A stretch of DNA of 64,000 nt from Dicyema japonicum (lineage: Eukaryota; Animalia; Dicyemida), in assembly GCA_011109175.1 (NCBI GenBank), contig RDEW01000036.1:375583-439582 (forward strand). Direction: 5' to 3'. Shown piece after piece: positions 1 through 64,000 of the stretch. Position 1 is the first letter of the stretch. Every line of letters starts with the position of its first letter. The translations under genes and the position numbers were made by a program. The notes under the pieces are model-generated. The model had not been told where the DNA came from. It saw only the letters and a program-made list of their open reading frames with translations, and made no database searches.

Positions 1-225
1 AGCTTACTACGCTGATTAGCCACTAAGAAATATTAATTTAAAATTTGTCGCAGTGCTGAATTAAAAAATATTACAAAAAATAGATTTTAAAGTAAAATAT
101 AAAAAATTATTAAAATAGAGTATCTAAAAAACAAATTTTATATTTTTAAATTAAATTTCATGATTTCACTAATAAATCGGAAAACCCTGTAACTAAATTA
201 AAAAATGATTGAATAATAATTACAA

Positions 226-962
226 ATGACGACAAATGCAATAGTAGCATTTCAGTATTCCAATTCAGTGATAATCGCCTCTGATTCTGTCATGGAAAAT
301 GATGTTCCTCAATGTAACCTTTTAATAATTTTCTGATGGCGACGAACTTTGCTGTAGAATATATCAAATCACAATGTCTCTCGCCGTTGGAATGGTCGGA
401 ATAGCACGTGAAATTATAGAGTTATACAACATATCAGTAAATTATGCCCAGTTCACGTTATAATAAATAAAAGTCAATATTTTCAACGAAATCAACACAA
501 CATATCAATAACCAACTTTACCAACAAATTTAGAGCGTACATGCTCAGTCGATCACAAAGCACGGTGCTGACTTTTTATATTCCAGGAAGTCATAATCGT
601 CGGACTTGAATCGGGCTTCTCTAGGATGATCAAATTAGACGTCAAAGCGAATATATTCATAAACAGCATATGTTGTATTGGACCTTCTCAGAAAATGGTT
701 ATGGATAAGATATCCTCCCCGTAATATATTCATATCACTCATAGACTTACTAAATCCCCACCCATAACTACCTGTGATGCTGTTCGTATTGCCTTCAATG
801 CTCTATTTGTTGTGGCGCCTTTAAATCGATTAGGTGTTTATACTAAAAGTAGTACTTTGGGTTATTTTAGTGTGGAATCTCAACTCGATCACGAAAAAGG
901 GAGATTTTATAAATCAAAGTGCAAATATTCATTTGGAAAGAGATCATTTTTTGGCTTCTTGA
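226..962 (+). CDS. Divergent proteasome beta-subunit-like (Ntn-hydrolase) protein, spliced, ~5 mini-introns
   Basis: Manual splicing gives MTTNAIVAFQYSNSVIIASDS...CRIYQITMSLAVGMVG...EVIIVGL...ICCIGPSQ...TCDAVRIAFNAL, which follows the proteasome-beta motif order (TT-iva-y-gViiAaDS, KI-qI, a-GsG, eA-lA-AL). Some intron boundaries are uncertain. Confidence 0.55.
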
Positions 963-999
963 TATTAAAATTCTGAAATATTAAAGAATTTATAAGATT

Positions 1000-1900
1000 C
1001 ATAGCAATTAGAAACACACAGCATTTTTCGTGATAGGCATGGTACTTATAGCTCCGCACGGGCGGACAGACAAGTGGAGACCAGCTCTAAGCGCCATATG
1101 TTTTTTGAAATCCTTCGAACGGCAGAGTCAGAACGGGGCAGTTAGAATTAACTAATAATACAATAAGTGATGCATAAAAGAAATCAAAACAGTACGAAAA
1201 TGAGAACATTTAATCTCATCAGGTCTCTCTTGTCGTTCGGTTTATTAAGAATTAGATATATGTTAAATCTGACTCAGCTTATTCGCCTTCTTTTAGAGAC
1301 AGGCCCAGTCACACTTTAGGCTCTTTGTATTAAATGGGAAGTAATGAGATGAGTATTCCTTCCAGCAATTTCCTCATTCTGACTTTCAAGCAAACAACAT
1401 CCTTCAATAGCTCGTTCATTGTCGATCATTCAAATATCAATATAAGTTTCCCACAAACCGTTCTTTGTGACCAACCATATTTATGTTCTACCTGCATTCT
1501 CTCAGGACTCTTTCTGATAGCAACAGTCTGAATATATGTTTGTATAGTGTCATCCACGTTGAGTGTGCTTTGATTGTGTTTATAGAATTTGCTCACAATG
1601 CCATCCATGTTCGTATATTAGTACTATGTTTACTTTAGCATTGTGAATTAATACCACTTCGCTAGCAAGGATCGTATTTATGAAGTTTTTCAAATTTTCA
1701 GAGAAATCTCCTTTGGTCTGCAGGAATTGAGCACGCAATAAGAGTTACCCCTTATTATTTCGAGCCCAATGTTCTAAAGAGCCATATAATCATTCTAGAC
1801 TCTCCATTCCTCAATCCTACGAGCCATCTGAAATTAACTAATTTATGTTTGAAATTAAAAAGGTATAGAAAATTCGGTATTCAAAAATAAAAATCGTGGA
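1000..1900 (-). mobile_element. Probable heavily decayed LINE 3' remnant with GC-rich structured end
   Basis: Intronless broken reading frames on the minus strand and a GC-rich hairpin block at 1039-1097. Weak evidence. Confidence 0.25.
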
Positions 1901-1974
1901 GTTTTGTAGACATGCAATCTTTCTCAACGAGGGGCGATTTTTTAATTAGTGATATTTTTTTAATTATTTATTTA

Positions 1975-2085
1975 TTATTTATTAAAACCACAAATCACCG
2001 ATAAATTAAATAACTACATAGCCGTCAAGTGATTCCGGCGCCTCGAATAGCTATCTCATTCTTGCTTGGTGTTCCTCTCTGTTGT
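1975..2085 (-). mobile_element. Short 3' end of an Ingi/Vingi-like LINE
   Basis: Homologous to 63110-63215. Encodes EEHQARMR..., like the C-terminus EEHRKNLSILLRRTGIT* of the 35.7-kb element, and has a (TAA)n-like tail. Confidence 0.6.
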
Positions 2086-2650
2086 GGACTGCAAAGGACT
2101 TCATCCGTTTTCTTGCAGTTTCAGCAGAGGCCGGTTCCTGAAGCATGCCGCAATCAACGGGGTTGTGAAGCTTTCTCTCGAGGCGGGTGGATTCCCGTCA
2201 TCTCTGGAACCTGTGAGCCTGGAATGTGGAGATAGAAAGCGCTCAGACGGGTTAACTGTCTTTCCCTTTTTTCGGGGAAATACTTGATTTGGGATGGGGC
2301 CTGTAACGAAACCTTCTCCCAGTCGAGACTTGCTGGTTCCACATTGAAAGTTGGGGAGGCTGCTCGGATTTCAAGAATTTCAAGATTAGAAATACTACAG
2401 TCTCATTTCACCAGATATCATGTACAGCCTGTTGTCGTCGAGATAAGCTGAGTTTTTTGGCTCAAGATGGTCTCTTTCCTAAGATCGCTTGGGTTAATGA
2501 TATGGAAAGTGAGTAATGAGCGTCGAGAAACAAATGGCAGTTACATAGATTTCTCTGGCAGTTCTCAAGGGAAACAGTCATTCTATCCTGTTAGCTGATT
2601 ATTTTGATTGCCTTATAACGTAATAAATTGTTTTTGATTGAAAAATAAAT
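2085..2650 (+). mobile_element. CRE-like non-LTR retrotransposon 3' remnant (restriction-like endonuclease)
   Basis: FLKHAAINGVV...LEP...DRKRSDGLTVFPF..G.YLIWD, colinear with 9990-10470. Confidence 0.8.
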
Positions 2651-2799
2651 AATACAGCATGAAACCTTTTGATGGTACCTGTTAAAATGGTACTTAACCG
2701 CTACTTTCCTGCATATATCGTTAATTGTTACTTAAAATCATTATAGAGACACAAGATTTTCAATTTTTAACAAATTTAAATCAGATCCTAAAAAACTCG

Positions 2800-2935
2800 G
2801 GCGCTATCCATTTCCACGATCCAGGCCCACCGGTTCCAGAGATGATGGGAATCCAGCCGCCTCAAGAGAGCACTTCACAACCCCGTTGATGGCAGCATGC
2901 CTCCAGAACATGTCACTGCTGAGATGGCAAAGTCT
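2800..2935 (-). mobile_element. Small inverted CRE-like fragment
   Basis: The reverse complement resembles 2115-2250 (gcatgc...caacggggttgtgaag...ggattccc.tcatctctggaacc). Confidence 0.6.
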
Positions 2936-3467
2936 AGTATCATTACTGTAGTTATTATGGGGGTGGGGGTGATAAATTATTTATAGGGACGAAAATTTTT
3001 TCATAAAAGTGGTAAAACAGGTAAAGGTTTTATCGTCGTCAGTTCCTCTATCATTTGTCCCTTCCTCTTAACAATAATCGATTCAGTTCGATTAAACAGG
3101 GTTAGTTACCTGTTTCCAAAGACATTTCCTTAGTGACCTATTTCGACGAGTTCTTCTGACTGCTCTTCTGGCACAGTTGTTGAAAGGGATCTTTTTACCT
3201 TCTCCCAGACCAAATCCACAGGTGAAGATTGCCATTATGAAAAATCTCATCCATGAATGAGGTGATATCCGCGACGGTAGGACATGTGATGATAATGGAA
3301 AACGGTGGACCTACTTCTCCACCTCTTTTCTGAAGCGTAGACTGTAATGGACAATTGTAGAATTTATTTGGTAACCACAAGTTCTTTCGGTGAAAGAGTA
3401 TATTACAGAGGATAAGCTTTATCATAGACAGCATAAAAATTAACCCAAGTTAAAGAAAATGGTAATA

Positions 3468-4296
3468 TCAAAATTTGAGTAATATTGACCTAGAAAGTTC
3501 GGTGGGTCTTGTCCACTTTTTGAAATAATGAATAACAATGAATATCAATATGACCACTGCCAATAAAATAGTAGTCACGATTATTGTGATTTTGTGATTA
3601 TTAGGAAATGACTTGTTTGAGACATTACTTGAATTGGAACAGCTTTGCACTAAAATATACAAATCAAAGTAAACCATAACCGACATATCCAGTAATATCC
3701 TCATCCTTGAATAGTTGGAACTTTAAACAGAAACATTGAGAGAGACACCATTGGAAAACTTTTTAAAGATAATTTGACATAGAAAGTACTGAGTATATTT
3801 AATAAACTGCCGATCAAATTTGATTGTTAAATTATCAGAATTATCTAAGAATAAATGATGTTAATTACCAATGGATAATTCGATCTTTTCAGGTAATATT
3901 GCTTGTCGGATACCAAGGGAATCGTGAAATATAAATCAACGTCTTTCGATGATAAAATTACAACGATTTTATCTTTCAATGAACTTTCAATTAATCGGAC
4001 ATTTGTTTTATTGAGTGTATAGCTTAGATTCTGACATTAAAGGTTAGTTTACGCTTACCCTTTTGGTGTGGTCGACTTTTATATTTACATTTAAAATTCC
4101 AATTAGTTCATTATTTTCATTATGTATGAAATATATATTTGGATTTGGGATGTTTTTTTCTAATTTTTGGGTGCATGCGATTGCTAAGTTCAATTAATAG
4201 TAAATGACAACCATTATCAGTATAAACCATTTGATTCAGAACTACAGGACTTACTAAGATAATTAATAATTCATAAGCATATAAGGATATGGGCAT
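3468..4296 (-). CDS. Uncharacterised type I membrane protein, family member 1 (frameshifted or pseudogene)
   Basis: Signal-like start MPISLYAYELLIILVSPV, then YFLCQIIFKKFSNGVSLNVS, a phase-1 intron before VQSC, and TM ITIIVTTILLAVVILIFIVIHYF. The 5' end is homologous at nucleotide level to 22970-23075. Confidence 0.6.
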
Positions 4297-4744
4297 TTAT
4301 AGGTTATTATTTATAAGTTATTTTATAAATATTAAATTATTATTAATTTAATAAAAAATTAAATAAATAAGATTTTTTTGTTATTTATAATTTATTTAGC
4401 AAAAAGTTAATTCACTTCGCTACTTAGGAAAGCTACAATCCGTAGTCACGGATTCTGATTACTCCGCGTCAGTGAGAAAGATGGAATCTCTCGTACCCTC
4501 TCCAAATCCAAGGAAAAAGATGACTGATTTGGAAAAAAGTTCTCTTCCCCAATCAGATTCCTCTGTAAGAAGGAGAAGGCTATTTTGTAGTGAAAAATGG
4601 AAGACCGCAGACATTGGGTAGTTCAGTTGATTGCGGGGACTTTGATCACTTAACTACTTGACGTTTTTTCTTTCTTTTTTTCGGTAATCCCTGGGTTCTA
4701 TATAATAACTAAAATATTTTGTTTTTCACGTAAGTCACCTGATC

Positions 4745-4950
4745 ATGGACAACGCTGTTTTCAGTTGTTGCGAACGGACCCAACTTATTTCCCTTACCAA
4801 GCGACACAAAATAGTTTGTTTGGTAGTGGTTACGGGAAGAGCGCCAAGCTACCGTTCTTCTTTAATCAGGTGTGGTGACGTTGAACCTAACCCTGTACCA
4901 GAGTCATTTCAGCGAAAGTTGAAGATATTGCAGTTGAACATAACTTGTTC
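4745..4950 (+). mobile_element. 5' remnant of an Ingi/Vingi-like LINE with a degenerate 2A motif
   Basis: SLIRCGDVEPNPVP followed by KLKILQLNI, the start of an APE endonuclease. Confidence 0.65.
4821..4950 (+). repeat. 130-bp direct repeat, copy 1 (putative long TSD)
   Basis: Matches 7166-7295 with 2 substitutions by eye. Confidence 0.95.
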
Positions 4951-5665
4951 GGAACGGAACGGAAAAATTTTTATTAGGCAAAACAAGTAGTTAGAAATTA
5001 GGGAAGAACTAGACTAAGAACCCTTTCACCGCCTTGCGGCAGCGTTTTCGTGGCATCACTTTCGTCTTCCCCGTGCCTCCTTCTTTAATTTAGTTTCAAG
5101 ATCTTTTTAATAACTTCCTCCGGGTCCTTAAAATCCGGATATCCTCTTTCGAACAGCGGCGCTCGTATTGCCCGCCGCCGAACCTTCCTCAAGTTGGTGA
5201 GGCACTTTTCGCGTTCCTCACTGCAATACCAGGAGTGCGCACCATAAGTGAGCATAGGCAGCACCATGGCGTTGAACACTTTGGCCCAGGCATCGCGACT
5301 CAGCTGAAAAGCCCTCAACGCTCCTAGTCTTTGCACAGCCCGCCTCTTAACGAGGGCGGTGTGCTCCTCGAAACTACACTTGGAGTTGAATGTCACTCCA
5401 AGGTAGCTCGTCCGCCCAGTAACCTCTATAGGTACCCCATAGATGGTTACTCTAGGTATTAAATTATTAGACCGCTTAGGGCGGCCAAAAACTAACAACT
5501 TGCATTTCTCAGGTCTCAGCCTAAGTCTTCTGCTCCAACACCAGCGTATGATTTCATTGACGGCTACTTGAATCCTCCGACACGCTACATCTGGTTTCCA
5601 CGAGTGATCCCAGAGTACTATGTCGTCCGCATAGACAGCCATCTCCGTCCTCACATTGGCCGGGT
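4951..5665 (-). mobile_element. 5'-truncated APE-type LINE 3' end (RT C-terminus, 3'UTR, AATAAA, (TTCCG)n tail)
   Basis: ORF 5085..5792 contains YADD, YLGVTF and LTYGAHSW. The minus strand ends ...cctaataaaaatttttccgttccgttcc. Confidence 0.9.
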
Positions 5666-6060
5666 GGGGGGAATAGGGGGGTGGTAAAATTTTTGTAAAA
5701 AGTGCATTTGTTGATTTTAACGGACCGGGCACCTTTAGAAGAGCCTTGGTTTTATAAAGGAAGCCAGCTTGTCTGCTTGATTGAGGACGCATCTGTTCTT
5801 TTGCATGGTTTTATCACTCAAAAGGCATTTTTCACTGCAGGGTATTACTGAAATGAAAAAAAGGTGTATCCATTCAGTGAAGCAATTTTATCGGTGTGGG
5901 CAATTGTCGGTTGATTATTATAAAAGGGTCCTATATTACAGTGAAAGGCAGTTCTTTGCAGTATACTGCATCATTTTGTTGCACAAGTGCTTTTAGCACG
6001 GTTACTAAATGTAAATACATGCATAAGCCCATGTAAGTGTGGGTTATTGCTGTGAAAAGA
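5666..6060 (+). other. Putative rDNA 5' external transcribed spacer fragment
   Basis: Lies directly upstream of the 18S 5' end and RT homology stops at ~5665. Identity as ETS is inferred from position only. Confidence 0.5.
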
Positions 6061-6896
6061 TAGCTGGTTGATCCTGCCAGTAGTCATATGCTTATCTTAC
6101 AGATTAAGCCATGCAAGTGTAAGTTCATGCTCTCTAATGAGCGAAACCGCGAACGGCTCATTAAATCGGACATAACTTACTTGATAATCTCACACGACGG
6201 TGGATAACTGTTGTAAATCTAGAGCTAATACATGCGTACAGCTTCTCGAAGCGCAATTATTAGAATTAGTTGACTCTGGATAAACTTGCTGATCACAGGC
6301 AGTGCCTGCGACGTATTAATTAGATGTCCGCCCCATCAATTTTCGACGGTGAGGTAGTGGCTTACCGTGGTTACAACGGGTAACGGGGAATCAGGGTTCG
6401 ATTCCGGAGAGGGAGCATGAGAAATGGCTGCCAGATCTATGGATTGCAGCAGGTGCGTAAATTATCCACTTTTGGCATAAAGAGATAGTGATGATAAATA
6501 ACGGGATCTGGGCATTTGTTCAGAGATCGTAATGAAATAATCGTAAAAGCTTTAATGAAGGCAATTGGAGGGCAAGTCTGGTGCCAGCAGCCGCGGCAAT
6601 TCCAGTTCCAATAGTGTATAAAAGTTGCTGCAGTTGAAAAGCTCGTAGTTGGATCTCGGTTTGCTTGTGTGTAATACATGCAAGTAGGCCATTGCTGTAG
6701 TTAGTCTATGGCTTTACCTTGAACAAAATAGAGTGCTTAAGGCAAGCATTCTGCTTGAATATCTCAGCATGGAATAATAGAAAAAGACTTTTCTATTGGT
6801 TAACAGTAGCAAAGTAATGATTAACAGAGACAGACGGGGGCATTCGTATTGCACCGCTAGAGGTGAAATTCGTAGACCGGTGCAGGACGAACTACA

Positions 6897-6945
<49 letters not shown>

Positions 6946-7086
6946 AGTATCGAAGTCGATTAGATCTCGTCGTAGTTCCAACTATAAACGATGCCAACTA
7001 GTACCCCGCTAATAAGTATTTGTACATTAGCGGGTTGCTTCCGGGAAACCAAAGTCTTTGGGCTCCGGGGGAAGTATGGTTGCAAA

Positions 7087-7135
<49 letters not shown>

Positions 7136-7165
7136 GCGGCTCAATTTGACTCAACACAGAAAAAC
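6061..7165 (+). rRNA. 18S rRNA: 18S rRNA gene fragment (5' ~1.1 kb, 3'-truncated orphan copy)
   Basis: Universal motifs ctggttgatcctgccagtagtcatatgct, gtgccagcagccgcgg and aaacttaaaggaattgacggaagggcaccaccaggagtggagcctgcggc. Stops at gactcaacacagaaaaac. Variable regions are short. Confidence 0.97.
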
Positions 7166-7295
7166 TGGTAGTGGTTACGGGAAGAGCGCCAAGCTACCGT
7201 TTTTCTTTAATCAGGTGTGGTGACGTTAAACCTAACCCTGTACCAGAGTCATTTCAGCGAAAGTTGAAGATATTGCAGTTGAACATAACTTGTTC
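7166..7295 (+). repeat. 130-bp direct repeat, copy 2
   Basis: Matches 4821-4950. Confidence 0.95.
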
Positions 7296-7499
7296 AACAT
7301 CCCCCTACGTTTTTAACATCCCCCTTCTTTCAGCAGATGGGAGATTCACAATATTTTCGCTTGCGCAAGAGCACCTAATGTCGTCATGAAGGTATTAGAA
7401 AAAGAAAACGAATTGCAGCTCGCTTCCTAATGGTCCCATGGCTCCTACAATCTATTTATTATACCAGACGTTCCACAGTTCTACCTGGTAAATCTCTTA

Positions 7500-7940
7500 A
7501 AATTCTTTAACCTTACCTGTTTGTCTCTTTATTCTAAAATTGAAGATTAAGTAATTATTTCCTCAGTAAAGGGGGCAGTTACAAGAACAAACAGAAAAGG
7601 CTTAATTTTCGGTGATCGAATGTAATTGTTGCTCGTTAGGGAAACTGGCTCGAAACACCTAATTATCCATAAATTTGGAATACATAGTTGAACTTACTCG
7701 ATTAGCTTCATTAATAAATATCTGCAAATCTGAAAACTATTAAGGACTTTAGTATGCACATAAAGTATCGTAAATCATCGCCAATATTGTTTTTTATTTT
7801 AGTACTTGCCTGTGTAGAATTGTATTTAAAAATCCTGGAAGATATCTTAAAAATTACTAAAACTATTCGATCAATAACAACACAATACGAAGAAGAATGA
7901 CCAGTAAAATCATCGGCGTGATAGACGAACAATGTACTAC
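7500..7940 (-). pseudogene. Degenerate member of the type I membrane protein family, 5' part lost next to the CRE insertion
   Basis: DDLRYFMCILKSLIV..DLQIFINE, an intron before CFEP, and hydrophobic PFLFVLVTAP. Contains frameshifts. Confidence 0.4.
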
Positions 7941-7944
7941 TTTA

Positions 7945-10528
7945 GGTGATTTACCGTCAACTCGGAGAGGTTGCAAAAGGAACAGAGGATATCTTTTAAC
8001 TCACCCAGTTTACCTACGTACGTTGGTAAAGAAGGGGTGGCCCACATCATAGACGAGCCTTAGGAAATATTTGCTTGTTTTCTTCTGGAAATTTGTTCAG
8101 TGACTCCCGAGAATATACCTTCAAGCCCTCAAACCACGAGAACCATGCCTCAGAAACACAAAGATTGAGAAGAGCGATACATCGCAAACTATCTGAAGGT
8201 GGAGTCCGGGCCGCCGTGAGGACTCTAGAAGAGCATAACCGTCTAATTGAGCCAACTGAACACTCCTACGATGCACTGGTTGAACGACATCCTGGTCCGC
8301 CAGTGGACGAGCAGATCCCTACTTGCTCTGGAGAATTACCTAGTCTGATTATTTCTGAGGGGGACGTGAAAGATGCGATCCTCTCATTCGCCCCGAGCAG
8401 CAGTGGCGGACTCGACGGACTCCGTCCAGGACACCTAAAAGACTTAATTGATCAGAATACGGGGAACTCTGGTGTTCGGCTATTATCGGCTATAACGAGG
8501 TTAATCAACAGAATGCTTTCCGGAAGATTACCAGAAGCAATCCGTCATATTATGTTTTCCGCCAAGTTAATTGCCTTTGATAAATGTGGAGGAGGAATTC
8601 GTCCTATTGCTGTTGGGTTTGTTTTTCGTCGACTGGCTTCTAAACTTGCTAGCAGAGCAATCCTTCCGATGCTTGTCAAACAACTGCGACCAACCCAAGT
8701 AGGGGTCGGTACTCCTGGTGGATGTGAGGCGGCGGTTCATGCCGTTCGGATGTTTACTGGAAACAGAACGAACATGCCTTGTGTGGTCCTCAAGATTGAC
8801 ATAAAAAACGCCTTCAATACCATACGGCGCGATGTAATTTTGGAAGATTGTCTTACCCATTACCCGTCTATATATAATTATGTTCATTGTTCGTATGGAA
8901 AACCGTCCAGTCTTGTACATGGGAAATACTTCATTCCCTCGTCGTGTGGGGTTCAACAAGGAGACCCACTAGGACCGGCATTGTTCTGCCTCGGTGTCGA
9001 CCGTGTCATGAGATGCCTTACTACTCCGCTGAACGTGTGGTATTTGGATGATTGCACCCTGGGAGGTCATCCTAACAATGTATATGACTGTCTACAGAGA
9101 TTACAAACACAATTGGATACGCTTGGTTTAAAGCTAAACGCAGCCAAATGCGAAATTGTTAATTATGGATTCTCCCGATATGAATGGAATCGGATCCTAT
9201 TAATGTTTCGGGGGATTATTCCTAAAATATCGGAAATCGAGCCGGATCATTTGGAAATACTTGGATGCCCTCTGGCTGAAACTGGAATTAACGACACTCT
9301 GTTGGCTAAAGAACAGCAACTAAGAAAAACTTTTTTACGCCTTGGGATGCTGGATGCACATACCTCTCTTTTTCTCATGAAAAACGCTTTATCCACGCAG
9401 AAATTAAATTACGTCCTTCGAGGGCTCCATGTTACCTGAAAATGCAACAACTCGGGGCGATTGACTCCCTATTCCGGTCTACGACCGAACGTATTACTAA
9501 TGTCGAATTCGACGAACAAGGATGGGAACAAGCAACCTTGCCCGTTCGCTTTGGTGGACTCGGAATTCTCTCACCATCTGATTTGGCACACCCGGCATAT
9601 CAATCCTCATTGGACTCCAATCAGAATTTGATCATGATGATTCTCCAGCTCCCATCAGAGTCGTCAAAGATCGAAGATTTGGTACACCCTAAAGTCAAAC
9701 AACTCGGGCAGAGAGACCTTTATGAGTCTGTTTGCGAGGATAAATACGAGAGGCTTTTGAAAATATCTAACCAACACCGACGAGCCTGTCTTTTAACTGC
9801 AAGATGCGAGTGGAGCGGGGCTTGGATCAATGCCCTACCATTGGAAACGTGGGAACTCACCTAGACGATGAAACGGTCCGCACCGGAGTCTCCATCAGAC
9901 TTGGATTGAAAGTTTGTCAACCCCATGAGTGCCGATGCGGCCGGAAGGTCGACTGCTATGGACATCATGCCCTTTCTTGTCGAAAAAGCGCAGGTCGATT
10001 CGCTAGACACAAGGCTATAAATGAAGTGGTAAGCGCGCCCTCGAGTTTGGCGGGATACCCATCATTCTAGAGCCAACGGGCTTGAGTAGGGATGATGGGA
10101 AGCGACCGATGGAATTACTGTCTTCCCCCTTCTCTCGGGCAAATGCTTAATTTGGGATGCTGCCTGTACTGACAGCTTTTCCCAGTCGAAACTTTTGAGG
10201 TCGGCAATGAAAGCGGAGAGGCCGCCCGTTTATATGAAAACTCAAAAATAAAGAAATACAGCAGCCTCCTAAACCGTTTCAATGTACAGCCAGTGGTCGT
10301 CGAGACGAGCGGAGTCTTTGGCCCCAAGACGGTCTCTTTCCTTAGAGCACTTGGGTGTCTATTGACCAAAGCCTCGAGGGAGCGTCGGGAAACCGAGTGG
10401 CTTTTCCAAAGGATATCCCTGGCAGTAGTCAGAGGTAACAGCCACTCGATCATATCCGCTGGACTTTAGAACGATTTCATTGTTATTGTTAAAATAAAGT
10501 ATTTTATTTAAAAAAAAAAAAAAAAAAA
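7945..10528 (+). mobile_element. CRE-clade-like non-LTR retrotransposon (RT, zinc motif, RLE) with poly(A) tail, 5'-truncated
   Basis: GGIRPIAVG, KIDIKNAFN, GVQQGDPLGP, WYLDD; CRCG..D.YGHHALSC; R(P)DGIT..WD; AATAAA then an A-run at 10510-10528. Confidence 0.92.
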
Positions 10529-10584
10529 TTCAATAAAAATAAAAATTAATATATTTATAAAAAATAAAAAATCAAATTTTAATA

Positions 10585-10597
10585 ATTACCTGGATAC
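10585..10597 (+). promoter_or_regulatory. X-box-like (RFX) motif ATTACCTGGATAC
   Basis: Ends 7 nt before the MKS1 ATG. A 12/13-identical motif precedes EFCAB2. Confidence 0.6.
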
Positions 10598-10604
10598 CCT
10601 CAAA

Positions 10605-12799
10605 ATGTCTGGATTCATCGAAGCGCCAGGAATTGAACAATTTTACATGACGAGAGATCCAATCCAAAATCTAGCCATAACGTAATAATAAACGCTAACA
10701 ATAAGCATAAAAATATTCGGAGCTTCTGACTTTACAAAACTCCCAGAGGATTTTTCCGTTATTGAAAAAGCTAACATTCAGAGTTTTCCGTCATTCACGG
10801 CTTATTTCAAAACCAAGTGGAAACAGACGGATTTCATGGCAAGAGAAAATACTAAGTCGGGTTTGATTATATCGAAATTTCAGCGAGAATTCGAAAAATA
10901 CAAACTTAAACAAAATTGCCGAAACGCCATAGAAAGCTCATATCATCACCTAATAACCGCCAAAGGGTTATTTTAAAACTTATTTAGACTAAACTCAACA
11001 AATGTGATTTTCACTTATGTCCAGAACGACCAGTACTCCGTCAACAAACAGGTTCGTCTGATCTCTTTCATTTAAAACAGAAGGAATTGGTCACAATAAC
11101 GACCTCCCAGAATGAAAAGCCGGTTCTTAGGGCTAGAAAACAACGGCAAAATACTCAAATGAATACAAAGTAAAAGTTTTATTATTTTTCAAGGAATTTT
11201 GTTAAAATTAAAAATCCTAAGGATGATTTGCAAGAATATATGGATTACACTCAATGTATATTATGTTAGATTTGGAAGTGGAAAAGACAACGAAATGTAT
11301 TTTTTTATTAATATTTTATTTAAATTTATTATTTAATATTAAGTAAACATTTAAATATTTTATTACAAAATATTTCTGTTGATGTTAAATAAATAATTAA
11401 ACATATTTAGATTTTATTATTAAATTGTTTGATTATTCAATTAATAATTTTTAAATAAATATTTAATTTTGTTAAATAAAAATTTTAAAGTGGACAACCG
11501 AGTGAAATAGAACTGTGTGAAATTCGCTATTACGGAGATGGTCAACTAAGCATTAAACCGGATTTTAACGAAAGTCGGCTTCCATATAAAATAAACAACT
11601 CTTCCGGTTCTTAACTCTTTATATTCCAGGAGTTTTGGCCTATTTAATAGAACACACTTCTCTACGACCCACAAAGTAATAAACGAATTATATTTTAAAG
11701 GCAAGAAAGTGAATTTGAAATGAAGTTATATAAATCAGTGACTTTCCTATATATTGTAGTTGTATAACAATCACGTCAAACATTTATCGTCTCTAGTTGG
11801 GTTTAACTTCGAAATGGTATATTTATGATTTAACTTTAGCCACCTACGAACTCAATAAAGATTGTCTGTTGTGGGGAAATTAGTACAATTCTTATAATCC
11901 GTAGTTTCTGCCACCAATTTTGACTTTGATCATTTCACCGTCAATTACGTCGTTGATTTGACAGACGGTACCCTGACTTCTTCATTTAGAGTGGTCTACG
12001 GATGATCTCGATTCCCTCACCGGGTCAACTCAGATATCGAGGACCAAATCTACTGTGGATCATGTTGGCTTGAAATGATATTTGTAGAGAAAAGTCGCCT
12101 ATTTCAGCTCGCCCTTTCAATTTGAGTTGATTTGCCATAAAAAGTTGATCGACGGTCTGTTTGTGGATTTTATTTCAGAATCTGCTAGTCGCTGGCCAAG
12201 GATGTTTTTTGAAGTTCTGTCAATCGACAAGTGGGGGAGATTCAGAACGGAAGGGTACGGGACATCGATAATTCCGTACAATGCTGGTGTTTGTAATTTA
12301 ATATTTTCAGGGATTTATGAATTTGTGGTGAACTGCTTTAGACCAAAGGGCAATGACAGAGTTTCTGAACTAAGGAGATTCTTCGTGGGAGGTTCAGCCG
12401 AGATTGACGATATTACGACAGCTTCCATTCCCATGGACTTTAAGGTTTCCCTTTAAACTTCAATATTAGGGGACTAAACTAAACAAATATTCCTTGCAGA
12501 CTGTCTCGACTGGAAAGATTAAGCTTAGATTCCAGGAAATTCAGCAAATTAGGTATTTTGATTCCCAATTTCAGTCAGAAAGCTATTGACGAGTCGAAAC
12601 GAGAAAGAGAGAATTTACTGCTGAGATTTTACCGGTGTTATATGTAATTATCCATAGAGCTGGGGATGATGAGGATTCTATCTTTCAAGCGATTGGTTTA
12701 TTAAACAAATTACTTGTAGAAGCGTTTAGACAACTGAGGAGACGAATGTTGTCAATAAGACAGGATATTCCATTGGATGCCGCAAACTTTAGTTACTGA
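10605..12799 (+). CDS. MKS1: Meckel syndrome type 1 protein (B9 domain, ciliary transition zone), multi-exon
   Basis: FYMTRDPIQNL N-terminus; ELCEIRYYGDGQLSIKPDF; WPRMFFEVLSIDKWGRFRTEGYG; SELRRFFVGGS; C-terminal EAFRQLRRRM. Introns are mostly 21-29 nt. Confidence 0.88.
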
Positions 12800-12829
12800 C
12801 TGTTCTTTAACGTTTTTGTAGATTCGATT

Positions 12830-13185
12830 AGTTACACTATCTCTTCCTTCAGTAGGTTTCATCCAACCACCATGTTTACGATCCAACGATATTTTCGTTC
12901 GTCATATTGTTGTCTTTCATTGCTTCCTTATCGCATGTGATCACTCTTCTCCTATTTTAGAGGTTCTTGCTCTGTTTTTGTGAGATCTTTGCACAGTAAC
13001 AAACGACTAATATTTTTTGTTGAGTTCCATAGAAATAAGAGGGTTTTCACATTTTTGAATTGGCCAAATCGTCTGAACAGTCTTCCTTCCAGTATTTTAC
13101 TTTGGCGGATTTCAGATTTTAAGGAAATTATCTTTCTTACCAAGTGGTTAATTGGCTGGAAGGTTGAGGTGGTGACGCTCTTCTA
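12830..13185 (-). mobile_element. Decayed LINE fragment (probably Ingi/Vingi-like linker region)
   Basis: Weak similarity to 32400-32690 and to the EN-RT linker of 36870..37793. Confidence 0.3.
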
Positions 13186-14479
13186 TTGCATGAAATATCT
13201 ACGTAGCTTCATGATAATGAAATGCTTGTCTTCCTTCTAGTTAGTATGGACGAGGTTCCTTCTATCACGATGGAATCAAGAGGTATCGTGAAGATCTAAA
13301 CAACAGAAGTGTGGATGCTACTAAAATCCAGATTCGAATCCCGTCCAACCACAAAATACCAAGAACTTAAATCGCCTGTCAGAAGCTTATCTCTTGATGA
13401 GTTATCTCTGACAGTGGTTGCCATTCATAGGAAATAAGAATAAGATAAAAGTAAAAATTTAATCCAATTAATTAGACTTTTCGCATTGGTAGTAAGATAC
13501 GAATAGATAAATGTTTATTTTTCTCACTGGAAATGGTCTCGTAGACCATAGTACAACGAATCTAGTCAAGAACAATATATGAATTAAATGGCGTACAAAT
13601 TACTAGCAAGTTAGTACGATAATGACAAAATCGGTCAACGATATGAAAATATTGGGCAAGAAAACTCAATGATTCGATTTATGACAGGGATTTTCAAAAT
13701 TATACAAAATTATTTATTTTAACTGTTTAATGTTTATTTTCGTCTGAATACTCTCGTTTAATGGTTAATTGATTATTTTGAGAACTAATCAATTGTAAAC
13801 TTTAACTATCTAAATTGATGTGTCCTCCAAGACCATTTTTTCTGGACGAAAAATTGTCTCCGACTTTATCTCCCACGTTTCCTCTTCGCACAGATCATCG
13901 CAAACTTCATTCGGATCTGGATGAGGTAGTTAATAATTTTTTTCTTCCCTAAAGGAAACCTAACCAAGTTTCTATAAATTAAGTGAGACGGGATTTTTAA
14001 CCCAAACGTTCGTGCATCCAGTGCTTGTTAAATCAAAACTGGATATCTGACGTCTCTGGAGTCTAACAAGATGAGGTTCGAGAAGTTACATCCTTTGAGG
14101 AATGGGAATTACGGATACAAGACTTATATCAAGTCTATCAGAGCTAAGTCGCCAGCTTAACCTTCTGGTCTATTAACCACTGTTTTGGGTGGGTAATTTT
14201 TAAGAAAAGTGGATCTAATTTACCTATTGCCAAGGGAACCCCGTCAGTCACTCGACAAGGCCATCGACTTGTGAACCACACTAACCACCCAGTAGTAGAT
14301 TTCCTAGATTTCCTATATTATGAAATGATAGATTCCATTGAAGCTCTTGTAATCAAAAATAACTATGAATTTTTAAGTTTTTTTAACTGTACCGTTAAAG
14401 GAAATATCACCGCACATATTATTTATTTGGAACTTCTGAGTCACCTGAAAAGAAAATCCAAATATAGTTAAAAAGTTCG

Positions 14480-14950
14480 GTGATTTTAGTCCCCGCGATA
14501 AGCAGAGTAGTCTTCCATTATATTCCTCGCTTCTTGGAAAAGTCCTTTATTTTGGTTGAAACAAAAGATAGATTGGGGGAAAGAACTGTAGAAAACCGAT
14601 TTTCCTTAGCTCAAAGAAAAATAGAAGAAGCGGCATTCTGCTTTCATCACATTACAGATAATGATTTGACGTTCAGGAGTCTTGAGAAAGTCTTGAAACT
14701 GATTGGCACGTAGTGTTTCATGAGTATTCAAGGTTGTATGTGATATAAGTAGTTTGAGGAGAACCTTCTTGTCCGATGTGTATTTGCCAGAAATTGCGTC
14801 ATGAATTGTTCTTATTAAGGTGACTGACCAAGTGCAGTCATTTTTGGTTATAGTACTCCTTTCAGCTAGACAGATCCTTTAGTTAGGCTCTCTATGGTTC
14901 TAAAGAATTAGGATCCTGATGGTACCATTTTGCTTAGTGAAAATCAATCC
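14480..14950 (-). mobile_element. Decayed RT fragment homologous to 25490-25760
   Basis: Shared block gacgttcagg.gtcttgagaaagtctt.aaactgattggcacgtagtgtttcatga... Confidence 0.6.
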
Positions 14951-15296
14951 ACTTTTTGAATGCCTTATCTATCGAGTAATGGGGGAGTCCGGTTGTCAAT
15001 TCCTTGTCAACAATTTTTTAATCAGATCAGTTTATCTTTTGTAGTTTTTAATCTCTTGAGTTCCTACATCCGTGTCAAGTCATCACTCTAATCATCGTGG
15101 GAATAATGTAGGGGACAGATGCCAATAAGAACACAGTACAGGAGGAACCACCACATTTAAATAGAGACTCTTTTATTAGATGGCATTTTATGACTTGTAT
15201 TTTTCACGGTTAAACGATAAAGACCAAAAAATTAATTTATTTTCGGTTAATTAATAATTGATTTATAATAAATTGAATTTTAATGAGTAAATAGAA

Positions 15297-17252
15297 ATGA
15301 TTTCAGTGAGGAACTTTGCCACTATGGAAGATCCCAATGAGAACAATTCCAGTAAAAGCTACTCCCTGTTTTCTATATCCTGCAATAGCCTAAGCTACAT
15401 AAACCTTGTTGTCATTCCATATTCGTGCATTAACTATAAAGGAGGTTTGGGGTTATCCCTATTCTAGTCGTATTTCTGATTCCGTATTTGATATTCGTTT
15501 TTGTTTGTGCAATCCCTATCTCATACATTGAAGTCCTCGTTGGTCAAATGTCCAGAAAAAACGTGATAACCGCATGGAGTTTCTGTCCTATGTTTTCTGG
15601 TTACCTGTATTCTGAATCATAGGAATCGGGCCAGCGAGTATCATAAATAATTTAGGATTTGGGTTCATTCATATAATAATCGCCGCCGTTTCTTCGGTAT
15701 ATCTTTTTACTGCCATCAAACGCCCATTTCGCTGCGAACACTGTCGACCGAATGATTCCAATAATACCTTAATCAATGTAGACAAAGTCGACTTCTTGGA
15801 GTAATTGAGATTTGCCTCATTTTAGAAACTGGTCGAGACCTTTAGGGTCAGAAATAGTACTCGAGTCTGAAAATCACTTAATTTTCGTCTATGCGTTTTT
15901 AATCTGCGCCTTCCTATTCCTATCGACTTTCAAAAAAAGAAGGGAGATTAGAATTGTGGAAAATTGAATTTTTTATTTTTAGGTGAAGCTCGTGGTATTT
16001 TCACTACAAATTCTGATTTTGAGCGTTTGTTTCATCGGCTGCTTCACTCTCAAAGGATCATCAATGGGAATGCGATATTTTTTCCAATTTGACTTTGGAA
16101 TACTGAACGATTACAGAGTATTTCCTGTTATAACAAAGATATGGAAAGATGCTGGCTACTACGCTTTAATTTCCCATGGAATTGGGTTCGGACTTTTAAC
16201 GACGTTAGCGAAAAATAACTTTCCCGACCATAACATCAAACAGTACATTCAAACAACCTCATTTAAGGGACATTGCGGCCTTTTTTGTTGTGAACTTCTT
16301 GGTCATCCTAGTTGGAATTATAACCAGTTTTTCTTTGCTGGGGTTTTTTGCGTTCAAAAGTAACGTGCCGATGTTTCAGATAGACCACGGTGAGTAATAT
16401 TATTATTTCAGATAAACTCATGCGTGTGTCTCTCCCGATGATTATCATTGAAATGAATAACTCGGAGATTTGGGGGATCGTAAATTTTGCTTTCCTAATA
16501 CTGACGGGACTCAATAATTCAGTACCTTTGAGGTTAAGCCTGCAGATTCTCAGTTTTGAGGTAATCCTGCTTTCGTTGTATGAAATTCTGAAGCCAAAAT
16601 TTAATAAGAAATATTTATATGAATTTGTATGTTTTGCTGTTTGCAGTGCATCCTTCATCGTAGTTGCCTGCGATTTCTATGTGGTAGCAGCATTGTTAAT
16701 TTCAGCGGAAAGAATATATTTTCGACTCAATAAAACACTTTTTATCCAACAGAATGATCCCAATTATCGGACTCTTAGAACTCGTCGTGATCATTTGGCT
16801 GAGTGGTTGACTTGGTCTAAATTAGTAAAGGGTACCAAAAACTCGAGAAAGAGATTAAAATTTTGCATAATAATTTCCCGCATTCAGTTTCAAGTACATT
16901 TTTTCAGTGATAACTTCTGCTGGCTTTCTGGTTTGATTTGTAGGAATTTTAGATTTTGATCAGTTTGGAAATTGTGGATGTCTATCAAATGAAGGTATTG
17001 TCGGGTTGGGAGAAGGCAGAGAAAATTATGGCATTTGTGTCTGTCCTGGTCTCGATCAGTATATGCGGACTAATCACATTTTTAAAGCTAAAAAAACACC
17101 CATTAAAATCGGTTTGATGAATGTAATGACATGTAGAGATTGAATACTTTCTTGAATGCTCGGATTTCATATCAGAGACCGCTTATTATGAGAGAATGGA
17201 GTACACAAAGTCTAATCCTGGACGTGAACCATTTATATTTAGATTGGGATAA
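15297..17252 (+). CDS. Divergent SLC6 (sodium:neurotransmitter symporter) family transporter, multi-exon
   Basis: FLIPYLIFVFVCAIPISYIEVLVGQMSR, AWSFCPMFSGIG and IWKDAGYYALISHGIGFGLLTTLA, plus multiple TM segments. Introns are ~20-26 nt GT-AG. Confidence 0.85.
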
Positions 17253-17334
17253 TTTATAACTAATAAACAAATTAAAATTGTATTAAAATTTAATAAATCT
17301 ATATTTAAATAATTAAATTATAATAAATTATATC

Positions 17335-18690
17335 AGGTAGTGTGGTGGTTATTCATGTCTGTTGGCCCTTTGCATGAGGAACTTCCAATTCTTAAAAAAA
17401 CAACGGAACCAGAACAGCAGACAAATAATTCTGATCGTAACGAACCTGTTTTGTGAACTGGCTAAAACTATCTGCCACCTCTTGATAAAACCATGTCAAA
17501 AACAATACATCACCACATGTCTACCAAGACCATCCAAAGACTGATCTGGAACGAGCTGTTGGATGGCCTTCTCCAATTGGATGATGAATCGAAAACTACC
17601 TTGACGCAAAACAGAAGACCCTGATGTAACCACATTTTAGGCACCTCTTCTTTAGAGGAGAGTCGAGCTCTTGGTTTCATTACCAGACCTGCAATTGGAT
17701 TTGATTCTCACGTCGCTACCTACTTTGTCGAAGGATTCTTTTCTCTTTTCCAAAATGCTTGGAAAGATTGTGACTCTCTGAACATGGGAAATACCGCGAA
17801 TCACTGTGAAACTCTCAATATGTCTAAATGATTCAAATTCATGCCAACTGGGTTGTTCTCTGTTCATGACAACCTTGTCAGGCTCAAGGAAAGAGCAACG
17901 ACCTAATGTGAGGCTCTGTTGGAACTTTACAGTAACATAGTTAACTAATTATAGTCTTTATTTGTGTTTTTTGAATAAAATCATTCGCTCATTTAACAAC
18001 ACACAGCTTCTAATGACGATCCTTCCAGTTATCACGATTTTTGTCTTATACGAGATTTGAGGCTGAACACTTTGTATATCTAACACTACATTCAGAAATT
18101 CTGGTTTATGCTGTCTTCCATGCTCACCGCCTTAACCCTCAAATCATTAACCCAATGACCAATAAAAATCTATTTCCCTAGACGACTTTCCTTTTTTTAA
18201 CACGCAATCAAAATTTATTGTTTCCCATGAATCCCCGTGCACAACACCACTGGAATGTTCATGGCATTTGATTTATAGAGCGGCCGAATCAGACATAAAT
18301 CTATCTCTCCCTACTCCAGAAGAGGGTTTCCAGATAGACGTGATTCTCGGACAGGATGCTCCCATTCCGACCATTGGAATTGAGTCAAGCACCACAACGA
18401 AAAGATATGAAATTAAAATAACTTTATTAACTAAAATTATCGTATTTCCTAGAATCACATTTGTAATCAGTCTACCACTTCGATTACTTTGTAAACGTAA
18501 AATGATAAATTGTGAAGCATTTTGGAATCCTCTAACAATTCAAACGTTCACGAATACCTTGGTAATTGAACTGATCCAAAATCTCATTAATATTTGACAT
18601 AATCTTAGATTGACAAACTCCATCGGCCGATAATGCAGTCTTCAGGACAATTTTAATGCTGTTTATGATAACCAAGTAGTTTTCTAATCA
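17335..18690 (-). other. Probable spliced gene or pseudogene of unknown function
   Basis: Coding-like composition between AT-rich spacers. No family recognised. Confidence 0.25.
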
Positions 18691-18750
18691 AATCACCAAG
18701 TCAACAAACTGTGAATTTTCTGGAGAAATTCGAATTTTATTTTGTTGGCT

Positions 18751-19589
18751 TCATGCTGAGACTTCTTTCTCAGTCGACAAATTCTCGAATTCATAAAAAT
18801 TATACTTTGATGAGAGATTCGCCCTCTTCTTTCTGACGTCTTTTTGATTCTCATGACTTCTATAGGTGGAGACATTGTCGATGTTATCGAGGAGTGCTTT
18901 TATGGAATTGATTTCATTTCCGAATCGTTTTAGCTTTTTCGGAGAAGCAAAAATTGTATTTGAGTCTCCACGACGAATTTTCTTGAGTGGTTGAATCATC
19001 TTTAACGAAAATGCGGAGGAAATCGGATCTTTGTATCCGACTTCTTTGAGGGGATCGATGCCTCCGTTTGAAGTGACTAAAATGGTTTCCTTGGGTCCTT
19101 TTTTGAAATTATTGTATTCCCAGAAATAATCAAGCTCATCAATTGCTTGTTCTTTTCGACGCCTCGCAATCTGTCGTGCAGACACGTCGAAATACCAATT
19201 TGAGTAGTCTGCATTATATTTTCCAAAGTATAAGCAGTTTTGAGTTATGTAGTTTTTGTGATTTCGTAATATTGCTCAAATTCATTGTTATAATCGTAAT
19301 AATCAGAATAGTTGGAGTAATTTTGATATTCGTCATTCGCTGGGTAATAGTACTCGTTTTCCGTGTAGTAATAGTCATCCACGTGACTGTAGCATTCGTA
19401 GTACTGTGGATGATAATATTGGTTGTATTCGTCATAGTAATCATCAAAACTGTAATTCGGTTGATATTTGTTGACAGATGTATAACAGGGGTCACAAAAT
19501 TCTGAGCTATGAAAGTCACGTGGAATAACTGCTGAGTATTTTGGGACATTTGGATAATTTGGGTTGGTGGAATAATTCCAATTAGACAT
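18751..19589 (-). CDS. Intronless Tyr/Asp/Asn/Glu-rich protein with basic C-terminal half (~280 aa)
   Basis: ORFs 19245..19613 and 18751..19185 join into one frame (..EQYYENHKNYITQ..WYFDVSARQIARR..) if one A is added near 19262. Confidence 0.55.
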
Positions 19590-19754
19590 TTTAGAAAACG
19601 GGAAGATTCGCATTTATATTCTCGGATTATGCGTATTTTAACAGTTTGAGTGATTTTAGATTTGATATTCCACTTATCATTACAATTGTTATTGGAAAGA
19701 CAAGTTTATATTAAATGGTAAGCACTATCACGTTAAACCTGTATTATCATCCCC

Positions 19755-20870
19755 AATGTACTGATTCAATACATAATTGTTAGTGATAGTCAACGTGGTG
19801 CCCTAAGACAGATTTTTCAGCTTTATCTTAGATTTTCTGTTACTAAGGATCTTTAATAAGTCTTCACCAAAGTAATGATTCAATACATAATTGTTAGTAA
19901 TGGTCAACTTGTAGGGCCTAAGACAGATTTAGCCAGTTTTATCAAAGATGCTCTGTTAGGATCTTAGATAAAGTTTCCCCCAAAGTAATTATTCAGTGTA
20001 TAATTGTTATGACGTCTACTTGTGATGCCCTAAGACAGATTTAGCCAGTTTTATCCAAGATGCTCTGTTAGGATCTTAGATAAAGTTTCCCCCAAAGTAA
20101 TTATTCAGTGTATAATTGTTATGACGTCTACTTGTGGTGCCCTAAGACAGATTTAGCCAGTTTTATCCAAGATGCTCTGTTTAGGATCTTAGATAAAGTT
20201 TCCCCAAAAGTAATTATTCAGTGTATAATTTTTATGACGTCTACTTGTTGGTTGCCCTAAGACAGATTTAGCCAGTTTTATTCCAAGATGCTCTGTTAGG
20301 ATCTTAGATAAAGTTTCCCCCAAAGTAATTATTCAGTGTATAATTGTTATGACGTCTACTTTGATGCCCTAAGACAGATTTAAGCCAGTTTTATCCAAGA
20401 TGCCTCTGTTAGGATCTTAGATAAAGTTTCCCCCAAAGTAATTATTCAGTGTATAATTGTTATGACGTCTACTTGTGGTGCCCTAAGACAGATTTAGCCA
20501 GTTTTATCCAAGATGCTCTGTTAGGATCTTAGATAAAGTTTCCCCCAAAGTAATTATTCAGTGTATAATTGTTATGACGTCTACTTGTGATGCCCTAAGA
20601 CAGATTTAGCCAGTTTTATCCAAGATGCTCTGTTAGGATCTTAGATAAAGTTTCCCCCAAAGTAATTATTCAGTGTATAATTGTTATGACGTCTACTTGT
20701 GATGCCCTAAGACAGATTTGACCAGTTTATCTGAGATGATCTGTTACTAAGGATGTTCGATAAAGTATCTCCCTAATGATTCAATACACAATTGCTAGTG
20801 AAATTCCACTTGGGAGTCCTGAGACGGATTTGGCATTTTTATCTAAGATACTCTTGCACTAACAATCTTG
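19755..20870. repeat. 112-bp tandem repeat array, ~7 near-identical core units plus degenerate flanking units
   Basis: taagacagattt recurs at 19919, 20031, 20143 and onward (period ~112). Confidence 0.97.
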
Positions 20871-21003
20871 GATGTATTTATTATACATAAAATGTTTGAA
20901 TGACTTGTTAAAATAAACTCATTTGATTTAAGTATTATTAAGATTGTTTGAAAATCTACAATTTATACACTTCAAATCCGACAAAAGGGTAATGGTAACC
21001 TAG

Positions 21004-22030
21004 CTAATTAAATGATCCCAAATCCTCCTTTGTTTTGTAATCATCAAAAAGTATCTCTGCCACCGCTTCTCGGAAGTATCTCTGCTTGAATCTATACTGA
21101 AAGTCGATAAGAGGCGAATATCTAAGGAAGGACCGTTTCATCAGGAAAGAGATTGTACAGTCAAAGTTTGAGGTTAGGATGGATTTCGGAGTCAAAAACA
21201 TTTTTTGTAAGTAAAGTCCTCGAGACAGAGTCACACGTCTTTCAAGAATCAATAAAAATCATCGCCGAGTTCATATTGGGGATTGGAGTATTAAAGCCGG
21301 TGATTCGTGTAGAAATACCAAGTCGGGAGCCATGTTGGAATAATTGTGACATAAGTCGGGTTTAATCTCATAAGAACTAACTCCACTAACACTTTTGGAG
21401 TAAACATGTCAGAGATAACGGTGAGTTTGTAACATAGTCTTGTTAGCAAGTTTTCAGTATTTGTATTGAGGGAAAGACTGCATCATCCTTATCTTCAAGT
21501 GCGTTTTAGCAGAGTTTTAGAATCGTCTAGAAAGAGTTCGTGAACTCTTGTGATCGAGACAACCAATTGGGAATCTCCACTTTCGTTTATTTTGTAGTCG
21601 TATTTTCCATGAAAGGGATATGTTACGTTGTCTTAAAGAGTCAATAGTGTCTCCATCATGCATTTGTGATCGTTTAACATATTCTTATTTTTTTATAAAG
21701 GTGACCTTTCTGAGCATAAACTGGGATTGAAATCCATGTACGAGGATTATATTTGCTGGCTTATCAATCCTGATATTCTTCACCCCGCACCCAAGAAAAC
21801 AAGAAACCCAGATCATTGATTTTGTGTCGAAAAGAAAGATATTTACTTACACCCGATCCATCAAATGAAGAAAACGGTTTGCTAACTGGAGAGTAATGAT
21901 CATAAGCGAACACTCCCTGAGATTCGTCAGATGCATCTGATGTGAAGTCACGATAAATTAAAGAGAAGGAAAACCAAGAAGGTAATTCAGGGCACTCTTA
22001 GCAACCACCTTATCTTCGCTCGTGTTTTTC
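21004..22030 (-). other. Probable spliced gene of unknown function
   Basis: Exon-like open stretches ending ...EAVAEILFDDYKTKEDLGSFN*, with mini-intron-like gaps. Confidence 0.3.
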
Positions 22031-22209
22031 ACGGTGTCTCAAAAGCTTTCACTAGGCCGGAATAAGCTTTTTATGATCCTAACCGCAAGTAAAGTTGTAA
22101 TTAGTAAAAAAATGGTGTGATATATAAAAAATTAATAAATATGTATGAAAAAGTAAAAACATCCTGATAATACTTGATAGTTATCTAATAATTAAATCAT
22201 GGTCATAAT

Positions 22210-22893
22210 AATGGATATTCGTTTCTAATAAATGATGCGGAAATAAGCTAGGAATGCCGAGGAAAAATACAAAATGTTAGTAGACCGGTTTACGTTCTGG
22301 CTCATTACAGTTGAGGCAACTATAAGAGTGAAATAGATTGATTTCCTCAAAAAGGTGGATTGTCTGGCTACATTAAAGACCACTACGCATGTGAAACAGT
22401 GGTTTCTTTACTTGATCTCTGTTGCAATCGTGAGAGACAACGCAATGACGATTTTCTCGGCGGGGACTGGATCCAAAATACAAAAATTCAACTAAAGGAA
22501 ACGGAAATTCATTAATAGTGTCGGGATTCCTAATTTTATTTCTATTACCTTTATTTTCGACAAGACACATAGGTCTCATGCAATGTATAGCTGTCATTTA
22601 TAGGTTGTTCAATCTATAAGGTAAAAGTTGAAATTAGTATGGTCTCTTCCTTTTGTGCTTAAAGAAACTTTGCACCGTACTGCTTTGCTCCATTTCATTT
22701 TCGAATCCTGAATTTCATTGAGTTATTTAACATACAAAAAAGAAAGGTGTTCTTTAGGTGTAGGTGATTCGAGCCTCCTTAGCAGCCGTATCAATTTTTC
22801 TCGGTGTTCCTCCCAAGAACTGATTTATTTTCTTTATAAATGAGTACATTTCGGAATAAGGTACATAATTAAAATTCTAACATTTTTATCCAT
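22210..22893 (-). other. Probable small spliced gene of unknown function
   Basis: ATG after an AT-rich spacer, exon-like ORF 22373..22597. Confidence 0.25.
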
Positions 22894-22983
22894 CATTTGA
22901 GATATTTTTAATAAATTTTATTAACTTAATAATAATTTAATATTTATAAAATAACCTATTAATAAATAAAAGATAACCTATAA

Positions 22984-24708
22984 ATGACTTTATCATTGTG
23001 TGGATATGAATTATTAATTATTTTAATAAGTCCTGTAATTCCATATCAAATGGTTTATATACTAATGGTGGCATAGATCATTTAAATAACTATACATTGC
23101 ATGTATGACTAAACGTGTAAATCTCTGGTATGCTCGAAATAAAGCACTTTTAAGTGCAAACATAAATGTAACATATGTGAAAGATTATAAAGTTTGTAAA
23201 TTTTTATTAATATTAGAATATGAATTTCATATTTAATGAGGAAAATTTAAACTTATATAGAATTGAACTAAATGATAAAATTGTTCTAATTTTATCATCA
23301 CATGATATTAAGTTATATTTTACGTTCATTTTGAAACCTGGAAAGATTTATTTACTTGAAAAATAGAACTCTCGATTAGTACCTATATTTATTAATTTCT
23401 CAGATCAATCTGATGTTCACAAGATTACACTTGATCAACAATTGATTCCAGAAAATCGTGACTATGAATGTCAAACTATATTTAAAAAATTTTCTTCAGA
23501 TGTTTCTCTCAATATATCTTGTTTAAGGACCAAAATATTCAATAATAGAAATACTATCCAATTTAGTTCTCTTGGTTGTTGTACTTATTTATTTTAGGAC
23601 GATATTGTTTGAATTCTACAGATACGACAGTCCATCGAATATTATCAAAACAGAAAATAAAACTAAACTGTCTACCAAAAAATGACAATTCCAAATATTA
23701 AACCATCATATAAGTAACAAGAAAATCATACTTTCCTCTACAAATAATGTTAAACCATCAATAGTAACCGAAAATTTTACATTCGTCTACAAATAATATC
23801 AAACCATCATATAGTAACAAGAAAATCATACTTTCCTCTACAAATAATATTGAACCATCATCTAGTAACAAGAAAATCATACTTTCCTCTACAAGTAATA
23901 TCAAACCATCATATAGTACAAGAAAATCATACTTTCCTCTACAAATAATATTAAACCATCATATAGTAACAAGAAAATCATACTTTCCTCTACAAATAAT
24001 ATCAAACCATCATATAGTAACAAGAAAATCATACTTTCCTCTACAAATAATATTAAACCATCATATAGTAACAAGAAAATCATACTTTCCTCTACAAGTA
24101 ATATCAAACCATCACATAGTAACAAGAAAATCATACTTTCCTCTACAAATAATATTAAACCATCATATAGTAACAAGAAAATCATACATTCCTCTACAAG
24201 TAATATAAACCATTATATAGTAACAAGAAAATCATACTTTCCTCTACAAATAATATTAAACCATCATATAGTAACAAGAAAATCATACTTTCCTCTACAA
24301 ATAATATAAACCATATAGTAACAAGAAAATCATACTTTCCTCTACAAATAATATTAAACCATCATATAGTAACAAGAAAATCATACTTTCCTCTACAAAT
24401 AATATTAAACCATCATATAGTAACAAGAAAATCATACATTCCTCTACAAGTAATATTAAACCATCATATAGTAACAAGAAAATCATACATTCCTCTACAA
24501 ATAATATTAAACCATCATATAGTAACAAGAAAATCATACTTCCTCTACAAATAATATTAAACCATATATAGTAAACAGAAAGTTATAATATCCATTCTTT
24601 ACTGTGTCGTTGATATTGGCTTTGGTCTTGATAATCATAGTAATTGTTTTATTCCATAGAAGAGATAAATTTAGGTTATTAACAAACACTAATTCATTGT
24701 CTGGTTAA
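22984..24708 (+). CDS. Type I membrane protein, family member 2, with Ser/Thr/Asn-rich repeat stalk
   Basis: Signal-like MTLSLCGYELLIILISPV; RDYECQTIFKKFSSDVSLNISC; phase-1 intron before GRYC; 17-aa repeats; TM FTVSLILALVLIIIVIVLF. Indels occur in the array. Confidence 0.6.
23695..24575 (+). repeat. 51-bp coding minisatellite, ~17 units (KPSYSNKKIILSSTNNI)
   Basis: Unit aaaccatcatatagtaacaagaaaatcatactttcctctacaaataatatt. Confidence 0.95.
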
Positions 24709-24994
24709 CTTATTATTAATATGGGAATTTTTGGTTTGTTTGATGTTAAATGATATATTTTATAGTCTCTTGTATAATTTTTTGATAAGTCTACATTTAT
24801 TTTTGTGTTTTAATGACATATAAAATTGACCTATTTAGAATTTGATTTAGTTTGCTGGATAATCATTTAGACTTAGTTAAATACAACAAATGACATTTGT
24901 CACATATTAAAGAATGATATTACTATGAATGAAGTAGATCATCTCTATAATTAGTATGCGTTCTTACGTATGAATCCACAAATCTATTTTTCCA

Positions 24995-25780
24995 CTATTT
25001 GCTTTATTGAGGCAAGGATCCCGTCTTTCTCAGTCTCAAGACGTCGCTTAGGCTAGGGCTAACTTTATGGTAGATCTTCAAGACTTATTAGTCCTGATAA
25101 TATCCTTTTTTTCTTTGTGGATAGATTCCATGCTTCGCACCCATACAAAGCTTTTGTAGGATTAATTTATAAAAATGAAGATAGAGACCTTCGCACTGAT
25201 GGTTAGCTTGATGTTCTCCAGAAATGAGCCTTCCTGGTCGACTACTACATCCAGCAATCGAAGCGAACGAACTCTTGTAATTCCTAGCGTATAAGGTTGT
25301 ATGTGACGGATTCGTATACGGCTGATTTCTATATAGTTTGACTTCTCTGTTGAGTGTTTCATCCCTCTCCGGACACACTGGTCTTGCACTTGTCAATAAA
25401 TATCCTGAGTCTTCTCTCGGAGAGCGTCAACTCTCCTGACATATCAATGATTAGTATTTCGTCCGCGTATATTAATAGATCTCTAGGAAACCGATTTACT
25501 TTTGCTCGGAAAAATATAAGATGCGGCATTCTACTTTCATCACAATACAGGTAATGACTTTGACGTTCAGGTGTCTTGAGAAAGTCTTAAAACTGATTGG
25601 CACGTAGTGTTTCATGAATGTGCAAAAGTGTATGTGACATAAGTAGTTTGAGGAGAATCTTCTTGTCCGATGTGTATCTGCCAGAAATTTTTCTTATTAA
25701 GGTGACTGACCAGGTGCAGCCATTTTCGGTTATAATATTGGAATCCACTACATTTAGGTAGAGTCTCTTCTATCGAATGT
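24995..25780 (-). mobile_element. Decayed LINE 3' end (YADE; YGCEAW)
   Basis: LLIYADEILII...RLLDVVVD...GCEAW across frameshifts, then AATAAA. Confidence 0.6.
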
Positions 25781-25869
25781 GGTACTGTTTTATCAGGTAC
25801 CATTTTATTATTATTAGCACTTATCGCTATGTCATAGGATTGACTAAGCATGTGCAACACGAGTTAGCA

Positions 25870-28430
25870 ACTCACTTGTTAGTTTCACCCACTTCCTCCT
25901 ATTCAAAGCCGAAGTGCGCAACCAGTCAAGATCCTCTCCACTTCCAAGATGCTGTTCCATTTCTTTGAGGTCCTCGTCGGAACGACTGCCAGTGTCGTCC
26001 TTGTGCGACCACGGAAAAGGGGGGCCTCCAACATGAAGTAATCCTCCATGGCTACGTTCGCGGAATCATCTAGATCCAGTCGCACCTCCATCGTGTATCC
26101 AGAATCTCATTGAATTTTCTGAGGTTTTCGTCCTCTTATAAGAAGATTAGATGACATCCTCGTATCACTTCTTTCGAACATCATATGCCGTAGTTGGTCT
26201 CTATGAAACACATTAAGCCTCTTCAGTTCATTTCTTGAACAGGCCCAGGTACCAGCGTTATACAGTAGTATGGGATTCACTAGCGAGTTGTATGATCGAG
26301 TTTTTGTTATAATGTCAAGGCCCGTTTTGTAGAACCAGGTTTTCTTTAATCTGGAGAGGGCAGTTTGTGCTAGGTGTTCCTTTTTGTAATATCTTCATGG
26401 TCTCCTAGGAGGGAGCCAAGCTATTTGCACTTGCGTCAGAACTCCTCCGTCATTGTTTCTTCTCTCTTGAGTTCAGTTACTTCAGTCTTGTCTGGATTTA
26501 TTGTTAGGAACCATTCAGCTAGTCCTCCATGCTCTCTTCCATCAAGCAGGTGAGCGGTATTTTGTCGTTTGAAATAAAGTCTACGTCGTCAGCATACGCA
26601 ATAATGTTTGTCTTTTCACCCATTATCGGTTTTGACTCCCGTAAAGCAGCTTCAAGGATATGACAAAAAGGATAGGTGATAATGGGTCTCCCTGTGGAGT
26701 GCCGACAGTCGTCTCAAATCGGCGAGACAAGACTCCCCCGACTCTTACAGTGAGCTAAGTATCAGCTAGGAGGGTGGTGGCCATTCTGACAGTGGAAGCG
26801 TCTAGGAAAATCCTCAGAACCAGTATTAGCCTCGTCTGTCGACAGAGTCGAAGGCCCACGAAATGTCGATTTTGAGGATGGTTGTAGACATTTTGAACTT
26901 TTGAACGGCCGCAGATCTCCACTTGTGGGACCACAAAACATCTGAAGTAGATTTCCATTTCGGTATCCGCTGTGGTATAGCACAGAAAAGTATCTAGGCG
27001 TCCTTTCATCCTTTGTAAGGTTATGTTCCTCATAATTTTCCCGAAGTGAATCATTAATATGACTGGACGGAGGTTCTCCACCTTAGCTCTTGGTTTATTC
27101 GCCTTCTATACAGGTATCAAGATACCCTCTCGCAGGGTCAGAGTGTGACCATAATAGTGAATTTTGTTCAGGATCTTACCGATGCATTCATACAGCTTTT
27201 GGGTTCCATATTTGAAGAATTCTCCACCGAGTCCGTCGGGCCAGGAGTCCTGTTGTATTTTAACTTGGAACTGGTGAGATTTCTTAGTATTTTTCCTCGT
27301 TCTAGGATGATAGTGTCGATTCCTTGGATTAAAAGTTTTCCAAAGTGGGCAACGATAATTTCCGCCACTTCCCTTTGGTCCACAATCTGCGTTCCTTTGT
27401 CATCTCTTATCATTATCGGTTGATGGGGTCTCTTTCCTTTTATCTGTTTAACAGGCTCGTAGAATTTAGCGTTGTCCTTGAGAGATTCTATCTTCTTAAT
27501 CTGGTCCAGTGCTCTATTTCTGTTATGCTGGCGTATAGTTTTTCTTATTTTTGCTTCTATGGTTTTTCTTTCTCTCCGCAATTTTGATTTTACGTTCGAA
27601 TCGTCAGTATTTTGTATAGCATCCATATGGTCTTCTTTTTATTTGCAAGGTCCTTCACCGTGTACATGTCGTGCGATGGAATTTTCTCATTTTCTTTCAA
27701 TAGATACAGATTGGCTCATTTGTGTATTGACTGCTTTACAAAATCCCAGGATTTTCGGGCGACAAATCTGAAGGCATGTTTTCTAGTTCTGCATCCAGAT
27801 ATTCTTTGAATGCTAGGGCCCTTCTGATTGACTGATTAAGGATTCCAAGTTATAACGTCTAGAGTTGGGTTCTGTGGTTTCAATGTGCTTCCATTTCGTT
27901 CTTTGTAGTACCATAAATCTCTTTAGAGAAAGTCTAGCAATAACCATTTTGTGGTCGCTGTCGATAATCGATCCACCATAAGCTCGTCATCAAGTATAAT
28001 CCCTCGATCTTTTTGCCTGCATATGATATAGTCGATCTGGTTGTACATATTTATCACTCGCCCTTCGGGATTTGTTCTGTGTCTCGACCACGTAGATTTA
28101 TGTCTGGCTGGATGCATGATGGCTGAATTGCATAAAAATACGTTGTTCGTTTGACAGAAGTTATCTAGTAGGGTTCCCGGGAGATTTCTTTTCCCCCTAC
28201 CATGCCTTCCCATGAATGTCTCATCGGACGTAACCTGGGTGCCAGATTTCGAATTTAGGTCTCCTGCATCATTACTAATGTTGAGTTAGCATACTTGGAA
28301 AAGACGGCAGAAAGACTGGTGTAAAGTCATCAATAACTTCAGGGTTATTATTAAGTCATCCACTGTGAGGGGCGTAAACGTTTATTATAGTTAGGTATTT
28401 CTTCGACGGGTTGAGGTCATCCAGTTTCAA
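25870..28430 (-). mobile_element. Degenerate RTE-like LINE
   Basis: YNQIDYIICR, ENLRPVIL, GTPQGD, YADD and FRGRTRTTL, colinear with 32720-35679. Confidence 0.9.
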
Positions 28431-28431
28431 T

Positions 28432-28610
28432 TGGCATTTTATGACTTGTATTTTTCACGGTTAATGATAAAGACCAAAAAATTAATTTATTTTCGGTTAA
28501 TTAATAATTGAAGTTAATGAGTAAATAGAAATGATTTCAGTAATGAACTTTGCCACTATGAAAGATCCCAATGAGAACAATTCCAGTAAAAGCTACTCCC
28601 TGTTTTCTAC
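28432..28610 (+). repeat. Duplicated SLC6 upstream region and start of exon 1
   Basis: Near-identical to 15181-15374. Confidence 0.9.
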
Positions 28611-28611
28611 A

Positions 28612-29075
28612 TAATTTTAAAAGTGCTCCAAAAAAACTTAAAGACCAAACTGGTGTCTTTGTCACGATTTATGAATAATTTATCAGACCAACGATGGCGT
28701 ATGCAATCTTTCATCAGCAATGCAAAGTTCACGATCTTCCTCATTGAAACTATCCGCAATCGAGGAGACTGCAACAAGGTTAATTGGACCAGAACACAAA
28801 ATACAGCCCATTGAAAATTTCCTAATCGAATTACAACAAAAACTCTTTAAGGAGACTAGTTTACCGAGCTGTCCTCTATTCCATAAACTATCGAAACATT
28901 CACAATCATACAGAAATTTTGAGCCGATGTCATGTCCAATGAGAAGAGCTGTTCAGGATTCTCGACCCCGCCGGACTCGACCTCTGCTTTGTCGGTCTGG
29001 AATCACTTAGTTAGATGAGAACTTTTATTTCTTTCCCTTTGACCCAGTGATCCTGGAGGGTAATAATAATAATAA
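28612..29075 (+). mobile_element. Ingi/Vingi-like LINE 3' remnant
   Basis: Ends LLCRSGIT* followed by a (TAA)n tail. Confidence 0.6.
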
Positions 29076-31349
29076 ATTGGGTCGCACTATGCTTGTCAAA
29101 ATCACCAATATAGCCGCATGTTTTCTACCCGTAGGATAAACCATCGAGAGAGATCAAGGAAGAATCCTGTAGCAAATCTGCTCTGGACGTTTTTACCTCT
29201 TGGATGGATCTGAGATTTACCATCTATCACCTGACAAGCTTGATAATATTATTGATCAACTCATTCGAGACTATCAATGTGGAACTTCAACATTCTCATT
29301 TTGATGCTTAATGGCAGCCGGGTTCCTACATGTTAGTAAGATCCGGGTAACTGACTAAATTGAGCTGATTCATAGTCCACAACACAGTTTTTAAATATCC
29401 AGTAGTTAGTCAATTGCCAAGTAAAATGCCATCAGCTATTGGGAAAACCTATCGAATTCGGTTGAGAGAATGGAAGCTAGACATTCGACAGTTTCGTATT
29501 AGATCAATCAAATATAAAAACATAACCTTTACACTTTTGTTGAAATATATTTTTTTCCGTTATTTAATGATTTGAATCTGAACAAAAATTAAGTTAAATA
29601 ATAGATTTAGGTCAACATAAACCATTATTCTAGTCAAATCTTATCAACAATCTGAATGTTGGTTAGATTTTCAATACTATGAAAAATATGACCATCCGCA
29701 GGATTCACTGCGCTTGAAACTTAGCATCCTAGGTCGGGCTTTAATGTTTTTTCTTGAAACTTATGCAATGTCAATAATTTAATAAAAATACATAAAATAG
29801 GTCAACCAAATAAATTTAGCAAAAAGATAATGCTTTTATACTTGTCTGCTATAAGCGAGCGTCGCTTTTGGTTTTACTTCCCTGCAGGCATCCGTTTTTC
29901 TCACTTGAAGAGACAGTGGGCAAATAGTAAAGTGTTCCCACTGAATGTATTGGCGATTGTCATTCTTATAAATAAATTGATGACAGGCTATTTGAGAATA
30001 ATGTGGATGAAAATAAGAGAGAATTTAAAACTGAGTTATTAAATAGTTTTGATGATACTTTTATAATAGTTAGCAGATCGAATCTTCTTGACTAGCGAAA
30101 TACTTTAAGATTATATGATTAAGCTAAAAGCAGATAAGATATATTTAACAGAATTTAATAACAGAAAGAATTCCATTAACCCAATTAATAATCCGATTCT
30201 AACTTAACTAAAAATCATCATTTTTGTGATCCAAATATTACTTAAATAAAATATTTAATCAAACTTTGTCGTCCATCTGACTTTTCTCGTCTTTATCTAA
30301 AATCTAACAAAGTTAACAAACCCTTATAATTTTTTTATTCTAAACAGCATAAGGGTTATAACGAAAAAGGATAACAAAGACGAAGATAACGAGACAATTA
30401 TAAACTTTTTGTTGCGATTAAGATAATAATGAGCAGCAGTCATTACCCAACAATAAAGTGTGGCACTGAAAGGAACAACAGCTCACAAATTTTTACTACC
30501 CTTCTGATGGTGAATTGAATCCTTTCCTGAAAAATGCTTTAGAGATTTGATGAAAATAGCTACGACTAACAATATCCACTGTCTTCGTATGTACAACTTA
30601 CTGATGATGACTGGGTAAAAATGTACGAGTCCAGGCCCTTCGATGCTGGGTCATTTTATTCGAACTATTTTCAATTAAACTTATTTAATTCGGTTATAAA
30701 ATTAATTAATTAATTCGTCAATTGATTGATTCAAATTAATTCATTCACTTTACGAGATTTTCTCATGAGATGTTATAAATATTTGCTTATAAGAAAATTT
30801 AAAAAGTTAATTCGAATTGTGATCCTTGTACTATAATTTTTAATGATTAGTCGATCCTTCTTATTTTTTTATTTCGCTCAAAACTCACCTTCAATGATTA
30901 TCAGGTAAAATACAAGTTTCTGTTTGTCGTAATTTCAGGTTAAATAAACTTATTATTGATAGAACCGTACAATGTGCAGAAAAGGGAGGCCATAAGGAAA
31001 ACATGGGGAAACGTAATGCTACTGGAAAAGATGAATTCTAAAATTGTTTTTTTCATCGGACAAAGTAGGAGTAGGAAAATGTGGTTGATAGAGAACGAAC
31101 AAAAATTGCATAAGGACATTGTCATTAGTAAAAAGTTTATCGAAGATTACAGAAATTTGACAATAAAAGTTGAAAATGCACTCACGTGGGCATTGAATGA
31201 GTACAGAAACTTTGATTACTTCATTAAAATCGACGACGATGTCCTATTGAATATCGAAAATCTTTTCCTTATGCTACAAAAAAACTTACCTAAAAAGTAT
31301 TACTTCACTCCATTCATATTTTGTTCAATGAACCCTAATCTATATCCAG
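28612..31349 (+). repeat. Segmental duplication copy A (paralogue of 61632-64000)
   Basis: Colinear similarity throughout, including the LINE 3' end and the GT31 gene. ~29845-30465 is present only in this copy. Confidence 0.9.
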
Positions 31350-31721
31350 TAAGAGATCCCAAAAACAAATGGTACCCTTTATCTTTATTAAGGTTTATAA
31401 GTGAAGATCAATATCCTAATTCAACTTACCCAGATTATTGTGGTGGACATGCGTATTTGATGTCTAAGCAGGCCATTCCTCTAATTTTAAATAACTGTAA
31501 AAACCAAATAAAACTACATTTGGAAGACGTTTATTTCACTGGTAAAATTATTGGCTGATTTAATAGGATTATGCAGATTTGAAAATAATATCCCAATACT
31601 TGTTCATCCTAAATTCATTTCATATCATTCCAAAATTTGCAAATTAAAGGATTATGCTACAAAAATAAATCATTCAAATGATTCTTTAAAATATTTATAT
31701 AAAAAATTAAAGAACTGCTAA
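30765..31721 (+). CDS. GT31 beta-1,3-galactosyltransferase-like type II membrane protein, 4 mini-introns
   Basis: N-terminal TM; KREAIRKTWG, EDYRNLTIK, YFIKIDDDV, YPDYCGGHAYLMS, LEDVYFTG. Confidence 0.9.
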
Positions 31722-31912
31722 TAATCAGATAATAATAATAAGAGAGTTTTTTGGTTTTAATTAGGATTGGTTTCTTGAGTATAATAGTCATATAAATTAT
31801 GTAATGGTGAAGAAAAAACAAGACAAAATGATAGACTATAAACCATCCACCAAAAAGTGGCAACCGTGAGTCAAATAATATATTAATAGGTTATCCATAT
31901 TGTAAAAAAATT

Positions 31913-32690
31913 CTAGAATAAAAATTTAACTAATTTAGATAAGTCAAAAGATGACAAACATAGCACGGTTTTCTGGTGTCTTGACTTGCACAGAAATCCA
32001 GAGCGAATAAAGTTAGTCAGCGAGCTGAGGAAGCCTGTTGTAGACCGATCTTTATTGAAACCATTCTGGATCGGTTTATCGGGAGTACTTTCAGTGATTT
32101 TTGCGAGGATGAGCTTTTCCAGAATTTTTGACATAGAGCAAAAGGGGAAAATATGAATGAAAGAAGCTAAGTCTTTCGTTTTTCCGGGCTTCAATCCTGG
32201 GCGGATGACTTCAAGCTTCCACATCGTTGGGATTAAGTTATAGTTAATCGACCATTTATATATTTTGGTTAGGGTACCGATTCCCTCATTGCCTAGGTTT
32301 TCAGTAGGATCATGGGAATTCCGTCTGGACCATGTGAATGTGTTACTTTTGTTTGGCTTAGAGATGAATTACCTCCTTTTCAGTGAAATAAGTTAATTGG
32401 TCTCTTCCGACCGTGATCCCACACAATTTCTATACGGACGGGATCTTTTTCCCCTCCTCTTCTGAAATTACCTCAAGTTGCCTCTATGATAGACTCGAGT
32501 CTCTGGGGGCAATTTCTTTATCTGTATATTTTTCCAGTAATTTTATTGCTCTTGACTGGATCTCTTGAATATGGTTTTTATGTGAGATTTTTCCCTAGTA
32601 TTTTATTAAGACGTTTAGGAAATCAATTATTTAAATGTGGAATAAAATAAACCTCACCAAAATATATTTTGGTGAGGTGGTGACGTGCCT
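31913..32690 (-). mobile_element. Decayed Ingi/Vingi-like LINE fragment (RT N-terminal region)
   Basis: KPGK..DLAS..SKILEKLI..IQNGF..RSTT..DLSK. Confidence 0.7.
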
Positions 32691-32699
32691 CGTTTCTTC

Positions 32700-35686
32700 T
32701 CTGTACAACGGTTAAAAAAATGTCTGAAAAACACTCATCATACAATCGAGAACTCAGGCTAATGACGGTCAACGTACGTGGAATATCGAAAGATTGGACA
32801 AGGAAAGTACTTTGTGACGATCTCGAGAAATACAAAATATCTATTGGCTGCCTACAAGAGACGAAAATCGAAAATGGACGCGATGAGACATGGAACAACT
32901 ACCGACTGATTCTCTTCCCAACTGAATGCAAGCACTACGGCATGGGATTTGCCCTACACGTGGATTACCTCAAAAAATTACATCGCTATTGGAGAGTCAA
33001 CGACCGAATATGTGTCCTACAAGTCAAACTAAATGAACTATGCCCGTCCAAGAGTCTACTAACCGTCATAAATGTCTATGCACCACACTGTGGACGAGTA
33101 ATCAAGAACCCCGGTGAACTCGAGGAATTCTACTCAGAACTATCAAGCACATACTCTAACAATGCTTCCTCGTCTCTTATCTTTGTTGCGGGAGATATGA
33201 ATGCAAAGGCCGGAATGCGAATGGGGCCCGAAGAATCCTCTATTGGAAGACACGGGCGCGGAAGGAGTAATGCATCTGGAGCCTCTCTTGTAAACTTCTG
33301 CGAGGCAAATAGCCTTTTCCTGTGTAACACGGCCTTCACGCACTCAGCTCGCCACAAGACTACATGGCACGAACAAAGGAAAAACTCTGTCGGGGAGACC
33401 GTAAATATATATAATCAAATCGACTACATTATCTGCCGAAAGTCTGATAAACACCTGATAAATGATGCACGTTCCTACCAGGGAACAACAACCGACAGCG
33501 ACCACAGGATCGTCATTGCACAACTTTCTGTAAAAAAGCACCTGACTGGGAAAAAATACATTGAAAACGCGAAGAAGGCGAGACAAAGACCCAATATATA
33601 CTTTCAGACAGAAAAATTGTGGTTAGAGCCAACTTGTAGAGCTAAATATCACGAACAAATCGAGACTCTTATGGTGAAAACCGCACCGGAATCATCAGTA
33701 CGAACTCTGTGGGATCAAACAAAACAGGCAATCTCCAAGTCGGCCAAAATATGCCTTGGAGTCCGAAATCATCACGCCCTAAAATTGGATCACCACCCGA
33801 TTGTGCCAGATATGGCAAAGCATTGCAGAGATCTACGACTAAAAGCGGCAAACACATCAGACGATAGTAAAAAAAAGAGATTAATATCCAACAAAGGGAA
33901 CTAAAATGGAAAATCAAACAGATGAATAGAAAACACTCACGGGAAATTATTACATCCCTATTAAAAGAAGTGGAATGCCTAAAAGACAATTCAAGGATGT
34001 ATGCGGCTCTGCGGCTGCTGCGGACTAAGAAAAGACAAAACATCCTTCACATCAAGGACAAAGATGGAAAATTCGTGGGTAACCCGGAAGAAAAAGCAGA
34101 ATTGATTGCACGACACTTCGAAACACTGTTGAATAAAGAAAATAATGACTTTCCCCCTTTCCAAGGAGAAGCAAAGGCGCTAAAAATCCTAATCACAGTG
34201 GAAGAGGTGGAATTAGCGATAAATAAACTAAAGAACAACAAGAGTGCTGGGCCGGACAACATAAGCCCTGAGCTCCTAAAATATGGGCCAAAAAAACTTA
34301 GCGACACAATTGCAAAACCCTAAATGACGTCTTTGAAACTAATACCGATCTAGGACTTGGAAATATTATTAATACCCATACAAAAACCGAACAAATCAAA
34401 AGGACCAGTAGAAAATCTCTGCCCGATAATACTTCTGAATTCGATACGCAAGGTGCTGGCAAACATTGCACTAAGCCGGATAAAGGGTGTGGCGGATCTA
34501 TACCTACCAGCAAGTCAAATTGGGTTCCGAGAAGGGACGTCTACGGCAGACATTGTATGGAGCCACAGATGGCGCTGCGCAACGCACCAAAGATTCAAGA
34601 GCGCAACAACCGTGTTGGGAATAGATCTCTCCAGAGCTTTCGACTCAATAAACAGATAGAGACTGATGAATGTGCTTGAGCAAATATTGGATGAATCGTC
34701 GGTTAGGATAATCAGACTACTACTTGCGAACACAAGACTATCTGTGAGGACAGAAGGAGCAACTTCCCGCAGTTTCAAAACAACGATTGGGACACCCCAG
34801 GGTGATTCCCTCTCCCCTTTACTATTCACCATATACCTTGAATCTGCACTCCGCGACCTCCGTAAATGCTATATAGGAGACATAGAAGAGACATCTTATG
34901 CGGATGATGTGGATTTTGTATCACGGGATGTGACCGCACTCCAACACCTGCTAGAAAATGCACCCGCGGAGCTTGAGAAATGGTTTCTCAGCGTAAATGT
35001 TAACAAAACTGAAATTACGGAAATCAAAAGAGAAGACGATATTACTCATGAAAGATGGAGACGTACTAATAAGCTCGGCTCTCTACTAGGAGACGCTGAA
35101 GATGTACTAAGGAGGAAAACACTGGCAAATGCGGCAATGGCTAAACTGAAGAAAGGATGGCTAAGGGCCAAAGGACTTGGAGTTGACATCAGATGCAGGC
35201 TTTACAACGCGTTTGTGAAACCGATCCTACTGTACAACGCTGGGACATGGGGAAGTTCCTTCAACGAACTATTGAAACTGGATTCGTTCCATAGAAGGCA
35301 ACTAAGAAGCTTACTCGGAATGGAGTGGCCACGTAGAATATCAACCACTGGTATCTACAACAAGTGTATGTGTTCTTACATCAGCAAGGATGTGATAGAT
35401 GCCCGGTGGAGGCTATTTGGGCATGTACTAAGAATGAACCCGGACGCACCCGCTAACAAAGCGATGGAAGATTACTTTGACAGAGGCGAAAAACCCTTCC
35501 GCGGACGACCTAGATCGACACTTCCGACAGCCCTAAACAAAGACTTAAATCGTGTGAGAAAAAATCTAAAGACGGGAGACGACCTGGACGAATTGAGATC
35601 ACTCGCATTCGACAGAGGAAGATGGAAAAGACTAACTATAAATATTGTTTCTTTGAGTGTTGCACATGCGGGGCTATAATCATTAT
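32700..35686 (+). mobile_element. Near full-length RTE-like LINE (APE endonuclease plus RT); its 3'UTR and tail continue at 37984-38030
   Basis: TVNVRG, LQETK, NVYAP, GDMNA, QIDYI, SDHR; GPDNI, GFREG.ST, DLSRAFD, PQGDSLSP, YADD, RWRLFGHVLRM, RGRPR. Few frameshifts. Confidence 0.95.
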
Positions 35687-37983
35687 TATTATTATTTAAT
35701 AACCCCGAAAAGGGAACACCAAGAAAGAAGGAGTAATCCAACTAATTAAGTGATCCCGGTACGCCTCAACAGGATCGAGAGGTTTTTCCTGTGTTCCTCC
35801 AGAGTACCCACGGCTTTCCTGAATAAACGACGATCATCTTTCATTAGGGTTTGAAGAGGAGTGGGGTTTTTCCCCAAATTTCGTGTATTTGAAGCCTTCA
35901 GCCTTGAATGGAAGAAACGACTTGTTTCTTGGCCACACAGACAGATGAAGCCGGAGCCATTATTTTTGATTGCGCCGTGGTCAAGCATTGGAGGGAAAAG
36001 ATCGGGGGTAGATTTGTTTGACGTGCTAGTTTTCCAATTAGGGTATTGATCTTGAGTGAATTTGATATCGAAGCTCCATAGGCCCATGAGGCACAGGCGT
36101 ACTCAATCGTCAGTTTTAGGAGTTGATTGAACACGACGAGGGCGCATTCCTGTGAAGGTTTGGACTTCAAGAGCGGTTTGATAATATTAAGTTTCCTGAG
36201 ACCCTTTGTCATAACGTTCTTCACATGTTGAGAAAATGACATCAAAGGGTCAAATGTCACTCCCAGGATAGTTGGACGAGTCTGTAGTGGAAAGGAGTCT
36301 CCAAAAATGTTCAAATCAAGTGTATGTTTTTCTTTTCTGTCCGTGGTGAAAATTGTATATGTTGATTTGTCCCTGGATACAGAGAGACGATTCAACTTCA
36401 ACCAGGCTCCCAGGTCGTCAATATGTGACTGAAGCTCTGATTTTGCTGTACCCACGTATTTGTTCCTGCTAGCGATGATTAGGTCGTCAGCATAAGTGAG
36501 AAGCATTGAATCTGGTCCTCCAGGTCAGGGTAAATCGTTGAGGAACAAGTTGAATAATGCCGGAGAGAGGGGCGATCCTTGAGGGACGCCATTTGGTAGG
36601 AGACGGGACCTCGATCTTGCGTGGCCTATACAGACACGTCCTCTTCTTCCGGAGAGAAAATTGGTTATCCATCTTTTCAAATCTGTCTGAATGGTGGTGT
36701 CAAAAACCTTCTTCGTGAGTAATATTCTCGAGACAGAATCGAACGCCTTCTGGATATCCAGGGAAACCATTATTGTCCGTAGATGGCGTTTCGGTACGTT
36801 GAACCCTTCTGATATAAATTGAGACAGTGAAGTCAAATGTGTCGTAGTTGAACGCTCACATTTGAAACCATGTTGAAAGTGGCAGTCGGGCAAATGGGGT
36901 TTTTTCTAAAAATGGTGATTCTGAATCACCCGAATGTGTTCACAAGGACACCTATCCGAAGAAATGACAACCCAACCTCCCCCGACATATCCATTGCTTC
37001 CTCTAGGATTGCCCCGAAGATTTCATGGAACGTCTCCTACGATTTTCATAGTGATCATAATCCGATTATATTAAAACTGAGCCGATTCAATAACTCGCGT
37101 AGAATTAAAGCAACCTTCAAGGTCTACAAGAAAGCTGACTGGTCGAATTTCAAGCTCTTCATTGACAATAACCTAATACACTTTGATCCCACCTCATTTT
37201 GCTCCATCGACAAAGCAGTGGACCATCTAAACCATGTAATCCTTCAAGCTGAAAAGTTGTTTGTACCACGTGCAGTTTATAAATCCTACAAGCCTACTCT
37301 GGACTCGGAGACTCGTCTCCTCATCAAACAAAGAAACTCCCTGAAGATGAATCATCTGCAAACCTCTTCTGATTTGCAAAATATAAAATGCTTAAATCAG
37401 AGAATTACAAAGCTCATCAGAGAAAAGAAAGATAGGGCGTGGAAGCGCCTATTATCATCTATTGGACATATGAAATCCACGAGTCTTTTATGGAAAACTA
37501 TTCGTCGAATCAAGCTAAACTTATCAGATGAATCAGAATCTTTTTCTGCTCCAAATACTGTGCAAGCTAACAACCAAATGAAATATTACGCATCCATAAG
37601 CCACAAGGACTTCTCGAAATCCCATTCTTGTCACTTTCGGAATTTAGTGCCTAAACCAACTTCATGGATCAATCTGTTTACGCATGCCGAGGTCACACAG
37701 GCTATAAGATCGATGAAGAGATCTTTTACGTGTGGACCTGACGGCATTCCGGGAATTTTGTTAAAACACCTTGGTAATGCTGCAATCAATTAAATTACGT
37801 CAATTTTTAATTTGTCTTCTAACATGAACGTCATCCCATGCAAATGGAAAAACTCACTTATAATACCGATCCTTAAACCAGGAAAACCGAAAACCTTACC
37901 TTCTTCCTACCGTCCAATTTCATTAACGTGCGCATTATCGCGCCTAATGGAGAAACTCGTACTCTGGAAAATTAAACCCCATC
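35687..37983 (-). mobile_element. Ingi/Vingi-like LINE with inverted 5' half, inserted at the RTE stop codon
   Basis: The minus part (36902 to 35700) carries RT (DIQKAFD, PQGSPLSP, YADD) through GIT* and (TAA)n. The plus part (36903-37982) carries the APE end through the RT start. TSD ataatcattat at 35676-35686 and 37984-37994. Confidence 0.92.
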
Positions 37984-38075
37984 ATAATCATTATGGCTTT
38001 CGTGAAAGTGCTTTAATAATAATAATAAAATAAAATTTTATTTAATTAATCAAAACACCATAATATTCATTATTA

Positions 38076-38990
38076 TTGTGCGTCATGAGGTTCACTATTT
38101 CTGGTGGCGTCGGATATAATCATAAACTATATCTAAAAAGAACCTTTTGCTCTTTACCAACCAGAGGACTTCACACTGAAGGGTGTTCTCTCAATGTTGG
38201 AACATTTTATCGATTGAGATTGTTGACCTCAGGAGACGTGGAACAAAATCCATGCCCAAAGAAGTTAACAATCCAGAGCGTAGATATAAACGGGATCAGA
38301 GGAAAGATTGACGAACTTTCAATACCTTGGAGAGGAACAGAGTAGATATCTGCCTTCTCTAGGAAACGAAGCTTTCAAAATACATTCCTACTCCTCTCTT
38401 TAATGGACACAACACAATAAGATCCGACGTCCATCTGGCCAAGGAGGAGTCCACTGATTCTTTTAAGAAAAGGAATAAAAAACCTTGAGAACCCTTTTCC
38501 TTACAAGATCCTAATCGAAGGCTCGAACACGGAGCTAATTATAATTTCTGTCGTAACTTACATTGGAAAAAATTGAAATTGCAAATATTTATGTTCCTCC
38601 TCCGAGTTCCTGCAAGAAAAATTTCTGTTTTTACCCATCGACCTTGGACAAAATGGAGAACTATGTGAAGACATCTGTGCTCCGCTCTCAGGCCGTTGAT
38701 AACAGAGGAATCCTGATATTATCCAAAATGCAAAACTTAAAAGTCATCAACAATCCGAAAAAGAACACTAGGACACCATTCAACACGATGGATATGGTGA
38801 CATCTCCGGACTTATCAATCTGCTCGCCTCGTCTTCCCGATCATTAATTGGACGGTCCGTTATGACCTACGGAGTGACGACCATTCAATAATAATGAGGC
38901 TGAACTGCGAGCTACGTTTTGTACCGAATCCTATTCATTTCTATGATTGCAAAAATGCAAATTGGACTGGCTTTACAAATTTAAAAAAAA
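38076..38990 (+). mobile_element. 5' part of an Ingi/Vingi-like LINE: 2A-like motif plus decayed APE endonuclease
   Basis: RLLTSGDVEQNPCP-KKLTIQSVDINGIRGK; NIYVPP; TSPDLSI; YDCKNANWTGF. Confidence 0.8.
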
Positions 38991-39304
38991 AGAAATTTTT
39001 TCTATATTTTTTTGGTAGTCGTAGTGAAGGAAAATACCCAGAAAAGTCTTGTCAAACTTATGAAGGGAAATCAGATTCGACAAAGCTCTAGTGACCTTAT
39101 TGATCAAGAGTTAGTAGGTGAATAAGAAAATCAGATATTTTTACAGTGGCACCTAGACAAAAGATTCTACATTTTTTGTAGTTACAAAAGTGTCACACAT
39201 ATGTTGGGAAAATTCGCTACGATATTTTCTAACAGCAGTCATAGCCTTTTAGTTGTTTTCTTGTTAGTTTCCCAACATCACTAACATGTGGGAGACAGAC
39301 TGTC

Positions 39305-40080
39305 ATAAAATAATAAAAAAAATTTAAAAGACCATGGTAACACCAAATTAACTAGTCACGTGATCCCGACACGCTCCAAGAGAGACTTCAGCTCGACAAG
39401 ATGTTTCTTCTTCGAACCCATGTAAGTGCGTATCGGATTATAACTGAATCCTCGTAGTCGCAACGGCACGTTCCTCGATTCTTAAAGATTCCAGAGCTAT
39501 TGAAGACTAAGACTTTCCAGAAGTCAACTGATTAGTAATTTTTGAATCCTTTTGGATTTCATGGAACATAGACTTCACAATGTTATTGGATTTAGACATG
39601 CCTCTCCATGTCCATTTAAATGTGGAGAGCATTTCTTGAGCCTCCTGATCGATTTCCATAATACAGAGGAGGAAGTATTATTCCTAGCTTTTCTGAGCAC
39701 GGATTCCCAACGTTCTTTGTTGTGTTTTGTTATGTTCCGCGTGATTTCTTTATTCGGTTTTTATATCCTTTCAGTTACTTCCACAGATTGTCATTAGAAG
39801 TTCTTCAGATTATTTTTTCGTTTTATTAGAGCTCGCGTGTGATTGACTTTGAGGACGACACATCAGAATGAATCTTATGCAAGCTTGGAGTATAATCTTG
39901 TTGAGGTAATTGACATCAGCGTCGATAGATCCGAAGTTTTCTATACGGAGTTCGATAAAATAGCGGGCCATATTACCTATGAGACTGTTAGACACAACCA
40001 CATTCTTATCGATATTGCGATTTTTCGGAGGTTGTTTAGACCTCTGCGTCTATTAGAATATTTTAGATAGATATTCATTA
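39305..40080 (-). mobile_element. Decayed Ingi/Vingi-like LINE 3' end
   Basis: Ends SLLERVGIT*, like the other copies. Confidence 0.6.
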
Positions 40081-40239
40081 TTGATTCCAAAGTTGTTTGT
40101 GACTTCCTTCTAAAAGGTCCTGAACAAAGGATGATGATTCCATAATATCGTATGCAGGAACGACATGATTATCCGTAATATAAGCGCAAATAATCCCGTT
40201 CGGAGCTTAGTAAGCATTTTATCCCTATTTGCAAGCTTT

Positions 40240-40880
40240 GTATAAGTTTGGTTTTTTGTAACCATTTGGTAGTGTGTTTCTAGTAGAGTCATTAGTTGTT
40301 TTCTGTCAAAAAAAATTAAGTTATCAACACATGTTTGAGTTAGTCCCCCACGTACCCGAGTTCTAGAACAATATGAGTAGGATGAATTTACTGCATAGTC
40401 GTACTATTACATGTTCTAACATGGGTGTATCTTGGACGTGTCGATTTTAGTCTATTCAGTACTATTGTTGAACATCCTCCAGAACGCTAACAAAGACGCG
40501 ACTTTATTTGCTCACCTTCAAATCTCATAGGTGAGTCGCTTTCCCATTTGATTGTATTTACCTCGATTTTTGTTCGTTCATTTTAAGGAATCACTCTCCA
40601 AACACCTTATGAGAATGAATAAGAGCAATCATCCGCAAATATTAATTCATAGGACAAATTCTTAAATCACGAAGATGCTTCAGTTGAACAAGAGAATCGT
40701 TTTACTGAGTGAGCTACCTTCTGAAGAGCAATTGCATATTAATTTGCGAAAGCGCTCAGAGTCAACCTAGACTTTCAATTCTGTTTTTGAAAGTAGAACC
40801 CGTATCAAACCTTAAACTGTCCTCGTCTAGCAAAGTTATAGGCTATCTTCAGAATTCATGTAAAATTGATTTTTGCGCAA
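40240..40880 (-). mobile_element. Highly decayed RTE fragment, duplicated at 49490-50105
   Basis: NSGTWGLT motif and colinear similarity to 49490-50105. Confidence 0.65.
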
Positions 40881-40919
40881 ATTGATTTTTAATTAATCAT
40901 TATTCAAAAATATTAATTT

Positions 40920-42707
40920 TTTAACAAAATTTTTAAACATTTTGACAAAGTTATTAGACATTATGGCAAAGTTATTGACATTTTGACAAATTTATTTAAC
41001 TTTATGGTAAATTATTGAACACGTCGGAAAATCATGTTAATTGTGTGAATTTAATTAAATTATTTTTTAATTTTATTTATTAATAAAATTAATATTATTT
41101 AAGACGACTGCTAATTTCTTGTTGTTACACGTAAATTCATTATTTTGATGTTTAATCTTATAGCTGTTCACTTTATCATTTTGAACTTCTCATTTTACTT
41201 TCTGACAACACATAAAAATTGCCAAGACGAAGTAATAGATCGTTGATATCTTCGTTAACCAATAACGCCTGGAGTCCCAAGTGTTTCGTTTTACTGTGAT
41301 CTTTATGGGTAGGGAAGATAAACTTCCTTGTGTGTGTTTTGATCTTTTGATCCTATCTGAATCTTCCACAAGGAGTTGTATGAACTTTTGTGTTTAAGAT
41401 GGTTCCATTTTGGATTATATTGTAGTAATCGCGGTGAAATGAAGATGTTCCTTATAGACTCAATAGTCCAATCATCGTTCTCAACTGTTTGAAAATATTA
41501 ATCTTCCTTTTGACAGTAAGCATGTGAGAGCAAAGCTTGTGATTAAAGTCCCTATATGAATTGTGATAATGCTCACATCATTCTGCATAAATCTGAGGAA
41601 AACTGTCCATTTTTTAACACCAATCATTCGATTAATTCTTTCATCGATTTTGAAATGATATTATTCTTTCCGAGGCAAGAGAGCGAATCAGGATATTATT
41701 TAAATCACGATTTCAATTAATTAACACCAATTTATATCCCTGAAAAATAACCGATCAGGTTAGTTTAAATGTTGTAAAAACTCCGCAAATGCCAACTACA
41801 TTGTTCTTGTCCCTAATGGCACTGCAGTCTGAAATACATTATTAATTACGTGTTTCTTCTATCGCCTTGTTGCCTACCGTAAATGTATTACATTCGAACA
41901 TCTACAAGTGATTATCTTCAATATGTATTGAATGACGAGGTTGTGCCATATGTCTATACTAAATATGATATCATACGCCTCTGGATTATCAAATGGATTC
42001 TTGCACACGATAACACTATATTATTAACATACTTATGCAATTCATCAAAATTAGAACCAATTCTAAAAATTTGAATAACTTTTATTCTTTGAGGAAAGAT
42101 GCTACGTAAATTACAAAAAAATGTACACAGATTCGAGTAATGATAAATTTTTTGCAAAATCGATTGTTATGAATGTGAAGGAATTACATTCTTGCAAAAG
42201 TCTATACTATAAAAATAAATACAGCAAGTCGTAAATGCTAGATGGGATTTTAAGATTTGTTGTTTACATATTTTAAACTCATGATTCTGACAGTTACTAT
42301 GAATAATTAATATTTAATACACATTCTGTAAATTCATTCCTATAACTGAAAAATTGACATCATGTTGAAATTTAATGTAATCTTAATTCATATATTTGAG
42401 AATCAGAGTATACGCCAGAAAATTGACATTCATTTCAGTTCTGAATAATCATTGTTTTATACAGAGAACCACGATCCATTACTTCGTTTTGGCAATTTTT
42501 CTGTGTTGTCAAAATGTAAAATGAGAAGTACAACATGAAACAATAAATTACTGTCGTTATAAATAATTCTAATTTTATTAATAAATAAAAAAAAAATAAT
42601 TTAATTAAATTCACACAATTAACATGGTTTTTCGACGTGTTCATTAATAGTTAAATAAATTTGTCAGTGTCTAATAACTTTACCATAATGTTCAACATTT
42701 GTGTTAA
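40920..42707. repeat. Long inverted repeats (40920-41255 / 42462-42707) enclosing a degenerate spliced gene on the minus strand
   Basis: gaacacgtcggaaaatcatgttaattgtgtgaatttaattaaattattt at ~41017 is reverse-complemented at ~42595-42643. Similarity extends both ways. Confidence 0.8.
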
Positions 42708-43046
42708 GGCGCAGATGATGGATACTTAAAACTAGCTAAAAAAATAGTATGGAATAATGTAAAGCCAAAGCCACGCATTCATATTCTTATGGGAAATTTG
42801 GAAGTGCTTTTTTACTAACTGAATAACTAAACTATTATGTTAAGGTTCTACTTCAATAAGTAAGTGAAAATTATTCCCTGATTTAGTTTAAATCCAAAAA
42901 TCAGAAATTTATTTAATTATGTAGAAAAATTATTTTTCCATTTGAATATTTTTATTAAAATAAAACAATAAAACAAACACAAGACAATTTTTTATTTTTG
43001 GCACTCAACTTAGAAAAAAACTCTATAAATAACATCTTACATAATA

Positions 43047-43610
43047 TGGAAAGAATTCATTCATTTAGTTACTTATTAATTAATTTAGTTTTTTCAGCAT
43101 CTCGAGGTTTTCCGGCAAGGATAGGTTCTATCGCGGGCTTAGTAGCCATTAGATTTTTCGACTAACAGTGAAAACACTTTATATGAATTTTGTCGACCTC
43201 AAATCTCGAATTTCCGTAAATTTTACTTTTTGGGAGACTGCATAGTAAATCGGATTCGAAATTGATGTTCATATTACTATCATGAAAATACTACCTCGAT
43301 CATTTTTACTTTCAGTTCTCTCTCTTGAATCGAAACGCTTCAGTCCCCAGTAAAAACAGTGGTTCTCTCCAATGATCGACTACTCATTTACTATGTGCGT
43401 CCTTTTGTCGTTATTTTTTCGACATTTGTCAATAAGATGAATGGATCTCACTAAGCTCACGAGTAAGAATTACATGGCTCGATGTACTGTATTTACATTT
43501 TTCTTAGATAGGATGATGAGATCTTCCATATCTCTGAAATGCTTTTAAGTAGGTTAACCTCACATTTTGCCAGAGAATTTTCGATGTGCCATGAGAAGCA
43601 CATTTGACTG
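43047..43610 (+). pseudogene. Signal-peptide-bearing gene or pseudogene, possibly a distant member of the membrane protein family
   Basis: MERIHSFSYLLINLVFSASRG and YMARCTVFTF..FHISE. Frames are broken. Confidence 0.3.
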
Positions 43611-44262
43611 AGTGAACAGGAAAAATTATTAAACAAAAATAATATTTAATTATTTATTTCAATGACACCTTGAAGCTACTCATAGTAGGAGAACTCTGTG
43701 GTAATAAGAACAACTTGTTATCTAAGAAGCTACCCAGAAAAGGACGTTCACAGTGATGGAACGATAGACTTTTGGAGAGAAATAATCCACGCCAACTTCT
43801 TCAATTCTACGTACTTGATTAGCAATAATGAAGACCCCCTGGAGCTAAACGTTCTATTGAAGTCAGTCTCCTATACCAACTGGTCCACACTTTCGACTTA
43901 TTTTGCACGAAGATAAAACCTATCAGATGCATTTAAAATGCAGTCGCTATATACACCTGAGCGTTACAGACTGATTTTATTGGCAACTTATCTGCCACCT
44001 TTAACCTGAAGCTTCAACGAAAATGCTCGATAGGTAAAATTATCGCGATTTTAATACATACTTGACATTCTAATAACACAGGTTTTACTGTCCCTCTGGT
44101 CCTCCCCGAGCTCATTTTTGGAAATTGCCTTATCGCTTAGCCAATTTACTCCCAGTCAATCTCCAAAATGACACTGTTATCCGATCAATCAATATATGGT
44201 CTTACATTATAAAATTGTCAGGATGAATTACTAATACACAACTTTTAGTGTAATTAAACACA

Positions 44263-44644
44263 TTTTTAATTTATGTTAATGAATGATTAAGCTTGATGAT
44301 CGGTTCTCTCATCAGGATCTCATACAAAGAATCTACAAGAAATAGGGATGTAAGATGATAGAATATCGCTGGCACATCCTGAAGATGGAGTTGACCTAAC
44401 GGAGCAATGGAAGTCTACTCTTTCGCCTAGAGGGCCGTTTTCGTGGAAAGTCTAGGATAACTTTGACATTCGTGTTACAAAAGGACTTAAAATCGTAAAA
44501 TGATAATTAAAATCCGCTGACGTCCTGGACACACTAAGAACGGTAGATAATAGAGGTGTGGAAGAGATTGACTTCCAAATTCGATGTCAATAAATGGCTT
44601 TCGTGGTAGTTCTAATAATACCATTTTTAATTTCCAATGGATTT
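44263..44644. repeat. ~380-bp direct repeat, copy 1 (copy 2 at 46860-47233)
   Basis: High identity by eye. Confidence 0.9.
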
Positions 44645-44950
44645 TATTCCATCATGACCACCTACATTCTGCCATTCTTCAATGGGGACACCGCCAGTCA
44701 ATCGGGTCTCTTACTCTTTGTCATTCCCAAATGGAGACATCGTAGGTCAATCGGGCCTCATATACTTTGTCATTCCCAAATGGGGACATCGTAAGTCAAT
44801 CGGGAAACCCATCGTCTTTAAACCAGACATACTGAAAGTCAAAGACTCTGCATGTTTGTGAATCGCACAACCAGCTAACAATCTCCGTCAGAAATATTAA
44901 ATAAAATGTTATGGTTTAACGATGGGCTTATTCATTTAAATGAAAAATTA

Positions 44951-46010
44951 TTATAAATTATCATCCAATTTTACTTTGTTTTGGGTTCTTTGGCGAGAAT
45001 ATCGGGAAGAATTGTGCAATCTAGGGTTTGGGTTAGCACTGTGGCGATTTCGACTTCTTCTGGAAGAGAAACTCATGTTGCAGCCAGGAACTGTACAAAA
45101 ATGATTTTCATGCAGATGAATCGCACTCACGTGGATTTTTAAGGCTCCTCTATCACAGAATGTCTTTTCACAACCTTTGCAGACAATTCTCTTCTTTCCG
45201 GACTCTTCGATGATTCCGCCATAGTAATTTTTGCTTATTTTTTCCATTTGAACCAAATCTGCTGAATATACAGTGTTATTGGACATATTTTGGGTCTGAA
45301 TCTGAAAATTGTTGTTTTCCGGAACAGAATGGGGAAATTTTTGAGGTTCCACGCTGTTTGGCAGGAAACTTCTTAAATTGGACAGGTTTTGGTCCAAAAT
45401 GATAAAATTTTTGTTTTGAACATCCAAGTTGAACAAATTGTAATATTGGCAAGTCAGACTCAGTAAAATATTTCTGAAATTCTGAATATTCAAGATTGTT
45501 TGGTTGTGGCAATTATTTCGAATGTTCTCGACGTAGTTAGCTAAGTTGATGGACTCAATCTTCTCCAAAATCAGTTTCTCCTCTTCGGTGATATCGTAGA
45601 TGGGAGGGAATTTGGAACATTCTAGAATCCAAAATTGTACTTTACCTCGAAACTTCGAATCATCATTTCACTCGTCCACCCAAATTTGGAGATCCTCTCC
45701 AATAGTTGGTCATGTCTGTATAGCAGTGCCATGAATCGGCAAAAAGGCAACAGATTAGGCGGGATTTTACTGTTATTTATTAAAATAAAGACGAATGTTA
45801 CAGAACAGGTCACCAAAGGGTGACAACCTTCAAAATTTACTAGAAATAATATTGGGGGAATACCGTGACTAAATAAAAAATGATCACAAATTCGAGGATA
45901 TTATTCTGATCCGAGCTAAAAGAACTGCAGTTTCTGCATATCTGGCATGGCAAAATAGTCTAAAGTATTTTTAATATTATGTTTCATAATAAATCTACGG
46001 AAAGGCATAG
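44951..46010 (-). CDS. Basonuclin/disconnected-family C2H2 zinc-finger protein
   Basis: [56 protein letters not shown] is the disco/BNC finger pair. An upstream exon ([12 protein letters not shown]) resembles the BNC N-domain. Start position uncertain. Confidence 0.85.
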
Positions 46011-46099
46011 CTTTGGAAATTAGAATATCTTCCAAACTTGTCACTGTCCTACAGCAATCAACCAGCGTGTTGACAAGACTTAAGTGCGTAGCCAGTGCT

Positions 46100-46245
46100 G
46101 ATGCCCAAACTAAAGTGACTAAGTAGCCTGACTAAGTAGCGTGGTCTCCTAAGTTTCCGGGGCTAATGGCCAAACTAAAGCGACTAAGTAGAATTTGTAA
46201 GTAGCGTGGTCTCCTATTTTGCCAAGGTTAAAGGCCAACTAAGAT
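46100..46245. repeat. Short nested repeats (ccaaactaaag/gactaagtag/cgtggtctcct), transposon-subterminal-like
   Basis: Two to three imperfect ~65-bp units. Confidence 0.55.
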
Positions 46246-46859
46246 CTCATGTGATATTTAGTGTCTCGCGACTTTAAAATAAATCAAATGAGTTCATCGG
46301 CAAGTAATGAACTATGCGAACATGCTTAAAGCTGTGAATCAGTATAACCGCAAACATTATAAAGACTGGGGGAAATGGTGTGGATTACCTCATATTGTGC
46401 TCTTGACTCCATAATTCGATGGATGCATTCAAAGAACTCGAGACTAAATACGAAAATTGATTTTAAATGCAGCGCAAACAATCATATCAATGTCAAGAGA
46501 ATCGACAATCATTTTGCCTTCATGGTTGCCCTGTTATCTAATTTTACATTTTTTGACTTTGAGTCCACAAATCACCCCCGAAATCAAAACGTCGTTCCGT
46601 GGTTGAAAAGGAAAAAACTGGGAGATACGAGTAACGTCGTGTAGTGAGATAAAAGACAATTTTAATGGTAGCTGTGCTTTCTGTCAATTGAAATGTCATT
46701 ATTATATTTATATGACATCTATTAGATCCAGAATTGACTAATTGAAACTAAGCACTAATGGAACTTTAATGTATCTGTCTTATTTGTCATTTACTAGTGA
46801 ATTAGCCCTAACTTTGAACAATTTTGCATATAAATCAACTTTGAACAATTTGCATATTT

Positions 46860-47233
46860 TTTTTAATTTATGTTAATAAGTGATTAAGCTTGATGATCGG
46901 TTCTCTCATCAGGATCTCATACAAAAGAATCTACAAGAAATGGGGATGTAAGATGATAGAATATCGCTGGCACATCCTGAAGATGGAGTTGACCTAACGG
47001 AGCAATGGAAGACTACTCTTTCGCCGTTTTTGTGGAAAGTCTAGTATAACTTTGAGATTCGTTTTACAAAAGGACTTAAAATTGTAAAATGAGAATTAAA
47101 ATCCGCTGACGTCCTGGACACAATAAGAACCGTAGATAATAGAAATGTAGAAGAAATTGACTTCCAAATTCGATGTCAATAAATGACTTTCGTGGAAGTT
47201 CTAATAATACCATTTTTAGTTTCCAGTGGATTT
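46860..47233. repeat. ~375-bp direct repeat, copy 2
   Basis: Matches 44263-44644. Confidence 0.9.
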
Positions 47234-47324
47234 CGAAAACGTCTATGTAAAAAATAAGGATTCGAAAACGTCTACGAGACTTCATCAATTCAAATGTCGG
47301 TAAATGGGTGAGTAAATCAAGCAT

Positions 47325-48311
47325 TATTATCACCTGAGAAATTAATCACTCTCGCCAAACCATGGTCATGAAAAATCATGTTGAGCCGAGAGAATAACAA
47401 AAACGTCATCTTCCTCCACTTGCCCATATCATAAGCAATCTTCCGTAGTCTATCTAGATCCTCTTCTTCTCTGAGAGGTTTCCCAATCATTTTTATGTCC
47501 CCGCAATCACCAAGGAACGTGCATGTTGTTCCCTGGTAGGAACGTGCATCATTTATCAGGTGTTTATCAGACTTTCGGCAGATAATGTAGTCGATTTGAT
47601 TATATATATTCACGGTCTCTCCGACAGAGTTTTTTCTTTGTCCGTGCCACGTCGTCTTGTGGCAAGCTGAGTGCATAAAGGCCGTGTTGCACAGGAAAAG
47701 GCTATTTGCCTCGCAGAAGTTTACCAGAGAGGCTCCAGATGCATTTCTCTATTACTCGTCCACAGTGTGGTGCATAGACATTTATGACGGTTAGTAGACT
47801 CTTGGACGGGCATAGTTCATTTAGTTTGACTTGTAGGACACATATTCGGTCGTTGACTCTCCAATAGCGATGTTTTTTGAGGTAATCCACGTGTAGGGCA
47901 AATCCCATGCCGTAGTGCTTGCATCCAGTAAGCTCTCAGGATGGTGAACGAAATTCCTCAAGCCAGCACACTCACAGAGATCTCACGTTCATGTAGAAAT
48001 CCGCTTCCCTAGATGACTCCAAAATTCCAGCGTCGCAAGGGTAAGAGTAGCCAGATATTTCACCCGCGGGCTGAACAAACAAAAAATCCTCGGATAAGAC
48101 CGCGTACTTTGCTCGTTTTGACCTTTCGGTCTTCTCACACCTGATAAATGATGCTCGACCAGCTGACCTACCACAGGATCGTCATTGCAAAACTTTGTGT
48201 AAAAAAGCACCTGACTGGGAAAAAATACATTGAAAACGCGAAGAAGGCGAGACAAAGACCCAATATATACTTTCAGACAGAAAAATTGTGGTTAGAGCCA
48301 TCTTGTAGAGC
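47325..48311. mobile_element. Mosaic of RTE fragments in opposite orientations
   Basis: 47525-47929 (-) and 48170-48311 (+) are near-identical to adjacent parts of the 32.7-kb RTE APE region. 47325-47500 (-) is an RTE 3' end. Confidence 0.85.
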
Positions 48312-48540
48312 CGGAATAACAATAAGACAAGTAAAGAAGTACCAGGATGTGAACAAAAGAATAAACAGTATTATTGAAAAATATGATGAATACACTCCAG
48401 TAGAATTTTTGACTGCGCTTTCTCATAACCTTTAAGTAAATGTTTTTATCTTGAATTTTATCTCTGAATTTTAAAACCAGAATATTCTGTCGGCAAATGT
48501 TTTGTCGGCCTAATATCTATCGACCAAATGTCCGGACACA
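48312..48540 (+). mobile_element. MULE-like DNA transposon 3' terminus
   Basis: KKYQDVNKRINSIIEKYDEYTPVEFLTALSHNL* resembles animal MULE transposase C-termini, followed by gtcggc..aaatgt subterminal repeats ending gtccggacac. Confidence 0.55.
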
Positions 48541-49489
48541 GAGATTGGATACCTTATCCATTCATGGTGAGGCAATGGACGCACCCACTTACTTTATTCA
48601 CGTTGGGAGACAATATTATAATAATAGCTATATTCACGGTGCCGTGGTATTAGATCCGCATAGGCAGGACACACACTTCATTTAAGTAAAGAGCAGTTAA
48701 TTTAACTAATCGTAGAACCAAAGAATGATCTTCACTTCAATTTTCTATTTCTTGTGTGTGGGTCCTTTCTAGACAATCCAGTTCCGCAGTGAGTATCCAC
48801 TGATGACGGCGTCACTCGTCAAACCTAGAACAAATAAGATAACAAATGATCCTCCTAAATGCTTCGGCACTTTCTTCTTTTATTATTTTCGGCGTGCTTT
48901 TTTCTGAGAGTACGTTTCAACATCTATCCACTGGCAAAAGAGAAAGTCGTCATTCTGTCGTGGTGTTTGCCATCGCTCCGGAAGACATCATTCAGTTCCA
49001 ACTTTTATTTAAAATATTTTCTTAAAAGTTACAGAACGAATGTTTAAAGAACCATTGCGTCTATGCGTTCCCTACTCACTATTTCTGACAGATTGTTTCA
49101 ACGAACTACATCATGAATAGGATCACCACTCTATGTGTGTAACCGACAAATATATTGACTTCAATTTTTATAACTCTCCGATGCGCTGTCATGTACTTAA
49201 CTCATAAGCGGATTCATATCCTTTGGGATTATTCCCAGCCCCATTGAAGAAACAAAGTCGTATGGCCTAATATGCAATATTATTCTTTTAAATAAGCTAT
49301 TACGACAATGTTCATTATTAATGGCAAAGTTGATCGTGACTTCATTCTAACAGGCTTTGAGTTAAAGAAATATGATAACATCAAGCAGGTACGGCATGAT
49401 TTTTCCGTAATATGTTCCCAAATAATCCTTATCGGGTTTTTTAATAATTATATTCAGATGCTTAGATTTGAAAGCTGTGTGTAATAGTC

Positions 49490-50105
49490 TTGGTTTTGTT
49501 ACAACCATTAGCTATTGTATCCCTTTAGTGTCCTTACTTGTTTTCCGTGAACAACATTAAGTTATCAACACATGTCCCAGTTAGTCCCCACGTTCCCGAG
49601 TTGTAAAGAAGTATGGTAGGACAATATTTTTCATTGCTGAACATCTTCACATTCGCCCAGCAAACATTCGAAATTTTTTGCTCATTTACAAATTTCATCG
49701 GTAAGTTTGCTTCCTGTTTGATTTTAATAAGCTCAGTATTTTGTACGTTCATTTTCAGGAACCACTCTCCAAACACTCCGGGTGCTATTTAAGAGCAATT
49801 CTGATATCATTGATTTCCTCGAAAACAATATCAGGTCATCGCTTATAGTGATTCCTACATAAATGTAGGACAAATGGTTAGCTCTCAGGTCAGGAAGAGT
49901 AGTTTCAGATAAATAACAAAAGAATTGGTTAGTGAGCCAACTTCTGGAATACTAATGTGCGTGATAAATTTGCGAGAGCGCTTTTAGCCAACCCAGACAA
50001 TCAATTCCGTGTTTGAAAGTAGAACCCTTATCATCCTAAACTATTTTCGTCTAGCAACGTTTTTAGCCCTTTTTCTGAATTCACTTAAAAAATCGATTTT
50101 TGTAC
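49490..50105 (-). mobile_element. Highly decayed RTE fragment
   Basis: PTILLYNSGTWGLT and FGEWFLKMNVQNTELI. Confidence 0.65.
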
Positions 50106-50218
50106 ATTTTGACCTTAAACAAATTGGAAAACCCTGTAAATTGGGTGAATTTTATTAAATTATTTTTCATTTTATTAATATACACCAACATTTTATTTTA
50201 TAAAATTATTACTAAATT

Positions 50219-52048
50219 TGTGACCTGTGACAACGACTCCAGGTTGAGAACGATCCGTAAAATCGATTTAACCGTTAAAGCCGTTTAACCGTATGACCGA
50301 AAGTAACGATTACTGGTCGAGAAGGTTAAATACGACCCATTAAGTATCGGAACTTAACAAACCATTATATTACTGCTGCTCAAACAGTAAAACAAGAGAG
50401 ACAACAACAATCTTTATTTAAGCGAATTATAGGAGTTATTTAAGAGGTTTATGCGAGTCCGCCTATGCGGCCTGGACTCTTCCGACGTACCTCATCCCCA
50501 TTTTATTTTTATCCTATCGGTGGATCCCATCGATCCTCTTTTCCACAATGTATCTCACCGTAGTGAGAATTTTATCTTCTTCTATACTGAGGGTGTTGAA
50601 TAGTTTTTTTCCCAAGGCCAGCTTTATTGCTGACCTTCTTGATTTTTCCATAAGTAGTATAATTCTATCTCTATGGCGTGAGAAAAACCATGCTTCACAT
50701 CCATACAATGTCTTTATTAAAAAGTAAACTAACTGATTGTCGTCGTATGTACGCATGTTCCGAAATTCTTACACTTTGCTACATACTCCTCGTAAAACAA
50801 ATATGAAATGTGATGTTGCTACATACTCCCGATGAATTATATTTATTAGATTCTTACACTTTGCTACAGAGTTTTTATACTAATATTGACTAATAAAAAA
50901 GTAATCATTTTAAAATATTAACAACAAATTAATTTTAATCGAAAAATCGTTTATTCTGTATCTAAATTAACCAAGTCTCTGCTATTTTCTTTAAAAATAG
51001 TTCCATCTTCGCATTCACATATTATCATCCCAGTGGGAGATATTTTTTTAACGTAATAAATATTAATGTCCATATGCTCATTCAGAGCACCTCTACGAGT
51101 TTTTATATTTGTGTTAGTGCGTACTCTTCTAACAACCCTGTCTTCAATTTTGAAAACCTTTGTATCGTTTTTCCACATTTTCTTTCTTAACATCTTATCC
51201 TCTGATAGATTGAAAACTCGACAACCTTAAATTCAATTTATTGAACCTTTCTCCTTTTAGCTTCATTTTCCGTCCAAAAAAGTAGCGAACTGACTTACAT
51301 TCTTCTCTTCATCGTCTGTATCGAGTTGAAGGAATAATAAATTAATTCACCTTTCTCTGACTGAATACGCTCTGATAGGTGTTATCGCTGGTCTGGTATT
51401 TATAAGCTGTCTTGCTTGACATTGGGGATAGGATTTAATTACAGACATGACTTCACTTCTGCACGATCCATAAACAAGATCTTTCAGAAGAAAGAGCAGT
51501 CTCTCTCGACCAGGATGTCAATTTTTAGGTGTATATTTTCAATAAAAAGTTTCCTTTGCTCTACTTCTTCTGCAGCAAATGTACGCAATAGAATTCCGGA
51601 TGTTTTGAAGTATAAAATATCTGACTTCGAATCAGACAATCGAAATGATGATGCCGTATTTTTAAAATTCAAAATATTCTGTATCTTTCCATCAGGTAAC
51701 ACACCATCTTTGATAAAAGCAATAATATCATTGTTTCTCTCCAGCGTCAAAAGAAATAACTTATACCAACAACAAAAACCAATATAACGTAGTGGTTTTT
51801 TCTTTTATTTCATTAGAAGTAAACCATTCTAAAAAAATTAAAATTTTCTATATAATTTAAATTTATAAAAAAATTTAAATCTAAATTAATGAATTCTGAG
51901 AATAATTAATTGAGAAAATTTTAATTTCTTACTTAGCTAACTAATATATTTTTGCGGTTTTGCGTCGCAACGACGTAGTAACGGCAATATCGATTTTGAT
52001 CGATTTTACGGATCGTACTTAACCTGAAATCGTAGTCAACCGATCACA
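50219..52048 (-). mobile_element. Ginger-like (integrase-type) DNA transposon, internally deleted, ~50-bp imperfect TIRs TGT...ACA
   Basis: TIRs at 50219-50267 and 51999-52048. An integrase zinc-binding-like remnant (..PQCQARQLINTRPAITPI..RER) and a C-terminal ORF 50951..51193. Confidence 0.65.
50400..50760 (-). mobile_element. LINE 3' end nested in the Ginger-like element
   Basis: LYGCEAWF..RRSAIKLAL; hairpin 3'UTR; AATAAA and (TTG)n tail. Confidence 0.7.
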
Positions 52049-52065
52049 ATTATTACGAATTTGGA

Positions 52066-52590
52066 ATGAATGTTAATTTTCTAGCATTGGCGTATACTTG
52101 ATTCTAAATATCTTACGGCGACTTCAAAACACTAAATTTGATCATGATCTCAATTTTTGTACTATGGGAATCATGTATATCAATTGTAGTAAATATTAAT
52201 TATTCATAGTCGCTGTTTGAATGATGAAAGCACAATAACTATAAACTCCCATACTTTCCCTCTACCATTTACGGATGTTTATCACATTTTTAAATTAACA
52301 AGCATTTGAGACAATGCAATTCACCCCATTGATCCCTTCGAATTTCAAATGCGTATGATATCGTATTTAGTATAGACATGTAGCACTGCATGATTATTCT
52401 TTACGTCTCAGAAATAAAATCTTGTAAATGTTCGAAAGTAATATATTTAGACAATACAGCAGGCCTACATGTAGTGCATATGACTAATAATGTTATTTTA
52501 GACTGCAGTGTCATTGAGGACAGAAACAATGTACTTGGCATTTGCGGATTTTGATACTCGTATTTAAACTAACGTGATCTGTTTTATTAT
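52066..52590 (+). pseudogene. Paralogue fragment of the gene at 41100-42435, interrupted by an RTE
   Basis: MNVNFLA start and DCS.I.D.NNV.GICG are shared with the minus strand of 41750-42435. Confidence 0.6.
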
Positions 52591-52599
52591 TATTATTAT

Positions 52600-54445
52600 T
52601 ATATATCAAAACAAACTACGAACTGAACGAAATATTATCAAGAGAAGAATCATGAAGCTTAATAATGAACAATCGAAGGATGTCTTCCTATCACAGCTTA
52701 GAGAGCTGGAGCAACTAAAGGACAATGCACAAATGTTCGCTGCAGTCCGACTAATGCGAGGAAAGAAAAAAGCGACAGTACATGTTATGGATGGGAAGGG
52801 GAAACTTATCTTAAAACCAGACGAACAGATCGAATTGATTGCTGCCAATTTTGAAAAACTGTTCAATGCGAACGGCCAAGAACTGGCCCCTTTCATCGGA
52901 GAACCGCGGATGCTGGAAACAATTATCACATCTAAGGAAGTTCAGAGTGCGTCCAGTAAGCTAAAGAATCACAGGAAACAGGAGCGCTGGACCAGACAAC
53001 ATCCCTCCCGAACTGCTGAAATATGGACCTATGGGTCTATTCGAAACCATTGCGACATTGTTAAATGGAATGTTTACATCTAACTCTGTCCTACCACTGG
53101 GGAAAGGGACATTGATACCTATACAAAAGCCTAACAAACCAAAGGGACCACTAGAAAGCCTACGCCCAGTCATATTGTTAAACACATTACGAAAAGTTCT
53201 TGCATCTGTTACTTTGAACCGGTTAAAATACCCGGCAGAAAAATATCTGTCAGCATGCCATAGTGGATTTCGTGAAGGAAGGTCGACAGCGGACATTCTG
53301 TAGAGCCACAGGTGGCGGTGTGCAACGGCTCAAAGATACAAAAATGCCACGACCATCCTGGGATCGATATGTCAAGAGCTTTCGACACCATTAGCCGACA
53401 CAAGCTAATGGTTGTCCTTCATCAATTTGTGGACCAATCATTGCTACGGATAATCAGAGTACTTCTCTCAAGTACTGAACTGTCAGTCCGAATTGGGAGA
53501 ACTCTATCCCGACCATTCAAAACTACAATCGGCACTCCTCAGGGAGACTCCCTCTCCCCCTTACTATTTGTGATATATCTCGAAGCTGCACTAAAGGATC
53601 TACGAACTTGCTATGAAGGAAAAATAAACGAAGTCGTATACGCGGATGATGTGGATTTTATATCCGAGGATACAGAAGCTCTCACACATCTGCTGGAAAA
53701 TGCACCGGACAAACTGGGGGAATGGTTCCTCATCGTTAACGGGCCAAAACGGAAATCACGGAAATCAAAAGAATGGACAACATCCTTAATGAACGTTGGC
53801 AACATGTTAATAAGCTTGGATCCCTACTGGTGGACACAGAAGACATCATCAAAAGGAAAACACTTGCAGGAGTAGCAATGCGAAAACTCAAAAAGGAATG
53901 GCTGAAAGGACTAGATGTCAATCTGCGGATACGCATGTACAATGCATTTGTGAAACCGATCCTGACATACAATGCTGGTACTTGGGCCTGTACAGGTGCG
54001 GAATCAATGGCTCTCGATGGGTTCCACAGAAAACAGCTTAGAGTATTATTTGGCATGCAGTGGCCGCCAGAATCTCGAATACCGGTATTTACAAAAAATG
54101 CAAGAGTAGGCCTCTAAGCCTGGAAATCACTGACGCCCGGTGGAGACTGTTTGGTCACGTACTACGCATGGATCTTGCTGCCCCGGCTAATGTGGCGATG
54201 GAGGACCATTTCATGTTCAAGGGCAAATGCTTCCGTGGCAGACCAAGGATGACCCTACCTATCATGCTGCACAAAGACCTCCAAAGGATAAAGAAATGCC
54301 TAAAGACGGGAGACGATCTGGACATGCTGAGATCGACTGCGTGTAACCGTGGAGGTTGGAAGAGGCTAACTAATAACATTGTTTCTGGTATTGCACATGC
54401 TTTGCTATAACTATTATGGCAAGGCGATAAGTGCTGTAATATAAG
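52600..54445 (+). mobile_element. 5'-truncated RTE-like LINE
   Basis: GFREGRSTAD, PQGDSLSP, YADD, RWRLFGHVLRM. The 3'UTR resembles 37984-38015. Confidence 0.92.
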
Positions 54446-55788
54446 TAGCATACGTAAAATCATAATAGTTATAATTTCACTCGTGCAGTACTCGAAACAA
54501 TCCTCTGACCAACTTTTTCCAACCTCCTCGATCGTAAGACAGTTCTTCAAAATCGTCTCCACTTCTTAGACTTTTGTTCACAAGCTTTAGATCTCCATCA
54601 AGTGTTTAGTGTAATACGCAGGCGTACACGGAAACATGATCTCTGTCTAATGAAGAAATCCTCCATTGCCATGTTTGCTGGAGCACCTCTCTCTTTCGAG
54701 CACCTATCATATAATTTGTTTGGTTGTGATTATCGTAATTCCACCAGGGTACAATCCCAGACTTTTATGATCAAGTGACATTGTTACAGATACTTGTGTC
54801 CCTAGATTATTACTGATGGAAAACATCAGTGTTTACTACTCAATAGGGAATTATTAGCTATTCATCATATATGTCATGACTAGAGAGATTTTTTGACTTT
54901 ATAAATTGGAAATTTTTATCTAAAAAATTAAATTCATTAACTTTAAATCGAGACATTTCATGACGATGACTCAAAAAATATCGAACTCTTTCAGTTTTGA
55001 GCAGACATTTGCATAAATCAATGGCGCAAATTCTGGAAGACGATTGACGTAAAAGCTTTCAAGTTTAATACTACGACGGAGCTTTAGGAAGAGCGTGAGC
55101 GATTGGAAGGTAAACGAACTCATTGAATGATAACTTGGAACCTCTGGATATTTTGTGTAACAGGAATTTCATGAACTCGATCAAGAACGATATATCTCAC
55201 GTAATGACAATTTGCCCAGAAAAACTTGAAGCATCTGGGTTTGAACGCCACCTGTGTTGATGACATCTTCTAACAGTAGTCACCCAGGATCTTCCACAAA
55301 GATGATCGAAACTTTGAAAAAAAATTCGAAACCCATTGAAGAGAGTAAAATTTAACGTAGTCAATACCTGAAAGATTCTCAGATTTAATTGGTTAACCTT
55401 ACACACCATCGGTTGAGGTCCAGTTTATGCAGTTCTCTTCATTATCCGTTCTACCAGTTCTCTCCATGTAACTTTCCTCATCGAAGAATCCATGCATAAG
55501 GTATCCTGTTTACTGATCGATGAGATTCTTGTGACGTTGAAAGTTGCAATTGTAAACGTGGTAGTATATGCAGACTGAGAGTACAATAAAGACAGAGATT
55601 ACTAGAGAGGTGTCAACCACTAAACTATCAAATTAGCTAAATAATTTGAATTCAAAAATAAATTTTTATGTGATTGAAGATTACGATATTATTTGAAAAT
55701 TTTTATTAATTTTTTTAATAATTATAAGTCGAAAAAAATTTGACATAAATAAATAAATTTTCGATAATTAATTAGAATTCTAACAGAA

Positions 55789-56579
55789 ATGGGTCACGTG
55801 ACAGGTTTCAAAATTAACGCTTATTTTAGCTATCTTCATGTGTTTAATGATCTTTAACACTCAAAGCAAAGTAAATCACAAAAAATATGTCCAAATGGAT
55901 GATGATGGTGTTCCAATGTGGATAGAATTAGACTATGGTAATGTAACGTCGATTATCAGTGGAAGAATCACTGTGACTTATTTACATCACGACCAAGTGA
56001 AGAAATATTTGATGTTAGATTAAAATTCATTCACTTACTAAACCAAGACTCGTTTTCATAGGAGGAAAAGATTACAGGATCGCAGCTTTGATAGATGATG
56101 TTGCTCATATAACCTTTAAATATAAACGCATTCAAGATGAGGTTCAGGTATATCAGATGTATTTCTCAATTCAGAGTAAATCATTGTGTTTAATTTAGAT
56201 ACGTCCACATTCATAATAAAGTCGGATAACATTACTCATCATGTAGGTGAATATTATCAATGTAAACTATTCACAATTTGCAAAGAGAAATCATCCTTGA
56301 ATATATCGAATTTTAGAGTTCAATTTTTTAGAAACGACAAAATCAAAAAATTTACTGGAAATGGTTTAATTTTATATTTATTGATAAGCGATTGATTGCA
56401 ACGGAGTAGGAATACAAAAAATTACGAGAACTAGGCCTTCCAACCATGATTATGAACCATTGATTTATGGTCTTACTATTTCTGGAGTTTTTGTAACTTT
56501 ACTGGTAATTTACGTCAAAGTTAAATATCCTCACAAAAGACAAGATTTCTACACAACACCTATAGTTGAAAAATTATGA
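55789..56579 (+). CDS. Type I membrane protein, family member 3 (intact, 4 mini-introns)
   Basis: Splices to an open frame: MGHVTAIFMCLMIFNTQS..GEYYQCKLFTICKEKSSLNISNFRVQFF..(phase-1 intron)AIDC..TM LIYGLTISGVFVTLLVIYV..QDFYTTPIVEKL*. Confidence 0.75.
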
Positions 56580-57361
56580 CAATTTGTTTTAATTTTAACG
56601 ACTAATTTTTAAATTTATATTTTTAACCAAAAACATCGTCATAGTTAGATTGGAAATATTCCACCCCGGCCTCCTTCACCAGTCTTCGCATTTCTTGGTG
56701 CTCATAGTGTCACGTTTGCGATTAGAAATTTCCTACCAGAAAATGACTTTTTTTAAGGTCAACAATTTAAATTTTTAAATCAAGTTACTTTTTAAGCTTA
56801 TTTTTTCAATTAACGTGCAACTTTCGGTTACTCTAATTATCACATAATGTGATGCTACGTTCAACCAGCTGGGTGATTTGATATACACCTAAGTGCCACG
56901 CTTCCAACAGAAAAATCCAGTTTTTATTGAATCATTCATCTAAAAAACATTTCGTTCTAACAGATTTATCACTTTTATTGATATTTCTTAGTGATGGTGA
57001 AGACATCCGAAAGATTAGAATACGCCTAAGAAAAAGCGAATCTAGATAGACTAGTGGAGATTTCTTATGATATGAGCAAGTGGAGGAAAATGAATATTTT
57101 GTTATCCTCTCGGGCTCAACATATTTTTTATGACCATGGTATGGCGGGAATGAGTTATTTCTCAGGTGATGATGATGCTTGATTTTCTCACCCAATTTAC
57201 CGACTTTTGAATTGATAAAGTAATTTTTGAACTTTGTAGAACAACACGCTGAAAAATAGGCCTTCTAAGTCTCAACACAATTGGGTTTTTGTCGCTTGAA
57301 AAACCATAACGAACATTCCATGAAATATATCCAGCCATAGAGGGAGAGCAGAGGCATAGGT

Positions 57362-57677
57362 NNNNNNNNNNNNNNNNNNNNNNNNNNNNNNNNNNNNNNN
57401 NNNNNNNNNNNNNNNNNNNNNNNNNNNNNNNNNNNNNNNNNNNNNNNNNNNNNNNNNNNNNNNNNNNNNNNNNNNNNNNNNNNNNNNNNNNNNNNNNNNN
57501 NNNNNNNNNNNNNNNNNNNNNNNNNNNNNNNNNNNNNNNNNNNNNNNNNNNNNNNNNNNNNNNNNNNNNNNNNNNNNNNNNNNNNNNNNNNNNNNNNNNN
57601 NNNNNNNNNNNNNNNNNNNNNNNNNNNNNNNNNNNNNNNNNNNNNNNNNNNNNNNNNNNNNNNNNNNNNNNNNNNNN
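57362..57677. other. Assembly gap (N run)
   Basis: Run of n characters. Confidence 1.
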
Positions 57678-57727
57678 ATAAAATAAATTTTCGTTAATAA
57701 AATATTTTTGTTTAAAAATAAAAAATT

Positions 57728-57740
57728 ATTTCCTGGATAC
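57728..57740 (+). promoter_or_regulatory. X-box-like (RFX) motif ATTTCCTGGATAC
   Basis: Ends 3 nt before the EFCAB2 ATG and matches the MKS1 motif. Confidence 0.6.
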
Positions 57741-57743
57741 AGA

Positions 57744-58283
57744 ATGGACCCAGATGCGACCCAATCAAGTTCCACCATAAAAGACATTCAGAAAAAGATA
57801 GAAGAGGCCTTTTTGGTGTTTGACCATGAACAAAACCAGACCATTGATGTCCGAGAGGCAGGGACTGTGATCCGCTCACTGGGAATATGTCCAACCGAGA
57901 GCGAAATTGGAGACCTTATCATGGAAATGGAGGTTGGTCAGTCTAATCATTCAAGGATGACAAAAAAGAGGGGAGCATTTCCCTTGAAAAGTTCTCCTCT
58001 GTGCTTACTCTGATTCTGCTTGAAAAGAGCTATCGTCCAGCGGGGGAAAAGCTACTGATGAAGGCCTTCCAAACACTGGATATCAATAATAATGGTATTT
58101 TCATTCCTTATCACGGGGTATCTTACATTTGAGGAGTTGACCACTTATATGACTGAGAATGGGGAGCCTTTCACCGCCGATGAGATGGAGGAGATGACTT
58201 CCCATGCGACTTCTATAAATCCTGATTCTTTAATGTACAAGGATTATATCATTTCCATGATCCCCGACGACCTGATTTACTAA
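57744..58283 (+). CDS. EFCAB2: EF-hand calcium-binding protein EFCAB2 / dynein regulatory complex subunit 8
   Basis: KKIEEAFLVFDHEQNQTIDVRE.GTVIRSLG.CPTE; LLEKSYRP; YMTENGEPFT.DEMEEM; YKDYI. Introns at 57933-57955 and 58095-58116. Confidence 0.88.
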
Positions 58284-58779
58284 TCTAAATTAATTCTACA
58301 ATATAACCTCTTAATGACGATCCACCATGGAATTAAGGTATCAGAAAATTCTCCATCTCCACCTTCTAGCAAATTGGCATTCTGAAGACAGTGATGCGGA
58401 AAGTAGAGAGGAAATTGATAAGACCAGAGAAGGAGGATCATTTACAGTTAACAACTCTGAAGGAGGATTATATCCCTCGTTGGGAATCACGACTCCTCAG
58501 ATCTCATCACTTCTTACAGGTTCGGTGAGCTATTCGTACCTTTTCACCCTTGTCGTGTCTTAATTTAACCAATATGTGAAGATGTGCTGACCACGGTGAT
58601 TTACTTTGAATTCCTTCACCTTATCTTGTCCGGTCTTAGGCATCAGTAGATCAAAAGCCACCCAATACCACATCGCCATTTCCCAAATGGAATCTACTTG
58701 CGTCTCTACCAAGGTCTTGGCTTCTGCAGATTTTTCTAGCACCAACCAAGGCAATGCAGATTTTTCTAGCACCAACCAT

Positions 58780-59060
58780 TCAGGAATTGAAAAACTTGTC
58801 AGAGATAATGAATTTATCGGAAATAAAATTTTAAGATTGGGTCCCTATAACCCTATGATCAACCCAATTGAGAATATTTGGTCAGTTTTCAAAGCTGATG
58901 TAAAAAGACACATTGCTACAGATATGAAAAATATTTTGGATGGTGTGAAAACAAGAAGCTTTGTCAACTACGGAGTTTGACTTCAAAAAAGTTTAGAAGA
59001 AAGTATGATTAACTCATTATAATCACTCCATCTCTATGCAACACCGTAATTGCTAGAATT
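58780..59060 (+). mobile_element. Tc1/IS630-like transposase C-terminal fragment
   Basis: LRLGPYNPMINPIENIWSVFK resembles the SPDLNPIENLW motif. Confidence 0.7.
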
Positions 59061-59119
59061 CAGAAGTTGGCCCCATCGGTGTTAAATAATGATGACATGG
59101 CTTATTAAATAATTTTATT

Positions 59120-59282
59120 GTTCCACTTTGCTTTTTGTTAAGAACCCACTTTGATTTTGGTAAGACCCACTTTGCTTTTTGCGTAAGTAGCACTTTGCTT
59201 TTGGTAAGTACCACTTTGATTTTGGTAAGTACCACTTTGCTTTTGGTAAAGTACCACTTTGCTTTTGGTAAGACCCACTTTA
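59120..59282. repeat. ~21-22-bp tandem repeat (ccactttgcttttggtaagta), ~7 units
   Basis: Visible periodicity. Confidence 0.9.
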
Positions 59283-59379
59283 AACCTGAAATGGTATAGT
59301 GTATATCCGTATATTGATAGAGAGGAGTGGCCTCCACAGAATAGACAAACCAGGTTTTCCCAGACATCCCTTGGTAATG

Positions 59380-59565
59380 GAAGAGGAATGAATTCTGTTA
59401 TAATCGAGTCTTTAGTGGACTCTTGTGGAGACAAATCGTGTATCTGCTTCAAGCAACCTCAGTCATTAATCGATTGAAGAGAGAATGAATTTCTGCTATA
59501 ATCGAGTTTTAGTCGACTCTTTTGGAGACACAAAATCGTGTATTTGCTTCAAGCAACATCAGTCT
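59380..59565. repeat. ~100-bp tandem duplication
   Basis: gaatgaatt..tataatcgagt..tagt.gactct..ggagaca..aaatcgtgtat..gcttcaagcaac occurs twice. Confidence 0.8.
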
Positions 59566-59714
59566 TGAGGACTGAATGGAGTGGAGGATAGTATTCGAGT
59601 ATATGTTGTCACATTTTAAATTTTTATTTTAAACTCAGTAAAATGTCACATTTTTAAATTTTTATTTTAAACTCAGTAAAATTTTTATTTTAAACTCTTT
59701 GGTTTTTTGAAAAT

Positions 59715-60086
59715 GAAATTATTAAATCAAAAACGGGTGTACAACAAGGAGATCCGCTCGGACCTCTATTATTTGCCTTGACCATTGATGAGGTTGTGAG
59801 TTCAATTGATGCTCAGCTAAATCTCTGGTACCTCGATGATGCCACAATTGGAGGATCGTTCAAAGAAACATACAATTCATTACGTAAAGCGTTACCCGCT
59901 TTAAAACATTTGGGCTTGGACATCAATGTTAACAAATCAGAGCTAATAAATGTCTCATATCCATACACCGACTTCCTCTCTATCAAGGAGTCTTTTAACG
60001 AACTGCTTCCTGGGATCCCGACTGTGCCAGTTGATAAATTATATTTCCTCGGATGCCCACTCAGCGAAGAAGAACTCAAGAACCAT
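59715..60086 (+). mobile_element. CRE-like RT fragment
   Basis: GVQQGDPLGPLLFAL..NLWYLDDATIGG, ending at a single N (60087). Confidence 0.85.
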
Positions 60087-60269
60087 NCACACGCTTATTT
60101 CATAAGCAATAAGAATATGATCAAACAATATGGGACTATGACTATACAGAACATCTTCAATTCACGGCGAATACAACAATATAATCCAAAATTGACCAAT
60201 ATAATTAGATTCCTAAACTACAATATTTCATACAACTCTTTTTGGAAGATTTCGAAACGGATCAAACAC

Positions 60270-61450
60270 ACCTTACCATAAAAGAACACTCCATACCTTT
60301 AATGGTCTGGCCGCGTGGCGCCAGGTGGTACTATGTGGATTGTTGAAAAAAAATATTTTCCTTCCCTCGGATAGCGTCATTGGATCCACCTTACCGAATA
60401 GATGTCTAATTTCTCTCCGGAAACAAGAAGATTTGGAGTCTTTGGAGTTTTGGGAACATAGAGTAAGGGTACTGCTCAAGGATTCCATTACCATAACAAA
60501 TAGTTGAGGGATAATGAATCTCCTTGCAGAATTCCACGTCCCAGTTTTACAGAACCAATTCTTCTTTCATCTAAGTGGAGATTTAAATTCCAGTTCTTCA
60601 CTATGGTCTTTACAAAGTTGACAATCCAACGGGGTTTTCCTGAACAGTCGAACGGGGTTTTCCGATACATGAAATAAAAATTCATGGTCAACAGAATCAA
60701 AGGCCTTCTTCACATCAACCCAAGCAAAATAAAGGGCGTATCTACACTCATTATTCAAGCATTGATTAATAAGGGTCTGTTCCTAAGTGCACTGACAATG
60801 TTTCCTCGTTCCCAGTTTATTGTCGTCAGATAATAGGTCAAACAAATCCACAAAATCTGAAAGTTTGGCATTAACACATTTGGTAATAAGTTTATATAAT
60901 GTTGGCATACACGCTATAAAACGTAAGTCTTTGGGAGTCTCACAATCATCCTTTATAGGAATTAAATATGTTATTCCAGTATAAAACCAACGTTCAGGCA
61001 TATATTCCCCATTAATAATTCGGTTAATCTCAATACATAAAAAGCCATGTAAAGATTCCATTTTCTTAATAAAGAACTTATATGAACCATCGCATCCACA
61101 CGCCTTCTTAATCTGGGAGACATTTAATAACATATAGGATAAACTCATTTGTGAACTCTGGCAACATGTTTTCAATACCAGATTTACTTTACCAACACTG
61201 TCAAATGACACGTGAATCTATTGTCATTTAGATCATACTTTTTTCAAGAACGAGATACAATCCTCTTATCGAAACCATGTATCGTAATTTCATTGCTTGC
61301 TGATAGGTTCAGAAAAATCTATCTTCGATTTAATTCAAAACAACAGTTGTCCTTACGAAAGTCCTTCCTCGAATAATGTACAGCTATTGCTTCTTCTTAA
61401 TTCTGACGGTTACATAATAGAGCCTCAATCTTGGCAACCTTAACTTTTTT
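60270..61450 (-). mobile_element. Decayed RLE-type (R4/Dong-like) non-LTR retrotransposon RT region
   Basis: GITYLIP..DLRFIACMPTLYKLIT; WVDVKKAFDSVDH; GRGILQGDSLS. Confidence 0.75.
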
Positions 61451-61631
61451 GGCCCTTTTGAATCTATAGACACAAAGAACATTTATAACATTTTGTTATT
61501 CAAACACAAAGAGAGTTATCTGGAATTACACTTTAAACGACAAGTTGAAATATGGATGTGACCTTTGATTAGGGATTCACCTTTATCCGACATATTGAAA
61601 ACAAGTAACTTCTGCTCTGAAAAAAATGAGA

Positions 61632-64000
61632 ATTTTAAAAGTGTTCTCAAAAAAACTTGAAGATCAAATAAGTTCATATTGACAAGTTATGGACAATTTA
61701 ATCGACCAACGATGAAATATGCAAGTCCTTCATGGGAAATGCAATATATCACGATCTTCCTCATTAAAATTATCTGCAATCGAGAAGACTGCAATAAAGT
61801 TAATTGTACCAGAACACAATATACAACACATTGAAAACTTTTTAATTGAACTACAACTGAAACTATTAAAGGAAGCTATTCTACCGAGCTGCCCTCTATC
61901 CAAATATTATCGAATTATTTACAATCATTCAGAAAATTTGAGCCGATGTCATGTCCAATGAGAAGAGCTGCTCAGGATTCTCGAAACTGCCGGAGTAGTC
62001 GTCTTTTTTGTCGGTCTGAATTCATTTAGTTTGATAAGAACTTTTATTTCTCTCCTTGACCCAGTAATCTGAGGGGAATAATAATAAATTGAGCCGCACT
62101 TGCTTGTGAGGTTACCGATATAGCCGCATGCGTTCTATCGTTCGATAAACCATCGAGAAAGATCAAAGAAGAATCCTGTAGCAAATTTGCTTTCGAACTT
62201 TCTACCTCTTGGATATATCTTATTCTAACATCTATCTCCTGACTAGCATGATGATATTATATTCAACTCATTCGAGACAATCAATGTGGAGCACCAACAA
62301 TCTCATTTTTATCCTACATGTTAGTAAGATCCTTGTAGCAGACTAAATTGAGTTGATGCATAGTCCACAACATAGTCCTTAAATATCCAGTAGTTAGTCA
62401 ATTGCCAAATAAATGCCAACAGCTATTAGGCAAACCTTCGAATTAGATTGAGAGAACAGAAGGTAGACATTCTACAGTTTTTTCCTCCCCATACATACTT
62501 AAAACTACCTGGTTATGGATTTCATGATCTAACTATTCCGTATTAGATGAATCAAATATAAAATCACAACCTTCAAACTCTTTTGTTGAAATAACATTTT
62601 TTTCTGTTATTTAATGATTTGAATCTGAACAAAAATTAAGTTAAATAATAGATTTAGGTCAACATAAACTACTTACTCTTGTCAAATCTTATCAAATATC
62701 TGAATATCCGATAGAAACAATCAATTTTCGATACTATGAAAGATATGATCATCCGCACGTCAGTGATCTTGAAACTGAGCATCATAGGTAGGGCTTTTAT
62801 GTTTTTCTTGAAACTCATGCAATGTCAATAATTTAATAAAAAAATACATAAAATAGGTCAACCAAATGAATTTTAGCAAAAATATAATGCATATATACTT
62901 AATTATGTTTTTCACTGAAAGGAACTAAAACTTGCAAAATTCAATATGTTTTTAATGGTGAAATAAATCCGCATTGAAAAATGATTTGAGATCTGAGGAA
63001 AACTAATTCTTATGTACAACGTACTGATGATGACTGGGTAAATAAAGACACTACAGAGAGTCCAGACCTTCGATGCTGGGTCATTTTATTTCAACTATTT
63101 TTGATTATTATTGTTATTAAAACTCAAAAATCAACGATAAATTAAATAACTACATAGCCATCAGGTGATTTTGGCCGCCTCGAGTAGCCATCTCATTCTT
63201 GGTCGGTGTTCTTCCCGGGTTCAAACGCATTTCTAGATTGGGCAGGGGTTTCTAATTTTTTCGAAAGGTAGTAAAGCTCCCTTATTGATTCAGTTAGTAT
63301 GGCGACCTCATTAATTAATTAAACTTATAAATTTGGTTATAAAATTAAGTAATTTATTAATTAGTCAATTGATTAATTCAAATTCATTCATTTATTTTAA
63401 CAACGAGATTTTCTCATGAGATGCTGTAAATTTTTCCTTAGACGAGAATATAATAGATTAATTCAAATTATAATCCTTGTACTATAATATTTAATGAATA
63501 GTCGATGCTTCTTATTATTTTATTTCGCACTAAACTTACCTTCAATGATTATCAAGTGAAATACAAGTTTCTCTTTGTCGTAATTTCAGGTTAAATAAAC
63601 TTATTATTGATAGATCCGAACAACGTGCAGAAAAGGGATGCCATAAGGGAAACATGGGGAAACGTAATGCTATTGGAAAAATTAAATTCTAAAATTTTTT
63701 TCTTTGTCGGACAAAGTAAGAGAAGGAAAATGTCGTTGATAGAGAACGAACAAAAATTTCATAAGGACATTGTCATTAGCAAAAATTTTATAGAAGATTA
63801 CACAAATTTGCGACTAAAAGTTGAAAATGCACTCACGTGGGCATTGAATGAGTATAGAAATTTTGATTACTTCATTAAAATTGACGACGATGTCCTATTG
63901 AATGTTGAAAATCTTTTTCTGTTGCTACAAAAAAGTTTACCAAAAAAGTTTTACTTCACTCCATTCATATTTTGTTCAATGAGCCTTAATCTATATCCAA
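61632..64000 (+). repeat. Segmental duplication copy B
   Basis: Colinear with 28612-31349, with an extra LINE 3' end at ~63103-63310. Confidence 0.9.
63416..64000 (+). CDS. GT31 galactosyltransferase paralogue (runs off the window)
   Basis: Same intron positions as 30765..31721; KRDAIRETWG, YFIKIDDDV; open frame to the window end. Confidence 0.88.

Follow-up and report, generated by a model that had tools for sequence, protein, structure and literature searches.

A 5'-truncated Jockey-like LINE and an inverted pre-rRNA piece within one 130-bp target-site duplication in Dicyema japonicum: a probable case of twin priming on two RNAs

In the 64,000-nucleotide stretch of the Dicyema japonicum genome analysed here (the window), the 3' end of a LINE and the 5' part of a ribosomal transcript lie head to head between two copies of a 130-bp repeat, which raises the question of whether they were inserted together and, if so, from one RNA or from two. 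The insertion lies in a fragment of an older LINE, now decayed, whose 5' part forms the left flank of the locus (4612-4820, plus strand); this flank is 88% identical to a paralog (L003, C2) and runs unbroken into the left repeat copy (4821-4950, plus strand), which codes for the 2A-like motif and the start of the APE domain of the host LINE. Adjoining it on the minus strand is the 3' end of a 5'-truncated LINE (4951-5672, about 720 nt) of a dispersed, apparently Jockey-like APE family; the piece starts shortly ahead of the RT YADD motif and ends in a tail (4951-4985, minus strand) composed of AATAAA, a T-run and (TTCCG)x3. Beyond the head-to-head junction of what would be the two cDNA ends (5670-5674, with 0-2 unassigned bases), a 5' leader (5' ETS) of the rDNA of about 386 nt (5674-6060, plus strand) begins at TAGGGGGG, the putative Pol I start, and leads into the 5' 1.1 kb of 18S rRNA (6061-7166, plus strand; Rfam RF01960), which is 3'-truncated just past the helix-31 loop and the continuation of which is seen in other copies. 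The right repeat copy (7166-7295, plus strand) is followed by the right flank (7296-7406, plus strand), where the host LINE fragment resumes, 91% identical to the paralog and colinear with it after one repeat copy.

The two repeat copies are 98% identical over 130 nt and differ by two transitions (4857 C/T and 4883 G/A). The direct repeat described in an earlier note on this DNA is thus borne out, as is its minus-strand LINE 3' end with AATAAA and a TTCCG tail touching the left repeat copy, the tail consisting of three units. The junction, placed by that note at ~5665, is moved by the limits of homology to 5670-5674: LINE homology reaches 5669-5672 and rDNA homology starts from 5674/5675, leaving at most two unassigned bases between them. 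At the opposite end, one base (T) is common to the end of the 18S piece (6061 to 7165/7166) and the right repeat copy. Ns are absent from positions 3500-9000 of the window.

The 130-bp repeat is a target-site duplication (TSD): its sequence is internal to a fragment of an older LINE, and a one-copy paralog bears both flanks. The 130 bp are an internal stretch of an older LINE family, with 34 relatives of 72-91% identity in which homology extends past both sides of the repeat; a mobile unit with exactly these ends is ruled out by this continuation. In the paralog a single 130-bp copy is preceded by the left flank of the window and followed by its right flank, so that the empty site is provided by a paralog and not by an allele. 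Compared with the paralog, both repeat copies lack 36 nt, a deletion that is therefore older than the duplication. The host family itself (window 4745-4950 and 7296-7406; also L004, L007 and L010) carries a 2A-like DVEPNPGP sequence just before the APE domain. Such 2A-like motifs are known in other invertebrate LINEs.

The inserted LINE can be assigned, by similarity to named RTs, to a dispersed Jockey-like APE family. Its ORF matches Pfam RVT_1 (E 6e-5), the named protein matches of its RT are jockey-type RTs (33-36%), the closest protein match comes from an Octopus sinensis assembly (54%), in keeping with the life of D. japonicum as a parasite in octopus kidneys, and the end of an APE domain with its C-terminal SDH motif is found upstream of the RT in the family. 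A search of the 67.54-Mb, 377-contig assembly gave 45 matches on many contigs. The window copy differs from its closest sister by about 2% substitutions and has a private 24-nt deletion; tails of sister copies are built of TTCCG, TTCA or ATCG units. The LINE in the window stops at a C-rich motif, at which copy L021 stops too. Six copies (window 5630-5672, L013, L021, L027, L028 and L029) have a 5' truncation or the end of an internal deletion inside one interval of about 45 nt, beside the RT YADD codons and the C-rich motif, which possibly marks a stall site of the RT. The nick context at the window locus is TTC/AA, and the four TSD-verified copies have no motif in common. This LINE also occurs in a histone H3 tandem array (C343:116000-157000; L017 and L038), most of whose 5.1-5.5-kb units contain its tails (see also L029, C246); three copies with different tail types end at one point just upstream of the H3 start codon, a possible insertion hot spot.

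Association with rDNA was found at none of the other positions read: rDNA is absent within 1.5 kb of 29 out of 29 other LINE copies, of the LINE matches listed, none comes closer than 20 kb to an rDNA fragment listed, and none of the rDNA fragments spanning the 18S end, ITS1 and 5.8S carries the inserted LINE. Insertion at a fixed rDNA site does not describe this family, all 29 other loci having non-rDNA flanks in an assembly that contains rDNA as fragments only; the live array is absent, and rDNA-resident copies could hide there.

The ribosomal piece is recognised by Rfam SSU_rRNA_eukarya at 6064-7067 on the plus strand (798 bits). Window 5675-6060 is 99% identical to the sequence upstream of 18S in another copy (L042, C57), and for this reason it is identified as rDNA leader. 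The 18S-upstream and 18S cargo on the plus strand proposed previously is accordingly confirmed, and the spacer or leader nature suggested for 5666-6060 holds over 5675-6060. L042, an independent fragment, starts at the same base, 5675, and nothing upstream is common to the two copies; furthermore, TAGGGGGG fits the Pol I start consensus TATA>TANGRRRR, a consensus derived from arthropods (PMC2590618). From the second copy and the motif we infer that the leader begins at the Pol I transcription start. The rRNA piece thus looks RNA-derived, and within 6430-7165 it has only 3 private differences. The start at 6027/6028 common to three loci was considered as a processing site and rejected, the three representing one duplicated event. 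The window locus is a dead pseudogene without function.

A second chimera of the same build was found at L047 (C367:803347-807085, raw 1472-3272). It comprises, in order, a repeat of ~34 bp, a reversed (TTTCG)n tail with AATAAA, ~1 kb of a retroelement, six unassigned bases, 740 nt of 18S and the repeat again, the 18S beginning exactly at its mature first base (+1). The element belongs to a family different from that of the window LINE, with over 40 matches, internal repeats and no clear RT. L046 (another Jockey-like LINE), L044 (CRE-like 3' end, poly A) and L058 (RTE-like, decayed) likewise carry an inverted non-LTR piece, situated directly at the rRNA 5' end or close by, while a sense-orientation element at the rRNA 5' junction was seen in none of these fragments. 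A TSD is not demonstrable for L044, L046 or L058: L046 is without a long TSD and the flanks of L044 are other repeats. Genome-wide there are at least 17 independent dispersed 18S/ETS fragments and no intact rDNA array is assembled; an inverted element directly at the rRNA 5' end, or close by, is present in roughly 5 out of the some 17 independent fragments of rDNA. At the L042/L044 locus (C57:134906-146369), a CRE-like 3' end lies head to head with 18S-ITS1-5.8S, an ETS-18S fragment is followed by CRE-like sequence in sense, and an RTE element with a TAA tail is situated between them.

We propose that the window locus probably originated in a single retrotransposition event by twin priming in trans, in which each of two primers was extended on an RNA of its own. 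The observations underlying this proposal are the single TSD around both opposite pieces, the LINE tail at one TSD copy and the rRNA 3' truncation at the other, the one-copy paralog, the dispersal of the family and the recurrence of the arrangement. The LINE is 5'-truncated and has an intact tail at the TSD; the cellular RNA is opposite to it, with the 5' ends meeting; and the RNA start lies at the internal junction, putatively so in the window and exactly in L047, the RNA being 3'-truncated at the TSD. The single insertion with twin-priming geometry envisaged by the earlier note is supported by the TSD and the opposite orientations, and of the two origins it offered, the capture of two different RNAs in one event agrees with our results. 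The LINE endonuclease would nick the plus strand after 4950, and the RT, starting at the tail, would copy the LINE RNA over about 720 nt. The other strand would be broken 130 bp away, at 4821, and this second 3' end would prime inside 18S on a separate, unprocessed pre-rRNA, with extension to the RNA 5' end. Both cDNA ends would then be joined head to head, and fill-in would duplicate the 130 bp. Microhomology at the 18S/TSD junction amounts to 1 nt. The TSD start also matches 18S over 9 nt, 57 nt past the junction, a match equalled by 0.25% of random 12-mers in a post hoc comparison; this is a possible annealing site, at which priming may have begun with loss of the helix-33 region, an option that needs the extra 57-nt loss and was likewise conceived post hoc. 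The priming point would lie just 3' of the hypermodified 18S uridine, which blocks RT on mature rRNA; such a position would favour an early precursor.

A single co-transcript would yield the same geometry, if a LINE copy, resident in an rDNA unit beyond nt 1100 of the 18S, were transcribed with the pre-rRNA and this one RNA were twin-primed. The live array missing from the assembly could conceal such copies, and the family does enter another tandem gene array, the histone repeats on C343. We nevertheless regard this origin as very improbable, in view of the non-rDNA flanks of the 29 other copies read and of the rDNA fragments running through the 18S end, ITS1 and 5.8S without such a LINE; L047 would need a different element, and the pieces produced by single-RNA twin priming are normally adjacent on the RNA (PMC11702581), whereas here they would be kilobases apart. 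The rDNA-resident, co-transcribed LINE that had been suggested as the other possible source is hence not supported: the family is dispersed, none of the copies read lies near rDNA, and the second chimera uses a different element as well as a different rRNA 5' end. The rRNA may instead have been acquired as DNA, an ordinary truncated LINE insertion having been repaired at its 5' end with a piece of rDNA (filler DNA or extrachromosomal) and no reverse transcription of rRNA having taken place. More than 15 dispersed rDNA fragments, most of them without a visible LINE or TSD, and a genome rich in local duplications and deletions speak for such repair. The captured pieces, however, start at RNA ends (twice at 5675, and at mature 18S +1 in L047), the rRNA is inverted relative to the element wherever an element adjoins it, and the two ETS copies reaching 5675 have no common upstream sequence, all of which leaves DNA capture a low probability.

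The locus could also have been put together in silico. The D. japonicum genome (67.5 Mb, 377 scaffolds) is a hybrid PacBio and Illumina assembly with 1.24% heterozygosity (PMC6736024), and merging long- and short-read assemblies of pooled heterozygous animals might have joined a LINE, an rDNA piece and two flank haplotypes. The hybrid nature of the assembly, the closeness of its heterozygosity to the 1.5% difference between the repeats, the scarcity of private differences in the 18S piece (3 in 6430-7165) and the public contigs, which contain at most 61% of sampled words, are compatible with this. Against it, the repeat ends match the LINE tail and the 18S end to the base, the paralog shows the empty site, the sequence has no Ns, and other loci show the pattern again, their repeats differing by 2-6%; misassembly is therefore unlikely.

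Long TSDs are not tied to rDNA in this LINE family, since rDNA-free sister copies carry TSDs of 466 bp (L013, C310:39872), 129 bp (L016, C365:4749) and 196 bp (L021, C223:738336), whose repeats are 95-98% identical and abut the tail and the 5' truncation. Six sister copies with both ends in view have neither a short nor a long TSD, TSD searches at L017, L024 and L026 found nothing, and L012, L025, L027 and L044 are uninformative in this respect, their flanks being other repeats. With the window copy included, a TSD of at least 129 bp is present in 4 out of 10 testable copies of the family and a clear 7-20-bp TSD in 0 out of 10. A long stagger is thus a frequent and variable outcome for this LINE family, unrelated to rDNA; the lengths in other copies, the measurement of which had been recommended, extend from none up to 466 bp. 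In human L1, TSDs longer than 100 bp account for at most 10% of events in HeLa and for 57-91% in cells deficient in nucleotide excision repair (NER) (Servant et al., PMC5223499). NER-gene loss was accordingly considered as a cause and rejected: profile matches for the XPA_C, BHD_3, Rad10 and ERCC4 domains score above cut-off in the genome, and since XPA, XPC, ERCC1 and ERCC4-type domains are by this measure all present, simple gene loss is not the cause of the long TSDs. On C35 (872556-887584; L014 and L019), three copies of a repeat, each at least 1.2 kb long, are spaced 6.9 kb apart, and only the first two are followed by a LINE tail, an arrangement that could represent a kilobase TSD expanded by unequal exchange.

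The closest known counterparts of the window locus are mammalian. Doucet et al. (2015, PMC4476161) attributed chimeras of inverted U5, U1 and U2 with L1 to twin priming that involved a second RNA, and antisense 5S rRNA and tRNA-half/L1 chimeras with 7-19-bp TSDs have been described in a paper in which the large-rRNA pieces are from 28S (50-482 nt, 83% sense) and the term 18S is absent (PMC13174262). Like these, the window locus has an inverted cellular RNA beside a 5'-truncated LINE, an RNA start at the junction, a 3'-truncated RNA and one TSD; in contrast, it is found in a spiralian, its LINE is Jockey-like, its RNA is a 1.5-kb ETS-containing pre-rRNA and its TSD measures 130 bp instead of 7-19 bp. 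By its structure, the locus appears to work like the mammalian two-RNA chimeras, sharing the structural features listed above except for TSD length. TSDs that vary from 100 bp up to kilobases and adjoin a normal tail are likewise found in L1 insertions in cultured cells, where the large ones are explained by a distant, unrelated second nick (PMC5223499); unlike those, the D. japonicum insertions are natural fixed copies, they make up 4 of the 10 testable ones, and genes with XPA, XPC, ERCC1 and ERCC4 domains are still present. For L1, then, both twin priming on two RNAs and, in cultured cells, long TSDs have been described before. Less ordinary here are the length of the RNA, the second clear example, and TSDs that are about ten times longer than usual, frequent and variable.

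The comparison with rDNA-specific elements is less close. R9, the TSD of which Gladyshev and Arkhipova reportedly gave in 2009 as 126 bp, resembles the window LINE in being a non-LTR element with a TSD over 100 bp; it differs as an R2-lineage RLE element with a fixed 28S site and a fixed TSD, the window LINE being APE/Jockey-like and dispersed with TSDs of 129-466 bp. An R9-like nature of the window LINE is rejected on its Jockey-like RT with the APE SDH motif upstream and on its variable TSDs, and R9 proved a misleading precedent for the long TSD, those of this LINE (129, 130, 196 and 466 bp) being neither rDNA-linked nor fixed. R7 and R1 are rDNA-specific elements. They and R8 resemble the window locus solely in that a non-LTR element lies close to 18S: no copy of the window LINE was seen in rDNA, and the 18S here is inverted cargo outside the rDNA array. 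R9 is a non-LTR element of bdelloid rotifers with a 28S site, and R8 is an 18S-specific element of hydra (PMC5035012).

Elsewhere in the window, a decayed CRE-like (RLE) non-LTR element occupies 8075-10453, with a second fragment at about 2066-2590, and a 383-bp direct repeat of 92% identity (44263-44644 and 46860-47233) surrounds 2.2 kb in which no LINE tail was seen. Two tandem arrays are located at 19751-20746 (112-bp unit, 8.8 copies) and at 23694-24581 (51-bp unit, 17.6 copies).

Second-strand cutting and priming is the least understood step of LINE integration. The window locus and its sisters suggest that, outside mammals and in a non-L1 clade, a long Pol I transcript distinct from the LINE RNA can serve as template for the second end, and that the fixed copies of a single LINE family can range from those without a TSD to one with 466 bp. 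The window copy, moreover, has probably preserved the position of the pre-rRNA start in a lineage without an assembled rDNA array. More tentatively, and with considerable doubt on our part, a host process might routinely make the second-strand break far from the first nick, such that TSDs between 100 bp and more than 1 kb often arise in several unrelated LINE clades and the second end, staying free for a long time, frequently primes on rRNA, whether nascent or mature. If this were true, D. japonicum would be a natural germ-line system with a phenotype otherwise seen in NER-deficient human cells, and throughout its genome the process would generate local duplications and rRNA pseudogenes. Should a genome-wide census confirm a high rate, D. 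japonicum would offer a natural setting in which to test what governs the second nick.
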